Assembly (NCBI GenBank): GCA_022764505.1
Contig: JALEQJ010000024.1
Coordinates: 2,287-66,286 of the forward strand
DNA length: 64,000 nt
Source of the DNA: Phocaeicola sp.
GTDB lineage: Bacteria; Bacteroidota; Bacteroidia; Bacteroidales; Bacteroidaceae
Direction: 5' to 3'
Under the pieces are notes generated by a model, which saw only the letters and a list, made by a program, of their open reading frames with translations, did no database searches and was not told the origin of the DNA. Shown here piece by piece: positions 1 through 64,000 of this stretch. Made by a program: the position numbers and the translations under genes. Each line of letters opens with the position of its first letter. Within the stretch, counting starts at the first letter, position 1.

Positions 1-878
1 AGAACGTTAGTTTTAGGAATATTCACTATCAGCTGTTTATGGGCTTGCCAATCCAACCAGCATAAAGTAAAGTCAGATTCCATCATAGATAGCACTTTAC
101 AAGTCAAAGCTACTTCTATCTTAGAAAATAAACTAATTGAACTTAATGCCTTATCTGGACAAGCTATCGTTATGAAGTGCAGACAGGACATATAAAAAGG
201 CTATGGTTGGACTTGAGAGGAAACATAGTGCAGACTACCAACCTTGTGAGAACTTCTCCCAAGCACACGAATTAGCACTGATGCACCCTATATCCATATT
301 GGCAGCATTGAAAATAGGTAAAGTCAAATTAGCTGATACGGTAGATGTAGGTGACGGCATTTATATTTGTAAGGGAGATACCATCAAAGACCATAATTGG
401 CATAGAGGTGGATATGGCAAGATTACTATCAAGCAAGGATTAGCAAGCAGTTCTGATATTGCTGTTTATAAAGCAATGGAAACGGCTTTTAATGGTTACA
501 CCCAAGCATATTATGACCAATTAAAGGATATGGGCATTAATAACCTTGACACTCCTCTACAAATACTTACTACCTACAATTCCATAGCGAACAATAAGAA
601 CAACCAAGCCAATATTGACAGTCTGAAACAGGCATTGGAATATGTGGTAACTGATGGATTGGGACAACCTGCCAAGTCTGATAAGGTACAAATTGCAGGT
701 GAGACAGGGATAGTACAGCTTGAAGATGGAAGTTATATTGTAGAGTTCTGTGGGTACTTCCCTGCCAATGCTCCCCAAGATTCTATCATTGTTTCCATTC
801 ATAAGCAAGAATTACCAGCAAGTGGTGGGATTGATGGCAGGTGATGTGTTTAGGCAGATAATAAACCAAATGAATTAA
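1..878 (+). pseudogene. Frameshifted penicillin-binding-protein transpeptidase-domain lipoprotein (5' end outside window)
   Basis: Frame 1 from base 1 reads RTLVLGIFTISCLWAC (lipobox)...SGQAIVM. Shifts at ~175 and ~198-202 lead via VQTGHIK into ORF 203..844 (DTVDVGDG, HNWHRGGYG, AGETG). A third shift at ~827 restores LMAGDVFRQIINQMN* ending at 878. Confidence 0.8.
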
Positions 879-879
879 C

Positions 880-1122
880 ATGAAAGTAGATTTATGCAAA
901 GTGGCTAAGAGCCTATTGAAATACTATTTAATCTATCACATTGTCTTTGACTTGTACATATTGGGGCAATTTGCCTATTACTACTTTTCTGCAAGTCAAT
1001 CAACATGGTATCATAGAATGATAGACAATCCTGTAATGTTGATAGATTTTCTCATAGCAGGACCAATATCTGTGATAAGTGGAATAATCAGCATTATAAT
1101 TCTACAATTAAACGATATTTGA
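880..1122 (+). CDS. Small hypothetical membrane protein (80 aa)
   Basis: ATG lies 1 nt after the restored PBP stop; two hydrophobic segments. Confidence 0.55.
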   Translation: MKVDLCKVAKSLLKYYLIYHIVFDLYILGQFAYYYFSASQSTWYHRMIDNPVMLIDFLIAGPISVISGIISIIILQLNDI

Positions 1123-1155
1123 AATATCTTATATTATACATTTAATTATTTAACA

Positions 1156-1610
1156 ATGAAAACTTTAAGATTATTGAAACGACCTTGCTAATGGTCATGT
1201 TGGCTGTAAACTTTACAGCATGTAGTGATGATGACGATGAACAGACAATCATTGAACAAGCCAACCTTATAGGTAAATGGCAGTCCACTTGGGAGAAGAT
1301 TCACAAAGTGGAGAATGACAAGGAAGTGGTTACCTCTGATGATGCCTACACCAATGGCTTATGGGAGTTCAAAACTGACGGTACTTGCATAGAGAGCCGC
1401 GTTGAAGGTGGATATACAGAAACAAGTCGCTGGTCTTTGAAAGACAATAAACTGACTATCTCTTACAATGACGGTTCTTCGAATGTCCTTACTATCAATG
1501 AGCTTACAGCTACTAAGTTGGTACTTGCCCTTGAGGATTGGGACACAATGGATGATGGCAGCGAGGAATTGGACGATATTACAACAACCACTTACAAGAA
1601 GATTGACTAA
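1156..1610 (+). pseudogene. Lipocalin-like lipoprotein with frameshift in the signal peptide
   Basis: ATG at 1156 (MKTLRL) is 29 nt from the TTG at 1185, so out of frame. ORF 1185..1610 has lipobox FTAC, an acidic run SDDDDE, a lipocalin-like N-terminal motif LIGKWQ and a WSLKDNKLTI motif. Confidence 0.65.
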
Positions 1611-1673
1611 TTAACAAACTTATTTAAGGCAGAGCAGCATTTGAGGGAACTCTTATGCTACTCACTTCTATAA

Positions 1674-2045
1674 CTATTTCATAAATACAAAATAAACAGC
1701 CAATATCAAGCAAATAAAGGCAGCTATATGATTCCAGTGCAAAGCTTCACCTTTAAAGAATACAGTTGTAAAAACTGTGAATATAATTAGAGTTATTACT
1801 TCTTGAAGAACTTTCAACTGCATCAATGAAAATGGTCCTCCATTACCTACATATCCAATGCGATTCGCTGGAATTTGACAAGAATACTCAAAAAAAGCGA
1901 TTGACCAACTAAAAGCTATCACTCCTATCAATGGAAGAGCTGCAAACCAAGAATATTCCTGTTTCATCTTTAAATGACCATACCAAGCAAAAGTCATAAA
2001 GACATTTGATATTATAAGCAGTAAAACTGTGTAAAGAGCTTTCAT
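1674..2045 (-). CDS. DMT family small membrane protein (DUF486-like), full length
   Basis: SNVFMTFAWYGHLK, FFEY..QIPANRIG and QLKVLQEVITL motifs; four hydrophobic helices. Confidence 0.85.
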   Translation of the reverse strand: MKALYTVLLLIISNVFMTFAWYGHLKMKQEYSWFAALPLIGVIAFSWSIAFFEYSCQIPANRIGYVGNGGPFSLMQLKVLQEVITLIIFTVFTTVFFKGEALHWNHIAAFICLILAVYFVFMK

Positions 2046-2079
2046 ATTATTCTAATTCTACTATACATTAATTTATATA

Positions 2080-2286
2080 TCAACGTGAAATGTTAAATCT
2101 CCAGTTGGGTTTTTCTGTTTTATTATACTCAAAGAAAGCAATAGACCAGCTAAAGACGATTACACCGATGAGTGGAAGATTGGCAAACCAAGAAAATTCC
2201 TGTTTCATTTTCAAGTGTCCATACCACGCAAAAGTCATAAAGACATTGGAAACAAGAAGTAGAAAAATAGTATAAAACGCTTTCAT
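2080..2286 (-). pseudogene. 5' half of a second DMT family gene, truncated after ...FFEY
   Basis: First 54 codons align with 1674..2045; similarity stops abruptly at 2125 and an unrelated tail NKTEKPNWRFNISR follows. Confidence 0.85.
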
Positions 2287-2468
2287 ATTATAGGGCTATT
2301 ATATGTATATGGTGTAAAATCCAATGGTAACTGCAAAATTAGAGAATGTGTTTGATGTAAGTTTCTTTGAGGAGAGAGAAAAGTGTAGGGAAACATATTC
2401 TGCTACGCATTAAGGAAGAGAATTAAAACAAAAGCCGTACAAAATTCGTATTCTTGTGCTGTCTTCTA

Positions 2469-2476
2469 TATCTTTG
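2469..2476 (+). promoter_or_regulatory. Bacteroidota sigma70 -7 box (TATCTTTG) for wecB-tkt-rpiB
   Basis: Matches TAnnTTTG ~45 nt upstream of ATG 2519. Confidence 0.6.
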
Positions 2477-2518
2477 TAGCATTCTAATTTAACGCAGATA
2501 TTACGCTATAAAGAAGTA

Positions 2519-3625
2519 ATGAAAATAACCATTGTATCGGGGGCACGCCCCAATTTCATGAAGATTGCTCCTATCTGTAGAGCTATCGAAACTGCTAAGG
2601 TTCAAGGTAAAAATGTATCTTATCGTTTGGTTTATACGGGGGCAGAGAATGATCCCAGTATAGATGCCTCTTTGTTTTTTGACCTTGCTATGCAACGTCC
2701 GGATACTTATTTGGGCGTTACGGGTACCAATCAGTCCGAGATCACAGGAGCCATTATGGTGGCATTTGAGAAAGAATTGGACGAAAATCCGGCACACATC
2801 GTTTTGGTTGTAGACGACCTTACTGCTACGATGAGTTGCTCTATTGTAGCAAAGAAGCGTGGACTGAAAGTGGCGCATCTCATAGCAGGAACTCGTTCTT
2901 TTGATATGAATATGCCTCGTGAGGTAAATCGTACCATAGCAGATGCCATTTCTGATTTCCTCTTTACGGCAGGTATGGTAGCCAATAGAAACCTCAATCA
3001 AGAGGGTATGATCCCGGAATACATACATTATGTAGGCAATATCCTCATAGATAATATCCGTTTTAATCGTGCACGCTTTGAAGAGCCTGTTTGGTTCAAA
3101 ACGTTGGGTATAAAAAAAGGACATTATTTATTGCTTACTCTCAATAGAAGAGACTTACTTTCTCAAGAACTGAAACTGAAAGAAATGTTAGATGTGGTGA
3201 TGAAAGAAGTTGGAAACTTGCAAGTGGTAGCTCCCCTGCACGATTATGCAGAAACAGCATTGAAGGAAATAGGTGCTTGTTATCCAAACTTGCATATACT
3301 TCCCCCTCAAAGCTATCTCCATTTCGGATATTTGATGAACAATGCGAAGGGTATCATCACAGATTCGGGGAACTTGGCAGAGGAGGCTACTTTTTTAGAT
3401 GTTCCTTGTATTACGCTAAACTCTTATGCAGAGCACCCGGAAACTTGGCGTATGGGAACCAATGAGTTGGTTGGAGACGACTTAGATGCCTTACAACGCT
3501 TATTGAAACAACTGATAAAGGGAGAGTGGAAACACGCTACACTACCGGATAGATGGGACGGACGTACAGCAGATCGCATTGTCCAAATCCTCTTAGAGAG
3601 CGAAAAACATAGTAGAAATATATAA
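2519..3625 (+). CDS. wecB: UDP-N-acetylglucosamine 2-epimerase (non-hydrolysing)
   Basis: GARPNFMKIAP, GLKVAHL.AG.RS, TDSG and RWDGRTA.RI motifs. Confidence 0.9.
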   Translation: MKITIVSGARPNFMKIAPICRAIETAKVQGKNVSYRLVYTGAENDPSIDASLFFDLAMQRPDTYLGVTGTNQSEITGAIMVAFEKELDENPAHIVLVVDDLTATMSCSIVAKKRGLKVAHLIAGTRSFDMNMPREVNRTIADAISDFLFTAGMVANRNLNQEGMIPEYIHYVGNILIDNIRFNRARFEEPVWFKTLGIKKGHYLLLTLNRRDLLSQELKLKEMLDVVMKEVGNLQVVAPLHDYAETALKEIGACYPNLHILPPQSYLHFGYLMNNAKGIITDSGNLAEEATFLDVPCITLNSYAEHPETWRMGTNELVGDDLDALQRLLKQLIKGEWKHATLPDRWDGRTADRIVQILLESEKHSRNI

Positions 3626-3650
3626 TAAAAACATTTAATACCACCCCAAT

Positions 3651-5672
3651 ATGAATGAGAAACGTATTATGAATCTTGCTGCAGATAATATCCGTATCCT
3701 TGCGGCTTCAATGGTAGAAAAAGCCAATTCCGGACACCCAGGAGGAGCAATGGGAGGCGCGGATTTTATCAATGTACTTTATGCAGAGTACCTCGTACAC
3801 GATCCTAATAACCCACGATGGGAAGGAAGAGACCGTCTTTTCTTAGATCCGGGACATATGTCGCCAATGCTTTATTCACAGTTGGCACTTACCGGAAAAT
3901 ATACTATAGACGAGCTAAAACAATTCCGTCAATGGGGTTCTCCTACACCCGGACACCCGGAAGTAGATATAGATAGAGGAGTAGAAAATACTTCGGGACC
4001 ACTCGGACAAGGACATACTTTCGCAGTAGGTGCAGCTATTGCAGCTAAGTTCTTAGCAGCTCGTACGGGTAATCCTACTTTTAGTAAAGAAACCATTTAT
4101 GCTTATATCTCAGATGGTGGTATACAAGAAGAAATCTCTCAAGGCAGTGGTCGTATAGCTGCGGCTTTGGGTTTGGATAACCTTATTATGTTCTATGACT
4201 CCAATGATATACAATTGTCTACAGAGACAAAAGATGTAACCATAGAAGATACTGCGATGAAGTATCGGGCATGGGGTTGGCACGTAATAGAAATTAATGG
4301 TAACGATTGCGACCAGATACGTGCAGCTCTGAACGAGGCAAAAGCAGTAATGGGGCAACCTACCTTAATTATCGGTAAGTGTATTATGGGTAAAGGAGCA
4401 AGAAAGGAAGATAATTCTTCTTACGAGAACTCTACAAAAACACATGGTGCGCCATTAGGTGGAAACGCTTATCGCAATACAATCTTGAATTTGGGTGGAA
4501 ATCCTGATGAACCTTTCGTCATCTTTGATGAAGTGAAAGAACTCTATGCACGTAGAGAAAAAGAACTTATAGCTATTGTAGCAGAGAGAAGGAAAGAAGA
4601 AGAAGTATGGGCAAAAGCTAATCCGGAAAAAGCTGCGCAACAGAAAGATTGGTTTAGTGGAAAAGCTCCGGAAATAAATTGGGCAAACATCATTCAGAAA
4701 CCGGGAGATGCTACAAGAAATGCTTCGGCTACAGTCTTGTCTGCTTTGGCAGAACAAGTACCCAATATGATTTGTGCTTCGGCAGATCTTTGTAATTCTG
4801 ACAAGACAGATGGCTTCTTGAAGAAGACCAAAGCATTGACTAAAGGTGATTTTACAGGTGGATTCTTCCAAGCAGGGGTAGCAGAATTGGCTATGGCTTG
4901 TATCTGTATCGGTATGTCTCTTCATGGTGGTGTAATTACAGCTTGTGGCACATTCTTCGTTTTCTCAGATTATATGAAACCTGCTGTGCGTATGGCTGCT
5001 TTGATGCAAGTGCCTATTAAGTTTATATGGAGTCACGATGCTTTCCGTGTAGGTGAAGATGGTCCTACACATGAACCAGTAGAGCAAGAAGCACAAATTC
5101 GTCTTATGGAGAAACTCAAAAATCACCACGGACAAAATTCAATGCTAGTACTTCGTCCGGCAGATGTAGAAGAAACAACTGTGGCATGGAAACTTGCTAT
5201 GGAGAATACTCAAACACCTACAGGATTGATTTTTTCTCGCCAAAATATAGCGATGCTTCCGGAAGGAACGCCTTATGCAGAAGCTGCAAAAGGTGCATAC
5301 ATTGTGAAAGAAGCAGAAGGTGGTGCACCGGATGTAATCTTGGTAGCTTCAGGATCCGAAGTTTCTACATTGGCAGAGGGTGCTTTATTGCTGAACAAAG
5401 ATGGTATTAGAACACGCTTGGTATCTGTTCCCTCGGAAGGTCTTTTCCGTAACCAACCGGTAGGATATCAAGAAAAGATATTGCCAGCGCATATCAAGAA
5501 ATTTGGTCTTACTGCCGGATTGCCGGTAAACTTAGCTGGCTTAGTAGGAGAAAATGGTAAAATTTGGGGCTTAGAGTCCTTCGGTTTCTCTGCTCCTTAT
5601 AAGGTGCTTGATGAGAAATTAGGCTTTACAGCTCAAAATGTGTACGAACAAGTAAAAACATTACTCAGATGA
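3651..5672 (+). CDS. tkt: Transketolase
   Basis: ANSGHPGG, TSGPLGQG, SDGGIQE and GEDGPTHEPVEQ motifs. Confidence 0.97.
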   Translation: MNEKRIMNLAADNIRILAASMVEKANSGHPGGAMGGADFINVLYAEYLVHDPNNPRWEGRDRLFLDPGHMSPMLYSQLALTGKYTIDELKQFRQWGSPTPGHPEVDIDRGVENTSGPLGQGHTFAVGAAIAAKFLAARTGNPTFSKETIYAYISDGGIQEEISQGSGRIAAALGLDNLIMFYDSNDIQLSTETKDVTIEDTAMKYRAWGWHVIEINGNDCDQIRAALNEAKAVMGQPTLIIGKCIMGKGARKEDNSSYENSTKTHGAPLGGNAYRNTILNLGGNPDEPFVIFDEVKELYARREKELIAIVAERRKEEEVWAKANPEKAAQQKDWFSGKAPEINWANIIQKPGDATRNASATVLSALAEQVPNMICASADLCNSDKTDGFLKKTKALTKGDFTGGFFQAGVAELAMACICIGMSLHGGVITACGTFFVFSDYMKPAVRMAALMQVPIKFIWSHDAFRVGEDGPTHEPVEQEAQIRLMEKLKNHHGQNSMLVLRPADVEETTVAWKLAMENTQTPTGLIFSRQNIAMLPEGTPYAEAAKGAYIVKEAEGGAPDVILVASGSEVSTLAEGALLLNKDGIRTRLVSVPSEGLFRNQPVGYQEKILPAHIKKFGLTAGLPVNLAGLVGENGKIWGLESFGFSAPYKVLDEKLGFTAQNVYEQVKTLLR

Positions 5673-6103
5673 AACCTATAGGATTGGCGGCAGATCACGC
5701 AGGCTATGAACTCAAAGAGTTTGTCAAAGCTTGGCTCACAGAAAAAGGCTTAACATATCAAGACTTTGGTACATACGGTACAGAGAGTGTAGATTATCCC
5801 GATTTTGCACACGCCTTGGGTAATGCCATTGATACAGGTGTTTGCGATAGAGGTATTGCAGTTTGTGGAAGTGGTCAAGGTATCAGTATCTCCCTCAATA
5901 AACACCAGTCTGTGCGTGCTGCCTTGTGTTGGATACCGGAAATAGCACATTTGGCACGTCAGCACAATGATGCGAATGTGTTAAGTATGCCGGGTAGATT
6001 TATAGACGAAGCCACAGCTCGTACTATATTGGAAGCATTCTTCGATACTCCTTTTGAAGGAGGAAGACATACCGCTCGTGTAAACAAAATCCCTCTCAAA
6101 TAA
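5669..6103 (+). CDS. rpiB: Ribose-5-phosphate isomerase B
   Basis: ADHAG, DYPD, CGSGQG, HNDAN and FEGGRH motifs; 4-nt overlap with tkt. Confidence 0.95.
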   Translation: MKPIGLAADHAGYELKEFVKAWLTEKGLTYQDFGTYGTESVDYPDFAHALGNAIDTGVCDRGIAVCGSGQGISISLNKHQSVRAALCWIPEIAHLARQHNDANVLSMPGRFIDEATARTILEAFFDTPFEGGRHTARVNKIPLK

Positions 6104-6120
6104 AGGGAATAAACGCTATG

Positions 6121-6158
6121 AACAAAAAAGGCTACAGTACACTGTAGCCTTTTTTGTT
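6121..6158. terminator. Bidirectional intrinsic terminator between rpiB and the ABC permease
   Basis: Perfect 18-bp inverted repeat AACAAAAAAGGCTACAGT-ac-ACTGTAGCCTTTTTTGTT between convergent genes. Confidence 0.9.
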
Positions 6159-6175
6159 GATGTAATAAGAGTTTT

Positions 6176-6988
6176 TTATTTCCCTAAAATATGAAAACCT
6201 GTTACGTAGGTTTTACAGAAAAGTCTGTGAGAAAACCAGATATTAAAGGAAGTAAGTGCCAATAATATGAAGAACCATATATTATTGGGAGATATGTATA
6301 AAAATAATAAATCTAGATCTCCTACTATAATGCCTACTGTAGCTACTACTGCATAGAAGACAGTGAAAGCTATCACGGTCTTCACAAATGCATTCTTTCT
6401 GAAAATAGCACTTCCTAATAAATAGACAGAGTACTGAAAAAGCAGATGAGGAAGTAGAGGATTTAGATAATGTGTATTGTTATTTAGATAGTCTGTATAA
6501 ATAAAGAGTTCTCCCCAATTAGGTAATTTAAGGGTTTCTATGATGATAGAGGCAGATGTGCCGAATAGCAACATTTGCAACAATATGGAAAATGCTTCTG
6601 TAATGAGTATTACTACGAGTAGTGATATGATAGCAAAACTTGTGGTGATAATGAGTCGGGAGAGAAATTTCTCTGTAAGCGATGCAGGAAGTAATAAGTA
6701 ATTCAAACGCTTATCTCTTCTATTCAACGGATTGAAGGTAATAGAAATAGCAATGTGTAAGAATAGTCCACTGATGGCTGCTATGATAACACCCAATATG
6801 ACAATATCTCTGCTTAGAATGTTCGGTGTAACCGCATTGTCATTGCCATACCAGACTCCCAATACCCATAAAAGTACGGCGATAATGGAGCTTGCCAGTA
6901 GTGTACCTACATATATAAGGTAAGTTTTTTTGTTCTCCTTGAGGTCTTTGGTAACCAATAGATGGAGGCGTTGTGTATTTATATCCAT
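6176..6988 (-). CDS. ABC transporter permease-like membrane protein
   Basis: Multi-TM protein with the YLLLPASLTEKFLSR motif typical of Bacteroidales ABC-2-type permeases; directly downstream of the ATPase. Confidence 0.75.
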   Translation of the reverse strand: MDINTQRLHLLVTKDLKENKKTYLIYVGTLLASSIIAVLLWVLGVWYGNDNAVTPNILSRDIVILGVIIAAISGLFLHIAISITFNPLNRRDKRLNYLLLPASLTEKFLSRLIITTSFAIISLLVVILITEAFSILLQMLLFGTSASIIIETLKLPNWGELFIYTDYLNNNTHYLNPLLPHLLFQYSVYLLGSAIFRKNAFVKTVIAFTVFYAVVATVGIIVGDLDLLFLYISPNNIWFFILLALTSFNIWFSHRLFCKTYVTGFHILGK

Positions 6989-7003
6989 AATGTACTATTC
7001 GTT

Positions 7004-7858
7004 TTATGCGTTTGTAGAAAGAGGAGTTTGTAGGAGCCGGTTTACAGCATCGGGAGTGGTGAGCATAGCATTAAAAAGCATCTCTATATTTACATATCCC
7101 GGTGTGTTTCCTGTGCGTGGGCGTATGATGTATTTCCCGGTAGGAGAAGGCTGAGAATAGACTGCATCTGTTATCTCTTCGTGGGCAGGTACTTCTGTGA
7201 ATTGTATACGTTGCATCACATCGTGTACAGAAGTATTGAGAACGATTTTCCCTTGATTGATCATAATGATATGATCCAAGAGCGTTTCCACATCTTTCAC
7301 TTGATGTGTGGAAATAATGATGGTGCGTTCTGCATTCATTCCTTCTCTGATGACCTTACGGAATTGTTCTTTGGAAGGAATGTCTAAGCCATTGCTGGGT
7401 TCGTCCATAATGAGATAGGGCGTATTGGCAGCCAAAGCTAAACTCATATAAACCTTTTTCTTCTCGCCCATAGATAGTGCACTCAAGTGTACATTCATAT
7501 CCAATCCGAAGATTTGGAGGAAATGTGCCAAGTCTTCTCTACTGAATTTCTCGTAAAACGGTGCATAGATCTTGATATAAGCCTCGAGAGAGATAGGAGG
7601 GAGGTAAAATTCTTCTGGAATAAGGAAGAGTTTGGAAAGCATTTCCGGTTTGCGCAGAGAACAGTCGTAACCATAGAGAGAGACCATACCTTTCTGCGTG
7701 GCAAGTAACCCCGCTATAAGGTGTAACAAGGTGGTTTTTCCTTCTCCATTTTTCCCCAGTAAACCGTAGATTTTTCCCGGAGGCAGGCTGAGTGAGAAGT
7801 TGCTGAAGACTTCTTTCTTTGCGCTATATTTATAGCTGATATTTTCTATGTGAATCAT
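7004..7858 (-). CDS. ABC transporter ATP-binding protein
   Basis: Walker A GKNGEGKTT, signature LSMGEKKK, Walker B LIMDEP, H-loop STH. Confidence 0.93.
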   Translation of the reverse strand: MIHIENISYKYSAKKEVFSNFSLSLPPGKIYGLLGKNGEGKTTLLHLIAGLLATQKGMVSLYGYDCSLRKPEMLSKLFLIPEEFYLPPISLEAYIKIYAPFYEKFSREDLAHFLQIFGLDMNVHLSALSMGEKKKVYMSLALAANTPYLIMDEPSNGLDIPSKEQFRKVIREGMNAERTIIISTHQVKDVETLLDHIIMINQGKIVLNTSVHDVMQRIQFTEVPAHEEITDAVYSQPSPTGKYIIRPRTGNTPGYVNIEMLFNAMLTTPDAVNRLLQTPLSTNA

Positions 7859-7964
7859 CGTTTGGTGGATTTATATAATGTATATGTATAAAAAGACGAG
7901 CAGGCTAAGGAGAGAAGTGTGTGCTACTCTTCATTAACTCTACTCGTCTTTATTTGTTAGAACC

Positions 7965-10900
7965 TTATTTCAAGTCTTTGAGGAGTACTTCTACTGCTTT
8001 GCGTAGCTGTGCATCTTCTCCTTTCACTACCTCTTCCGGTGTGTTGAGAATAAGTACGTCCGGATTCAATTCTTGATTTTCCAAGTAAGAACCATCTGGA
8101 AGTCTATATCCTACTACAGGGATACCAAAGTACATAGAGGCATCTTGCATAGTTTCCCAGTTTACACTGGTCATAGTACCGGGAACAGGTGCACCTATGA
8201 GTTTTCCTATGCCTCTGTGCTTGTACACCCAAGGTGTGCCGTGTGCATTGGAATAATTGGCTTCGCATTGTACCATAATAGAGGGCTTGTTCCAACGACG
8301 ACTTGGCATATCGCAAGCCTCGTTTCCACGTACTACTTGTGTGAAGTATTTCTTTCCACTGAAGAGGATTTCTATGTCTTCGTGCAGGCGACCGCCACCA
8401 TTGAAACGAGTGTCTATCACGATACCTTCGCAGTGGTTGTATTTACCGAGAATATCTGCATATACTTCGCGGAAACTATCGTCTGCCATAGATTCTATAT
8501 GTACGTAGCCTAAGCGTCCGTTACTCCAGCGTTTCACGTCTTCTGCACGTTGTTTTACCCAACGTTTGTAGAGTAATCCGGACTGTGCACCGGCACTGAT
8601 AGGTTTGATTACCTCTTCCCAAGTATTTCCTTTCTCACCCTTGAAACCGAAAAGCGTTTTTTGTCCTACGAGTCCATTGAGCAAGGCATAGACATCTGTG
8701 TTTTCTGCTATTTCTGTGCCATTGATAGAGGTAAGAATATCTCCGGCTTTCACTTGAGAGCTTTTTCTGTCAAAAGGACCATCTTCTAAGACTTCTGCTA
8801 CTTTGAGACCTTTTCCTTTGTAATCCCAATCAAACAATAATCCCAATGTAGCGGTGGCATCTCCTGTGAATGCTTTTCTATACCCACTACCTGTATGAGA
8901 AACATTGAGCTCTCCGAGGTATTCGCTCAGCATTTCTGTGAAATCGTAGTTATTATCAATATGAGGGAGGAACTTACGATAATCCTTGGTCATACGTTCC
9001 CAGTCTACTCCGTGGAGATTTGTTACGTAGAAACGCTTCTTGATTTGCTTATAAACGTGTTCAAACTGTGCTGCACGTTCTGCAGCTAAGTCCAACGGCA
9101 TATTGACAGAGAAAGAAATAGCTTTCATACGCTCTCCGCTCACGTCCATTTTTTGGAAACTGCTACCCAGCAAGAATAAGGTCTTTCCGGATTTGTCCAG
9201 TTCCATTCCTGCCCAAGAAGTATTGAGCTTATGAAGAAGCTTGGTTTCTCTTTTGCGGAGAGATGTTTTCCACATATCATAACCGCCTTCAAAGCTGGAG
9301 AGATAGTAGAGTGTTTCTCCATCCGGTGTGATGATGGAAGAAGCTAAGTTGGAAGAGTTCATAGTAAGACGTACCATACGGTCTTCTATACCATCTATTT
9401 CTACCTTGATAGACTTATCTTCTTTTTCTTTCTCTGCGTTTTTGTCTTTCTTATCGTCCTTTTTCTCTTCTTTTTTGGCTTTGGCTTGTTCTTTTTCTAA
9501 TTCCTTGAGTAACTCGTAATCTTCTTTGTTCAAGCGATACTTGTCGTACGCATCTTGATTCATAAAGACAAGCATCACATCTTCCATAGAACCCCAAGAT
9601 GCGTGGTTGCGCATACCATATTTATCGGTGTGGAAGAGAATGGCATTGCCGTCCATTACCCAAATAGGAGAACTGCTGAAGTAACCGGTATTAGTAAGAT
9701 TGAGGACTTTTCCTTTGCCGTCTGCGGCTACAAGACCTATATCTGAATATGGATCGTGCTTATTGCCTATGATTTCTAAAGTAAACCATTTTCCATCTGG
9801 AGACCAAGCATAGTGAAAACCTCCATTGGTACCGAACCAAGTAGAGCCATCTGTGATTTGGCGTACAGCTTTGCTCTTTAAGTTCATTACTTTAAGTTCA
9901 TTACGGTTTTCTATGAATGCTACTTCTTTGCCATCAGGGCTGAATTGTGGCATAGTACGTTCTATACTGTTGGAAGGAAGTAGAGCCTCTTCTTTTATTT
10001 GTGTAGCATTGGGGAAGTTAGGGTCTTCCTTGCGGGCGATGGTAGCCATATATAATCCCCAGTTTCCTCCTCTTTCTGAGGCATATACTATGCTTCTATT
10101 GTCTGCACCGAAAGAAACACTGCTTTCTGCTTCCGGTGTATCTGTAATTTGCTTGGTAGTGCCATATTCTACAGAAGTAACAAAGACATTACCACGTACG
10201 ATAAATGCTATCTGCTTACCATCTGGAGAGACGGCGGCTGAACTTGCACCACGAGACATACGCAGGCGTGTAGGTATATTTTCGTCATCTCGAGTGAGGC
10301 TGATAGCTATTTTTGTAGGTTTTCCCCCCTTGGCTTGTGTGTAGATCTCGCCATCGTAAGTATAGCACAATGTACCGTTTTGAGCGATGGATAAGAAGCG
10401 TACCGGATGTGTTTTGAATTGGGTTACAGCTGTAGCTTGAGTGGGATTTTCTACAGATGCAGTATAGACATTGAATGAGCCTTTGTCTCGCTCGCTCAAG
10501 AAATAAAATTGTCCATCATTTCCCCATACGGGATTTCTGTCTTCTCCCGGGCGATTGGTCAAGTTGGTATGTTTCTTGGTTTTTACGTCGTAAATCCATA
10601 TATCTCTTGTGATAGAAGAAGTATGGTGCTTTCTCCATTCGTTTTCTCCTCCTTTTCTGTCTTGGTAAAGCAGTTTTTGACCACTCTTATCGTAAGCTAT
10701 CATTTCTGCCGGTGTAGCCAGAAACTGTTGAGTACGTCCACCTTCTACAGGCACGCTATATACTTCTGTCATAGCACCGGAAGGATAGAGTACGCTTTGT
10801 GCAGGGTCTTGCAACACCGCATTGTACAGTACATATTTACCATCTGGAGTAAATGCTGTAGGCAGTTCCGAAGCAGAATTGGTAGTAAGTCTGCGCGCGC

Positions 10901-11192
10901 TGCCTCCTTCCGAAGACATAATCATAACATCGAAACCTCCGAATCTATCGGACGCAAAAGCAATTTGCTTGCCATCTTTTGACCAAATGGGATTGGCTTC
11001 GTAAGATGCGGTAGTAGTGAGCTGTATAGCACGTCCTCCGGTAGCAGGAACCTTGTATATATCTCCTTTGTAACAAAACAAAATCTCTTGCCCAGAGGGA
11101 GAAATGCTCACATCTCTCAACCACAATGGGGTAGATGCCATAGCTGTACTTCCAGCAATGCACATCGCTAAGCTTAGCATGAGTTTCTTCAT
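7965..11192 (-). CDS. Tricorn-like S41 family peptidase (beta-propellers, PDZ, C-terminal protease)
   Basis: Signal peptide MKKLMLSLAM...A (start moved to 11192), repeated SPDGK/PD40 motifs, IDTRFNGGG and NYSNAH S41 motifs. Confidence 0.92.
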   Translation of the reverse strand: MKKLMLSLAMCIAGSTAMASTPLWLRDVSISPSGQEILFCYKGDIYKVPATGGRAIQLTTTASYEANPIWSKDGKQIAFASDRFGGFDVMIMSSEGGSARRLTTNSASELPTAFTPDGKYVLYNAVLQDPAQSVLYPSGAMTEVYSVPVEGGRTQQFLATPAEMIAYDKSGQKLLYQDRKGGENEWRKHHTSSITRDIWIYDVKTKKHTNLTNRPGEDRNPVWGNDGQFYFLSERDKGSFNVYTASVENPTQATAVTQFKTHPVRFLSIAQNGTLCYTYDGEIYTQAKGGKPTKIAISLTRDDENIPTRLRMSRGASSAAVSPDGKQIAFIVRGNVFVTSVEYGTTKQITDTPEAESSVSFGADNRSIVYASERGGNWGLYMATIARKEDPNFPNATQIKEEALLPSNSIERTMPQFSPDGKEVAFIENRNELKVMNLKSKAVRQITDGSTWFGTNGGFHYAWSPDGKWFTLEIIGNKHDPYSDIGLVAADGKGKVLNLTNTGYFSSSPIWVMDGNAILFHTDKYGMRNHASWGSMEDVMLVFMNQDAYDKYRLNKEDYELLKELEKEQAKAKKEEKKDDKKDKNAEKEKEDKSIKVEIDGIEDRMVRLTMNSSNLASSIITPDGETLYYLSSFEGGYDMWKTSLRKRETKLLHKLNTSWAGMELDKSGKTLFLLGSSFQKMDVSGERMKAISFSVNMPLDLAAERAAQFEHVYKQIKKRFYVTNLHGVDWERMTKDYRKFLPHIDNNYDFTEMLSEYLGELNVSHTGSGYRKAFTGDATATLGLLFDWDYKGKGLKVAEVLEDGPFDRKSSQVKAGDILTSINGTEIAENTDVYALLNGLVGQKTLFGFKGEKGNTWEEVIKPISAGAQSGLLYKRWVKQRAEDVKRWSNGRLGYVHIESMADDSFREVYADILGKYNHCEGIVIDTRFNGGGRLHEDIEILFSGKKYFTQVVRGNEACDMPSRRWNKPSIMVQCEANYSNAHGTPWVYKHRGIGKLIGAPVPGTMTSVNWETMQDASMYFGIPVVGYRLPDGSYLENQELNPDVLILNTPEEVVKGEDAQLRKAVEVLLKDLK

Positions 11193-11325
11193 ATATATTC
11201 GTTCAAATAGTTTATTTCTACAAAAATAGGAAAAGAAAGCGAAGCTACGCAAAGTATAGAAAGGGATTTTAAGTATATGCTTTGCTATGGACAAGAAGAA
11301 TAATATGAGTTTATGCAGAAATCTA

Positions 11326-11408
11326 TATTTCGTATTGTGGTTGATATAAACTTCCATCGTGGTTTATATAAACCACGCCACAGAACATATAAACTTCGGT
11401 ACGGAATA
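11326..11408 (-). repeat. Copy E of the 22-bp palindromic-unit intergenic repeat family
   Basis: ATATAAAC at 11344, 11366 and 11387; perfect 20-bp palindrome CGTGGTTTATATAAACCACG at 11358-11377; 25-nt identity (TATTCCGTACCGAAGTTTATATGTT, minus strand) with copy D. Confidence 0.85.
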
Positions 11409-11469
11409 AAGATAGCATCGTAATACTATCTGTGTAGCAAAGGTATATTTGATATAAAGAGAGGCTTGT

Positions 11470-12093
11470 TTAAGATAATTCTGGAGAGGCAGATAATATG
11501 CGCAGGCTTTCTACCTCTTGAAGTCTGCTTGTAAGACGTGGGTATTGGGCAAGCCTGATTTGTAAGGTCATAGTACAATCCATCTCAAAAGCTTGTGAGA
11601 GAATTTGGGGATTTTCTTCTTTGATGATGCGCATTACATCATTCAAAAACGGGTATTCAAAGCCTATGGTCAAGGCTCCGTCTACGGTTCGTTCTATAAT
11701 TTCTGCTGTTTCCAACGCCATAGCTGCAGCAGTTTTGTATGCTGAGATGAGTCCGCCTGTTCCCAATTTTATACCTCCGAAATAACGTACTACGATGATG
11801 AGAACATTGCTTACTTCTTTAGATTTTATTTGTCCCAATATGGGTTTCCCAGCTGTTCCGGAAGGTTCTCCATTGTCATTGGCACGAAAGATTTCTCCCT
11901 TTGCACCTATCATATATGCATAGCAAAGATGGCGAGCATCGTAGTATTTCTTCTGATAGAAAGCCAAGTGTTCTTTTACTTCTTCTACCGTTTGGACAGG
12001 GATAGCTATAGCAATAAATTTGCTGCGTTGCTCTGTGAAAATAGCCTCTGCTATAGCCGAAATGGTACGATACGTGTCTTTTTCTTCTATCAT
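11470..12093 (-). CDS. YigZ/IMPACT family protein
   Basis: SKFIA, HLCYAY, NDNGEPSGTAGKPIL and VVRYFGGIKLGTGGL motifs; start set at ATG 12093. Confidence 0.9.
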   Translation of the reverse strand: MIEEKDTYRTISAIAEAIFTEQRSKFIAIAIPVQTVEEVKEHLAFYQKKYYDARHLCYAYMIGAKGEIFRANDNGEPSGTAGKPILGQIKSKEVSNVLIIVVRYFGGIKLGTGGLISAYKTAAAMALETAEIIERTVDGALTIGFEYPFLNDVMRIIKEENPQILSQAFEMDCTMTLQIRLAQYPRLTSRLQEVESLRILSASPELS

Positions 12094-12105
12094 AATGAAA
12101 TAAAA

Positions 12106-12148
12106 TATCCCCGATAAGAGCAAATGTACACGCTACTTATCGGGGATA
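12106..12148 (-). terminator. Hairpin downstream of aspS
   Basis: 13-bp inverted repeat TATCCCCGATAAG...CTTATCGGGGATA with a large loop; T-run follows on the minus strand. Confidence 0.55.
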
Positions 12149-12157
12149 AAGAGAGGA

Positions 12158-13915
12158 TTATTCTTTTATGTCAATAACGAGATTGAGTTCGTCTAATTGT
12201 TTTTGATCTACATAGCTTGGAGCGTCCAGCATCACATCTCTGCCTGAATTGTTCTTTGGGAATGCGATACAGTCTCTGATAGAATCTAAACCAGCAAAGA
12301 GAGATACCCATCTATCCAATCCGTATGCCAAGCCTCCGTGTGGAGGAGCACCGTACTTGAAAGCATTCATAAGGAAGCCGAATTGTTCTTGTGCTTTTTC
12401 CGGAGTAAACCCTAAAATTTGGAACATCTTGGCTTGTAGTTCTGCATCGTAGATACGAATAGAACCGCCACCTACTTCTACACCATTGATGACCATATCG
12501 TAAGCATTGGCGCATACGGCTGCCGGATCTGTATCCAAGAGTGCTTTATCTTCCGGTTTTGGACTGGTGAATGGGTGGTGCATAGCCATAAGTCTGCCTT
12601 CTTCTTCGCTCCACTCAAACATAGGAAAGTCTACCACCCATAGACAAACGAAATGATTTTTATCTCTCAATCCTAATTGATTTCCCATTTCAAGGCGCAA
12701 CTCGCAAAGTTGCTTGCGGGTCTTCATAGTATCTTCTCCGCTTAGGATAAGAATGAGGTCGCCCGGTTCTGCTTGGAATTTGCTTTTGAGAGTTTGTAAG
12801 ACTTCTTGTGTATAAAATTTATCTACGCTGGATTTTACACTTCCGTCTGCTTCTACTCGTGCATACACGAGTCCCTTAGCACCTATTTGTGGACGTTTTA
12901 CGAAGTCTGTGAGTTGGTCTATTTGTTTGCGAGTGTAGCTTGCTGCACCTTTTGCACATATACCACCTATATATTCGGCATTATCAAATACAGAGAAACC
13001 ATATCCTTTGAGGGTGTCCATAAGTTCTACGAACTTCATATCAAAGCGCAAATCGGGTTTATCGCAGCCGTAATACTTCATTGCATCTGCCCACGGCATT
13101 CTGATGAATGGTTCTGTCAGTTCTATTCCTCTTAATTCACGGAATAGATGTTTAGCCATTCCTTCAAATGTTTCAATAATATCTTCTTGATCTATGAAAC
13201 TCATTTCGCAGTCTATTTGCGTGAATTCCGGTTGTCTATCGGCACGCAAGTCTTCGTCTCGGAAGCACTTTACTATTTGGAAGTATCTGTCAAAACCAGA
13301 CACCATAAGTAGCTGTTTCAGTGTTTGTGGAGATTGTGGCAATGCGTAGAATTGTCCGGGATTCATACGTGAAGGAACTACGAAATCTCTGGCACCTTCT
13401 GGTGTAGAGCCTATGAGCATAGGGGTTTCTACTTCTATGAAGCCTAAACTGTCTAAGTATCTTCTTACTTCGAGTGCCATTTTATGGCGAAGTTCCAAGT
13501 TCGCACGTACGGGATTTCTGCGTAAATCCAAATAACGATATTTCATACGCAGATCGTCTCCTCCGTCCGTTTGGTCTTCTATGGTGAAAGGAGGAGTTAA
13601 AGCAGCATTGAGTACTTGGAGTGCCGAAACCATAATTTCTATTTCTCCGGTAGGTATATGGTTATTCTTGCTGGCACGTTCGCTTACGGTTCCTTCTACT
13701 TGGATTACAAATTCTCTTCCGAGTTTGTTTGCTCTTTCGCAGAGTGTGGCATTTGCTTCTGTATTGAAGACAAGTTGGGTGATACCATATCTGTCACGAA
13801 GATCTACGAAAGTCATTCCTCCCATTTTGCGGGTACGTTGTACCCAACCCGCCAAGGTTACCTTTTTTCCTGAGTCTGCGAGACGCAACTCGCCACATGT
13901 GTGAGTTCTAAACAT
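12158..13915 (-). CDS. aspS: Aspartate--tRNA ligase
   Basis: [36 protein letters not shown] and [14 protein letters not shown] motifs. Confidence 0.98.
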
Positions 13916-13991
13916 ATATGAATGTCTTTATTTATTGAGTTTCAAAATTACAATTTGTTTTCTATAGCACAAGTGTACTTCTGTAGGAAAG

Positions 13992-14213
13992 CTATGCCTG
14001 AGTGCTTAATATCTCTTTAATTTGCTGTAGTAAAAGATAATCCGCAGTAAGATTCGGGTTATTTAATCCTTCTTTAGCCCGAATGAAAAGAATTTTGATC
14101 GTTTCTGCCAAGTTGGTCGTGCGTATGGCTTTGCTTATGATCAGTTCCTTAGGGAGATTTTCTTGTGTATCAAACCATTGTTTGAGTTCTGCCAATTCGT
14201 TTTCTGTATACAT
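13992..14213 (-). CDS. Small hypothetical protein (DUF6965-like)
   Basis: 73-aa ORF resembling Bacteroidales E..EL..WF...LP proteins; fills the gap co-directionally. Confidence 0.6.
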   Translation of the reverse strand: MYTENELAELKQWFDTQENLPKELIISKAIRTTNLAETIKILFIRAKEGLNNPNLTADYLLLQQIKEILSTQA

Positions 14214-14234
14214 ATAGCTTGCTTTTGAATTGTG

Positions 14235-16553
14235 TTAGAATGGGTATCCTACAGCAAAGTGGAAAGCAAAATCTCTGCTGAATTTAGGGTGGAAGAGAGG
14301 ATAACGCTCTTTTCCCGTATGCATAGGATTGATAGCTTTCATACCTGCATCAAAGCGGAGAATAAGAAAATCAAAATCAAATCTTAATCCGGCTCCATAG
14401 GATACAGCTATTTGTTTGTAGAATTTGTTGAACTTAAAATTTCCGTCTGTTTGATGTGCTCTTGGGTGTAGTGTCCAGATGTTTCCTGCATCAACAAAAA
14501 GTGCACCGTTGAGTTTCCAGAACAGATGCGTTCTGTATTCTATATTGAAATCCAGTTTGAGGTCGCCTGTATGGTTTACATAATCCAGTCCTGCTTTATT
14601 GCTACCATAACCTCCGGGTCCCAATGATCGTACTCTCCAGCCACGTACGCTATTGGCACCACCGGAGAAGTATAGCTTTTCAAAGGGTAAGATTTTGGAG
14701 TTGCCATAAGGGTAGGCTATGCCTAATCCTGCGTGGAATACCAAGGCGTTCTTACTGTCTATAAAATAATTCTTGGTGTATTCTATATCTCCTTTTATGT
14801 ATTGTGCAAAATTGATATTTGCCATTTTGTAGGCTTCTCCTTCTTTGGGAGCTTTGTTTACCCATTTAGAGAAAAGATAGAGTATATTTCCTGCTTCCTC
14901 TATGTTGAGGCGAATGGAATAAGAGTTTCTACGAGCTGCTTGTAACATACTACCACCTACACTGTTGTATGTAAATGTATATCCCATACGTGCTATCAGT
15001 TGGTTTTCATAGCTGAATCTGAGTAGTGGATTGAGGTCTTCCATACTATTAAGGTAGTCTATGAAAGTCTGCGATCTATAGGGCATATAAATGTAGTTGA
15101 TGTCTATCAAGTCTACTCTATGATGATACTTTTGTTTAGTATTCCATTTGTAGCTCCACGTAGCTGCTGCCAGTGTACGAGAAAATTCCGGACGAATCTG
15201 CCAGTTATATTTGGCACTCACTTCGGAGACTGCCGCTATTTTGCGCTTGAAGTTTTTGGATAAGAAAGGAAACTTAAATTCGGGGAATGTAAGAGAAGTT
15301 TCTATACCATATTCTTTATAGTTGCTTCCTGCGTATTCTTCCAGTCCTGTGATGGTTTCGTAAGCTCCTCTCAATTTCAAATTAAAATTTTCTCCACCTC
15401 TAAACACATTCCTATGTGTAAAGCCTATTCCAGCTGCTACTCCGAGATCTCCCGCAGAGTTGGTTCCTTCTATCTCAAAAGAAAAGGCTTTGTTCTTTTG
15501 GCGGGAAAGCAGGATATACGCATCTAACGCATTTTTCTCTTCCGAATTTCTCTCGAAATGTATATGGTAACTTCTTAAAATCCCCAATCTATTCAGAGCA
15601 GCATAAGTTTTTTCTACATTGCTGTACTTATAAGTAGAGTAGGGTGCAATATAATTGAAGTTCTGTAATAGCTTCTTTCTGAGAAATGGTTTCTTTCCTT
15701 GGAAATAAAACAAGTAAGGGTCTTCTCGGAAGATATTGTAGTTCAAAGGATTTTCGTTGAACTGTTCAATACTTTCTGTATCCAATAAAAAGTTGATATT
15801 GCGAATGGAAAAAGTATCTAAGGCAGCTACGTCCTCTTCTTGAAAAGGGTTATTCTGTTGTTTGAGAGTAAGAAATACGTTTTTGCTACCTTGGATAGTA
15901 TCTGCTTGGTAGCTGATATACTCTTTGTGAAACGTAAAATAGCCTTGATCTTGTAAGAGTCGTGCTATGCGTGTTCTTTCTTCGTCTAATTTGTTTACGT
16001 CCAGTTTCTCTCCCACTTTGATGAGGCTATGTACACTGTCTGTAGATAGTTTTTGCGCGATGAGTGGATTTTCGTATTCTCTGCCAATGCCCCCTATTAA
16101 GTAAGGAATGCCTGTATTTATCTGATAAATGGCTTTTAGCTTTTTGCGTTTGGAAAGGATCGTATCTTGCTTTACTGTAGCAGAGAGGTAACCTTTATTT
16201 CTTACGGCATTCTCTATTTGGACACGACTCTCTTCGGCTTTGGTAGCACTGTAAATAACGGGTGCTTCTCCCAGCCTTTTCCAAAATCTATAGGAAGACT
16301 TTGTGGAGTCCGTACCGGCAATGGCATAGATGCCCATAGGTATTTTGAATTTACCTAACCAGCGTGTATTGGGATTTTGTCTTATATACGAGGTAAATTC
16401 AGAAGGTTTTACTTCCTTGTTATTACTGAGAATTTCTACTTTGTCCAAGAGATATTCCTCTTCTGCCAAGAACTTTTGAACGGAGCAGGAGGGAAGTAGC
16501 AAGATGCCACATAAAATGCTGTATAAAAACTTGTGGGTATGTTCTCTTTTCAT
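14235..16553 (-). CDS. BamA/TamA (Omp85) family outer membrane protein
   Basis: Lipobox LLPSC, POTRA-like N-terminus, YFSGGANSVRGW and C-terminal FHFAVGYPF; start set at ATG 16553. Confidence 0.9.
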   Translation of the reverse strand: MKREHTHKFLYSILCGILLLPSCSVQKFLAEEEYLLDKVEILSNNKEVKPSEFTSYIRQNPNTRWLGKFKIPMGIYAIAGTDSTKSSYRFWKRLGEAPVIYSATKAEESRVQIENAVRNKGYLSATVKQDTILSKRKKLKAIYQINTGIPYLIGGIGREYENPLIAQKLSTDSVHSLIKVGEKLDVNKLDEERTRIARLLQDQGYFTFHKEYISYQADTIQGSKNVFLTLKQQNNPFQEEDVAALDTFSIRNINFLLDTESIEQFNENPLNYNIFREDPYLFYFQGKKPFLRKKLLQNFNYIAPYSTYKYSNVEKTYAALNRLGILRSYHIHFERNSEEKNALDAYILLSRQKNKAFSFEIEGTNSAGDLGVAAGIGFTHRNVFRGGENFNLKLRGAYETITGLEEYAGSNYKEYGIETSLTFPEFKFPFLSKNFKRKIAAVSEVSAKYNWQIRPEFSRTLAAATWSYKWNTKQKYHHRVDLIDINYIYMPYRSQTFIDYLNSMEDLNPLLRFSYENQLIARMGYTFTYNSVGGSMLQAARRNSYSIRLNIEEAGNILYLFSKWVNKAPKEGEAYKMANINFAQYIKGDIEYTKNYFIDSKNALVFHAGLGIAYPYGNSKILPFEKLYFSGGANSVRGWRVRSLGPGGYGSNKAGLDYVNHTGDLKLDFNIEYRTHLFWKLNGALFVDAGNIWTLHPRAHQTDGNFKFNKFYKQIAVSYGAGLRFDFDFLILRFDAGMKAINPMHTGKERYPLFHPKFSRDFAFHFAVGYPF

Positions 16554-16642
16554 TGTCTGTATAGGCAGAAATCTCTTTTTAGCCCACAAAGATATAGTTT
16601 TATCAAAAGAACTCCTTAGCTTTGTTTCTCAAAGTCTTCATT

Positions 16643-17395
16643 ATGATTAGTAAAAACAAACTAAAGTACATAAAATCCTTAGAAAGCAAGAAGAAAAGAA
16701 CAGAAGAGGGCGTTTTCTTAGCAGAAGGAAATAAGCTTGTAGCAGATCTTTACGGGCATTTCCCTTGTAAGTTACTACTTTGTACGGAGGTATGGCGAGC
16801 ACATTTTCCTATGGTAACAGCAGAAGAAACGATCATAGTAACAGAGGCTGAAATGGAGCGAGCCAGCTTACAAAAATCCCCCCAACAAGTTTTGGCTGTG
16901 TTTGAACAGCCCAAAGGGCATTTTCCGGCGGATATTCTCGCTCAGGAGCTTTGCTTAGCTTTGGACAATGTGCAGGATCCGGGAAATCTTGGTACCATTA
17001 TCCGTATAGCAGATTGGTTTGGTATATCTCATCTCTTTTGTTCTTATGGTACAGCAGATGTTTTCAATCCCAAGACGATACAGTCTACTATGGGAGCTTT
17101 GGCACGCGTACAAGTGCATTATGTAGACTTGAAGTCCTTTATAGAGGCACAGCCGGAAGCACCTGTCTATGGAACTTTCTTAGATGGCAATGATATATAT
17201 GAAGAGACTCTCTCTATGAACGGATTGATTATTATGGGGAATGAGGGCAGAGGTATTTCGGACGAAATAGCAGCGTGTGTATCTCATCGTTTGTTCATAC
17301 CCTCTTATCCCCCCAACACTCCTACCAGCGAATCACTCAATGTAGGTATGGCTACGAGTATTGTCTGTGCAGAGTTTCGTCGTAGAATGCGTTAA
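16643..17395 (+). CDS. TrmH/SpoU family RNA methyltransferase
   Basis: LDNVQDPGNLGTIIRIADWFG, GNEGRGIS and ESLNVGMA motifs. Confidence 0.92.
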   Translation: MISKNKLKYIKSLESKKKRTEEGVFLAEGNKLVADLYGHFPCKLLLCTEVWRAHFPMVTAEETIIVTEAEMERASLQKSPQQVLAVFEQPKGHFPADILAQELCLALDNVQDPGNLGTIIRIADWFGISHLFCSYGTADVFNPKTIQSTMGALARVQVHYVDLKSFIEAQPEAPVYGTFLDGNDIYEETLSMNGLIIMGNEGRGISDEIAACVSHRLFIPSYPPNTPTSESLNVGMATSIVCAEFRRRMR

Positions 17396-18120
17396 TCTTC
17401 CTCCAGAAGCAGCGTTCTCTTAGGAGCTATCGTAAGGATAGAGAAATAGGGAAAGTCTTTTTCTAAAATATCTTCCGGTGAAGTAGTAAAATAGAATCTC
17501 TCTTCTACGCTTACATTTTCGGAATATCTGTATACGTACTGATGAGGATAAGTGCGGATAAACTCTTTCACAGCTTCCTTACAACGAGAGAGTTTCATAA
17601 TAACCACTGTATGATGGGTCTGCATATATTGCTCCAATTCCTCTGTAGACACATTGCCCGGAACTACAGCCAAGCGTTCTTCCAATAAAATAAGGGGGAA
17701 GTTCTCTGTTTCTGTAGCAGCTATGAAAGAAGGTATACCACATTCCTGCTGAATGGCGATACCTTTCTTTTGGATATAATTCATCATATAGTGAATGGAA
17801 GCATAGATACTGATGTCCCCTTCTGCTGCCACTACGATTTTCTTTCCTGTACGGTATTCTGCTATGATGGTTTCTGCCGCATTTGTATACGCTTCTTTGG
17901 CATAACTTCTATCCGGAGACATAGGTAGTACGAAGGTGTGTATTTTTTCTTCTTCTATGCCTAAGTCCGAGATAACTGTTTTTGCTCTGGAGCCTGTCTT
18001 GCTACCCATTTTCGTAGCCGGGCAAAGTATAAAATCTGCTTCTTGTAGCAGGTGTAATACACGAAGTGTTACCAAATCCGGTTTGCCCGGACCTAAAGAA
18101 ACGAAGTGAATAAGATTCAT
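17392..18120 (-). CDS. cobI: Precorrin-2 / cobalt-factor II C20-methyltransferase-like tetrapyrrole methylase
   Basis: VSLGPGKPDLVTLR, EGDISIYAS, GIPSF and VVIMKLS motifs. Confidence 0.75.
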   Translation of the reverse strand: MNLIHFVSLGPGKPDLVTLRVLHLLQEADFILCPATKMGSKTGSRAKTVISDLGIEEEKIHTFVLPMSPDRSYAKEAYTNAAETIIAEYRTGKKIVVAAEGDISIYASIHYMMNYIQKKGIAIQQECGIPSFIAATETENFPLILLEERLAVVPGNVSTEELEQYMQTHHTVVIMKLSRCKEAVKEFIRTYPHQYVYRYSENVSVEERFYFTTSPEDILEKDFPYFSILTIAPKRTLLLEED

Positions 18121-18132
18121 AGATTTTTGAAA

Positions 18133-18654
18133 TTAAAAGTAAGCAATAATGACTTCCCATAGTCCCAATAAAGTGGTGGCTACCCAACCGAAAGTCTTAT
18201 ATAATGAGAATAGTAATAATCCTATGATGAGGAGTAAAAGTACTACTGCTATGGAGAAGAAGAGAGCTTTCTTGCGTACTTCTATGATTGTAGCCTTGTC
18301 TTCCTCAACGAAAGCCGTAATAAGCAGGTAGTTTTTCCAATAGGAACGATCAAATATATCCAATATATCTCCCAAGACAGGAATAAAACCTACCAATACA
18401 TCTATGAGCATATTGTACATTACAGCCATAGTGAGAGGAATGGAACGCACTACTGTAAGGCTGAACCATATATAAGGAATAGAGAGTAGGAGGGCGGTAA
18501 AATCTCCGAATCCCGGGAACAAGAAGCCTATAACAGGATCTAAGAAATAGTGATCCATAGCTATGGCTATCCGTTTGAGCAACTTGTGAGAAGACGCGTG
18601 TTCTACACGTAGTTTTCTGCGTTCTTTGTCTGTAAATCCTTTGTTTATATCCAT
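18133..18654 (-). CDS. DUF4112-like membrane protein
   Basis: MD....DPVIG.LFPG.GD and NMLIDVLVGFIPVLGDILD motifs. Confidence 0.8.
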   Translation of the reverse strand: MDINKGFTDKERRKLRVEHASSHKLLKRIAIAMDHYFLDPVIGFLFPGFGDFTALLLSIPYIWFSLTVVRSIPLTMAVMYNMLIDVLVGFIPVLGDILDIFDRSYWKNYLLITAFVEEDKATIIEVRKKALFFSIAVVLLLLIIGLLLFSLYKTFGWVATTLLGLWEVIIAYF

Positions 18655-18660
18655 CTATGC

Positions 18661-20202
18661 TTAAAAATGACAATAAAGTCCTATGCGGGTTTCAAATGTC
18701 CTGTAGTTGATATCCTCTTGAAATTTATAGTTGGTTTGCCTTAGGTAGTATTGGGTATCTATGCCGATACTCCACCCGGGTTTGATCTTGGCTTTGATAC
18801 GTGCACGTAGCACTGTGAGTCTGGCACGACTTCTGTCTCCTTGCGAGTTTAGGTAGAGTGGATTGGTATTGCTGAGATTTTCTGAGGTATATCCTTTCCA
18901 CGTGAATAGATTGAGCTGTTTAAGTGTCAATCGGATAGATGCCCATTCTCCCAAGCTGATGTTGGTACTGCTATGAAAGCTGAATCCGCTTCCCATATTG
19001 TAGTTCCTGTCTATCACGTGATAGTAATCGGATAAGCTTCCTCCCAATAATACGGCACTGGCAAATAAACGTTGCTCTATATGGGTTTCTTTCCCTTCGT
19101 AAGGAAATCTGAAAATAGCTCCTGCCCCCACAGAAGCCGCCTCCGAAATTTTGTAGGGTGTGGCAGATACGTCTTTTATGATAGGTTCGGAGTCGTAATA
19201 GTTGAAATGCTGATACACCCCGAAAGTCATATCTATGCGTGGATTGATACGGATAGGAGTAGACCATAGCTTACCTGTAAGGTTTACTTCGCTGATGAGA
19301 GGCTGATTTTTGGAGAGCGAGGCGGTAAGATTGAGTGTAAAATAATCGTAAGGACTGTTGTTTTCTACCCTGAAAGGATCTCCATAGGTCATATTGATAT
19401 TGAGGTAAGGAGCGTGTTCTCCTCGGAAAAAGTGTCTGTCGTCTGCCAGATACCTACTGCCTATACCTATATCCAAGCGCACGGGTAGGCGCAAGAAATC
19501 GTGATGCTTAAATCTGTTGGGTTTCGTTCTGAACATATCTCCGGACAGCATTCTGTTAAGCCCCCGTATGGGTGAGGCTATGAATGCGGCTATTTCTCGT
19601 CCCACACGTGCCATTCCTCTTTCGCTTTCGTCTATGAGCAGGAGAGAGAGTCTGTTTGTTACCTCTCCCAAGGCGGCTCCTCCTATAGTGGTGGCTATCC
19701 AGTCATTGAGTGCCGCCGGTTCTCTTTCTGCCAGGAACTCCCACATAAGGCTTCCCCCTGCGGCATAAGGTACGGATTCCCAAAAGTTCATTCCATTGGC
19801 ACGAGCGGCATTGAAGTATAAACCTCCGTGATAAGGGTGTGCAAAGAGGTTGGTGGAGAATTTGTCATTGTCCCATACGAAACCTTGCCGGAGGTTGTGA
19901 GAAATAGTACCGGCATTGATGCGAGCGAAGTCGGCATCTAAGATAAATCTATCAAATGCCCATACTCCGGCATTGATGGTAAAGGTTTCCAGTGCGGCTT
20001 TCCAAGGCTTTTTAGCTGTTTCGTAGCCGTGTTCTTTCAGTGCAAAAGCAGAAGGAGGCAGGGCTCGCGGTTGCTTGAAACCCAAGTGTTTCCCGAAATA
20101 ATAGGTACTGTCCGGGCTGTATTGCGCATAGGTAGGTATCGCTCCAAGCAGGCTGATGATGAGCCATAGAAAATAAAGTGATGAATAGCGTAGCGTTCTC
20201 AT
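18661..20202 (-). CDS. DUF3943-domain outer membrane protein
   Basis: WD.D.F.TN.FAHPYHG.LYFNAARANG and SLMWEF.AEREPAA.ND motifs; beta-strand C-terminus ending in F. Confidence 0.8.
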   Translation of the reverse strand: MRTLRYSSLYFLWLIISLLGAIPTYAQYSPDSTYYFGKHLGFKQPRALPPSAFALKEHGYETAKKPWKAALETFTINAGVWAFDRFILDADFARINAGTISHNLRQGFVWDNDKFSTNLFAHPYHGGLYFNAARANGMNFWESVPYAAGGSLMWEFLAEREPAALNDWIATTIGGAALGEVTNRLSLLLIDESERGMARVGREIAAFIASPIRGLNRMLSGDMFRTKPNRFKHHDFLRLPVRLDIGIGSRYLADDRHFFRGEHAPYLNINMTYGDPFRVENNSPYDYFTLNLTASLSKNQPLISEVNLTGKLWSTPIRINPRIDMTFGVYQHFNYYDSEPIIKDVSATPYKISEAASVGAGAIFRFPYEGKETHIEQRLFASAVLLGGSLSDYYHVIDRNYNMGSGFSFHSSTNISLGEWASIRLTLKQLNLFTWKGYTSENLSNTNPLYLNSQGDRSRARLTVLRARIKAKIKPGWSIGIDTQYYLRQTNYKFQEDINYRTFETRIGLYCHF

Positions 20203-20204
20203 AC

Positions 20205-21224
20205 TTAAAATAGCAGAATTCCTGCTTCTATGATAGGTTTATGTTTGAAATGGTCTTCTTTGCGGTAAGTCTTGGAAATGCTGTGTCCACCGGAAATAAA
20301 AGCTCCGAATTTCGGGGAAAACTGATATTCTATATTGAGGCGTGCTTGTAAGGCAAAACTGCGTTGGGTTTCGTATTGAGTAGAGGCTTCGGAGTTTTCC
20401 TGATGTGCAAATCCCAAATCGCTACCGATGCGCCATTTATGATAGAGTGGATAATGTAGTCCTGCTCTATAAAACAGTGTACCGGAAAACTTGTCGTTTA
20501 ATCCTTTATTGTAAATACCTACGCCGAGCATCGTGTAAAAATGGGCATTCCGGAATCTTACCGCTCCATTTATTTTACTCAGATTACCTCCATAGATCAT
20601 CATCTGTATTTTCGTTTTTGGATTGATGTTCACCAAGCCTATTTTGATGGCACTGGTATCTCGGGACATATTGACAAGTCCTATTTGTAATCCTCGTAGT
20701 TGTGTTCCACCTGCTATATTGATGAGTCCCATTTGTAATCCGTTCATAGAGCCGGCATAGTTGGTAACTCCTATTTGCAATCCTCTTCCTTCATTGAGTA
20801 TGACATTGGTAAGTCCTATTTGTGCCAATCCTTTGCCTTCTATGGCTAAGTTGGTTGCAGAAATTTGTGTCCCATTGGCAGAACTGCTGGTGATGTTGGC
20901 AAAACTGCCTAATTGTACGCCTCGTATGCTTTCACTATAGTTGAAAAGAGGGCTTAGCTGCAAGCCTTGTACCTTTCCTTTGGTTATTGTCCAAAGCCCT
21001 GTTTGTACTCCTTTGGTTTCATAGTGGCTATAGTGTCCCAAAATCCCTATAGCTGCTCCGTATAACCGAGAGGTGTGTCCCAACAGTCCTATCTGTGCAT
21101 AAGTCTTCTGTTGGTTCCCTATGCGTAGAGAGAGATCGGGGTAAGGGGATTTTTCTTGGGCTGATACGCCTATGGATCCTGCTACCGCCCAAAGAGAGAA
21201 GAGGAAGAGAAACAATGGTTTCAT
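20205..21224 (-). CDS. Secreted/outer membrane protein with G(L/V)Q(I/L)G..N repeats and a C-terminal beta-barrel
   Basis: Signal peptide from ATG 21224; about nine G.Q.G..N repeats; alternating beta-strands ending in F. Confidence 0.75.
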   Translation of the reverse strand: MKPLFLFLFSLWAVAGSIGVSAQEKSPYPDLSLRIGNQQKTYAQIGLLGHTSRLYGAAIGILGHYSHYETKGVQTGLWTITKGKVQGLQLSPLFNYSESIRGVQLGSFANITSSSANGTQISATNLAIEGKGLAQIGLTNVILNEGRGLQIGVTNYAGSMNGLQMGLINIAGGTQLRGLQIGLVNMSRDTSAIKIGLVNINPKTKIQMMIYGGNLSKINGAVRFRNAHFYTMLGVGIYNKGLNDKFSGTLFYRAGLHYPLYHKWRIGSDLGFAHQENSEASTQYETQRSFALQARLNIEYQFSPKFGAFISGGHSISKTYRKEDHFKHKPIIEAGILLF

Positions 21225-21263
21225 AAAAATGATTGTATCTGTAATTGCTGTGCAAAGATAGCT

Positions 21264-21305
21264 AAAAAATGAATGGCTCCTCGTTATCCCAACGAAGAGC
21301 CACTC
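21264..21305 (-). terminator. Terminator after the lactate permease
   Basis: Imperfect stem GAATGGCTCCTCGTT/AACGAAGAGCCACTC followed by T6 on the minus strand. Confidence 0.6.
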
Positions 21306-21337
21306 TGTCAAATTCTAAATCTAAGTTTATATAAGGT

Positions 21338-22879
21338 TCATGACAATAAACCGAATTCCAATACCACGTACACTACGATACCTGTGATAATGAGGTAAGC
21401 CAATGCATAAGGCATAGAGGCTTTGAGGAATTCTCCTTCTTTACCTTGTTGGTTACTTGCAGAAGTAGCGATGGCGATACTTTGTGGAGAGATGATCTTA
21501 CCACCTGTAGCACCTGCTGTATTGGCTGCTGCCAACCACTGTGGATCAACAGTAATTTGACCTGCTACTTGAGATTGAAGTTTACCGAAGAGGATATTGG
21601 AAGAAGTATCACTACCGGTGATGAATGTACCCAAACCACCGATGATAGGTGCAAAGAATGGATAGAAGCTACCTGTAGCTGCTGCCAATCCTGCGGCAAT
21701 GGCTGCAATCATACCGGACTTATCCATAATGGTAGAAAGACCTACCAAGCAGATAATAGTGATGTATGTTTTCTTTAATTGAAGAATAGTCTTGCCCAAT
21801 ACACCGAAGAGTGTACCTACAGATGCACCTTGTATCAATCCACCGATGAAAGCACCTAAGAAAAGCAGTAAACCGGCATGAGTAAGCCATTCTATGCTAT
21901 ACTTCAGTTCAGTTCCATTTTGCATAGGAAGTGAGAATGAGGTGATAGCTGCTTCTTTCAGTGTAGCACGAAGCGATGGGAAAATAGGGCTGGCTGCAAT
22001 GATGAAGAACAAGATGAACAGATAAACGCTCCATGCATTGAGAATTTCTCCGGCACTGTGAGATTTTGCTTTTTCTACTTGAGCACCACGTTCTGTAATT
22101 TTTGCGTAAGCCACAATGACGATGATAGAAAGAATACTACCTATGATAGCCGGTGTTTCTGCACCCATATAGCGTGCTGCTACATATTGACCTATCAGAG
22201 AGATACCGCCCACTAATAAAGAAAGGAAGATATTTCTTACCAACTTGTTCGCACTACGATCTGTCAAGAAAAGCAGAATGAAAGGAATCACGAACATAAG
22301 GAAAGAAAGCTGTGTTACTACATTGGCACTCAATACCTGAAGGTGAGTTGTAATATCTGCACCTTCTGCCAAAGTTTCATTACCCAATACGATAACGGGC
22401 GTACCTACTGCACCGAAGCCTGTAGCTACACTGTTCGCTATCAAACTTACTAACGCAGAGAACACAGGCTTAAATCCAAGGCTGATCAAGATAGCACACG
22501 GAATAGCTACCGCTGTACCGAAACCTGCCATACCTTCCAATAAGCCACCAAATCCCCAAGTAAGCAAAAGTACCTGAATACCCTTGTCGGTAGAGATGGA
22601 AGAGAACTGATCTTTGATAATTTCTATTTTCTCTGTTTTGAGCAAAACATTGTAACTGAAAATAGCCATCACAATGATGATAAGGATAGGCGAAATAGCT
22701 TTCAACGCTCCGTAGGTAAAGGATATACCTAAGTCTTGCATATTCATGTCAAAACCGAAGAGCGCAATGAGAGCTGTTACTACTAAGGCGATGAGTCCAC
22801 TCTTATCGCCCGACATTTTGAATACTGCCATAAGAATGATGAGCAGCAAAACCGGAATACTTGCTAACAATAGCGTCAT
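21338..22879 (-). CDS. lctP: L-lactate permease
   Basis: EGMAGFGTAVAIP, GSDTSSNILFG and GGKIISPQSI motifs; ~14 TM segments. Confidence 0.92.
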   Translation of the reverse strand: MTLLLASIPVLLLIILMAVFKMSGDKSGLIALVVTALIALFGFDMNMQDLGISFTYGALKAISPILIIIVMAIFSYNVLLKTEKIEIIKDQFSSISTDKGIQVLLLTWGFGGLLEGMAGFGTAVAIPCAILISLGFKPVFSALVSLIANSVATGFGAVGTPVIVLGNETLAEGADITTHLQVLSANVVTQLSFLMFVIPFILLFLTDRSANKLVRNIFLSLLVGGISLIGQYVAARYMGAETPAIIGSILSIIVIVAYAKITERGAQVEKAKSHSAGEILNAWSVYLFILFFIIAASPIFPSLRATLKEAAITSFSLPMQNGTELKYSIEWLTHAGLLLFLGAFIGGLIQGASVGTLFGVLGKTILQLKKTYITIICLVGLSTIMDKSGMIAAIAAGLAAATGSFYPFFAPIIGGLGTFITGSDTSSNILFGKLQSQVAGQITVDPQWLAAANTAGATGGKIISPQSIAIATSASNQQGKEGEFLKASMPYALAYLIITGIVVYVVLEFGLLS

Positions 22880-23098
22880 AATGGTTAGAATTTTAGGTTA
22901 GAATAATTGTTAATTATCTCTTTTTGTTATTAGTCCATGATGCGAATGTAGCAAAAAAAAAGTAGCAACCTATAAATTACTGTCTTTTTTTTGCAAAAAA
23001 CCTTTTTCTCCTCTTCATTGTTGTTGTATATCTGTAGGATATGTTTGAAAAATGTTTTTTCCTGCGATGGTTTTTTGTGGTTATTGGTTGCTCGTTTT

Positions 23099-23200
23099 TA
23101 TTCCGTACCATAGTTTATATAAACTTCTATGGAAGTCTGTATATTTCATAGTGGAAGTCTGTATATTTCATAGTGGAAGTCTATATATTCCGTGCCTAAG
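23099..23200 (+). repeat. Copy A of the 22-bp palindromic-unit intergenic repeat family
   Basis: Exact tandem 22-mer TGGAAGTCTGTATATTTCATAG at 23130 and 23152, a third partial unit at 23174, and a first unit with palindrome AGTTTATATAAACT at 23112-23125. Confidence 0.88.
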
Positions 23201-23272
23201 ATTAGAGTTTACTAACTGTTTGTATGTATTTTTCTTGCTGTTTTATCGTGAAGAAAAGCCTACCTTTGGCGT

Positions 23273-23632
23273 ATGAAATTAGTAGGTATCATTTTAGGCA
23301 CGGTTTCTTTGGTCTTGGGGGTGATAGGTATTTTTTTGCCGGTACTACCCACTACCCCTTTTTTACTGCTTACCGCATGCTTGTACTTTCATAGCTCGGA
23401 CAGATTGTACCATTGGCTCATAACTCACCCTCGCTTGGGTTTTTATATCCGTATGTTTAGAGAAGAAAAAGCCATTCCGCTTCAAGCCAAGATTATTTCC
23501 CTCCTGCTTATGTGGGCGAGTATTCTCTATTGTACCTGTGTGGTGCTTACCTCTTGGTGGTTGCGTCTTTTTTTGTGGATTATCTCTGCGGGAGTTACCA
23601 TATATATCCTTTCCTTGAAGACGAAACGATAG
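23273..23632 (+). CDS. YbaN/DUF454 family membrane protein
   Basis: LG.IGIFLPVLPTTPFLLL motif; preceded by TACCTTTG box at 23261. Confidence 0.9.
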   Translation: MKLVGIILGTVSLVLGVIGIFLPVLPTTPFLLLTACLYFHSSDRLYHWLITHPRLGFYIRMFREEKAIPLQAKIISLLLMWASILYCTCVVLTSWWLRLFLWIISAGVTIYILSLKTKR

Positions 23633-23681
23633 ACGGAGGGCTTATTTCATTTTTACTATCTTCTTCTATTGTAATACATAG

Positions 23682-25730
<2,049 letters not shown>

Positions 25731-25832
25731 GAGATGAATATAAATAATGCATAGATGTATGAAAGGCTGAGATAAAATCGTAATTTTGCCCAAAGTCAAA
25801 AATACAACTATAACAGAAAATAGAAAAGACAA

Positions 25833-26273
25833 ATGATGCATACATGGTTTGAATGTAAAGTTCGCTACGAGAAAATAATGGAAAATGGTGCAAGCAAGAA
25901 AGTAACAGAACCCTATCTCGTAGATGCACTTAGTTTCACAGAAGCAGAAGCACGTATTATAGAAGAAGTATCTCCTTTTATAAGTGGAGAATTTACGGTT
26001 TCGGACATAAAGAGAGCCAATTACAGTGAACTGTTTGATTCCGAAAATACGGAAGCAGATCGCTGGTTCAAGTGTAAACTCCTTTTTATCACTTTGGACG
26101 AAAAAAGTGGAGCGGAGCGTAAAACAGCTACTACTGTACTGGTGAAAGCAAAAGACCTCAGAGATGCCGTAAAGAACTTGGACGAAGGTATGAAAGGTAC
26201 TATGGCAGACTATACTATCGCCTCTGTGGCAGAAACAGCTATTATGGACGTATTTCCGGTGTCTGTAGACTAA
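25833..26273 (+). CDS. DUF4494 family protein
   Basis: WFECKVRYEK.MENG..KKVTEPYLVDALSFTEAEARIIEE motif. Confidence 0.88.
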   Translation: MMHTWFECKVRYEKIMENGASKKVTEPYLVDALSFTEAEARIIEEVSPFISGEFTVSDIKRANYSELFDSENTEADRWFKCKLLFITLDEKSGAERKTATTVLVKAKDLRDAVKNLDEGMKGTMADYTIASVAETAIMDVFPVSVD

Positions 26274-26301
26274 GTATGAAAGCATAAACAAGAAGAATGT
26301 T

Positions 26302-26970
26302 ATGTCTATAAAGGAAAATCTACAAAATGTCCTTCGCCCCATTCCTTCTACCGTAACGTTGGTCGCAGTATCGAAGTTTCACCCGGCATCTGCCGTACAA
26401 GCGGCTTACGAGGCCGGACAAAGAATTTTCGGGGAGAGCAGAGTACAAGAATTGGAAGAGAAAAGACCTCTCTTGCCTGCGGATATTTCTTGGCATTTTA
26501 TAGGACATTTACAACGTAACAAAGTAAAGTACATCGCTCCTTACATAGATATGATTCACGCTGTAGATACACTATCCTTGCTACAAGAAATCAATAAAGA
26601 AGCCCAAAAACAAGAAAGAACCATTCGTTGTTTATTGGAAATACACATCGCTCAAGAAGAGAGCAAGTATGGTTTCAGTATGGACGAGTGCAGAAACTTG
26701 TTGAAGAGCGAGGATTGGGAGCATCTCACCTGCATAGAAATATGTGGACTGATGGGTATGGCTACTTTTACAGATGATACGGAAACAATCGCCAAAGAAT
26801 TTTCTACATTGCAGGCATTCTTTCAGGAAATAAAAGTAACTTATTTCTCAGACAAGCCTTATTTCAAGGAATTATCTATGGGTATGTCCGATGATTATCT
26901 CATTGCGATAGAGCAAGGAAGCACTATGGTAAGAGTCGGTAGCAAAATCTTTGGTCATCGTTCTTATTAG
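26302..26970 (+). CDS. yggS: YggS/PLPBP pyridoxal-phosphate-binding protein
   Basis: LVAVSK, FGESRVQE, WHFIGHLQ.NK and LSMGMS.DY..AIE.GST.VRVGS motifs. Confidence 0.95.
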   Translation: MSIKENLQNVLRPIPSTVTLVAVSKFHPASAVQAAYEAGQRIFGESRVQELEEKRPLLPADISWHFIGHLQRNKVKYIAPYIDMIHAVDTLSLLQEINKEAQKQERTIRCLLEIHIAQEESKYGFSMDECRNLLKSEDWEHLTCIEICGLMGMATFTDDTETIAKEFSTLQAFFQEIKVTYFSDKPYFKELSMGMSDDYLIAIEQGSTMVRVGSKIFGHRSY

Positions 26971-27014
26971 CCTATTTACATTTTTATAAAGAAACAATTT
27001 TACCTATTTATCAT

Positions 27015-27992
27015 ATGGCAAATTTAAGTACCACATTCGCAAAATTATCCCTCAAGAACCCCTTTATTGTAAGTAGTTCGGGATTGACCAACAGTGTAGA
27101 CAAAATAAAGAAATTAGAAGAAGCAGGGGCGGGTGCTGTTGTGCTGAAGTCTATCTTTGAAGAGCAAATCACTATGCAAACAGCACAGTTAGACGGGTAT
27201 GATAGTCCGGAATCCTTGGATTACCTTTCTACCTATGTACGCTCCAATGCCTTGAATGAACATATAACGCTCATTCAATCTGCAAAAAAAGCCTGTAACA
27301 TACCTGTAATAGCGAGTGTGAACTGCTATTCAAATCACGAATGGGAAGACTTTGCCAAACTATTGGAAGAAGCGGGAGCAGATGCCATAGAACTCAATAT
27401 CCTCTCTCTGCAAACCTGTAAGGATTATCAGTATGGTAGCTTTGAACAACTGCACATTGATACCTTGAAGAGAATAAAGAAAGTGGTAAATATCCCCGTG
27501 ATTATGAAATTGGGCAGTAACTTTACCAATCCTGTAGCACTGATACAACAGCTGTATGCCAATGGTGCAGATGCGGTAGTATTGTTCAATCGCTTCTATC
27601 AACCGGATATCAATTTGCAAAGTCTGTCTTTCATCAGTACCAATGTGATGAGTGCCGCTAATGAACTCGCAGATCGTCTTCGCTGGACTGCATTGGCATC
27701 TGCCGAAGTTCCACAGATAGATTATGCCATTTCTGGTGGTGTGCATCAAGGGAAGAGCCTTATCAAATCTATCTTGGTAGGAGCAACAGCTGTAGAAGCT
27801 TGTACCACTATTTATCAAGGTGGCGAAAAGCAAATCGGCATTATCTTGAAAGAATTGGAAGATTGGATGGACGAGAATGGTTTTGAAACCATTGCACAAA
27901 TGAAAGGTAAAATGAATGCAGCGATGGCAGGTGGAGGAAATCCATTTGAACGCACGCAGTTTATGAAGTATTTTAGTAATCATCAAGGATAA
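27015..27992 (+). CDS. Dihydroorotate dehydrogenase-like flavoprotein
   Basis: LKNP.IVSSS, GAGAVVLKS.FEEQI, IPVI.KL and LFNRFYQPDI motifs. Confidence 0.85.
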   Translation: MANLSTTFAKLSLKNPFIVSSSGLTNSVDKIKKLEEAGAGAVVLKSIFEEQITMQTAQLDGYDSPESLDYLSTYVRSNALNEHITLIQSAKKACNIPVIASVNCYSNHEWEDFAKLLEEAGADAIELNILSLQTCKDYQYGSFEQLHIDTLKRIKKVVNIPVIMKLGSNFTNPVALIQQLYANGADAVVLFNRFYQPDINLQSLSFISTNVMSAANELADRLRWTALASAEVPQIDYAISGGVHQGKSLIKSILVGATAVEACTTIYQGGEKQIGIILKELEDWMDENGFETIAQMKGKMNAAMAGGGNPFERTQFMKYFSNHQG

Positions 27993-28060
27993 AATTGTTA
28001 TTTCGTGGTATAAAGACGTAAATATCAGAATAAGAACTTGTATATATAGAAGTTCCTCAT

Positions 28061-28156
28061 TACATTTGCACCCGATTTTGAGTCCGTATAAGGTAAAGAA
28101 GCAATGCACTATGTGTATTCACCTGTCGGAAGAAACCCGTTTAATAAATAAATAAA
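28061..28156 (+). promoter_or_regulatory. rplU promoter (-7 box TACATTTG) and structured 5' leader
   Basis: -7 box at 28061; nested stems CCGA/TCGG, AGGT/ACCT and AATGCAC/GTGTATT in the leader. Confidence 0.5.
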
Positions 28157-28474
28157 ATGTACGTAATCGTAGAAATTAACGGTCAACAGTTCAAAGCAGA
28201 AGAAGGAAAGAGACTCTTCGTACACCACATACAAGGTGCAGAAGGCGGTGCTACTGTTGAATTTGACAAAGTATTATTGGTAGACAACAATGGTACTATC
28301 ACTGTAGGTGCTCCACTCGTAGAAGGAGCAAAAGTGGTTTGCGAAGTGAAATCTCCCTTGGTAAAAGGAGACAAAGTTTTGGTTTTCCACAAGAAGAGAA
28401 GAAAAGGTTACAGAAAACTGAACGGTCATCGTCAACAGTTTACTGAATTAACTATTAAACAAGTTATTGCATAA
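28157..28474 (+). CDS. rplU: 50S ribosomal protein L21
   Basis: [13 protein letters not shown] and [15 protein letters not shown] motifs. Confidence 0.98.
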
Positions 28475-28493
28475 CCATTAAAAAGAAAAAGAC

Positions 28494-28754
28494 ATGGCAC
28501 ATAAGAAAGGTGTAGGTAGTTCTAAGAACGGACGCGAATCTGCAAGCAAGAGATTGGGCGTGAAAATTTTTGGTGGTGCAGCTTGCAAAGCTGGAAATAT
28601 CATCGTACGTCAAAGAGGTACAGCTCACAATCCAGGTGAGAACGTAGGTATGGGTAGTGATCATACTTTGTACGCACTGATAGATGGTACAGTATGTTTC
28701 AAGAAAGGTCGCGAAAACAAGAGTTTCGTATCTGTAATTCCAAACGAAGCATAA
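28494..28754 (+). CDS. rpmA: 50S ribosomal protein L27
   Basis: [23 protein letters not shown] motif. Confidence 0.98.
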
Positions 28755-28777
28755 GTATTTCCACTGAAGAAAGATAT

Positions 28778-28812
28778 AAAGGCTGGCTTATTCTGATAAG
28801 TCAGCTTTTTTT
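28778..28812 (+). terminator. Terminator after rpmA
   Basis: AAAGGCTGGCTTAT-tctg-ATAAGTCAGCTTTTTTT. Confidence 0.8.
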
Positions 28813-28875
28813 GTGCTGTTTTCTGTGTGTGCAGAGGAAGAAAGAAAAGTATCTTTGCGAAGCTTTAATTAAAAG

Positions 28876-29904
28876 ATGCGACAAATGAAAAAAATAAGAC
28901 TGATTGTATGGACTGTCATTGTTTGTTTATTGGCAGGTACTGCTTTCCTCTACTACATATATACGGATAGACCTTTCGGCGGAAAGAGTGGTCAGGCTTA
29001 CATCTATATAGATACAGACGATGATATGGACTCTGTGCAAGTGAAATTACAACAGGTGGGTTTGTCTTCTACATTGCCGTTGAAATTATTCAATGCTGTA
29101 TCAAAGTATGAGAAGCATATTAAACCCGGTGCTTATGCTGTAGACCTTTCCACACGTGTGTGGGAAGTCTTGCGAATGCTACGCAATGGAAGACAGACAC
29201 CGGTACGTGTAGTGATACCCAGTATCCGTACATTAGATAGAATGGTGGCTACTATAGATAAGCGTATTATGGCAGATTCTGCAGATATTATGCGTGTACT
29301 AAATGATACTGCTTATATTGGCTCTTTGGGTTTCACGAGAGAAACATTGCCTGCTTTGTTTATCCCCAATACTTATGAGTTTTATTGGACTGTTTCTCCA
29401 GAAGCTTTCGTGAAACAGATGCACAAGGAATATACTAGATTTTGGACAAAGGAACGTTTGCAGAAAGCAGAGAAGAAGGGGCTTACTGCCGTAGAAGTCA
29501 GTATCTTGGCTTCTATTGTGGAAGAAGAAACTGCTTATAATCCGGAGAAACCTACGATAGCAGGCTTGTACCTCAATAGAATCAAAAAAGGTATTCCACT
29601 ACAGGCAGATCCTACAGTGAAATTTGGTCTGAAAGCTTTTGAGTTAAGGCGTATTTTGAACGAGCATCTCAAAATAGATACTCCCTACAATACTTATATG
29701 CACAGAGGATTGCCTCCCGGTCCTATCAGAATACCGAGTATAGTAGGTATAGAGAGTGTCCTCAATGCCACAGAACACGAATATATTTATATGTGTGGCA
29801 AAGAGGATTTTTCCGGTTCACATAATTTTGCTGTAACTTATGCAGAGCATCTGCGTAATGCAGCACGTTACTGGAAAGCCCTCAATGAAAGAGGCATTAA
29901 ATAA
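28876..29904 (+). CDS. mltG: Endolytic transglycosylase MltG
   Basis: LASIVEEET, LQADPTV, YNTY...GLPPGPI and F...YAEH..N motifs. Confidence 0.95.
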   Translation: MRQMKKIRLIVWTVIVCLLAGTAFLYYIYTDRPFGGKSGQAYIYIDTDDDMDSVQVKLQQVGLSSTLPLKLFNAVSKYEKHIKPGAYAVDLSTRVWEVLRMLRNGRQTPVRVVIPSIRTLDRMVATIDKRIMADSADIMRVLNDTAYIGSLGFTRETLPALFIPNTYEFYWTVSPEAFVKQMHKEYTRFWTKERLQKAEKKGLTAVEVSILASIVEEETAYNPEKPTIAGLYLNRIKKGIPLQADPTVKFGLKAFELRRILNEHLKIDTPYNTYMHRGLPPGPIRIPSIVGIESVLNATEHEYIYMCGKEDFSGSHNFAVTYAEHLRNAARYWKALNERGIK

Positions 29905-29910
29905 GTGCAA

Positions 29911-30498
29911 ATGAAAAAAAATCCCCGATTGATATTGGCAAGTAACTCACCCAGACGTAAAGAACTTTTAGCGTCTTTGGGATATGAGTTTACAGTACGT
30001 ACCATTCAAGGTATAGATGAGAGTTTCCCTACGGAGCTGAAAGGTACAGAAGTGGCAGCTTATATAGCCCATCAGAAAGCACGTGCCTATGAACAAGTTT
30101 TAGTAGAAAATGAAATTATCATTACCGCAGATACGGTGGTCTGCTTAGGAGATGAAGTCTTGGGAAAGCCCAAAGATGCTACAGAGGCTGTACGTATGCT
30201 TACTGCACTTTCCGGCAAAGAGCATAAGGTGCATACTGCCGTGTGCATTCTTTCTTTGGGCAAGCGTATAGAATTTGTGAGTAGTAGTACCGTAAGGTTT
30301 AAGTCTTTGTCTACAGAAGAAATACAGTATTACGTAGAGCATTACCTGCCCTTAGATAAGGCAGGGGCATACGGCATACAAGAATGGATAGGGCATATTG
30401 CCGTAGAGCATATAAGTGGGTCTTATTTCAATATTATGGGGTTACCTACACACGATTTGTACGAGCATTTATCCGATATGGGTATTCTTCCGTATTGA
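29911..30498 (+). CDS. maf: Maf family nucleotide pyrophosphatase
   Basis: LILASNSPRRKELL, ADTVV, GKP and DKAGAYGIQ motifs. Confidence 0.95.
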   Translation: MKKNPRLILASNSPRRKELLASLGYEFTVRTIQGIDESFPTELKGTEVAAYIAHQKARAYEQVLVENEIIITADTVVCLGDEVLGKPKDATEAVRMLTALSGKEHKVHTAVCILSLGKRIEFVSSSTVRFKSLSTEEIQYYVEHYLPLDKAGAYGIQEWIGHIAVEHISGSYFNIMGLPTHDLYEHLSDMGILPY

Positions 30499-30540
30499 TA
30501 AAGTGTTTCTCTGAATTTTCTATAGCTTACTGTAAACTAA

Positions 30541-30620
30541 ACTTAGGTTTATATATTTCGTGATGGAAGTTTATATAAACCATAGTGGAGATTATGAAGA
30601 CTTCGGCATAAGTTTATAGT
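30541..30620 (+). repeat. Copy B of the 22-bp palindromic-unit intergenic repeat family
   Basis: GTTTATAT at 30547 and 30569 (22 apart); palindrome GTTTATATAAAC at 30569; 17-nt identity AGGTTTATATATTTCGT with copy C (40593). Confidence 0.8.
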
Positions 30621-30764
30621 TTCTGTTTTTCTATGGGAACTTTTAGACCACACGTTAAATAAACACAAGAAGACGCTTTTTGATAGGTGTAGTAAGATAG
30701 GAAGCAGAATAATGCCTACCTTTGCATAGGTTATTTAATCACTCATTATAAAATACAGATAAAC

Positions 30765-31769
30765 ATGATTAATTACAAAGAAATCGGCTTGGTAAACACA
30801 CGAGAAATGTTTGCGAGAGCTATTAAAGGTGGATATGCTATTCCAGCTTTCAATTTCAACAACTTGGAACAGTTGCAGGCTATCGTAAAAGCAGCAGCAG
30901 AAACAAAATCTCCTGTAATCCTTCAAGTATCAAAAGGTGCACGTAATTATGCAAATCAAACTTTGCTTCGCTATATGGCAGAAGGTGCAGTGGCTTATGC
31001 AAAAGAATTAGGCTGCGAACACCCTGAAATCGTTCTTCACTTGGATCACGGAGATTCTTTTGAACTCTGTAAATCTTGTATAGATATGGGTTTCTCTTCT
31101 GTGATGATAGATGGTTCTCATCTTCCTTACGAAGAAAACATTGCACTTACAAAGAAGGTGGTAGAATATGCACATCAGTTTGATGTAACAGTAGAAGGTG
31201 AGCTTGGTATTTTAGCAGGTGTAGAAGACGAAGTTTGTGCAGAACATCATACTTATACAAATCCGGAAGAAGTGATAGATTTCGCTACACGTACAGGTTG
31301 CGACTCTTTGGCTATTTCTATCGGTACTTCTCATGGTGCTTACAAGTTCAAACCGGAACAATGCCATGTAGATCCGGCTACAGGTCGTTTAGTTCCTCCT
31401 CCATTGGCATTCGAAGTATTGGACGCTGTAATGGAAAAACTCCCGGGATTCCCTATCGTATTGCACGGAGCTTCTTCTGTTCCACAAGAAGAAGTAGAAA
31501 CTATCAATCAGTTTGGCGGTAAGTTGGAAGCGGCTATAGGTATTCCGGAAGATGAATTGCGTAAGGCTGCAAAATCTGCAGTTTGCAAAATCAACATAGA
31601 CTCAGACTCACGTTTGGCTATGACAGCAGGTATCCGCAAAGTTTTTGCAGAATCTCCGGCAGAATTTGACCCACGTAAGTATTTGGGTCCTGCAAGAGAC
31701 CGTATGCAAGCTGTTTATAAGAACAAAATTATAAACGTTTTGGGATCAGATAATAAGTTGGCGAAGTAA
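30765..31769 (+). CDS. fba: Class II fructose-bisphosphate aldolase
   Basis: AIPAFN, LHLDHG, VMIDGS, VEGELG, GTSHGAYK and KINIDSD motifs; -7 box TACCTTTG at 30717. Confidence 0.97.
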   Translation: MINYKEIGLVNTREMFARAIKGGYAIPAFNFNNLEQLQAIVKAAAETKSPVILQVSKGARNYANQTLLRYMAEGAVAYAKELGCEHPEIVLHLDHGDSFELCKSCIDMGFSSVMIDGSHLPYEENIALTKKVVEYAHQFDVTVEGELGILAGVEDEVCAEHHTYTNPEEVIDFATRTGCDSLAISIGTSHGAYKFKPEQCHVDPATGRLVPPPLAFEVLDAVMEKLPGFPIVLHGASSVPQEEVETINQFGGKLEAAIGIPEDELRKAAKSAVCKINIDSDSRLAMTAGIRKVFAESPAEFDPRKYLGPARDRMQAVYKNKIINVLGSDNKLAK

Positions 31770-31792
31770 GCTATATACACTTATTGATAAAT

Positions 31793-31829
31793 AAAATGCT
31801 CCTCAAAGTAAGTTTTGAGGAGCATTTTT
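31793..31829. terminator. Bidirectional terminator between fba and the DUF1460 gene
   Basis: AAAATGCTCCTCAAA...TTTGAGGAGCATTTT perfect 15-bp stem. Confidence 0.88.
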
Positions 31830-31841
31830 ATTTTGTAGAAA

Positions 31842-32654
31842 TTAGCGCAATGTGATGATTCTGATACCTATTACGTCCTTTCTTCTTGAAGTGTACTCAT
31901 AAAGCGAGAGAGGGTCTATCAGCACCTTTTTATGTCGTTGTGAGGCATGGAGTAGGTGAGGTTTACCATTTTTGTAAATGATGAAGCCAATGTGTACAGT
32001 ATCTAAATCACTTTTGTTGGAAACAAAAGCTACTATACTTCCTTCGGGTAGTAATGTTTCTATTTCCGGACGTTGTAGCCACTCTTTCGGGATATATGGA
32101 TAGTGATAATTCTGATACGCAGTTTCGGCTTCACGGATAGCCTTTTTCATCTCCGGACTGTCCTTGAGTGCAGGGTATAGATGAGCATTACGGCTCATAA
32201 ATTGTAGGCTTTGAGTACGAATTTTGTGAGGAAAGAGAGACGTGATTTCTTTCAGTATTTGTTTACTGCTATTTTCCTCTATCCACATACTGATATAGTG
32301 TAGGCGAGAGGCATACCCTTTTATATCTCCATCTTTGTAACGTATCTGCTGGAGCTTTTCTTTGAAAGAAGTATAAGTACTATCTGCCAGAGCCAAAGCT
32401 AATGCTTGTTCTACAAAGGTGGTACAATCTACAGCACCACTACAAATAACCAATTCCTCAGTCTTCTTTCCCTCCAATGTTCCTGCTTGATAAGGGGTAT
32501 CTATAAATTTTTTTGAGAAGAATGATAATCTTTCAGCCCTTGTTGTCCCTACAGTGTCTATTTTCAGAAGCCGAGAAATCCGAATGCTGTCTTCCGTCTG
32601 TGCCAATGTGAGTAAAGGGAAAAAGCAGGCAAGTAAGAAAAACTTATGGTTCAT
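31842..32654 (-). CDS. DUF1460 / NlpC-like amidase domain protein
   Basis: DTPY.AGTLE, VDCTTFVE, IRY..G.I.GY.SRLHY, LD..HIG and LHAS motifs. Confidence 0.85.
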   Translation of the reverse strand: MNHKFFLLACFFPLLTLAQTEDSIRISRLLKIDTVGTTRAERLSFFSKKFIDTPYQAGTLEGKKTEELVICSGAVDCTTFVEQALALALADSTYTSFKEKLQQIRYKDGDIKGYASRLHYISMWIEENSSKQILKEITSLFPHKIRTQSLQFMSRNAHLYPALKDSPEMKKAIREAETAYQNYHYPYIPKEWLQRPEIETLLPEGSIVAFVSNKSDLDTVHIGFIIYKNGKPHLLHASQRHKKVLIDPLSLYEYTSRRKDVIGIRIITLR

Positions 32655-33276
32655 GATCTATTTGTGGAAGTATAGGAAGTGTGATATTATATTTTACAGT
32701 GGCTATACGTAGAAGCACTACAAAAGTTCCAGCCAAAATTTGTGCAATGTAAACCGGCAAATATATTTCCAAGCAACCCCAATAAACAAATCCGCCCGCC
32801 ACACATGCCATAGCATAAATTTCTTTTTGGAAAATCATAGGTGTCTTGTTCAATAGAAGATCTCTGATAACTCCTCCTCCTGCTCCTGTAATAGCACCCA
32901 TAATGATAGCTACCCAAGTAGACATTCCTAAAGAAATCGCCTTGTCAAAACCTACTACTGTGAACAGACCTAAGCCAATACTGTCCAAAATAAAAATGGT
33001 GTAGTTAAATTGTAGTAGATATTTGGCATATCTTAAAACGAAAGCCATAGCCAGTATAATCCAAATGATATACACCGGGTTACTCATCCAAGCCGGTGTT
33101 ACATTGAGCAGTATATCTCGCAGTGTGCCGCCTCCTATAGCAGTAGCTGCGCCTGCTATGAGTGCTCCGAACCAATCGTAGCGTCTATTGGCAGCCAATC
33201 TTACTCCACTTGTAGCAAATGCAAATGTCCCCAAGAAGTCTAAAACCTCCACAAAAGAGGGAAACTCTATATTCAT
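32644..33276 (-). CDS. Trimeric intracellular cation channel (YadS/UPF0126) family protein
   Basis: GTFAFA.SG, TAIGGGTLRD.LL and GAGGGVIRDLL motifs. Confidence 0.9.
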   Translation of the reverse strand: MNIEFPSFVEVLDFLGTFAFATSGVRLAANRRYDWFGALIAGAATAIGGGTLRDILLNVTPAWMSNPVYIIWIILAMAFVLRYAKYLLQFNYTIFILDSIGLGLFTVVGFDKAISLGMSTWVAIIMGAITGAGGGVIRDLLLNKTPMIFQKEIYAMACVAGGFVYWGCLEIYLPVYIAQILAGTFVVLLRIATVKYNITLPILPQIDHEP

Positions 33277-33292
33277 AAATTTGTATGTAGTA

Positions 33293-34690
33293 TTACCAAA
33301 CGTAGTTGAGGCCGAAACTTAGCAATTCTTGATATTGCAAGAAGCCGTGTTTGCCTTTTTTAGAAACACCATCGTCTAAGCGTGCTAAGACAAAGAGTTT
33401 CGTAGATAGATATTTATTGAAGGCAAAGCTGAAAGTATTTTCCCATTCTCCTATTGCCTTGGCGTAGTTGGTCGTGTAAGATAACCGAGACTCCCATAGA
33501 AGCGAGTGCATAAGTTTCCATTTGAGTACCACTTCCGCTCTTGAACCTATTACAGTACCTATTTTCTTTCCTACAGGTATATTGAATTTTGTAGGGTCTA
33601 CTTTGTTACTCATAATAGAATAAACGGTATAGTTGATAGGATTAAAGAGTACAGAAAGGTTACAAACCTTATCTTTTACATACTTGTAATCCAAACCAAG
33701 CCCTACGTTGAACTCTGTGGGAGAGAAAGCAGAGGATAATAGGTTATTGGAATTTTTTGCATAATTGGAAAAGAGTTGTGTCTTAACTTCTGCGGATAGT
33801 GTGTAGTAGAAGTTATTAAATGCTCTATACCCCAATTTTGAAGCAAAGCGCAGTACGTCGTGGTTTACATTGTATTTATGTAATGTATCCGATGGGCTTG
33901 TACTGATACCCAATCTCCACTCTAAGACATTGTCCCATTGTGTTTTTTGTTGGTCGTCGTAGTTAAATTGCAGTACAAATCCAGCCAAAAGTGCCAATGT
34001 GCTTTCTCCTCCTTTATACCAGTTGTCCGATAGATTTGTTTGCGTGAACTGTAAGAACCCATTGCCTGTTTTTCTCCAGAAGTTGGGCTTTAAGACGATG
34101 AGGTCTGTTTCGTAAGTTTCGGCTTCGGGTGTAGGCTGTAGGAACGAGAGTATTTCTTCATTTTTTGCGTCTATTTTCTTGCTTACTATTTGAGGGATAG
34201 ACTTCTGTTCAGAAATATACTCTTCATTGTTGCGTACTAATTGTGGATAGTCTAAGTAGAACTTTAAGAATGATTTATTGAGCCAACGATCTACTGTCTT
34301 ATGTTTTTCCAAATTGGGAACTTGCTTGAATGGAGCATAAGGATCTTTTTCTGCTATGGCAGGAGCCGGTTCCCAATCATTTAGTGTGAAAGATTGGCGA
34401 AAAGCATCTTTGTAATACGTCATAGGAACCACGAGTTTATAGTATTCGGAAGGAATAAACAAATCGTCCAATAATAATTCAGGGTCTTCCCAATTTTGTA
34501 ATAGCTGGTCAAATCCTTTGCGCAGGAGCTTGAGCGTATCTACAAAGTTTATATCCGGATTATAGCCTATATTGTGAGCGGAAGTACTGTTTCTTTTTTG
34601 TATGGGCGTATGAGCTTGTGCCGTTACAGCAAAAAGTGTGCAGATAGTAAGCAAGAAAACCTTTCTTGATAATGTATTGTACGTCTTCAT
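33293..34690 (-). CDS. DUF3078 domain outer membrane protein
   Basis: Signal peptide; LQFTQ...SDNWYKGGES motif; beta-strand C-terminus FGLNYVW. Confidence 0.85.
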   Translation of the reverse strand: MKTYNTLSRKVFLLTICTLFAVTAQAHTPIQKRNSTSAHNIGYNPDINFVDTLKLLRKGFDQLLQNWEDPELLLDDLFIPSEYYKLVVPMTYYKDAFRQSFTLNDWEPAPAIAEKDPYAPFKQVPNLEKHKTVDRWLNKSFLKFYLDYPQLVRNNEEYISEQKSIPQIVSKKIDAKNEEILSFLQPTPEAETYETDLIVLKPNFWRKTGNGFLQFTQTNLSDNWYKGGESTLALLAGFVLQFNYDDQQKTQWDNVLEWRLGISTSPSDTLHKYNVNHDVLRFASKLGYRAFNNFYYTLSAEVKTQLFSNYAKNSNNLLSSAFSPTEFNVGLGLDYKYVKDKVCNLSVLFNPINYTVYSIMSNKVDPTKFNIPVGKKIGTVIGSRAEVVLKWKLMHSLLWESRLSYTTNYAKAIGEWENTFSFAFNKYLSTKLFVLARLDDGVSKKGKHGFLQYQELLSFGLNYVW

Positions 34691-34742
34691 CTTGTAATCT
34701 ATCTTATCTCGTTTAATACCATTTAGAATGGTGCAAAAATAA

Positions 34743-34780
34743 TATATCTATGGCAGAAATAGAAATCTGCCATAGATATA
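34743..34780 (-). terminator. Hairpin after lysC abutting the DUF3078 promoter
   Basis: Perfect 15-bp stem TATATCTATGGCAGA/TCTGCCATAGATATA followed on the minus strand by TTATTTTTG. Confidence 0.7.
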
Positions 34781-34808
34781 CGTGCTATGATAAAAAGTAG
34801 TCTGCGAC

Positions 34809-36119
34809 TTAGAATAAGTGTGTATTTAATGCTTTGAGGGCTTTAGCCTTATCTTCTTCTCTGATGAGGAATGATATATTATAGTTGCTGCCACCATAGG
34901 AAATCATACGGATAGGTATATCTTTCATAGCTTCTATAGCTTTGGCTTCAAATCCTAAGTTTTCCCATTCTAAATCTCCAACTACGCATATAATACACAT
35001 ATGTTCGTCTACAGTAACCGTACCATACTTTTTGAGGTCGTCTATGATGTCGTGCAGATACTTGGTATTGTCTATAGAAACGGAAACACCTACTTCGGAC
35101 GTACAAACCATATCTATAGAAGTCTGATAGCTCTCAAACGTTTCAAAGACTTTGCGTAGGAAACCATGCGCTAAAAGCATTCTTCCGGACTTTATCTTAA
35201 TAGCGGTGATGTTATCTTTTGCTGCGATGGCTTTGATTTTTTCTGCTTCGGACTCATTTGAAATAAGTGTTCCGGGTGCATCGGGTGCCATCGTGTTGAG
35301 GAGGCGCACAGGAATGTTTGCGTGTTTTGCCGGCTGGATACAGGTAGGGTGAAGTATCTTCGCTCCGAAGTAAGCCAGTTCTGCTGCTTCTTCAAAGTGC
35401 AGTTGGCGTATAGGAGTTGTATTTTCCACAATACGCGGGTCATTATTGTGCATACCATCTATATCTGTCCAAATCTGGATTTCCTCCGCATAGATAGCTG
35501 CTCCTATTAAGGAAGCTGTATAATCACTACCTCCTCTCTGCAGATTATCTATTTCTCCATAGGCATTTCTACAGATAAATCCTTGTGTAATGTAGATTTC
35601 ATAACCTTTGTGCTCTTCTAATAAAACTTGCAGGTTTTCACGGATTGCAGGTAGATCCGGTTCTCCGTGTTTGTCTGTTCTCATATATTCTAAAGAAGGG
35701 AGCAGGCATGCTTTTACGCCTATTTCGCAGAGATAGTTTGTTACCATATTGGTAGAGATAATTTCTCCTTGTGCCAATATGATTTTCTCTTCAAAGAGTG
35801 TAAACATCTCTTTGGTGAATGATCGTAGATAATCGAAAATAGATTTTACGAAAGCGTGTGTCTTGTTTTTATATACTTCTGTAGTATATAACTCTTCTAT
35901 ATGTTGCTTGTATTTCTTTTCCAGTACATTGATAAGTTCGTAAGCACCTTCGGGGTTTTTCTTGTATAGATAATCGCAAATTTCTACCAAGGTGTTTGTA
36001 GTACCGGACATAGCAGAAAGCACTACTATTTTTTGTTCTCCATCTACGATGAGTTTGGTAACTTCACGCATACGTGCTGCAGAGCCTACAGATGTGCCCC
36101 CAAATTTCAATACTTTCAT
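34809..36119 (-). CDS. lysC: Aspartate kinase
   Basis: MKVLKFGGTSVG, RGGSDYTA, WTDIDG..N.DPR and EAAELAYFGAKILHP motifs; ACT domains. Confidence 0.95.
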   Translation of the reverse strand: MKVLKFGGTSVGSAARMREVTKLIVDGEQKIVVLSAMSGTTNTLVEICDYLYKKNPEGAYELINVLEKKYKQHIEELYTTEVYKNKTHAFVKSIFDYLRSFTKEMFTLFEEKIILAQGEIISTNMVTNYLCEIGVKACLLPSLEYMRTDKHGEPDLPAIRENLQVLLEEHKGYEIYITQGFICRNAYGEIDNLQRGGSDYTASLIGAAIYAEEIQIWTDIDGMHNNDPRIVENTTPIRQLHFEEAAELAYFGAKILHPTCIQPAKHANIPVRLLNTMAPDAPGTLISNESEAEKIKAIAAKDNITAIKIKSGRMLLAHGFLRKVFETFESYQTSIDMVCTSEVGVSVSIDNTKYLHDIIDDLKKYGTVTVDEHMCIICVVGDLEWENLGFEAKAIEAMKDIPIRMISYGGSNYNISFLIREEDKAKALKALNTHLF

Positions 36120-36152
36120 TGCTTTTTATTCTTTGTATAGTGTATTATTGGA

Positions 36153-36833
36153 TTAAAATTCTGATGTGCGTTCCAGTTTCTTTTCTTCGCATCTATATAC
36201 TTTTCCCGGATACTCGTGTAGTAGCTGCAGATTGTGAGTAGTCATAATGATAGCAGAGCCTTGTTTACAAATATCTCTTAGTAACTCTACTATTTTTCTT
36301 CCTGTTTCTATATCTAAGTTTCCTGTAGGCTCATCTGCCAAGATGATTTCCGGTTTGTTCAGTATGGCACGTGCTATCACTACACGTTGCTGCTCACCTC
36401 CGGAAAGCTCAAATGGAAATTTCTTTCTTTTTTCGGACATACCTACTTGTTCCAAAACTTCTTCTATGCGTTTACTGATCTCTGTTTGAGATTTCCAACC
36501 GGTGGCACGTAAGACAAAACGTAGATTTTCTTCTACATTTCTGTCTGTAAGTAATTGGAAGTCTTGGAATACGATACCTATTCTTCTGCGGAGTAAAGGC
36601 AAGTCTTTCTTCCGAAGGTGTGATAAGTTATAGTGGAAGACTTGGGCATTTCCTGTCTTTATTTTGATTTCTCCATAAATGGTTTTTAAGAAAGAAGATT
36701 TGCCTGTGCCTACGCGACCTATTAGGTAAACAAAGTCTTCTTTTCTTAGTTCAAAATTCACGTCTTTGAGTACCTCGTGATTAGTATTGGATATATCTAC
36801 GGCTTTATATGATATGAGTACTTCTTGATCCAT
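36153..36833 (-). CDS. ftsE: FtsE-like ABC ATP-binding protein
   Basis: GRVGTGKS, LRRRIG.VFQDFQLL, LSGGEQQRV.IARA and ADEPTGNLD motifs; start set at ATG 36833. Confidence 0.8.
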   Translation of the reverse strand: MDQEVLISYKAVDISNTNHEVLKDVNFELRKEDFVYLIGRVGTGKSSFLKTIYGEIKIKTGNAQVFHYNLSHLRKKDLPLLRRRIGIVFQDFQLLTDRNVEENLRFVLRATGWKSQTEISKRIEEVLEQVGMSEKRKKFPFELSGGEQQRVVIARAILNKPEIILADEPTGNLDIETGRKIVELLRDICKQGSAIIMTTHNLQLLHEYPGKVYRCEEKKLERTSEF

Positions 36834-37220
36834 TTTTATACGGAGTAATTTTAGTCTGTAATGAAGACAAAAATAAGGCTTTATTATAGAATAAGAAATA
36901 GAGGGAGTACAGTTTTTGTTCGTTGGAGAAGCAATGAGAGTATTTAACAAGTCTTGAGAAAAAGAAAAACGACGCTTTTCTCAAAGCATCGTTTTTATAA
37001 TTAAATAGGTATTAGTGTTTTCTTAAGGTAATAAGATCGTTTTCAGGATAATGTTACAAAGATGTGCCCTTTTTCTTTAATTAACAATGGTTTGTTCTTT
37101 TTTCTTCTCATAAAAATGCTACAATCTTGTTTTTGAGCCTATTTCTCGGACGTTATTTTGCAGTTTGTATTTGTTTTGGCTACTTGAAATCGTATTTTTG
37201 CAAGGTTAAATAAAGAAATT

Positions 37221-38264
37221 ATGTTGTCTGCAATTATAGAAAAAGAGAATATAGAGACTGTAGAAAAATTGTTTTCTGCATCAGAGAAAATAGTTATCGT
37301 TACGCACGTATCTCCGGACGGAGATGCTTTAGGCTCTTCTTTGGGCTTGTATCATTATTTGGTAGGCAGAGGAAAAAAAGTACAAATCATTGTCCCCAAT
37401 GCCTATCCTGATTTCTTAAACTGGCTACCCGGCGTGAAAACAATTTATCGTTATGATAAGAAAGAAAAGGAAGCAAAGGAGGCTATATCCGAAGCAGACC
37501 TTATCTGTTGTTTGGATTTCAATACTCTATCTCGCATCAATGAATTGGCAGAACCTGTAAGAGGGGCTACGTGTAAGAAAATTATGATAGATCACCATTT
37601 AGATCCGGAGCCATTTTGCGATGTTACCATTTCTCACCCGCCTATTTCTTCTACATCGGAGTTAGTGTTTCGGCTTATCTATAGATTAGGAGGTTATGAG
37701 GAGCTTTCTTTCCAAGCAGCAGAATGTATTTATACCGGAATGATGACAGATACGGGAGGCTTTACCTATAGTTCTAATCAGCCGGAAATCTATACGGTCA
37801 TATCTGCGCTTTTGGCAAAGGGTATAGACAAAGATGTCATTTACAGAAGAGTTTTTTATACTTACTCGGAAAATCGTCTTAGACTGATGGGGTATGTACT
37901 CTACGAGAAAATGCAAGTCTATCCGTCATTTCGTTCAGCACTGATTTGTTTATCTCGTGAAGAACAGAAGAAATTTACCTTTAGTAAAGGAGATACAGAA
38001 GGATTTGTCAATCTTCCTTTGCAAATGAAAGGCATCAAATTTTCTGTTTTTTTTCGTGAAGATACAGAGCAGAATATGATCAAAATATCATTACGTTCTG
38101 TAGGTACATTCCCTTGCAATAAAGTAGCTTCCGAGTTCTTTGGTGGTGGAGGACACCTGAATGCTTCCGGAGGTGAGTTTTATGGTAAAATGGAAGATGC
38201 AGTGCTGCTTTTCAAGCAAGCATTGATAAAATACGAGTCGCTTTTGCAGATAGAAGAGAACTAA
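37221..38264 (+). CDS. DHH/DHHA1 phosphoesterase (NrnA-like)
   Basis: HVSPDGDA.GS, IDHH, TDTG.F and GGGH.NASG motifs; -7 box at 37193. Confidence 0.92.
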   Translation: MLSAIIEKENIETVEKLFSASEKIVIVTHVSPDGDALGSSLGLYHYLVGRGKKVQIIVPNAYPDFLNWLPGVKTIYRYDKKEKEAKEAISEADLICCLDFNTLSRINELAEPVRGATCKKIMIDHHLDPEPFCDVTISHPPISSTSELVFRLIYRLGGYEELSFQAAECIYTGMMTDTGGFTYSSNQPEIYTVISALLAKGIDKDVIYRRVFYTYSENRLRLMGYVLYEKMQVYPSFRSALICLSREEQKKFTFSKGDTEGFVNLPLQMKGIKFSVFFREDTEQNMIKISLRSVGTFPCNKVASEFFGGGGHLNASGGEFYGKMEDAVLLFKQALIKYESLLQIEEN

Positions 38265-38331
38265 GCTGTAGAAGAAACACTTGTTTATCCATCTGATTTC
38301 TGTACTTTTGTTCCCACAAAAAAGATTAAAA

Positions 38332-39036
38332 ATGAAGAGAATATTTAGAACCGTAAGTAGCACTTTGCTGATGTTACTTTTTTTAGGTATAGCTACTCAA
38401 AGCTGTAAAAGCGATAAGACTTATGCAGAGCAAAAAGAAGAAGAAGCAGCGGCTATCAAATCATTTATGAAGGCTCGTAATTTCAAAGAAATATCCGAAG
38501 AACAATTTGAGAAACAAAACTATACTACGGCAGCCAATGAATATGTTTTCTTGAAAAAAACGGGTGTCTATATGAATGTTATGAATGCAGGTGAAGCAGA
38601 AAAAGTACTCCCCAATGGCACTTATCAAGTCTTGTTCCGTTTCGTAGAAATTATGGTACAGAATAGAAAGGAAGATATGGGAAAACAGGCAGGAGATACT
38701 ATTGTCTATAATATGCACAAGTATGAAAACCCCTCCTTGTTGAGCTTACCTGATGAGGCACAAGTAACAATCTCCAATACTACGATATCCGGTACATTTA
38801 CAGGATTGGCATTATTGGCGCAAACACATCGTGGAGACAATAGAAATAACACTTATAGCTCTGCTGTTCCTACGGGCTGGCTCATACCATTGCGTTATAT
38901 CAAACCTTCTCGTACAGACAGTGCAGAAAAGATAGCACGTGTGCGTCTCATTGTTCCTCACGCAGAAGGACATTTTTCCGCTACAGAAAATGTTTGTCCT
39001 TATTTTTATGAACTTACTTACAATTTAGGAAGATAA
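38332..39036 (+). CDS. DUF4827-like lipoprotein
   Basis: Lipobox TQSC, TYAEQK..E..AI, VPTGWLIPL.YI and VRLIVPH..GH motifs; conserved nrnA-X-glmM synteny. Confidence 0.8.
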   Translation: MKRIFRTVSSTLLMLLFLGIATQSCKSDKTYAEQKEEEAAAIKSFMKARNFKEISEEQFEKQNYTTAANEYVFLKKTGVYMNVMNAGEAEKVLPNGTYQVLFRFVEIMVQNRKEDMGKQAGDTIVYNMHKYENPSLLSLPDEAQVTISNTTISGTFTGLALLAQTHRGDNRNNTYSSAVPTGWLIPLRYIKPSRTDSAEKIARVRLIVPHAEGHFSATENVCPYFYELTYNLGR

Positions 39037-39048
39037 TAATTATAGATC

Positions 39049-40434
39049 ATGGCACTAATCAAATCTATTTCAGGCATACGTGGTACGATAGGTGGAGGCG
39101 TAGGAGAAGGATTAAATCCTTTGGATATTGTAAAGTTTACTTCGGCTTACGCAACATTGATACGGAAAACTACACAGCAGAAAAGTAATAAAATAGTAGT
39201 AGGTAGAGATGCCCGTATCTCTGGAGAAATGGTAAAAAATATAGTCTGTGGCACACTCATGGGAATGGGTTTCGATGTTGTAAACATAGGATTGGCTACG
39301 ACACCTACTACAGAATTGGCGGTAACTATGGAAGAGGCGTGTGGAGGTATTATTCTTACAGCCAGCCATAATCCACGCCAATGGAATGCTCTGAAACTGC
39401 TGAATGAAAAAGGAGAGTTCCTCAATGCGGAAGAAGGTGCAGAAGTCTTGCGTATAGCAGAAGCAGAAGCTTTTTCTTATGCAGATGTAGAACACATAGG
39501 AAGTTATACAGAGGACTACACTTACGATGAAAAGCATATACAGCACGTATTGGATTTGGAACTTGTAGATGTAGAAGCTATAAAGAAAGCCAATTTCCGT
39601 GTGGCTTTGGATTGTGTTAATTCCGTAGGTGGTATTGTATTGCCTAAGCTTTTGGAAAAATTGGGTGTACATCAAATGGAGAAACTATACTGCGAACCTA
39701 CAGGGGATTTTCAGCATGATCCGGAACCATTGGAAAAGAATCTTTCGGACATTATGGGACTTATGAAAAAAGGTGTGGCAGATGTGGCATTCGTAGTAGA
39801 TCCAGATGTAGATAGATTGGCTATGATATGCGAAGATGGTACTATGTATGGAGAAGAATATACCTTGGTTTCTGTAGCAGATTATGTATTGAAGCATACA
39901 CCTGGTAATACGGTATCCAATCTTAGTTCTACTCGTGCTCTACGTGATGTTACACAGAAATATGGAGCATCTTATAGTGCATCTGCCGTAGGAGAGGTAA
40001 ATGTGGTAACGCAGATGAAAGCTACTCATGCTGTCATAGGCGGAGAAGGAAATGGCGGTGTTATTTATCCTGCTTCCCACTATGGTAGAGATGCTTTAGT
40101 AGGTATCGCCTTGTTTTTATCTCATTTGGCACACGAAGGAAAGACGGTTTCCGAACTGAAAGCTACTTATCCTTTATATTATATGGCAAAGAATAAGATA
40201 GAGCTTACACCTACTACAGATGTAGATGCTATTCTGACTAAAGTAAAAGAACTCTACAAGAATGAGCAAATAAATGATATAGATGGTGTAAAAATAGACT
40301 TTGCAGACAAGTGGGTACACCTGAGAAAAAGCAATACAGAGCCTATCATACGTGTCTACTCTGAGGCTACTTCTCCGGAAGCCGCAGACACTATAGCACA
40401 ACAAATTATGCAAGTGATACATAGCTTGGCATAA
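39049..40434 (+). CDS. glmM: Phosphoglucosamine mutase / phosphohexomutase
   Basis: SISGIRG, TASHNP, DPD.DR, GGEGNGG and RKSNTEP.IR motifs. Confidence 0.9.
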   Translation: MALIKSISGIRGTIGGGVGEGLNPLDIVKFTSAYATLIRKTTQQKSNKIVVGRDARISGEMVKNIVCGTLMGMGFDVVNIGLATTPTTELAVTMEEACGGIILTASHNPRQWNALKLLNEKGEFLNAEEGAEVLRIAEAEAFSYADVEHIGSYTEDYTYDEKHIQHVLDLELVDVEAIKKANFRVALDCVNSVGGIVLPKLLEKLGVHQMEKLYCEPTGDFQHDPEPLEKNLSDIMGLMKKGVADVAFVVDPDVDRLAMICEDGTMYGEEYTLVSVADYVLKHTPGNTVSNLSSTRALRDVTQKYGASYSASAVGEVNVVTQMKATHAVIGGEGNGGVIYPASHYGRDALVGIALFLSHLAHEGKTVSELKATYPLYYMAKNKIELTPTTDVDAILTKVKELYKNEQINDIDGVKIDFADKWVHLRKSNTEPIIRVYSEATSPEAADTIAQQIMQVIHSLA

Positions 40435-40457
40435 CTCACACTCTATAAATTAAAAGG

Positions 40458-40493
40458 AAACGCTGTTTGATTTTAATCGGACAGCGTTTTTTT
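40458..40493 (+). terminator. Terminator after glmM
   Basis: AAACGCTGTTTGATT/AATCGGACAGCGTTT plus T-run. Confidence 0.8.
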
Positions 40494-40558
40494 GTTATGT
40501 ATATTAGCTGATTCTCCTATGGTGAGTGGGAAGATGCGTGAAGAGTGCAGGCAAGGTT

Positions 40559-40642
40559 TATCCCATACCGAAGTTTATGTAGATTTCCATTAAGGTTTAT
40601 ATATTTCGTACCGCAGTTTATATAGACTTCCAATATGAAATA
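40559..40642 (+). repeat. Copy C of the 22-bp palindromic-unit intergenic repeat family
   Basis: GTTTAT units at 40573, 40595 and 40616; starts TATCCCATACCGAAGTTTAT; ends TATGAAATA. Confidence 0.83.
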
Positions 40643-40741
40643 TAGAAAATTCCCTATAGATGAAGATGAGGAAAGAAAAACAAGTTCTTTTCTTGTTGCA
40701 GCATATTATCTTTGTGTACATAAAACCTTATTGAAGAATAT

Positions 40742-41359
40742 ATGAAATACACTATGAGAAGTATGCCGGATTTACACGGCAAAGGAAAATCTATCACTTA
40801 TCCTCAATTATTGCATAGTAGTGTGATAAGTACAGATCAAGTAGCTGCAGAACTGCAAGTGAGAAGCTCTTTTACAGTGGGGGATATAAAAGGCCTTATC
40901 TGTAGTTTGGCTACTTATATAGCAGAGCGAACAGCAGAGGGAAGTTCTGTGAGAATAGATGGTTTAGGGACATTTTTCGCTACGTTGCGTTTAGTGGCAG
41001 GAGTGGAGAGAGAAGTAGATGGAGGTACGAAACGAAATGCACGGAGCGTTTGTATACGTACTATCAGATTTAGAGCAAATAGGAAAATGGTAACAGAAGC
41101 GCAGAAATACTGTGTCTTGGAACGAGTACGCTTGCCCGAGCGGAAGAAGAAAGTAATAAACCCGGAAGAACGTCTCAGACTTGCATTGTCTTATATGGCA
41201 GAGAGGGGATTTCTACGTGTGAAAGATTATGCACATCTCACAGGGCTTTCCACTACACAAGCATCTATAGAGCTTAGGAAGTGGAAAGAGGAAGGATATA
41301 TGATTACTTCGGGGAGGGCTACGCACAAGGTGTATATGCTACCACAAGATAAATCATAG
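40742..41359 (+). CDS. HU-like DNA-binding protein with C-terminal winged HTH
   Basis: SSFTVGDIKG...L, V.IDGLGTF and I.FRA HU-like motifs; C-terminal KDYAHLTGLS..QASIELRKW...G; -7 box at 40707. Confidence 0.8.
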   Translation: MKYTMRSMPDLHGKGKSITYPQLLHSSVISTDQVAAELQVRSSFTVGDIKGLICSLATYIAERTAEGSSVRIDGLGTFFATLRLVAGVEREVDGGTKRNARSVCIRTIRFRANRKMVTEAQKYCVLERVRLPERKKKVINPEERLRLALSYMAERGFLRVKDYAHLTGLSTTQASIELRKWKEEGYMITSGRATHKVYMLPQDKS

Positions 41360-41474
41360 AACAATCTACTCAATGGAAAGTTCTTTTTTAGGGTAAGCAC
41401 TTTTCAGAAAGTTCTTAAGCCGGCGTGTAAAAAGCCATTTTCCCCCTAACTTTGCACTTTGAAATAATAAGTGT

Positions 41475-43640
41475 ATGAGGGAACTGTTGAAGAAACAATG
41501 GGAAGGAACATTACAGCAAGTGAGAGCTTTCTGGATAAGGAGCTTCTGGACGAAGCCGGATAGTTTATGGGCATTGAAGGTTACATTGTCTGTAAGCTTG
41601 TTCGTGATAGTGGCGGTTTTTATAGGTGAGCCTTTTGTAGGTGTTACTTTAGCATTAGGAGCTGTAGGAGCTTCATTGGCAGAGAACGATGACCACCCTC
41701 ATGGAAGAGTGAAAACTTTTATCCTGACTATTGTAAGTTTTCTTATAGTCAGCTTTTTTGTAGAGTTGCTGAAACCTTATCCTGTCTTTTTTGCCATAGG
41801 CTTCGCTCTTACCATTTTTACGCTGACCATATTGGCAGGAATCCGTCCACGTTATCAAGGTATTTCCTTTGCCGCTTTATTGGTGTCTATCTATGCTATG
41901 TTGGGAGCAGGTGTGAAACCTTGGTATTATCAGCCTATCCTACTTCCTGCAGGTGGTGCTATCTATGGAACTATTTCTACGATATTGCTGTATGTACGTC
42001 CTTATCGTCTACTGCAAGAACAGTTGGCGCAAGCCTATAAGTCGCTGGCTACATATATAGAAATGAAGTCAAAGCTCTTTCCTTCCACATGGGAAGTCCA
42101 AAAAAGTATCCGAACCGACTTAGCACAACAGAATATAGCGATAGAGCGTTGTATAGAGGGGGTAAAACAAGTTCTTTTTTCAGCTGCTTATGAACTGAAA
42201 AGCAGAGGAGAGGGCTTAGAGGCTATTTCACCTTATTATAATAGATGGCTACTTCTGCAACAACTGCATGAGCGTGTAGTTTCCAGTCATCAGCGTTATG
42301 ATATTTTGGCACTTAGTACAAAGAAAAGCCCTAAAGACAGCCTGATAGTAGAGGGCTTCGGGAGAATGCTCCATGAAATAGCCTTTGCGATAAAACGGTA
42401 TGCAGACAGTTTGCTTACGGGAGAAACCTATGTGTATCCTGTCAGCTTGAAATGGACTATTGCTTCTATGAAGACCCTATTGATGGGTAGTAAGGACGCA
42501 CCGGAGTATCCGGCTATGACTTTACTTTACGAAAATTTACGTGCTGTAGGGAAGATGCTCAATGATGTAGATCATATTTATGCTCATATTCCTATAGAGG
42601 AGCTAAACTTTACTCCTCCTTCTTGGAAAGAACGTTTTTTATCCTTGTTGGATAGAAAAAATCTAAGGTTTCAGCACGCTATTCGTCTTACTATCTGTCT
42701 GCTTGCAGGTTTTGCTATTATGTATGGGTTTGATTTGGTAAAAGGCGATTGGATAATGCTCACTTCCCTCTTTGTTTGTCAGCAGAGCTATACGGCGACG
42801 CGTCAGCGTATAGGCGAAAGAATTTTAGGAACTGTATTGGGGGTGGTATTGGGAATTTTGTTGGCACGTATGATGCCTACTATGCTGGGGCAAGTTACTA
42901 TGCTTATCGTAACCATTTATCTCTTCTTCTATTGGACACGAAAAAAATATTATGTGGCAGTAACTTTCATTACTATCTTTGTTATAGCCGCCTTCAATAT
43001 CCAAACAGGTATGGGAGCAGCATTGATGGAGCAAAGATTGCTACACACCCTTATAGGTGCAGGATTAGCCTTTGCTGCGGTACGTTTTATTTGGCCGGAT
43101 TGGCAATATCGTCATTTACCCCAATCTATGAAAACAGCCATTCTCGCCAATAAAGCTTACTTTGATGTAATTTGGGAAGGAGATAAGCGAGGACACGCTT
43201 ATTATGTAGCCCGTAGAGTGGCTCATCAAGCAGACAATGCCATAGCTACAGCTTGGAGAGGTATGTTCGTAGAACCGAAAAGCAAGCGTTTCTTGCAGAA
43301 AAAAGCCTATGACTTGACCTATCAAAATCATTGCTTGCTTTCCTATATTTCTGCTTTAGGTGCACATTATTACGAAAAACCAATGACAGAAGATGCTCGG
43401 GAAATTTGTACAAAGGTAAGTGCTGTCTTAGATGCTGCTATTGTAGCTTTGGAAACCGGTGAAGTGAAAGAAGACTTTACGAAATATGAGATGAGAAAAT
43501 GGGAAGCCACCTTGTGGAAAGAAAAAACAGAGGGAAAGGAAGAGCTTATGGTGTTACTATACAATATAGCCCATACTTCGGACGAACTCCTGAGAGAAAT
43601 TGTGATTTGGAGGAAATCTATTTCTACTACAGAATCTTAA
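41475..43640 (+). CDS. FUSC / YccS-YhfK family membrane protein
   Basis: Two TM blocks; FQHAIRL, WIMLT..FVCQQSY.AT..R..ER..GT..G and YYVARR.AH.ADN motifs. Confidence 0.88.
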   Translation: MRELLKKQWEGTLQQVRAFWIRSFWTKPDSLWALKVTLSVSLFVIVAVFIGEPFVGVTLALGAVGASLAENDDHPHGRVKTFILTIVSFLIVSFFVELLKPYPVFFAIGFALTIFTLTILAGIRPRYQGISFAALLVSIYAMLGAGVKPWYYQPILLPAGGAIYGTISTILLYVRPYRLLQEQLAQAYKSLATYIEMKSKLFPSTWEVQKSIRTDLAQQNIAIERCIEGVKQVLFSAAYELKSRGEGLEAISPYYNRWLLLQQLHERVVSSHQRYDILALSTKKSPKDSLIVEGFGRMLHEIAFAIKRYADSLLTGETYVYPVSLKWTIASMKTLLMGSKDAPEYPAMTLLYENLRAVGKMLNDVDHIYAHIPIEELNFTPPSWKERFLSLLDRKNLRFQHAIRLTICLLAGFAIMYGFDLVKGDWIMLTSLFVCQQSYTATRQRIGERILGTVLGVVLGILLARMMPTMLGQVTMLIVTIYLFFYWTRKKYYVAVTFITIFVIAAFNIQTGMGAALMEQRLLHTLIGAGLAFAAVRFIWPDWQYRHLPQSMKTAILANKAYFDVIWEGDKRGHAYYVARRVAHQADNAIATAWRGMFVEPKSKRFLQKKAYDLTYQNHCLLSYISALGAHYYEKPMTEDAREICTKVSAVLDAAIVALETGEVKEDFTKYEMRKWEATLWKEKTEGKEELMVLLYNIAHTSDELLREIVIWRKSISTTES

Positions 43641-43758
43641 AAACTCTGTAGTTCTTCTGAGAAAATGATAAATAGCACGTAAAAAATAGATGGATACATT
43701 GTGCTATGAAAGAAAGTATTTATATTTGAGGCGTATTATCAACCAAAAAAACTTTTTT

Positions 43759-44460
43759 ATGGAAGTAAAAAAATCTCCCAAAGCCGACCTTAATAGAGGT
43801 AGACTTACAGGAACATTGGTAGGGTTAATACTCGTATTAGTAGGAATTTTTGTGGCATTCGAATGGACCGAGTATGACAAAAAAATCTCTGCTGATAGTG
43901 GTATCGTAGAACCAATGTTTGAAGAAGAAATGATTCCGATTACGGAACAACAAGAGCCGGAAAATGCTCCACCTCCTCCCGAAGCTCCAAAAGTGGAAGA
44001 AGTGATCCAAATTGCAGAAAACGATGCGAAAGTACAAGAAAGTACCATTCGTTCCAGTGAAGAAACAAAAACTGCGGTGGAAATCAAGTACACTCCGAAG
44101 CAAGTGGTAGCACCGGTAGAAGAAGCAGAACCAGATGATAAGGTTCCTTTTACTGTGGTGGAACAAATGCCGGAATTCCCTGATGGTGGTATGGCGGGTT
44201 GTATCAAATTCTTGCAGTCTAATGCGAAATACCCTGCTATATCTCAAGAAAATGGTATGCAAGGTCGTGTTACAGTGCAGTTTGTGGTAGAAAGAGATGG
44301 TTCTATTACAGATGCAAAAGTGGTGAAATCTATTGATCCTTATTTGGACAAAGAAGCACTACGTGTAGTAAACTCTATGCCAAAATGGAAGCCAGGTAGA
44401 CAGCTTGGTAAGCCGGTGCGCGTGAGATACTCTGTTCCTGTAACATTCAGATTGCAGTAA
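43759..44460 (+). CDS. tonB: Energy transducer TonB
   Basis: MEVKKSPKADL, N-terminal TM, PPPP linker, VEQMPEFP and KYP..SQENG.QGRV.VQFVV..DG motifs. Confidence 0.92.
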   Translation: MEVKKSPKADLNRGRLTGTLVGLILVLVGIFVAFEWTEYDKKISADSGIVEPMFEEEMIPITEQQEPENAPPPPEAPKVEEVIQIAENDAKVQESTIRSSEETKTAVEIKYTPKQVVAPVEEAEPDDKVPFTVVEQMPEFPDGGMAGCIKFLQSNAKYPAISQENGMQGRVTVQFVVERDGSITDAKVVKSIDPYLDKEALRVVNSMPKWKPGRQLGKPVRVRYSVPVTFRLQ

Positions 44461-44481
44461 AAGTAAAACGCAAAAAAATGG

Positions 44482-44507
44482 AAAGCTGCTCGCAAGAGCA
44501 GCTTTTT
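44482..44507 (+). terminator. Terminator after tonB
   Basis: AAAGCTGCTC-GCAA-GAGCAGCTTTTT. Confidence 0.85.
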
Positions 44508-44560
44508 ATTTATATAAAAACCACTCTATAGCATATGTTATAATAACTCAAGAAACAACT

Positions 44561-45544
44561 ATGAAACAGTTTACAGCAAACGAATTACTGGATTCTTTTT
44601 CTCAATATATCTCCCAGCTCACTTATGCCAAAGAACCGTATGCGCTCTATGCCCCTATAGACTATGTACTGCCTACGGGAGGAAAACGGGTACGTCCAAT
44701 TCTTATGCTTTTGGCATATAATTTATATAAGGAGGATATAACCACTATATTCTCACAAGCCACAGCACTGGAAACATACCATAATTTCACTTTACTGCAC
44801 GATGACTTGATGGACGGGGCAGATATGCGTAGAGGAATACCTACAGTGCATAAAAAGTGGAATGCCAATACTGCTATTCTCTCGGGAGATGCAATGCTCA
44901 TTCTAGCCAATCAGCTTATGCTTATAGATTGTCCTACAGATAAATTGGCTGCTGTATTGAAAGAATTTATGCAAGCCGAAATGGAAGTTTGTGAAGGACA
45001 GCAATGGGACGTAGACTTTGAGGAACGGACAGACGTTTCTATAGAGGAGTATATAGAAATGATACGTCTGAAAACTTCTGTATTGCTGGGTGTAGCATTG
45101 AAAATAGGAGCCATATTGGGAGGAGCATCTGTAGAAGATGCGCAGCACTTGTATGATTTTGGTATAAAGATGGGTTTATCTTTTCAGTTGCAAGATGATT
45201 ACTTGGACGTGTATGGGGATCCTAAAACCTTTGGCAAAATGATAGGTGGAGATATTCTTAATAATAAAAAGACGTTTATGCTCATCACAGCCTTGGAAAG
45301 AGCTGAAGGAGAAGATGCTATCGCACTGAAAAAATGGATAAGTAGCAAAGACTTCCAGCCTGAAGAAAAAATTAAGGCGGTAACGGAAATTTATAATCGC
45401 TTAGATATACCGGCATTGTGCCAAGAAAAAATGAATGCTTTGTATGAGGAAGGATTGGCTCTCTTAAATAAGGTCAGTGTAACTCCTTCTCGGAAAACAG
45501 AACTACGTACTTATGTAGAACGTCTGATGAAAAGGAATAAATAA
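44561..45544 (+). CDS. ispA: Polyprenyl diphosphate synthase (IspA-type)
   Basis: GGKRVRP, LLHDDLMD...RRG, EGQQ.D, KTS and FQLQDDYLD motifs. Confidence 0.9.
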   Translation: MKQFTANELLDSFSQYISQLTYAKEPYALYAPIDYVLPTGGKRVRPILMLLAYNLYKEDITTIFSQATALETYHNFTLLHDDLMDGADMRRGIPTVHKKWNANTAILSGDAMLILANQLMLIDCPTDKLAAVLKEFMQAEMEVCEGQQWDVDFEERTDVSIEEYIEMIRLKTSVLLGVALKIGAILGGASVEDAQHLYDFGIKMGLSFQLQDDYLDVYGDPKTFGKMIGGDILNNKKTFMLITALERAEGEDAIALKKWISSKDFQPEEKIKAVTEIYNRLDIPALCQEKMNALYEEGLALLNKVSVTPSRKTELRTYVERLMKRNK

Positions 45545-45549
45545 AGGAT

Positions 45550-46314
45550 ATGATAGATACGCATACACACTTATATGTAGAAGAATACGACGCAGATAGG
45601 GCTGAAATGTTTAGCAGAGCTACAGACGCAGGAGTAACCCACTTTTTTCTCCCCAATGTAGATGTAGATAGTATAGACAGGTTACTCCGGACTTGTATGG
45701 AACATAAGCATTGCTATCCACTTATGGGGTTGCACCCTACTTCTGTGGGCAAGAACTGGAAACAACAGTTGGAGAAGATGAAACCCTATTTTTGCGGAGA
45801 GCAGAAAATGTGGGGAGTAGGAGAGGTGGGTTTGGATCTGTATTGGGATAAAACCTATCTCAAAGAACAATGCTTGGCATTTGATGTGCAAATTCAGTGG
45901 GCTTTAGAATATGATTTGCCCTTGATTATACACGTAAGAGATGCCTTCCCTGAATTATTCCAAGTCTTATCTCCTTATAAAAATACCCCTTTGAAAGGTA
46001 TTTTCCATAGTTTTACAGGAACGAAAGAAGATGCTGTAGAGGCTTTGGCATACAAAGAATTTATGCTGGGTATAAATGGTGTGGTTACATTTAAGAACAG
46101 CAATCTTTCTTGTGTATTGGAAAGCGTTCCTGTAGAACGGGTCGTTTTAGAAACAGATGCACCTTATTTGACCCCTGTTCCTTATAGAGGAAAAAGAAAT
46201 GAAAGTGCCTATCTACCCTTCATCGCTCAGAAAATAGCAGATGTATATCATCTGTCATACGACGAAATTATAGCAAAAACTACCCAAAATGCGCTGAAAG
46301 TCTTCTATAAATGA
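45550..46314 (+). CDS. tatD: TatD family deoxyribonuclease
   Basis: IDTHTH, G.HP, GEVGLD, IIH.R and LETDAPYL.PVP.RGKRNE motifs. Confidence 0.95.
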   Translation: MIDTHTHLYVEEYDADRAEMFSRATDAGVTHFFLPNVDVDSIDRLLRTCMEHKHCYPLMGLHPTSVGKNWKQQLEKMKPYFCGEQKMWGVGEVGLDLYWDKTYLKEQCLAFDVQIQWALEYDLPLIIHVRDAFPELFQVLSPYKNTPLKGIFHSFTGTKEDAVEALAYKEFMLGINGVVTFKNSNLSCVLESVPVERVVLETDAPYLTPVPYRGKRNESAYLPFIAQKIADVYHLSYDEIIAKTTQNALKVFYK

Positions 46315-46456
46315 CTTGCGAAGCTTTTCTGTAGTTGTTCCTTAGTCGCTAATTTACAGGTATTTTGTAGGTTTAACAATAAAAAAACTCTACATTTGTA
46401 GAGATAAACGCTTGTTCTATGCTTGTTTTAATTATTTTTGCAAGCGAATGTACAAA

Positions 46457-46544
46457 GGAGAGATGCTCGAGTGGTTGAAGAGGCACGCCTGGAAAGCGTG
46501 TAAACGTCAAAAGCGTTTCACGGGTTCGAATCCCGTTCTCTCCG
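46457..46544 (+). tRNA. tRNA-Ser (GGA)
   Basis: Acceptor stem GGAGAGA/TCTCTCC, anticodon arm CACGC-CTGGAAA-GCGTG, long variable arm, GGTTCGAATCC T-loop; CCA not encoded; -7 box at 46433. Confidence 0.97.
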
Positions 46545-46624
46545 CAAACAGAAATGTTGAAAAAGAAGAAAACAATAACAAGTAAAACAATCAAAATTTT
46601 TAATCCTAAAAAATTAAACGCACA

Positions 46625-47443
46625 ATGAAAAAGTTTTTTGCAATCATTGCAGTGATGGGAGTCTTAACATTTGGTATGACTCAAACTATCTTGGCACAAG
46701 AAAGTACAGAAAATGCACCTGTACAAACAGAAGAAGTCGTTGCAAATGAAGAAGCAGCTAATGAATCTGTAGAAGCCGTAGAAGTAGAAGCTGCAGAAAG
46801 TGGTTCTTTCTTCAAAGAAATGAAAACAAAGTTCATCGAAGGTAATGTTGTGTTTATGTCTCCTGTAGCCTTGGCTTTATTGCTTGGTTTGGCACTGTGT
46901 ATTGAACGTATCATCTATCTTACATTGGCAGAAGTAAATTCTAAGAAATTGATGGGAGAAATTGAAGCAGCATTGGAAAAAGGCGATCTCGAAGGTGCAA
47001 AAGAAATAGCACGTAACACTCGTGGTCCTATCGCTTCTATTTGCTATCAAGGTTTGATGAGAGTAAACGAAGGTTTGGACGTAGTAGAACGCTCTGTAGT
47101 ATCTTACGGTGGTGTACAAGCTGGTTACCTTGAAAAAGGCTGTTCTTGGATTACTTTGTTTATCGCATTGGCTCCATCTCTCGGGTTCTTCGGAACAGTG
47201 GTTGGTATGGTGCAAGCATTTGACGATATCCAAGCAGCAGGTGATATCTCTCCTACAGTCGTAGCAGGTGGTATGAAAGTGGCGTTGATCACTACTATCT
47301 TCGGTTTGATCGTTGCTATGCTTCTCCAAGTATTCTACAACTATATTTTGACTAAAATTGAAAGCATCACAAGCGATATGGAAGACTCTTCTATCACATT
47401 GCTTGACTTGATCATGAAATACAACTTGAAGTTCAAAAAATAA
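46625..47443 (+). CDS. exbB: MotA/TolQ/ExbB proton channel protein
   Basis: APSLGFFGTV.GMVQAF and VVAGGMKVALITT.FGL motifs. Confidence 0.92.
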   Translation: MKKFFAIIAVMGVLTFGMTQTILAQESTENAPVQTEEVVANEEAANESVEAVEVEAAESGSFFKEMKTKFIEGNVVFMSPVALALLLGLALCIERIIYLTLAEVNSKKLMGEIEAALEKGDLEGAKEIARNTRGPIASICYQGLMRVNEGLDVVERSVVSYGGVQAGYLEKGCSWITLFIALAPSLGFFGTVVGMVQAFDDIQAAGDISPTVVAGGMKVALITTIFGLIVAMLLQVFYNYILTKIESITSDMEDSSITLLDLIMKYNLKFKK

Positions 47444-47455
47444 TACATAGAAAGA

Positions 47456-47896
47456 ATGACTAAATCATATAAAACATCTTACTACGTATTATATGCCTTG
47501 ATTGCAGTCATTGTAGCTGTATTTGGTATATTCTTCTTGGTAGGATACGACAATTTTGAAGGGACTTTGAGAGTTCCTACCAATACAGGTCTTTTGGTAA
47601 ATCTGATGTACATATTGTCTGCAGTAACTTTTGTTATGTTCCTCTTGGGAGTTTTGAAAGAATTGCTCACAGCTAAGAAAGTACGTTTGTTCGGTGCTTT
47701 GGCTTTTATAGCTCTACTCCTCGTTACTTTCTTCATAGGTTCTACAGAATCTTTGAAATTGGCTGATGGAACTTTGGTAGACAGTGTATCTACACTTCGC
47801 TTTGCCAATATGTCTTTGTTCTCTATCGCTCTCTTGCTGATCGTAACAGTATGTGTTACTGCTTTCAGCGTAGTGAAAGGCTTAGCTAAAAAATAA
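47456..47896 (+). CDS. Hypothetical 4-TM membrane protein in the exbB-exbD operon
   Basis: Four hydrophobic segments; in-operon spacing of 12 nt. Confidence 0.8.
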   Translation: MTKSYKTSYYVLYALIAVIVAVFGIFFLVGYDNFEGTLRVPTNTGLLVNLMYILSAVTFVMFLLGVLKELLTAKKVRLFGALAFIALLLVTFFIGSTESLKLADGTLVDSVSTLRFANMSLFSIALLLIVTVCVTAFSVVKGLAKK

Positions 47897-47943
47897 TATC
47901 AGGACATTGATATCCTATAATCAATTAAAAACGAAGTAAGAAA

Positions 47944-48531
47944 ATGGCAAAAGGAAATAGAAAAGTCCCTGGAATCAATTCAAGTTCTACGGCAGACATC
48001 GCTTTCATCTTGCTGATCTTCTTCCTTATTACAACATCAATGGATACTGACCGTGGTTTGGCGAGACGTTTACCACCTCCCCCCGAAACACAGGAACAGA
48101 AAAATGATATTATTGTTAAGGAACGAAACGTTTTCCAAGTACGTATCAACAAGGATAACCAGTTGATGGTAGCAGGAGAATGGTCAGACATAAGACAACT
48201 CAGAGCGAAAGCTAAAGAATTTATTGATAATCCAACAGATAATCCAAACCTCCCAGAAAAGCACTTGAAGAATATACCTTTCTTTGGTGATGTTATGGTT
48301 ACAGAAAAACACGTTATTTCTGTACAAAATGACTTGGGAACTAGTTATGGAGCTTACTTGGAAGTGCAAAACGAACTCGTAGCTGCTTACAATGAATTGC
48401 GTAACGAATTGGCGCAAAAACAATTCGGTAAAACTTACGAAGCATGTAATAGCGAACAAAGAGATGCGATAGCACAGTATTATCCACAAAAAATCTCTGA
48501 AGCGGAACCTAAAAAATATGGAGGAAAATAA
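47944..48531 (+). CDS. exbD: ExbD/TolR family protein
   Basis: INSSSTADIAF.LLIFFL.TT motif. Confidence 0.9.
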   Translation: MAKGNRKVPGINSSSTADIAFILLIFFLITTSMDTDRGLARRLPPPPETQEQKNDIIVKERNVFQVRINKDNQLMVAGEWSDIRQLRAKAKEFIDNPTDNPNLPEKHLKNIPFFGDVMVTEKHVISVQNDLGTSYGAYLEVQNELVAAYNELRNELAQKQFGKTYEACNSEQRDAIAQYYPQKISEAEPKKYGGK

Positions 48532-48533
48532 CA

Positions 48534-48998
48534 ATGGGAAAATTTAATAAATCAGGAAAGCGCGGTATGCCGGAGTTGAATACATCTTCTCTACCTGACC
48601 TTATTTTTACCATGTTGTTCTTCTTTATGATTGTAACAACTATGCGTGAAGTTACGCTGAAGGTGCAATTTAGGGTTCCAGCCGCTACAGAATTGGAAAA
48701 GCTTGAGAAAAAGTCATTGGTATCATTTATCTATATAGGAAAACCACTTCCTGAATACCAAAAGAAGTATGGTACAGCTGAACAAATTCAGTTGAACGAT
48801 AAGCTTACAGAGGCTTCAGATGTGCAAGACTATATTTACCAAGAACGTGAGAATATGAAAGAAGAGGATAAACCTTTTATGACTGTATCACTCAAGGTAG
48901 ATCAAGATGCTAAGATGGGTATTGTAACAGATGTAAAACAAGCATTGCGCCAAGCGTATGCTTTGAAGATAAATTACTCTGCGACTCAACGCCACTAA
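48534..48998 (+). CDS. exbD: Second ExbD/TolR family protein
   Basis: LNTSSLPDLIF..LFFFMIVT and LKVD....MG.VTDVKQ.LR motifs. Confidence 0.9.
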   Translation: MGKFNKSGKRGMPELNTSSLPDLIFTMLFFFMIVTTMREVTLKVQFRVPAATELEKLEKKSLVSFIYIGKPLPEYQKKYGTAEQIQLNDKLTEASDVQDYIYQERENMKEEDKPFMTVSLKVDQDAKMGIVTDVKQALRQAYALKINYSATQRH

Positions 48999-49018
48999 TT
49001 AAGCTCATATAAATACAC

Positions 49019-49060
49019 TAAACAGCGAAATCTCATTATACGAGGTTTCGCTGTTTTTTT
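49019..49060 (+). terminator. Terminator after the exbBDD operon
   Basis: AACAGCGAAATCTC...GAGGTTTCGCTGTTTTTTT. Confidence 0.85.
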
Positions 49061-49097
49061 TATCTTTGTAGAAAGAGTGTGTATTGACTTAAAATAG

Positions 49098-50618
<1,521 letters not shown>

Positions 50619-50637
50619 TTAAAGTCATAATCATAAG

Positions 50638-50677
50638 AAGCAGGTATGTGGAAGTTTCTTTTCTGCTACCTGCTTTT
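50638..50677 (+). terminator. Probable terminator after guaB
   Basis: AAGCAGGTA...TACCTGCTTTT. Confidence 0.55.
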
Positions 50678-50688
50678 ATTGCTTTCTT

Positions 50689-51918
50689 ATGTATATAAAT
50701 TCATTCACAGCCCTATTTACTTGCCTCTTTTTGTTTTGTCAAGCACACTCTTTGTATTCTCAGAGTGATGCAAAAGTTGCTTTTACTATAGATGGTGAGC
50801 CCGTATTACAGTCGGAAGTACTGCAACTTTACACACGTTTATCTGTGGAGGAACAAAAAAAATTGTCTTTCAAAGATTACTTACCTATCTATATTCGCTA
50901 TAAACTGAAGGTAAAAGATGCCCGGCGATTAGGTTATGATACTCTATCAGCCTATAAACTCCAGCGAGATGCACTGTATAGAGGTAATCAGGCAAAGGCT
51001 ACGACTATGCGTATGCATACGGATTCTCGTTTGACAGCTTTTGATCACTATTCTATTTTGGTGCGTCAAGATGCAGGAAACACTGTTTTTGAGGAAGCTA
51101 AGACTGTCATAGAAAAGGTTTATAGAGATCTTTCTAATGGGTCTTCTGCAGAGGCTGTTCGGAGGAAATACCAGCTTTCAGATCAGAATGTTTTCGGACA
51201 AACGAGTGAGGGAGTGGTGGATATAAGTCTGCTTCTACCGGAAGTTGCCACTCAAGTACAGCATTTGTCCGTAGGAGAGTTTTCTTCTCCTTTCTCTTCT
51301 CCATTGGGCTGGCACATTGTATTTCGTAAATCTGTGCCTATGGCTATGCAATCGCCCGATATGCTCTCTTCTTCCGTGCCTTTTTCTTTGGAAGAGGAGC
51401 GTGTAGTTGCAGAAGGATTGTTGGCTTATTTTTGGGATAACGCACAGAGTCTTCCAATGTCTTCTGTGATTTCTGATAAGGACTTGAATGCCTATTTTGA
51501 GGCGCATAAAAAGGATTATAAATGGGATACACCTCGTTTTAGCGGAGGGGTTATTCATTGTTCTGATAAGAAAACAGCCAAATCGCTTCGTAAAGTGCTC
51601 AGAAAACTTCCTGTAGAGAAGTGGGCAATGATAGTACAACAGCTTAATGAAGCTGAGGGAAAAACGATAGCTATAGTAGAGACCGGTTTATATAAATGGG
51701 GAGAAAATCCTTACGTAGACGAGAAGATTTTTGTAGGAAGAGCTACAAAGCCTGTTAGTCCCGATTTGCCCGTTTGTCTTGTGGTAGGCAAGAAACTGAA
51801 GAAAGCTAGAACCTACAGAGATGTATACGAACAAGTCTTGCAGGACTATAAGGAACAGCAGGGAGGTGATGCTATAGAAGAATTGGAAAAACGCTATTCG
51901 GTTCGTATCTTATTATAA
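50689..51918 (+). CDS. Parvulin-type peptidylprolyl isomerase / periplasmic chaperone
   Basis: Signal peptide; [14 protein letters not shown] parvulin motif; E.GLL..W and YF..HK.DY.W..PR motifs. Confidence 0.8.
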
Positions 51919-53753
51919 TGAATTTGACACCCTCAACACATACAGTTCTTTATGCTGCTCTCAAAAAGTACTTTGGCTATAGTTCGTTTCGGGCATATCA
52001 GGAAGAGATAATAGATGCAGTGTTATCGGGGAGAGATGTATTGGTCTTGATGCCTACAGGAGGCGGTAAGTCTATCTGTTATCAATTGCCTGCTCTACTT
52101 TTACCGGGTATCACTATCGTAGTATCCCCTCTTATTTCTCTGATGAAAGACCAAGTAGAAGCTTTGAGAGCCAATGGTATTCCTGCTGCATCTCTCAACA
52201 GTATGAACGATGATACTACGAATGCACAAATAAAACGTGCCTGTATTGCCGGAAAAATCAAGTTATTGTACATCTCTCCGGAAAAACTCATCTCCGAAAT
52301 TCATTTCTTATTGAGAGATTTAGAGATATCCTTATTTGCTATAGACGAAGCGCATTGTATTTCTCAGTGGGGTCATGATTTTCGCCCGGAATATGCTACT
52401 CTCCATATCTTACGGCAAGAATTTCCTACAGTGCCAATCATAGCCCTTACTGCTACAGCAGACAAAATCACAAGAGAAGACATTCTGAAACTCTTGGCTT
52501 TGCAACAGCCCCTTTTGTTTATTTCTTCTTTTGACCGTCCTAATTTAAGTTTGCAAGTAAAACGTGGCTATCGGCAAAAAGAAAAGATACAGGCGATTTT
52601 ACATTTCATAGGTTCCAGAAGAAATCAAAGCGGGATTATTTATTGTATGAGTAGAAATGGTACAGAGAAAGTAGCTACCTTACTTGCTAAGCAAGGGATT
52701 AGGGTAGGGGTGTATCATGCCGGGCTTTCTCCTCAGCAACGAGACCTTGTGCAAGAAGAGTTTATCACAGATAGGACACAGATTATTTGTGCTACAATTG
52801 CTTTTGGTATGGGTATAGATAAGTCTAATGTTCGCTGGGTGATTCACTACAATTTACCTAAAAGTTTAGAGAATTATTATCAAGAAATTGGTCGGGCAGG
52901 AAGAGACGGAATGGCAGGAGATACACTTTTATTTTATTCTTTGAGTGATTTGGTTATGCTGTCTAAGATGAATGAAGAGAGTAAGCAGAGAAATATCAAT
53001 GATGAGAAGCTCAGAAGAATGCAACAATATGCAGAAGCAGATATTTGTAGAAGGCGTATCCTGTTATCTTACTTTGGAGAAGCTGTAGAAAAGGATTGTG
53101 GGAATTGCGATGTATGTAAGCACCCGCCTCAAAGATTTGATGGTACAATCATTGTACAGAAAGCACTTAGTGCTATGGTGCGTGCAGAGGAAAAAATAGG
53201 TGCTACACTTACGATAGATATTCTGAAGGGCTATTTATCTCCGGAGGTGAGAGAAAGACAGTACCAGATGCTTAAAACTTTTGGAGTGGGCAGATAAATT
53301 CCTGCACATCATTGGAGGGATTACTTAATGCAAATGATCCATTTGGGCTATGTGGAAATAGTGTACAACGAGGGTAGCAGATTACAAGTAACGGAGGCAG
53401 GCAGACGTGTCTTGTATGGAAAAGAAAAGGCACAATTAGTAGTGATAATGGAAGAAATGAAGGCAGTAAAAACTGTTACTGCACGCACTCCAAAAGTAAC
53501 TCCGGTATTTTCCAAGAATGACAAGAGTGATGAAGCTTTGTTTGAGGTGTTGCGAGTACTTCGGAAACAGTTGGCAGATCAGTATGGACTGCGTCCCTAT
53601 ATAGTGATGAGTGATAAAACGCTTCAGCTCATTGCGCAAGAGCGACCACAAAGCATTGAGGCTTTCGGAGAAATTAGTGGAGTGGCATCTTATAAGCAAG
53701 CCAAGTATGGCAAAGAATTCATTTCTACGATTAAGAAGTTCATAGAAGAGTAG
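51918..53753 (+). pseudogene. recQ: DNA helicase RecQ interrupted by one in-frame TAA at 53295-53297
   Basis: [31 protein letters not shown] and Zn-binding CRR...CGNCD.C. After the TAA the same frame continues IPAHHWRDYLMQMIHLGY into an HRDC domain (LFE.LR.LRKQLA). Confidence 0.85.
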
Positions 53754-53771
53754 AAAGTAGCGTAGAAAAAG

Positions 53772-53812
53772 AAGAAAGGCTATGTCTTACAAAATAAGAC
53801 ATAGCCTTTCTT
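53772..53812. terminator. Bidirectional terminator between recQ and tsf
   Basis: Perfect 18-bp stem AAGAAAGGCTATGTCTTA/TAAGACATAGCCTTTCTT. Confidence 0.9.
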
Positions 53813-53833
53813 TATAGTAATATATATTACGTA

Positions 53834-54658
53834 TTATTCTGCTCTCAAAGTGAAACGGCGGAATGCTACTACAGTAAGACCTGCTTGTGCAGCTTTGAGT
53901 ACTTCTGCTACTGTTTTCTTTGGATCCATAATGCTTTCTTGTTTCAGCAAGCAAGCTTCTTGGTAGAACTTAGTGATACGTCCTTCTGCGATGCGTTCCA
54001 AGAGGTTTTCCGGTTTACCTTCTTGACGAGCCTTTTCTATAGCGATTTCACGTTCAGTAGCTAAGATATTAGCAGGAACATCTGCTTCTGTGAGTGCTAT
54101 AGGAGCCATAGCTGCTATTTGCATACAAACTTCGTGTGCTACTTTTTCTTCACATTTTTCGTTGAATGCAGCGATAGTACAGAGCTGGTTCTTTCCTTGG
54201 TGGTTGTAGATAGCAGTATATGCGCCTTCTACGAACAAGTAACCGTCCAATTCCAATTTTTCTCCAGTTACACCACTACGTTCCATAACAGCTTGTTCTA
54301 TAGTAGTGTCTCCCATTTTGAGAGCTTTCACTTCTTCTATAGATTGGCACTTGTTTGCCATAGCAAGATCCAAGATTTCGTTTGTCAAAGCGATGAAATC
54401 TGCATTCTTAGCAACCGGTTCTGTTTCGCATTTCAAAGCGATCATAGCCGCATAAGTACCTGTAGATTTTGCCAAAACACAACCTTCGGAAGTTTCGCGG
54501 TCAGAGCGTTTTGCTGCGATAGCCAAACCTCTTTCGCGTACCAATTTTACAGCTTTATCGAAATCTCCTTCTGCTTCTTCCAATGCCTTCTTACAATCGG
54601 ACATACCTGCGCTGGTCAAAGCACGGAGTTTTTTAATATCTTCTAATGATACTTTCAT
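53834..54658 (-). CDS. tsf: Elongation factor Ts
   Basis: LR..T.AGM.DCKKAL.EA.GD and KCET..VAKN motifs. Confidence 0.97.
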   Translation of the reverse strand: MKVSLEDIKKLRALTSAGMSDCKKALEEAEGDFDKAVKLVRERGLAIAAKRSDRETSEGCVLAKSTGTYAAMIALKCETEPVAKNADFIALTNEILDLAMANKCQSIEEVKALKMGDTTIEQAVMERSGVTGEKLELDGYLFVEGAYTAIYNHQGKNQLCTIAAFNEKCEEKVAHEVCMQIAAMAPIALTEADVPANILATEREIAIEKARQEGKPENLLERIAEGRITKFYQEACLLKQESIMDPKKTVAEVLKAAQAGLTVVAFRRFTLRAE

Positions 54659-54801
54659 AATTTTGATGATTTTGAGAGTTTATGTTTCTGTTTAATGCAA
54701 AAACTGAGAATTGGCAATGGGGGAGAGGAGCTGGCTCAAAGTATAATGATGAGTACGTCTCCTATCGTCTTAAATTACCAATTCCCAGTAGGAGTAAGTT
54801 C

Positions 54802-55638
54802 TTACTCGTCGTCTTTGCCTACAAATTCTGCAGCTTTAGCAGCGTTGATTGCTTCTTCTTCAGACTTGCTGATGCGTGAGCGACCACCTTTTTTCTTTGT
54901 GCTTTTTGCTGTAGCTTCGTTTGTAGTTTCTGCAGCGTCTACTTTTTCTATCTTTCTTTCTTCCAAGCCTTCTGCGATAGCTGCACAGCAAGCATCTAAG
55001 ATTACTTCAATAGATTTTGTAGCGTCGTCATTTGCTGGTACTACGAAGTCTATATCCGAAGGATCAGAGTTTGTATCTACGATAGCAAATACAGGTATTC
55101 CCAAACGGTTTGCTTCACGTACTGCGATGTGTTCTTTCATCACGTCTATTACGAAAAGTGCTGAAGGAAGACGATTCAAATCTGAGATTGAACCCAAGTT
55201 CTTTTCCAATTTCGCGCGTTGGCGAGAGATTTGGAGTATTTCTCTTTTTGAAAGATTTGAATAAGTACCATCGTTTGTGAGCTTGTCTATGGTAGTCATC
55301 TTCTTCACTGCTTTACGGATAGTTGGGAAGTTGGTAAGCATACCACCTGGCCAGCGTTCTATTACGTAAGGCATATTTACGCTTGTAGCTTTTTCTGCTA
55401 CGACTTCTTTTGCTTGTTTCTTAGTAGCAACGAAGAGGATTTTCTTTCCTTCTTTTGCCAATTTTTTCAAAGCTTCCGCAGCTTCGTCTACTTTTGCAAC
55501 TGTCTTATTCAAATCTATGATATGAATACCGTTGCGCTCCATAAAAATATAAGGAGCCATTGCAGGATTCCACTTTCTTTTTAAGTGACCGAAGTGGCAA
55601 CCTGCTTCCAATAATGTATCAAAAGTTACTCTTGACAT
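54802..55638 (-). CDS. rpsB: 30S ribosomal protein S2
   Basis: EAGCHFGH..RKWNP.M, RWPGGMLTNF and DTNSDP motifs. Confidence 0.98.
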   Translation of the reverse strand: MSRVTFDTLLEAGCHFGHLKRKWNPAMAPYIFMERNGIHIIDLNKTVAKVDEAAEALKKLAKEGKKILFVATKKQAKEVVAEKATSVNMPYVIERWPGGMLTNFPTIRKAVKKMTTIDKLTNDGTYSNLSKREILQISRQRAKLEKNLGSISDLNRLPSALFVIDVMKEHIAVREANRLGIPVFAIVDTNSDPSDIDFVVPANDDATKSIEVILDACCAAIAEGLEERKIEKVDAAETTNEATAKSTKKKGGRSRISKSEEEAINAAKAAEFVGKDDE

Positions 55639-55852
55639 ATTCTTTTGTTTTAATCGTTTACTTTCTTTTTTGTTTTTAATTGAACCAACTGTCGGGTAGT
55701 CTCTTCATATATTCGCATATGGAGGAAAGTCCCGGCGGTTTAGATGCTAAACGTTTGGATTAAGATTCAAGTTTGTTTATGTGCTTCTTTTATGAATGTA
55801 TGTCCGACATAGAGAAGCCATCATAATGTAAACCCAAATGCTTAATAGGGCA
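55639..55852 (-). promoter_or_regulatory. Long rpsI-rpsB spacer, probable S2 autoregulatory leader
   Basis: 214-nt spacer within the operon; GC-rich pairing potential CGGG...CCCG. rpsB leaders are widespread, but no covariance model was run. Confidence 0.45.
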
Positions 55853-56239
55853 TTAACGTTTACTGAACTGGAATCTTCTGCGTGCTTTAGGACGACCTGG
55901 TTTCTTACGTTCTACAGAACGTGAGTCACGAGTCATAAATCCTTCGCTACGCAAAGCTTTCTTATCTTCCGGATTGATTTTCACCAATGCACGAGCTATA
56001 GCTAATCTCAAGGCTTGAGATTGACCGGTGAAACCACCACCATATAAGTTTGCTTTAATATCGTATTTTTCTACAGCGTCTACAGTGTTAAGAGGCTGCT
56101 TTACTACATACTGAAGAATAGTAGAAGGAAAGTACTGAGCAAGGTCTCTCTTGTTGATAGTAATCTTTCCGCTACCTTCTGTAACATATACACGTGCTAC
56201 AGCACGTTTACGTCTACCTAATGCGTTTATGACTTCCAT
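55853..56239 (-). CDS. rpsI: 30S ribosomal protein S9
   Basis: GRRKRAVARV, GGG..GQ..A.R and VERKKPG..KAR..FQFSKR motifs. Confidence 0.98.
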   Translation of the reverse strand: MEVINALGRRKRAVARVYVTEGSGKITINKRDLAQYFPSTILQYVVKQPLNTVDAVEKYDIKANLYGGGFTGQSQALRLAIARALVKINPEDKKALRSEGFMTRDSRSVERKKPGRPKARRRFQFSKR

Positions 56240-56245
56240 TCTCTA

Positions 56246-56707
56246 TTATTTAAGTGTGTTTATATCTACTGATTTTGGAGATTGTGCTGTGTGAGGGTGT
56301 TCTGCACCTTCGTACACATGGAGGTTGCCCAATAATTTTGCACCCAAACGATTCTTGGGGAGCATACCTTTTACCACTTTCTTCATAAGCTTTTCTGCAC
56401 CATTAGGCTTTGCCAATATGCTGGCTGGGGTGTTTTCACGTTGTCCACCAGGATAGCCTGTGTAGTGAAGATAAACCTTTTCGGTCATTTTCTTACCTGT
56501 AAATCTTATTTTTTCTGCGTTGATAACGATGACATTATCGCCACAATCTACGTGAGGGGTAAAGTTTGGTTTATACTTTCCTCTCAACAGCTTCGCAACT
56601 TTTGCGCCAAAACGACCGGCTACTTGGTCGGCAGCGTCCACTACGATCCATTCTTTTTTCGCAGTTTCCTTGTTTGCTGAAATGGTCTTGTAACTTAAAG
56701 TATCCAC
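56246..56707 (-). CDS. rplM: 50S ribosomal protein L13
   Basis: W.VVDA, LRGK.KP.FTPHVDCGD and GMLPKN.LG motifs; GTG start. Confidence 0.98.
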   Translation of the reverse strand: MDTLSYKTISANKETAKKEWIVVDAADQVAGRFGAKVAKLLRGKYKPNFTPHVDCGDNVIVINAEKIRFTGKKMTEKVYLHYTGYPGGQRENTPASILAKPNGAEKLMKKVVKGMLPKNRLGAKLLGNLHVYEGAEHPHTAQSPKSVDINTLK

Positions 56708-57119
56708 TCTTGATTTTCTTTTTAATTATTACTACTAAAAAACAAACATTCTCCACACCCTACCGCATCTCGGACAAATGGGTAAAATGCTTTGAACTAA
56801 TTATTTATATCCTTTTCGGATAATAATCGGCTTGCAAATGTACTGCTTTCATACTAAATAGACAAAGAATTGCTATACCTTTTTCTTCTATCTGCATCTT
56901 TTTCTGCCCTGCATAGGAGGGTTTTGACTATTGAGGAAAGATCTGTTTTCTCAATAATTGTTGTATGTCTCAACTTTTTCTGCGTATTTTCTGATGAGTT
57001 GTTTTCACAAGTTTTTGAAGCTAATTAGCTATATAGATTGTCTATAAACAGGAGGATACTGTAGGTGTTGGTGTCTTGTAAATGATTTTTGTAAGGTTCG
57101 CGGAAGAATGGTATCGCAT

Positions 57120-57392
57120 TTAGAATAGATCAGCGTGGGTGCCTGTGTCAATGAGTTGTAATATGAGTTGATGATCGTCTTGTAACCAAATCAGCAACCA
57201 ATCGGGTTGCAGGTGGCATTCCCAATAGCCATTGTATTTACCGGATAATTTATGTGGGCGATATTCAGCCGGAAGTTTGCCGGATGCCTGCAATAGTCTT
57301 ACTGCTTGCTCAAAGTCTGCAGGGTTTAGTCCTCGTTTAATACATTTTTTAAACGAGCGACGAAAGCGTGTGGTATATATGATTTCGTACAT
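57120..57392 (-). CDS. yafQ: YafQ/RelE-family type II toxin
   Basis: F..S.KK, LP..Y.PHKL.G...G.WECH.QPDWLLIW and TGTHADLF motifs. Confidence 0.9.
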   Translation of the reverse strand: MYEIIYTTRFRRSFKKCIKRGLNPADFEQAVRLLQASGKLPAEYRPHKLSGKYNGYWECHLQPDWLLIWLQDDHQLILQLIDTGTHADLF

Positions 57393-57402
57393 ACCATTGT
57401 CT

Positions 57403-57615
57403 TTATTTCATTAGTTGTGCCATCAAGTCGTCCACGTTCTTTGCCTTGTGTATACGTCCTGCTTTCAGATCTTCTATGGCTTCGTCAAGTCCGTTGCGAT
57501 GTTCTTGTTCTACAGTCCACCCCATACGTTTGGCAAGTTCTTTGAGAAATTTGAGATCTGCCATATTTGAGACTCCTATTCTTACGGTAGGTTTGTCTAT
57601 GGTTGTTGTTTTCAT
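57403..57615 (-). CDS. Cognate antitoxin (small protein, RelB/DinJ-like C-terminus)
   Basis: 70 aa, 10 nt upstream of the toxin; C-terminal EAIEDLKAGRIHKAKNVDDLMAQL resembles the DinJ-type toxin-binding tail. Confidence 0.8.
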   Translation of the reverse strand: MKTTTIDKPTVRIGVSNMADLKFLKELAKRMGWTVEQEHRNGLDEAIEDLKAGRIHKAKNVDDLMAQLMK

Positions 57616-57942
57616 TCTTTTACCTCCTTGATTATACCCTGTTTATAAAAGCAAAGATGAGATTTTCTATAGATAAATACAAGTAATTATACTATTTTTT
57701 CTCTCTGTGAATTAAGTATGGAGAGAGTGTTCATTTAGTTTTGTGTAGAGCTTGTTTAGAGAGATGTATGTCAATCAAGAAATTTTACGAATCTCGTTTA
57801 CTTGTGTGAATGTTATAGAGGTGTGAATTGTCAGGCTGATGGGTTAGTATGGCTATTCGCAATGTTCTTTTTTAATCCTCTTAATATACATCTTTCTTTT
57901 TCTTGAATGCGCAATTGTTTTTATATAAGGAGAGGCATAAAG

Positions 57943-58030
57943 TCTATTCCGTACCGAAGTTTATATGTTTCATATAGGAAGTTTATATAGACTCCCATTG
58001 AAGTTTATATAAACCGTGCTATGGAATAGA
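57943..58030 (+). repeat. Copy D of the 22-bp palindromic-unit intergenic repeat family
   Basis: GAAGTTTATAT exactly at 57956, 57978 and 58000; flanked by imperfect inverted ends TCTATTCCGTA / TATGGAATAGA. Confidence 0.88.
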
Positions 58031-58395
58031 ACCTACTTGGTCTCTTGATGAATTTCTTGCGGGAACGAGCTGTGTCTTCTGTGCGTGTAGTGTAATATCA
58101 CCCTTTTGGCTATTGCCTTGCTATCTATACTTGTACATTTTTGCAGTGTAAATGAATGATAGTAGTGGAAAATAAAATAATAGTAAATATAAAATTTTTA
58201 CTGTTTAATGCTTGTATATAAAATAATGGATATATCTTTGCAATACAAAGTACTGAAATCTGTATCGGAAATAATGATATAAAACTACCATAATATAGGT
58301 TTTACGCATTGTAAAGCAGTTTTCTGACTTAATAGATGCGTGTAAGAAGAAAAAACTTATCCTAAAAGTAAATAACCATTAAATATCAAAACCGT

Positions 58396-60672
58396 ATGAA
58401 GACGTTATTGTTTTTAAGCACTATGATTTGGATGAGTATTTGTGCCAATGCGCAACAAATCTCCGGAAAAGTGCAAGATGAAAAAGAACAACCTATTGAG
58501 TTTGCCAATGTAGCTCTTTATTCCTTACCGGATTCTGTGCTGGTAGGTGGAGGTGTAACCAATGCTGCGGGAGAGTTTTCTCTCCAAAAAGGAAATGAGA
58601 AGGCTTATTACCTGAAAGTTTCTTTTATGGGTTATGCTACGCAAATGGTAGCAGCGGGTAAGCACGCTTTAGTAATGCTGAAACCGGATGCACAGATGAT
58701 GGGAGAGGTCTCTGTAGTAGCCTCAAGACCTTCTTACAAATTGCAAGGAAGTTCTTTGGTAGCACAAGTGAAAAATACTTCCTTGTCCAAGCTGCGCTCG
58801 GCAAACGATGTCTTATCACAGCTGCCTTTCTTATCTTCGGAAGATGGAAAAATCACAGTTTTCGGAAAGGGTACACCTATTATATATATCAACAATAGGT
58901 TGGTAAGAGATAACAAAGAATTGGAACAGCTTTCTCCAGCCAATATCAAGGATATTCAAGTCATTACTTCTCCGGGTGCAGAGTATGATGCAGAGGTAAG
59001 TGCTGTGATTAAAATCGTAACCGTGCGTCCTGTGGGAGAAGGTTGGAGTGGTAAGATGGATTTCTCCATAGATGTTTCGCATTATGCCAGCCTTTATGAG
59101 AACATAGAATTGAACTATAGAAAGAAGGCTTGGGATTTCTTTGGAGAATTTTGGGCAAGTCAAGATCATAATAAGAGCTATACCGCCGCGATCCAAGAAT
59201 TGCAGTATATAGACGGATTAAGGAAACAGAACTATGATGTATATACTGATTATAAAAGAAAAAACTGGACGGGTGTACTGGGAGTCAATTTTAATCCTAA
59301 TCCCAATCATTCTGCGGGTATCAAGTATCAAAGAAGAAGCAATGACACGAATGGAGATGTAAATATTCATATCCTACAGACAGGTAAGAATATAAACGAG
59401 ATAATCCGACAAATTTCTAAAGACGAAGAAAACGGAAGCAAAGATTACTGGAATGCTTATTACAATGGTAGATTCTCTTCCAAACTCTCTATGAAATTCA
59501 ATGCCGATGTTGTTTCCGGTGGTACTACTACGAATCAAAATTCTACACGTAGCAATGCAGACAAATTACATACAAGAAATTTTCAAGATTACAAAGTCTA
59601 TGCAGGAAAGACCGTTTTCTCTTATCAGATAGGTCAAGGTAGGATTTCTGCAGGAGGAGAGTATAGTAAGACCAAAATGGAACAACGATATGACATCAGC
59701 GACCAAAGTTTAGGCATAGACAACGTAGGAAATAAGTCCGACCAAAATCGTGGAGCACTATTTGCAGACTTTGCTACGCAATGGAAGAAATGGGGTGTGG
59801 AAGCAGGTATGAGATACGAAAATATCTCATTGGATTATTATATCAATGGCAAACTCAGCAAGGAACAATCTCGTCAATACAAAGAATTTTTCCCTAATCT
59901 TTCTTTGTCTTATGCCGGAGAGAAGTTTCAAACTTCTTTGAGCTACCGTAAAGGTATCAGTTATCCTTCTTATAGTCTCCTGAGCAGTAATGTGCAGTAT
60001 CTTTCTCCTTTTCTGTATCAGAGTGGAAATCCACAACTGCAACCTATGAAGTTCGATATGTTCACATGGATGTTTACCAAAGGAGGTTTCCAGTTGATGT
60101 CCAGTTTTGTGGCTCGTAAAGATGCCATTACAAATATGATATACTATTTCCAAGATAAACCTATCCTCTTGCAGAAATCAGAGAACGTAAAGCATAATAA
60201 TGTATGGAGTGTCTCTGCTTCTTATAATACGAAGATAGGGTGGTGGTCGCCTCGCTGGGAAGTAGGTTTCCAAGCAAGTCATTGGGACTATCCTATAGAA
60301 CTGAATGTAAAGAATAAACCGTTCTTTGGTTTTTCTTGGAGCAATACTTTTATGTTTCCTCAAGACTGGGTTTTACGCTTCAATGTAAATGGTCGTACTC
60401 GTGGAAGAAATGGATTTATATATGCACACGAACAGATAGGTATGAATCTTTATCTTACCAAATCTTGGGGAAAGAGTTGGACAGCTAATGTTGCCGTGTA
60501 CAATCTCTTTGCTTTGAGACAGAATAAAACAGAAGGGGTTTACGATAAGATTTATTTCTACAATAGCACTAAACAATATATGGAAGGAAATATCTCTATC
60601 ACCTATCGTTTCAATGCTACCGGCAAGAAATATAGAGGACAGCAGGCTACAGATGAACTGAATAGATTATAA
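58396..60672 (+). CDS. TonB-dependent-receptor-like outer membrane beta-barrel protein
   Basis: Signal peptide, carboxypeptidase-regulatory-like N-domain (ISGKVQDE..QPIEFANV), plug-like IK.I.VIT.PGA.YDAE and C-terminal TYRFN..GKKY.G; -7 box at 58233. Confidence 0.85.
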   Translation: MKTLLFLSTMIWMSICANAQQISGKVQDEKEQPIEFANVALYSLPDSVLVGGGVTNAAGEFSLQKGNEKAYYLKVSFMGYATQMVAAGKHALVMLKPDAQMMGEVSVVASRPSYKLQGSSLVAQVKNTSLSKLRSANDVLSQLPFLSSEDGKITVFGKGTPIIYINNRLVRDNKELEQLSPANIKDIQVITSPGAEYDAEVSAVIKIVTVRPVGEGWSGKMDFSIDVSHYASLYENIELNYRKKAWDFFGEFWASQDHNKSYTAAIQELQYIDGLRKQNYDVYTDYKRKNWTGVLGVNFNPNPNHSAGIKYQRRSNDTNGDVNIHILQTGKNINEIIRQISKDEENGSKDYWNAYYNGRFSSKLSMKFNADVVSGGTTTNQNSTRSNADKLHTRNFQDYKVYAGKTVFSYQIGQGRISAGGEYSKTKMEQRYDISDQSLGIDNVGNKSDQNRGALFADFATQWKKWGVEAGMRYENISLDYYINGKLSKEQSRQYKEFFPNLSLSYAGEKFQTSLSYRKGISYPSYSLLSSNVQYLSPFLYQSGNPQLQPMKFDMFTWMFTKGGFQLMSSFVARKDAITNMIYYFQDKPILLQKSENVKHNNVWSVSASYNTKIGWWSPRWEVGFQASHWDYPIELNVKNKPFFGFSWSNTFMFPQDWVLRFNVNGRTRGRNGFIYAHEQIGMNLYLTKSWGKSWTANVAVYNLFALRQNKTEGVYDKIYFYNSTKQYMEGNISITYRFNATGKKYRGQQATDELNRL

Positions 60673-60704
60673 TAGAGAATTGTTAAGCAAAATTTGATTT
60701 AGGA

Positions 60705-60743
60705 AGAAAGAGTACTCCGGTTGTGGGTACTCTTTCTGTTTTT
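60705..60743. terminator. Bidirectional terminator between the OMP gene and menE
   Basis: AGAAAGAGTACTC...GGGTACTCTTTCTGTTTTT. Confidence 0.8.
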
Positions 60744-61854
60744 ATCGGTGCTTATAGAGAGTTTCTGCTATCTTACGTGCCGCCTTCCTATCGGGCTTCC
60801 CTGTAGGAGTAAAAGGGAGTGCCGGTACAGAGAAAATGTATTTGGGTTGCCAGTAGCGAGGGAGAGTTTGTAGAAGTATATGCAGTGCAGTCGTTTCTTC
60901 TCCTTCTATGAGTAAGACGATGGCTTCTCCGAGTTTCTTATGCGGAACAGCACTGATAAGTAGAGGGACTGGGTAGGCATTCAGCCGAGCTTCTATCTCT
61001 TCTATCTGTACCTTGATACCTCCTGTATTGATAGTATTGTCTATTCTGCCTATCACTTTGAATCTGCCTTGTTTATCAAAGCATACTAAATCATTTGTGA
61101 TAAGTCTTTCCGCACATAAATGCGGAGCAGTAATGGTGAGCGTTCCTGCTGTGGAAGTTTGTAAGCAGATGCCCTTGAGTGGTTGGTAATAATCGGAGTG
61201 CATTCTCCCATTGAGTGCCCTCATAGCTATATGAGATAGTGTTTCAGTCATACCGTAGGTACTCCAAATAGGGTGAGGAAAATTTACTATTTCTTGCTCT
61301 ATTTCTGCACTGATAGCTCCTCCTCCTACAATGGTTTGTCGTACTGTTTGTAGTTTTGCTCTATCTGTGGAGTATTGTAGTGTTTCGTATAGCTGCATAG
61401 GAGTAATAGCCAGAAAGCAAGGAGAGGTATCTATATGTTGCAATGGGCGTGCACTCGGTACAGTGGTAGAGATGGATAGTCCGCCTACTAATGCACGAAC
61501 CAACATCATCTTTCCTGCTATATAGCGTACAGGCATACAGAGCAATGCTGTATCTCCGACTTGTAAGTTCAAGAAATCCAAAGTCATTATGGCACTTTGT
61601 ATCATCTTTTCTTTTTCTACAGCGTATTTCTTGGGTGTCCCTGTGGAACCGGAAGTTTGTACTTCTACGGTAGGAGAAGAACTGAACCATTCGCAGAGAA
61701 ATGCAGTTACTTCTGCATCAAAACTATTTTCGCCTTGTGTCTTTACGGTAGAAATATGCAACTGTTGTACATTCTCTTTGTGGCAGTATTGCCCATTGAG
61801 AGTACAATGCTGGTATGCTATACAAGTTTCTCTTGCTTCTAAGGACGTAGCCAT
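60742..61854 (-). CDS. menE: O-succinylbenzoate--CoA ligase-like AMP-binding protein
   Basis: TSGSTG.PK, YGMTET.SH, TND and GR.D..IN.GG.K motifs; start set at ATG 61854. Confidence 0.85.
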   Translation of the reverse strand: MATSLEARETCIAYQHCTLNGQYCHKENVQQLHISTVKTQGENSFDAEVTAFLCEWFSSSPTVEVQTSGSTGTPKKYAVEKEKMIQSAIMTLDFLNLQVGDTALLCMPVRYIAGKMMLVRALVGGLSISTTVPSARPLQHIDTSPCFLAITPMQLYETLQYSTDRAKLQTVRQTIVGGGAISAEIEQEIVNFPHPIWSTYGMTETLSHIAMRALNGRMHSDYYQPLKGICLQTSTAGTLTITAPHLCAERLITNDLVCFDKQGRFKVIGRIDNTINTGGIKVQIEEIEARLNAYPVPLLISAVPHKKLGEAIVLLIEGEETTALHILLQTLPRYWQPKYIFSVPALPFTPTGKPDRKAARKIAETLYKHR

Positions 61855-62897
61855 ACGTGTATATTTGGAGTAGGTAGTGTAGGATCGTAAGATAAGTTCT
61901 CTCCGGCTAAGTGGAGGGGGATATGAATGTTTTCTACGAACAATGCTCCTGTTCCAAGTCCTTGATGCAGACCTGTAGTAGATAGGGTTGCACACCATTG
62001 TGCTATAGCATTTAGTCCTATATTGCTTTCCAAAGCAGATGTAACCCAATAGCCTATATGCCGTGCTTCTGCCAATTTAATCCACTCCTCACAGCCGGTT
62101 ATCCCACCGTGTAAAGAGGGTTTTAAAATGATATAGGGAGGACGTATTGTATCTAAGAGTTGTTCTTTTTCTTGTAGAGAGTGTACTCCTATCAGCTCTT
62201 CGTCCAATGCGATGGGGAGTGGAGATGCTTTGCAAAGTTGGTGCATCTCCTCCCATTGTCCGGCACGTATGGGCTGTTCTATAGAATGTAGCTCCAAAGT
62301 AGCCAAAGTTTCCAATCTCTGCATCGCTTCTTGGGGAGAAAAAGCACCATTGGCATCTACACGTAGGCAGATGTCTTGTGCGGAAAATTCGGAACGTATT
62401 CTTTTCAGAAGATCAACCTCTTCTTGAAAAGAAATAGCTCCTATTTTAAGTTTCAAACACCGAAATCCTTTCTCCAATTTCTCTGCGATTTGTTTTGCCA
62501 TCTCGTCATAACTTCCCATCCAAATCAATCCGTTGATAGGCAGGCTACGTTCTCCACGAGAAAAGGGAGTATTATAAATAGAAAAACTTCCTTGTTTGAG
62601 ATGTAAAAAGGCGGTTTCTAATCCGAACAGCATAGAAGGATAAGGGCGTAGAGCTTCGTAAGGTATTGCATCTTCTTTTGTGGCTGTTTCGCAGAATGTA
62701 GAGAGTAACTCTTCGTAGTTCTCTATATCATCGCAACTTAATGCCGGGAGTGGTGCACATTCTCCTACGCCAACTTTTTTGGTAACCGTATCCTTCAGAA
62801 CTATATACCAGAGTTTACGCTCGGTGTATATTCCTCTCGAAGTACCCGCAGGCTTTTTGAAGCGTAGTGTTTTCGGAATAATTTGGAATGTTAGCAT
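61839..62897 (-). CDS. menC: O-succinylbenzoate synthase (enolase superfamily)
   Basis: FKKPAGTSRG, G.GECAPLP.LS, KLKIG, RVDANG, IEQP, ALDEE and WVTSALES motifs. Confidence 0.88.
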   Translation of the reverse strand: MLTFQIIPKTLRFKKPAGTSRGIYTERKLWYIVLKDTVTKKVGVGECAPLPALSCDDIENYEELLSTFCETATKEDAIPYEALRPYPSMLFGLETAFLHLKQGSFSIYNTPFSRGERSLPINGLIWMGSYDEMAKQIAEKLEKGFRCLKLKIGAISFQEEVDLLKRIRSEFSAQDICLRVDANGAFSPQEAMQRLETLATLELHSIEQPIRAGQWEEMHQLCKASPLPIALDEELIGVHSLQEKEQLLDTIRPPYIILKPSLHGGITGCEEWIKLAEARHIGYWVTSALESNIGLNAIAQWCATLSTTGLHQGLGTGALFVENIHIPLHLAGENLSYDPTLPTPNIHVWLRP

Positions 62898-62906
62898 TGT
62901 AGTGAT

Positions 62907-63605
62907 TTAGAGTGATAGGTCTGTGTACAATGCGATATCTTCTCTTTGCTCAAATAAGTAGGTAGATGGGTAAGCTTTTGCCTCTTCTTTCTTCTGTATA
63001 ATGGCTTCTATGATAGAGCGTTTGTTTTCTCCTGTTATATGAAACAGGAGTTGCTTACAAGCTAAAATAGTCTTACCCGTCATCGCAATTCTGGCTTGTC
63101 CTACAGTATTGGTAGTAGCTACGTAGGGTGTATTTTCCTGAAGTAAATCCATTCTATGCGGGAAAATAGAAGAGGTATGTCCGTCTTCTCCCATACCTAA
63201 AATAACTACATCAAAGACAGGTAAACCGTTGTCTGTAGGAAGCTCTCCAAATACTAAATCTGTGTATCTGTCCGCTTCTTGGATTGGATTGTTTTCTCCA
63301 TAAATGCGAAAGATATGTTCTTTGGCAATGGGTACTTTGCTCAATAGTGCTTCTTCTACCATTCTATAGTTACTTTGTTCGTCTGTAGGTGGAACACATC
63401 TTTCGTCTACCCAATATAATCGTATGTTTTCCCAGCAGATGGTACTACACAACTCGTTTTTGCTCATTTCTTCAAAAAGGAGTTTTGGGGTGCTTCCACC
63501 GGATACTGCAATGTGCGTAATACCTTTTTGAGAAGGAAGGACGAATGCTACTTGTGCTACTGCTTGCGCTACCTCTATCGGGCTATTATAAGTATGTATT
63601 TGCAT
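62907..63605 (-). CDS. pgl: 6-phosphogluconolactonase
   Basis: SGGSTP, WVDERCVPP....SNY and LGMGEDGHTSSIFP motifs. Confidence 0.95.
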   Translation of the reverse strand: MQIHTYNSPIEVAQAVAQVAFVLPSQKGITHIAVSGGSTPKLLFEEMSKNELCSTICWENIRLYWVDERCVPPTDEQSNYRMVEEALLSKVPIAKEHIFRIYGENNPIQEADRYTDLVFGELPTDNGLPVFDVVILGMGEDGHTSSIFPHRMDLLQENTPYVATTNTVGQARIAMTGKTILACKQLLFHITGENKRSIIEAIIQKKEEAKAYPSTYLFEQREDIALYTDLSL

Positions 63606-63617
63606 AATAGATCATTG

Positions 63618-64000
63618 TTAGAGTTCACAATACAAATCGGAGTTGGTCAAGTTCTTACAAGGATTTGTCCAAGTGTTTCCTCCTTCCATAAGTTCGTCGC
63701 ACTGCGTAGGTCCCCACGTACCTGCCGGATATCCGTAAAGTGGAAATTTAGCATCTTGCCAAGCATCTATGATAGGTGAGAAGAATTGCCAACTGAGTTC
63801 TACTGCATCGCTTCGTGTAAAGAGTGTAGAGTCTCCTATCATACAATCCTCCAATAGACGAGAATAGGCATCGCCGGAAGCTAAGCCTCCTAATTGGTCA
63901 TAAGTAAACTCCATAGATACACTCTTCACTTCAAAGCCGGATCCCGGAACTTTCGCACCGAATTTCAGGACAATCCCTTCATTGGGCTGTATGCGAATGA
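63618..64000 (-). CDS. zwf: Glucose-6-phosphate 1-dehydrogenase (3' part; start outside window)
   Basis: IRIQPNEGI.LKF..KVPG, AYSRLL.D...GD.TLF.R.D.VE.SW and Y.AGTWGP motifs. Confidence 0.95.
   Translation of the reverse strand, partial: IRIQPNEGIVLKFGAKVPGSGFEVKSVSMEFTYDQLGGLASGDAYSRLLEDCMIGDSTLFTRSDAVELSWQFFSPIIDAWQDAKFPLYGYPAGTWGPTQCDELMEGGNTWTNPCKNLTNSDLYCEL

Follow-up and report, generated by a model that had tools for sequence, protein, structure and literature searches.

The window analyzed here is a stretch of 64 kb, corresponding to positions 2287-66286 of contig C56 in a genome assembly of 2.14 Mb (70 contigs, 39.7% G+C, 92.8% complete). Five look-alike stretches are located in it, designated A to E, and they are true copies of a noncoding repeat of ~90 bp. 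All five copies reported for these 64 kb in the initial annotation were recovered at their places, as 5 of 108 loci in the genome. Positions below refer to the window, unless a contig name precedes them.

Copy E is a full-length representative of 90 bp on the plus strand (57942-58031; nhmmer match at C56:60228-60317, 73.1 bits, model positions 2-91). Its left inverted end, GTCTATTCCGTAC (57942-57954, plus strand; family consensus TCTCTATTCCGTAC), pairs in the predicted fold with the right inverted end, GCTATGGAATAGAA (58018-58031, plus strand), whose reverse complement TTCTATTCCATAGC matches the left end. Three cores are placed between the ends. The central one, GTTTATATAGAC (57981-57992), is preceded at 22 bp by a degenerate half-palindrome, GTTTATATGTTT (57959-57970), and followed at 22 bp by the exact palindrome GTTTATATAAAC (58003-58014). 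The word GAAGTTTATAT recurs exactly at 57956, 57978, and 58000, as previously noted. With up to one mismatch it has 18 occurrences in the window, where shuffles predict 2.5 and none of 100 shuffles reached 18.

Copy A is also full-length (89 bp; 11323-11411, minus strand; C56:13609-13697, 60.7 bits) and occupies a short gap flanked by two genes of the minus strand. Copy B (23097-23200, plus strand), placed between divergent genes, is an expanded run of 22-bp units. In detail, its nhmmer match covers 23097-23165 (C56:25383-25451) and is followed by tandem units up to ~23200, and Tandem Repeats Finder reports 23130-23189 with a period of 22, 2.7 copies, and 97% matches. Copy C (30543-30620, plus strand) is degenerate or partial, with a match of 31.2 bits at 30543-30609 (C56:32829-32895), and sits between maf and the fructose-bisphosphate aldolase gene. 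Copy D (40557-40656) is degenerate, gives nhmmer matches on both strands (C56:42843-42942), and is located between a phosphoglucosamine-mutase-like gene, which has a terminator-like hairpin, and an HU-HIG gene. The product of the latter is a protein of 205 aa (40742-41359, plus strand; PF18291, E = 8.5e-14), encoded ~100 bp past copy D, with a predicted start that varies among strains (198-205 aa) and one distant paralogue in the genome (C25:96735-96935).

The copies share long words in different combinations. For instance, TATTCCGTACCGAAGTTTATATGTT is present at 57945 (plus strand) and 11384 (minus strand), AGGTTTATATATTTCGT at 30545 and 40593, GATGGAAGTTTATAT at 30562 (plus strand) and 11344 (minus strand), and CATAGTGGA at 23147, 23169, and 30581, that is, twice inside one copy. 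All four words listed in the initial annotation are thus real, but the copy letters given there agree only in part with these pairs.

A full copy consists of imperfect inverted ends, TCTCTATTCCGTAC...GTACGGAATAGAGA, around three (sometimes two or four) GTTTATATAAAC palindromes. The consensus of 50 full-length copies reads ATCTCTATTCCGTAC-CACA-GTTTATATAAAC-CGCAATGGAA-GTTTATATAAAC-CATAGTGGAA-GTTTACATAAAC-TTAA-GTACGGAATAGAAAT. The 12-bp palindrome and a 10-bp spacer of the form C-CA-NNN-TG-GAA, with three or four central positions free, compose a period of 22 bp. A unit spacing of 21-22 bp had been described from the window, and it holds for the whole family: from one core to the next, the distance is 22 bp in 123 cases and 21 bp in 20. 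There is also a second type of spacer, TATTTCGTACCGAAG, with a sequence related to the end of the element. Spacers mostly point in one direction, with both orientations mixed in 12 elements, and the number of units per copy ranges from 2 to 4 or more. The earlier description of the family as a shuffled set of modules is therefore apt, based on the two spacer types, their orientations, and the variable unit number.

Within the family, conservation peaks in the central core (mean pairwise identity of 0.94), followed by the outer cores (0.83-0.86), the ends (0.67-0.79), the spacers (0.65-0.70), and the linkers (0.49). A central core which is kept better than the ends and spacers is the reverse of what is found in a classical MITE bound by its transposase, and this hints at a constraint on the palindromes.

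The dyad centers alternate every 11 bp and thus the whole element can fold as a single long hairpin. The predicted fold of the consensus has an energy of -32.2 kcal/mol (z = -8.4), and for copy E, z is -4.2 when folded as RNA and -3.2 when folded as DNA. For the terminal helix, the test of the inverted ends gave 77.8% of cells paired. Covariation among 27 diverse copies was nowhere above that of shuffles, with paired cells at 82.2% against a shuffled mean of 82.2%. The absence of base-pair covariation among these copies indicates that the symmetry is a property of the consensus sequence and not of a compensated, maintained fold. A maintained RNA or single-stranded DNA fold was rejected on the same comparison.

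For the census of the genome, an nhmmer profile was built from six copies. The search recovered 108 separate loci in 2.14 Mb, with a modal length of 89-91 bp and a density of about one copy per 20 kb. These loci contain 251 palindromic cores (two mismatches to the palindrome at most). As an exact word, the palindrome GTTTATATAAAC is found at 113 places in the genome, where base composition would predict 0.5, and 112 of the 113 are within catalogued elements. The family constitutes ~0.5% of the 2.1-Mb genome and marks almost one in ten of the intergenic gaps of 120 bp or more.

Genes were approximated by ORFs of at least 120 aa (86% of the genome covered), and 106 of the 108 loci are wholly outside these ORFs, with the remaining two overlapping an ORF end by ~30 bp. 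The repeat is tolerated only between genes. The gaps occupied are divergent in 34 cases, tandem in 50, and convergent in 12, which is roughly proportional to the intergenic DNA of each type. Genome-wide, copies show no strand bias relative to their flanking genes (29 co-oriented to 21 anti-oriented, p = 0.32), and their orientation is associated neither with GC skew nor with the local majority gene strand. No association of the copies with any gene class was found.

All-against-all alignments of the copies with 60-bp flanks revealed that similarity breaks off at the same two ends, to within ~3 bp. Three pairs of solo copies, C31:9781/C31:17810, C13:39238/C56:13609 (the latter is copy A; 97%), and C11:37180/C11:51307, are nearly identical (99%, 97%, and 95% among the three) in unrelated flanks. 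The element has therefore been duplicated as a discrete unit bounded by its ends. The median pairwise identity is 79%, an indication that most copies are old.

The usual traces of transposition were searched for around these ends. No target-site duplication of 2-9 bp was detected at 100 boundary offsets in 19 solo copies, nor by eye, and the best case was a 2-mer in 6 of the 19 against 2.5 expected. Outside the copies, the end motif gave almost only chance matches inside ORFs and hardly any between genes. Nowhere in the ~93%-complete assembly does it flank a coding element that could serve as an autonomous partner. Two IS types are present in the assembly, IS256-like (GGTAGTGTCCC...) and IS982-like (ACGTGAGTTCGGGATAAG), and the ends of both are unrelated to those of the repeat. 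Since the assembly is ~93% complete and in 70 contigs, a partner gene could be missing from it.

The orthologous regions of four window copies were compared with contigs of other strains (B, n = 3; C, n = 10; D, n = 5; E, n = 1), which derive from other samples, are ~95-98% identical in nucleotides over the same genes, and include NCBI assembly GCA_028724865.1. In each contig compared the copy is in place, so that no empty site was found at these 4 of the 108 loci. The comparison of orthologous sites and the search for target-site duplications, both proposed in the initial annotation, thus returned neither a presence/absence difference nor a duplication, and mobility is deduced from the history of the family and not observed.

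Copy E has no differences in a strain whose flanks show 97.5% nucleotide identity. Two other strains are without exactly one 22-bp unit of copy B, 7 of 80 positions of copy C are polymorphic across strains, core positions among them, and copy D differs by ~12% from five other strains, against ~6% in the noncoding flanks. The divergence of copy D includes a patch of 5 nt in one spacer; gene conversion was rejected as its origin, since a search for a donor among the copies of this genome was negative. At present the copies change through point mutations and as whole 22-bp units are gained or lost. In view of the unit change in copy B, the variable sites of copy C, and the excess divergence of copy D, individual copies are without visible purifying selection. 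The nearest relatives outside the species are only ~83% identical in the aldolase gene and have no synteny, so that their intergenic DNA cannot be aligned.

Beyond the species, a pattern of two cores at 22 bp was used as a probe. It has 97 matches in this genome and none in 40 others, of which 24 belong to the genus and 16 to different families of the same order. A search of 185,579 species genomes retrieved only four isolated matches at chance level, and the plasmid and phage collections gave none. The scan of metagenomes returned 10 contigs with the pattern, all unrelated and none aligning to this genome, which look like local iteron or operator arrays. In such unrelated contigs of low G+C content, TGTTTATRTAAACA or CATGTTTATATAAAC is arrayed at 22 bp. 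In two unrelated metagenome contigs (L036:7778 and L040:849; 26-27% G+C), a 22-bp unit, CATGTTTATATAAACGGTTAGT, is repeated in tandem over long stretches. These arrays resemble the iterons of plasmids or phages, and they share palindrome and period with the present repeat by coincidence or convergence.

With a model based on sequence only, weak matches of almost full length were obtained in 16 of 107 other genomes of the genus; 250 further genomes of the order (184 genera) gave none. These matches, together with the relatives of 21-bp period picked up by a pattern search with variable gap, define sister families of ~90 bp. Their layout is the same, mostly with a 21-bp period, and their ends are TCTCT..AGAGA or TCTATA..TATAGA. 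In genome G068 the family has the form TCTCTATACTTAGCCTAAG-TATATAAAAACTTAGGCTGAG-...-AATAGAGA (~92 bp), in G012, G019, and G055 it is TCTCTGTTTCACACTGTG-GTTTATATATTCCACAGTGTG-...-ACAGAGA, in G001 and G095 it is TCTATAAACCACGTCGG-...-GGTTTATAGA, and in G083 it consists of GGTTTATATAGATTAAACTAT repeated. Architecture and ends are common to the sister families, and the spacers are species-specific. In G068, the element is also embedded in a larger repeated unit, and its loci L067-L078 have conserved outer flanks (left ..gcgaataaaaa.., right aattgaataaga....ttcgcaag).

Taken together, the most probable reading, with a likelihood of roughly 60%, is that of an old, lineage-expanded, nonautonomous repeat of the REP/BIME, MITE, or BOX type, which now changes by mutation and unit slippage. 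The copies would form a family of common descent which multiplied in the lineage of the present species. Their spread may have been driven by an enzyme acting in trans, which would recognize the ends or the palindromes and leave no target duplication. This mobilizing enzyme may have been lost, may lie in an unassembled part of the genome, or may not yet have been recognized. The phase of 21-22 bp, that is, two turns of the helix, would then seat the enzyme, or a DNA-binding dimer of the host, on one face of the DNA.

The same phase leads to an alternative which is possible, if unlikely, namely that the copies serve today as docking arrays, in which a dimeric nucleoid-associated, regulatory, or recombination protein would bind GTTTATATAAAC along one face of the DNA. 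The repeat would then be a domesticated platform and not merely selfish DNA, which is compatible with a mobile origin. The strictness of the 22/21-bp phasing (123 and 20 cases) and the identity of the cores (0.83-0.94, against 0.49-0.70 in spacers and linkers) point in this direction, as does the absence of covariation, by which the symmetry belongs to the sequence. Related families of other species have the half-core GTTTATATA as well, with spacers that differ; however, this conservation across species is partly an artifact of detection, since the search model weights the core most. Similarly, iteron-like TGTTTATRTAAACA arrays appear at the same spacing in unrelated metagenome contigs, and an HU-HIG gene follows copy D, although this adjacency concerns 1 of the 108 copies. 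Against a current function of this kind, the divergence of copies between strains is equal to or higher than that of the flanking noncoding DNA, core positions included. In addition, copies have no link to gene orientation, gap type, or gene class, and IS insertions within them are tolerated.

Roles in stabilizing, terminating, or insulating transcripts have been proposed for REP, ERIC, and BOX elements. A comparable role at the RNA level, where the imperfect hairpin would be transcribed and act on transcripts in one of these ways or yield small RNAs, seems very unlikely for the present repeat. It would agree with the strong predicted hairpins (z = -8.4 for the consensus and -4.2 for copy E) and with the position of some copies in short co-directional gaps, such as 11323-11411, where they are probably transcribed. 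Yet strand bias (29:21) and covariation (82.2% in paired cells and in shuffles alike) are both absent, which speaks against such a role. Moreover, 35% of the copies lie between divergent genes, copy D is placed past a terminator-like hairpin and ahead of the next gene, and no Rfam family matches.

A REP/REPIN population kept by a single-copy RAYT transposase would account for short palindromic units of high copy number between genes, for the BIME-reminiscent mosaic of small hairpin modules in which part of the family is embedded, and for the IS insertions into repeats, but it is extremely improbable, as the Y1 domain (Y1_Tnp, PF01797) has no match in this genome (G000) or in the relatives with most of the related copies (G068, G083, G001, and G095) and is present in only 3 of the 14 carriers of related families, while the same search found it in 6 of 14 named control genomes.

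The preferred reading, that is, an old nonautonomous repeat, places the family among several known kinds of elements without identity to any of them. With the REP/BIME elements of Enterobacteria and Pseudomonas it shares high-copy intergenic palindromic units, a lineage-specific sequence, and its role as an insertion target of IS elements, but it lacks a RAYT/Y1 transposase. Most copies are solo, and the mosaic that holds ~25 of them may be comparable to those of BIMEs. The hairpins of classical REPs are G+C-rich, 20-40 bp long, and alternate in orientation; in contrast, the units of the present repeat are AT-rich palindromes of 12 bp in a strict 21-22-bp phase within defined inverted ends. 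Like the Correia elements of Neisseria and the ERIC/IRU elements of enterobacteria, it is a noncoding element of ~90 bp with terminal inverted repeats and the potential to fold as one hairpin, duplicated as a discrete unit into dozens to hundreds of intergenic copies. Unlike these MITEs, it has neither target-site duplications nor an IS with matching ends, its interior is conserved above its ends, and it shows no presence/absence polymorphism at four loci. The classical tests of a MITE thus fail for want of a target duplication and a matching IS, and those of a REPIN for want of a RAYT.

In form, the modular build with variable internal units is closest to the BOX elements of Streptococcus pneumoniae (boxA-boxB(n)-boxC), by analogy of architecture and not by homology. 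In both, conserved terminal modules enclose internal modules of variable number, which in the present repeat differs between strains (copy B) and between copies. Compared by description (PMC10969869), the unit is 22 bp and palindromic instead of 45 bp, and there is no sequence similarity.

Within Bacteroidales, the initial annotation had drawn a parallel to the BrickBuilt MITEs of Porphyromonas gingivalis, which stands as an analogy and not as homology. Both are intergenic, with inverted ends and a minisatellite of ~22-23 nt. BrickBuilt has a 23-nt unit, AGAYCATARTATCCTCTCRTRTG, and ends, GAGACCTTTGCA, which match ISPg1/ISPg9, and its 19 copies contain long direct-repeat arrays, with 18 full repeats in one copy (PMC4596501). 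The present repeat has 3-4 palindromic units in 108 copies, and identity with BrickBuilt was rejected, since the unit and ends printed for it (PMC4596501) have nothing in common with those found here.

Finally, palindromic sites at about two helical turns are also typical of plasmid and phage iteron or operator arrays. These are single, local, and beside their cognate gene, whereas the present repeat has 108 copies of common descent with shared ends, dispersed over the chromosome, and no cognate gene was found for them.

Searches of existing descriptions gave little. With Rfam, the whole window contains a tRNA alone, and copy E has only sub-threshold chance matches. The literature search for the core sequence returned only an unrelated mitochondrial paper, and a search for work on REP-like repeats in Bacteroidales yielded nothing. 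The proposal of an unannotated MITE/REP-like family is therefore supported in a broad sense, by 108 intergenic loci with sharply bounding inverted ends that match neither Rfam nor the literature. To call it the best candidate for an undescribed system was an overstatement, as the family is undescribed but its general kind is known.

A wider proposal is speculative, and we regard it as distinctly doubtful. Arrays of dyad-symmetric 21-22-bp units with TCTCT...AGAGA ends may constitute a class across the genus, and perhaps more widely in Bacteroidales, whose architecture, more than their sequence, would be dictated by one protein, either a recombinase or transposase that makes no target duplication or a nucleoid protein binding as phased dimers.

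Proteobacteria and streptococci have been studied extensively for small dispersed repeats, and Bacteroidales very little. The phasing over two turns, the lack of target duplication and of a RAYT, an interior kept above the ends, and the existence of sister families make the present repeat a reasonable entry to the search for an enzyme or a binder. If neither an enzyme nor a binding protein exists, the repeat is ordinary selfish DNA. Since it varies by whole units between strains, it could serve for typing. It also breaks short-read assemblies, through the IS insertions that it attracts.

These insertions involve the IS256-like element (end GGTAGTGTCCCAAAAAGTGTGTAAGC, with a Transposase_mut-like ORF), which abuts the repeat at five different internal positions, all outside the window (C46:29960, C48:36778, C53:146011, C64:27547, and C70:46860). 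Out of ~13 ends of this IS, 5 lie inside copies, and all five are in the subfamily of the larger mosaic, which makes up ~0.1% of the genome. These positions suggest that the IS256-like element prefers the repeat as a target, or that it is at least strongly tolerated there. Some IS elements target REP sequences in a like manner.

The larger mosaic is a repeat of ~740 bp composed of small hairpins. About 25 copies with conserved extra flanks form one module of it and the others are solo. An example is found at C32:41403-42146, between hflX and the next gene, and partial copies are located on C1, C7, C11, C12, C16, C28, C30, C31, C45, C53, C58, C64, and C66. Its hairpins are G+C-richer, for example, cacaacccctatggggttg and ggaatccccatcggggatt, and its loci carry different subsets of modules in a BIME-like manner. 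At C53:24564-26222, one mosaic module recurs at least 7 times in steps of ~101 bp, which looks like a long tandem array.

Two further sites of the window were noted in contigs from other samples. Next to copy E, a segment of 994 bp (56927-57920) is replaced by 92 bp of unrelated sequence in contig L051 (SRR32406408; 97.5% identity). It carries a gene for a YafQ-like toxin (57120-57392, minus strand) and a small upstream gene (57403-57615, minus strand), and its right breakpoint is 22 bp before copy E, at a half-core-like word, TTTATATAA. Upstream of the aldolase gene by ~2.2 kb, the Logan contigs L057 and L059-L061, which come from independent samples, break at nearly one point, and this breakpoint, near the L21/L27 genes, hints at a repeat or a strain-variable site.
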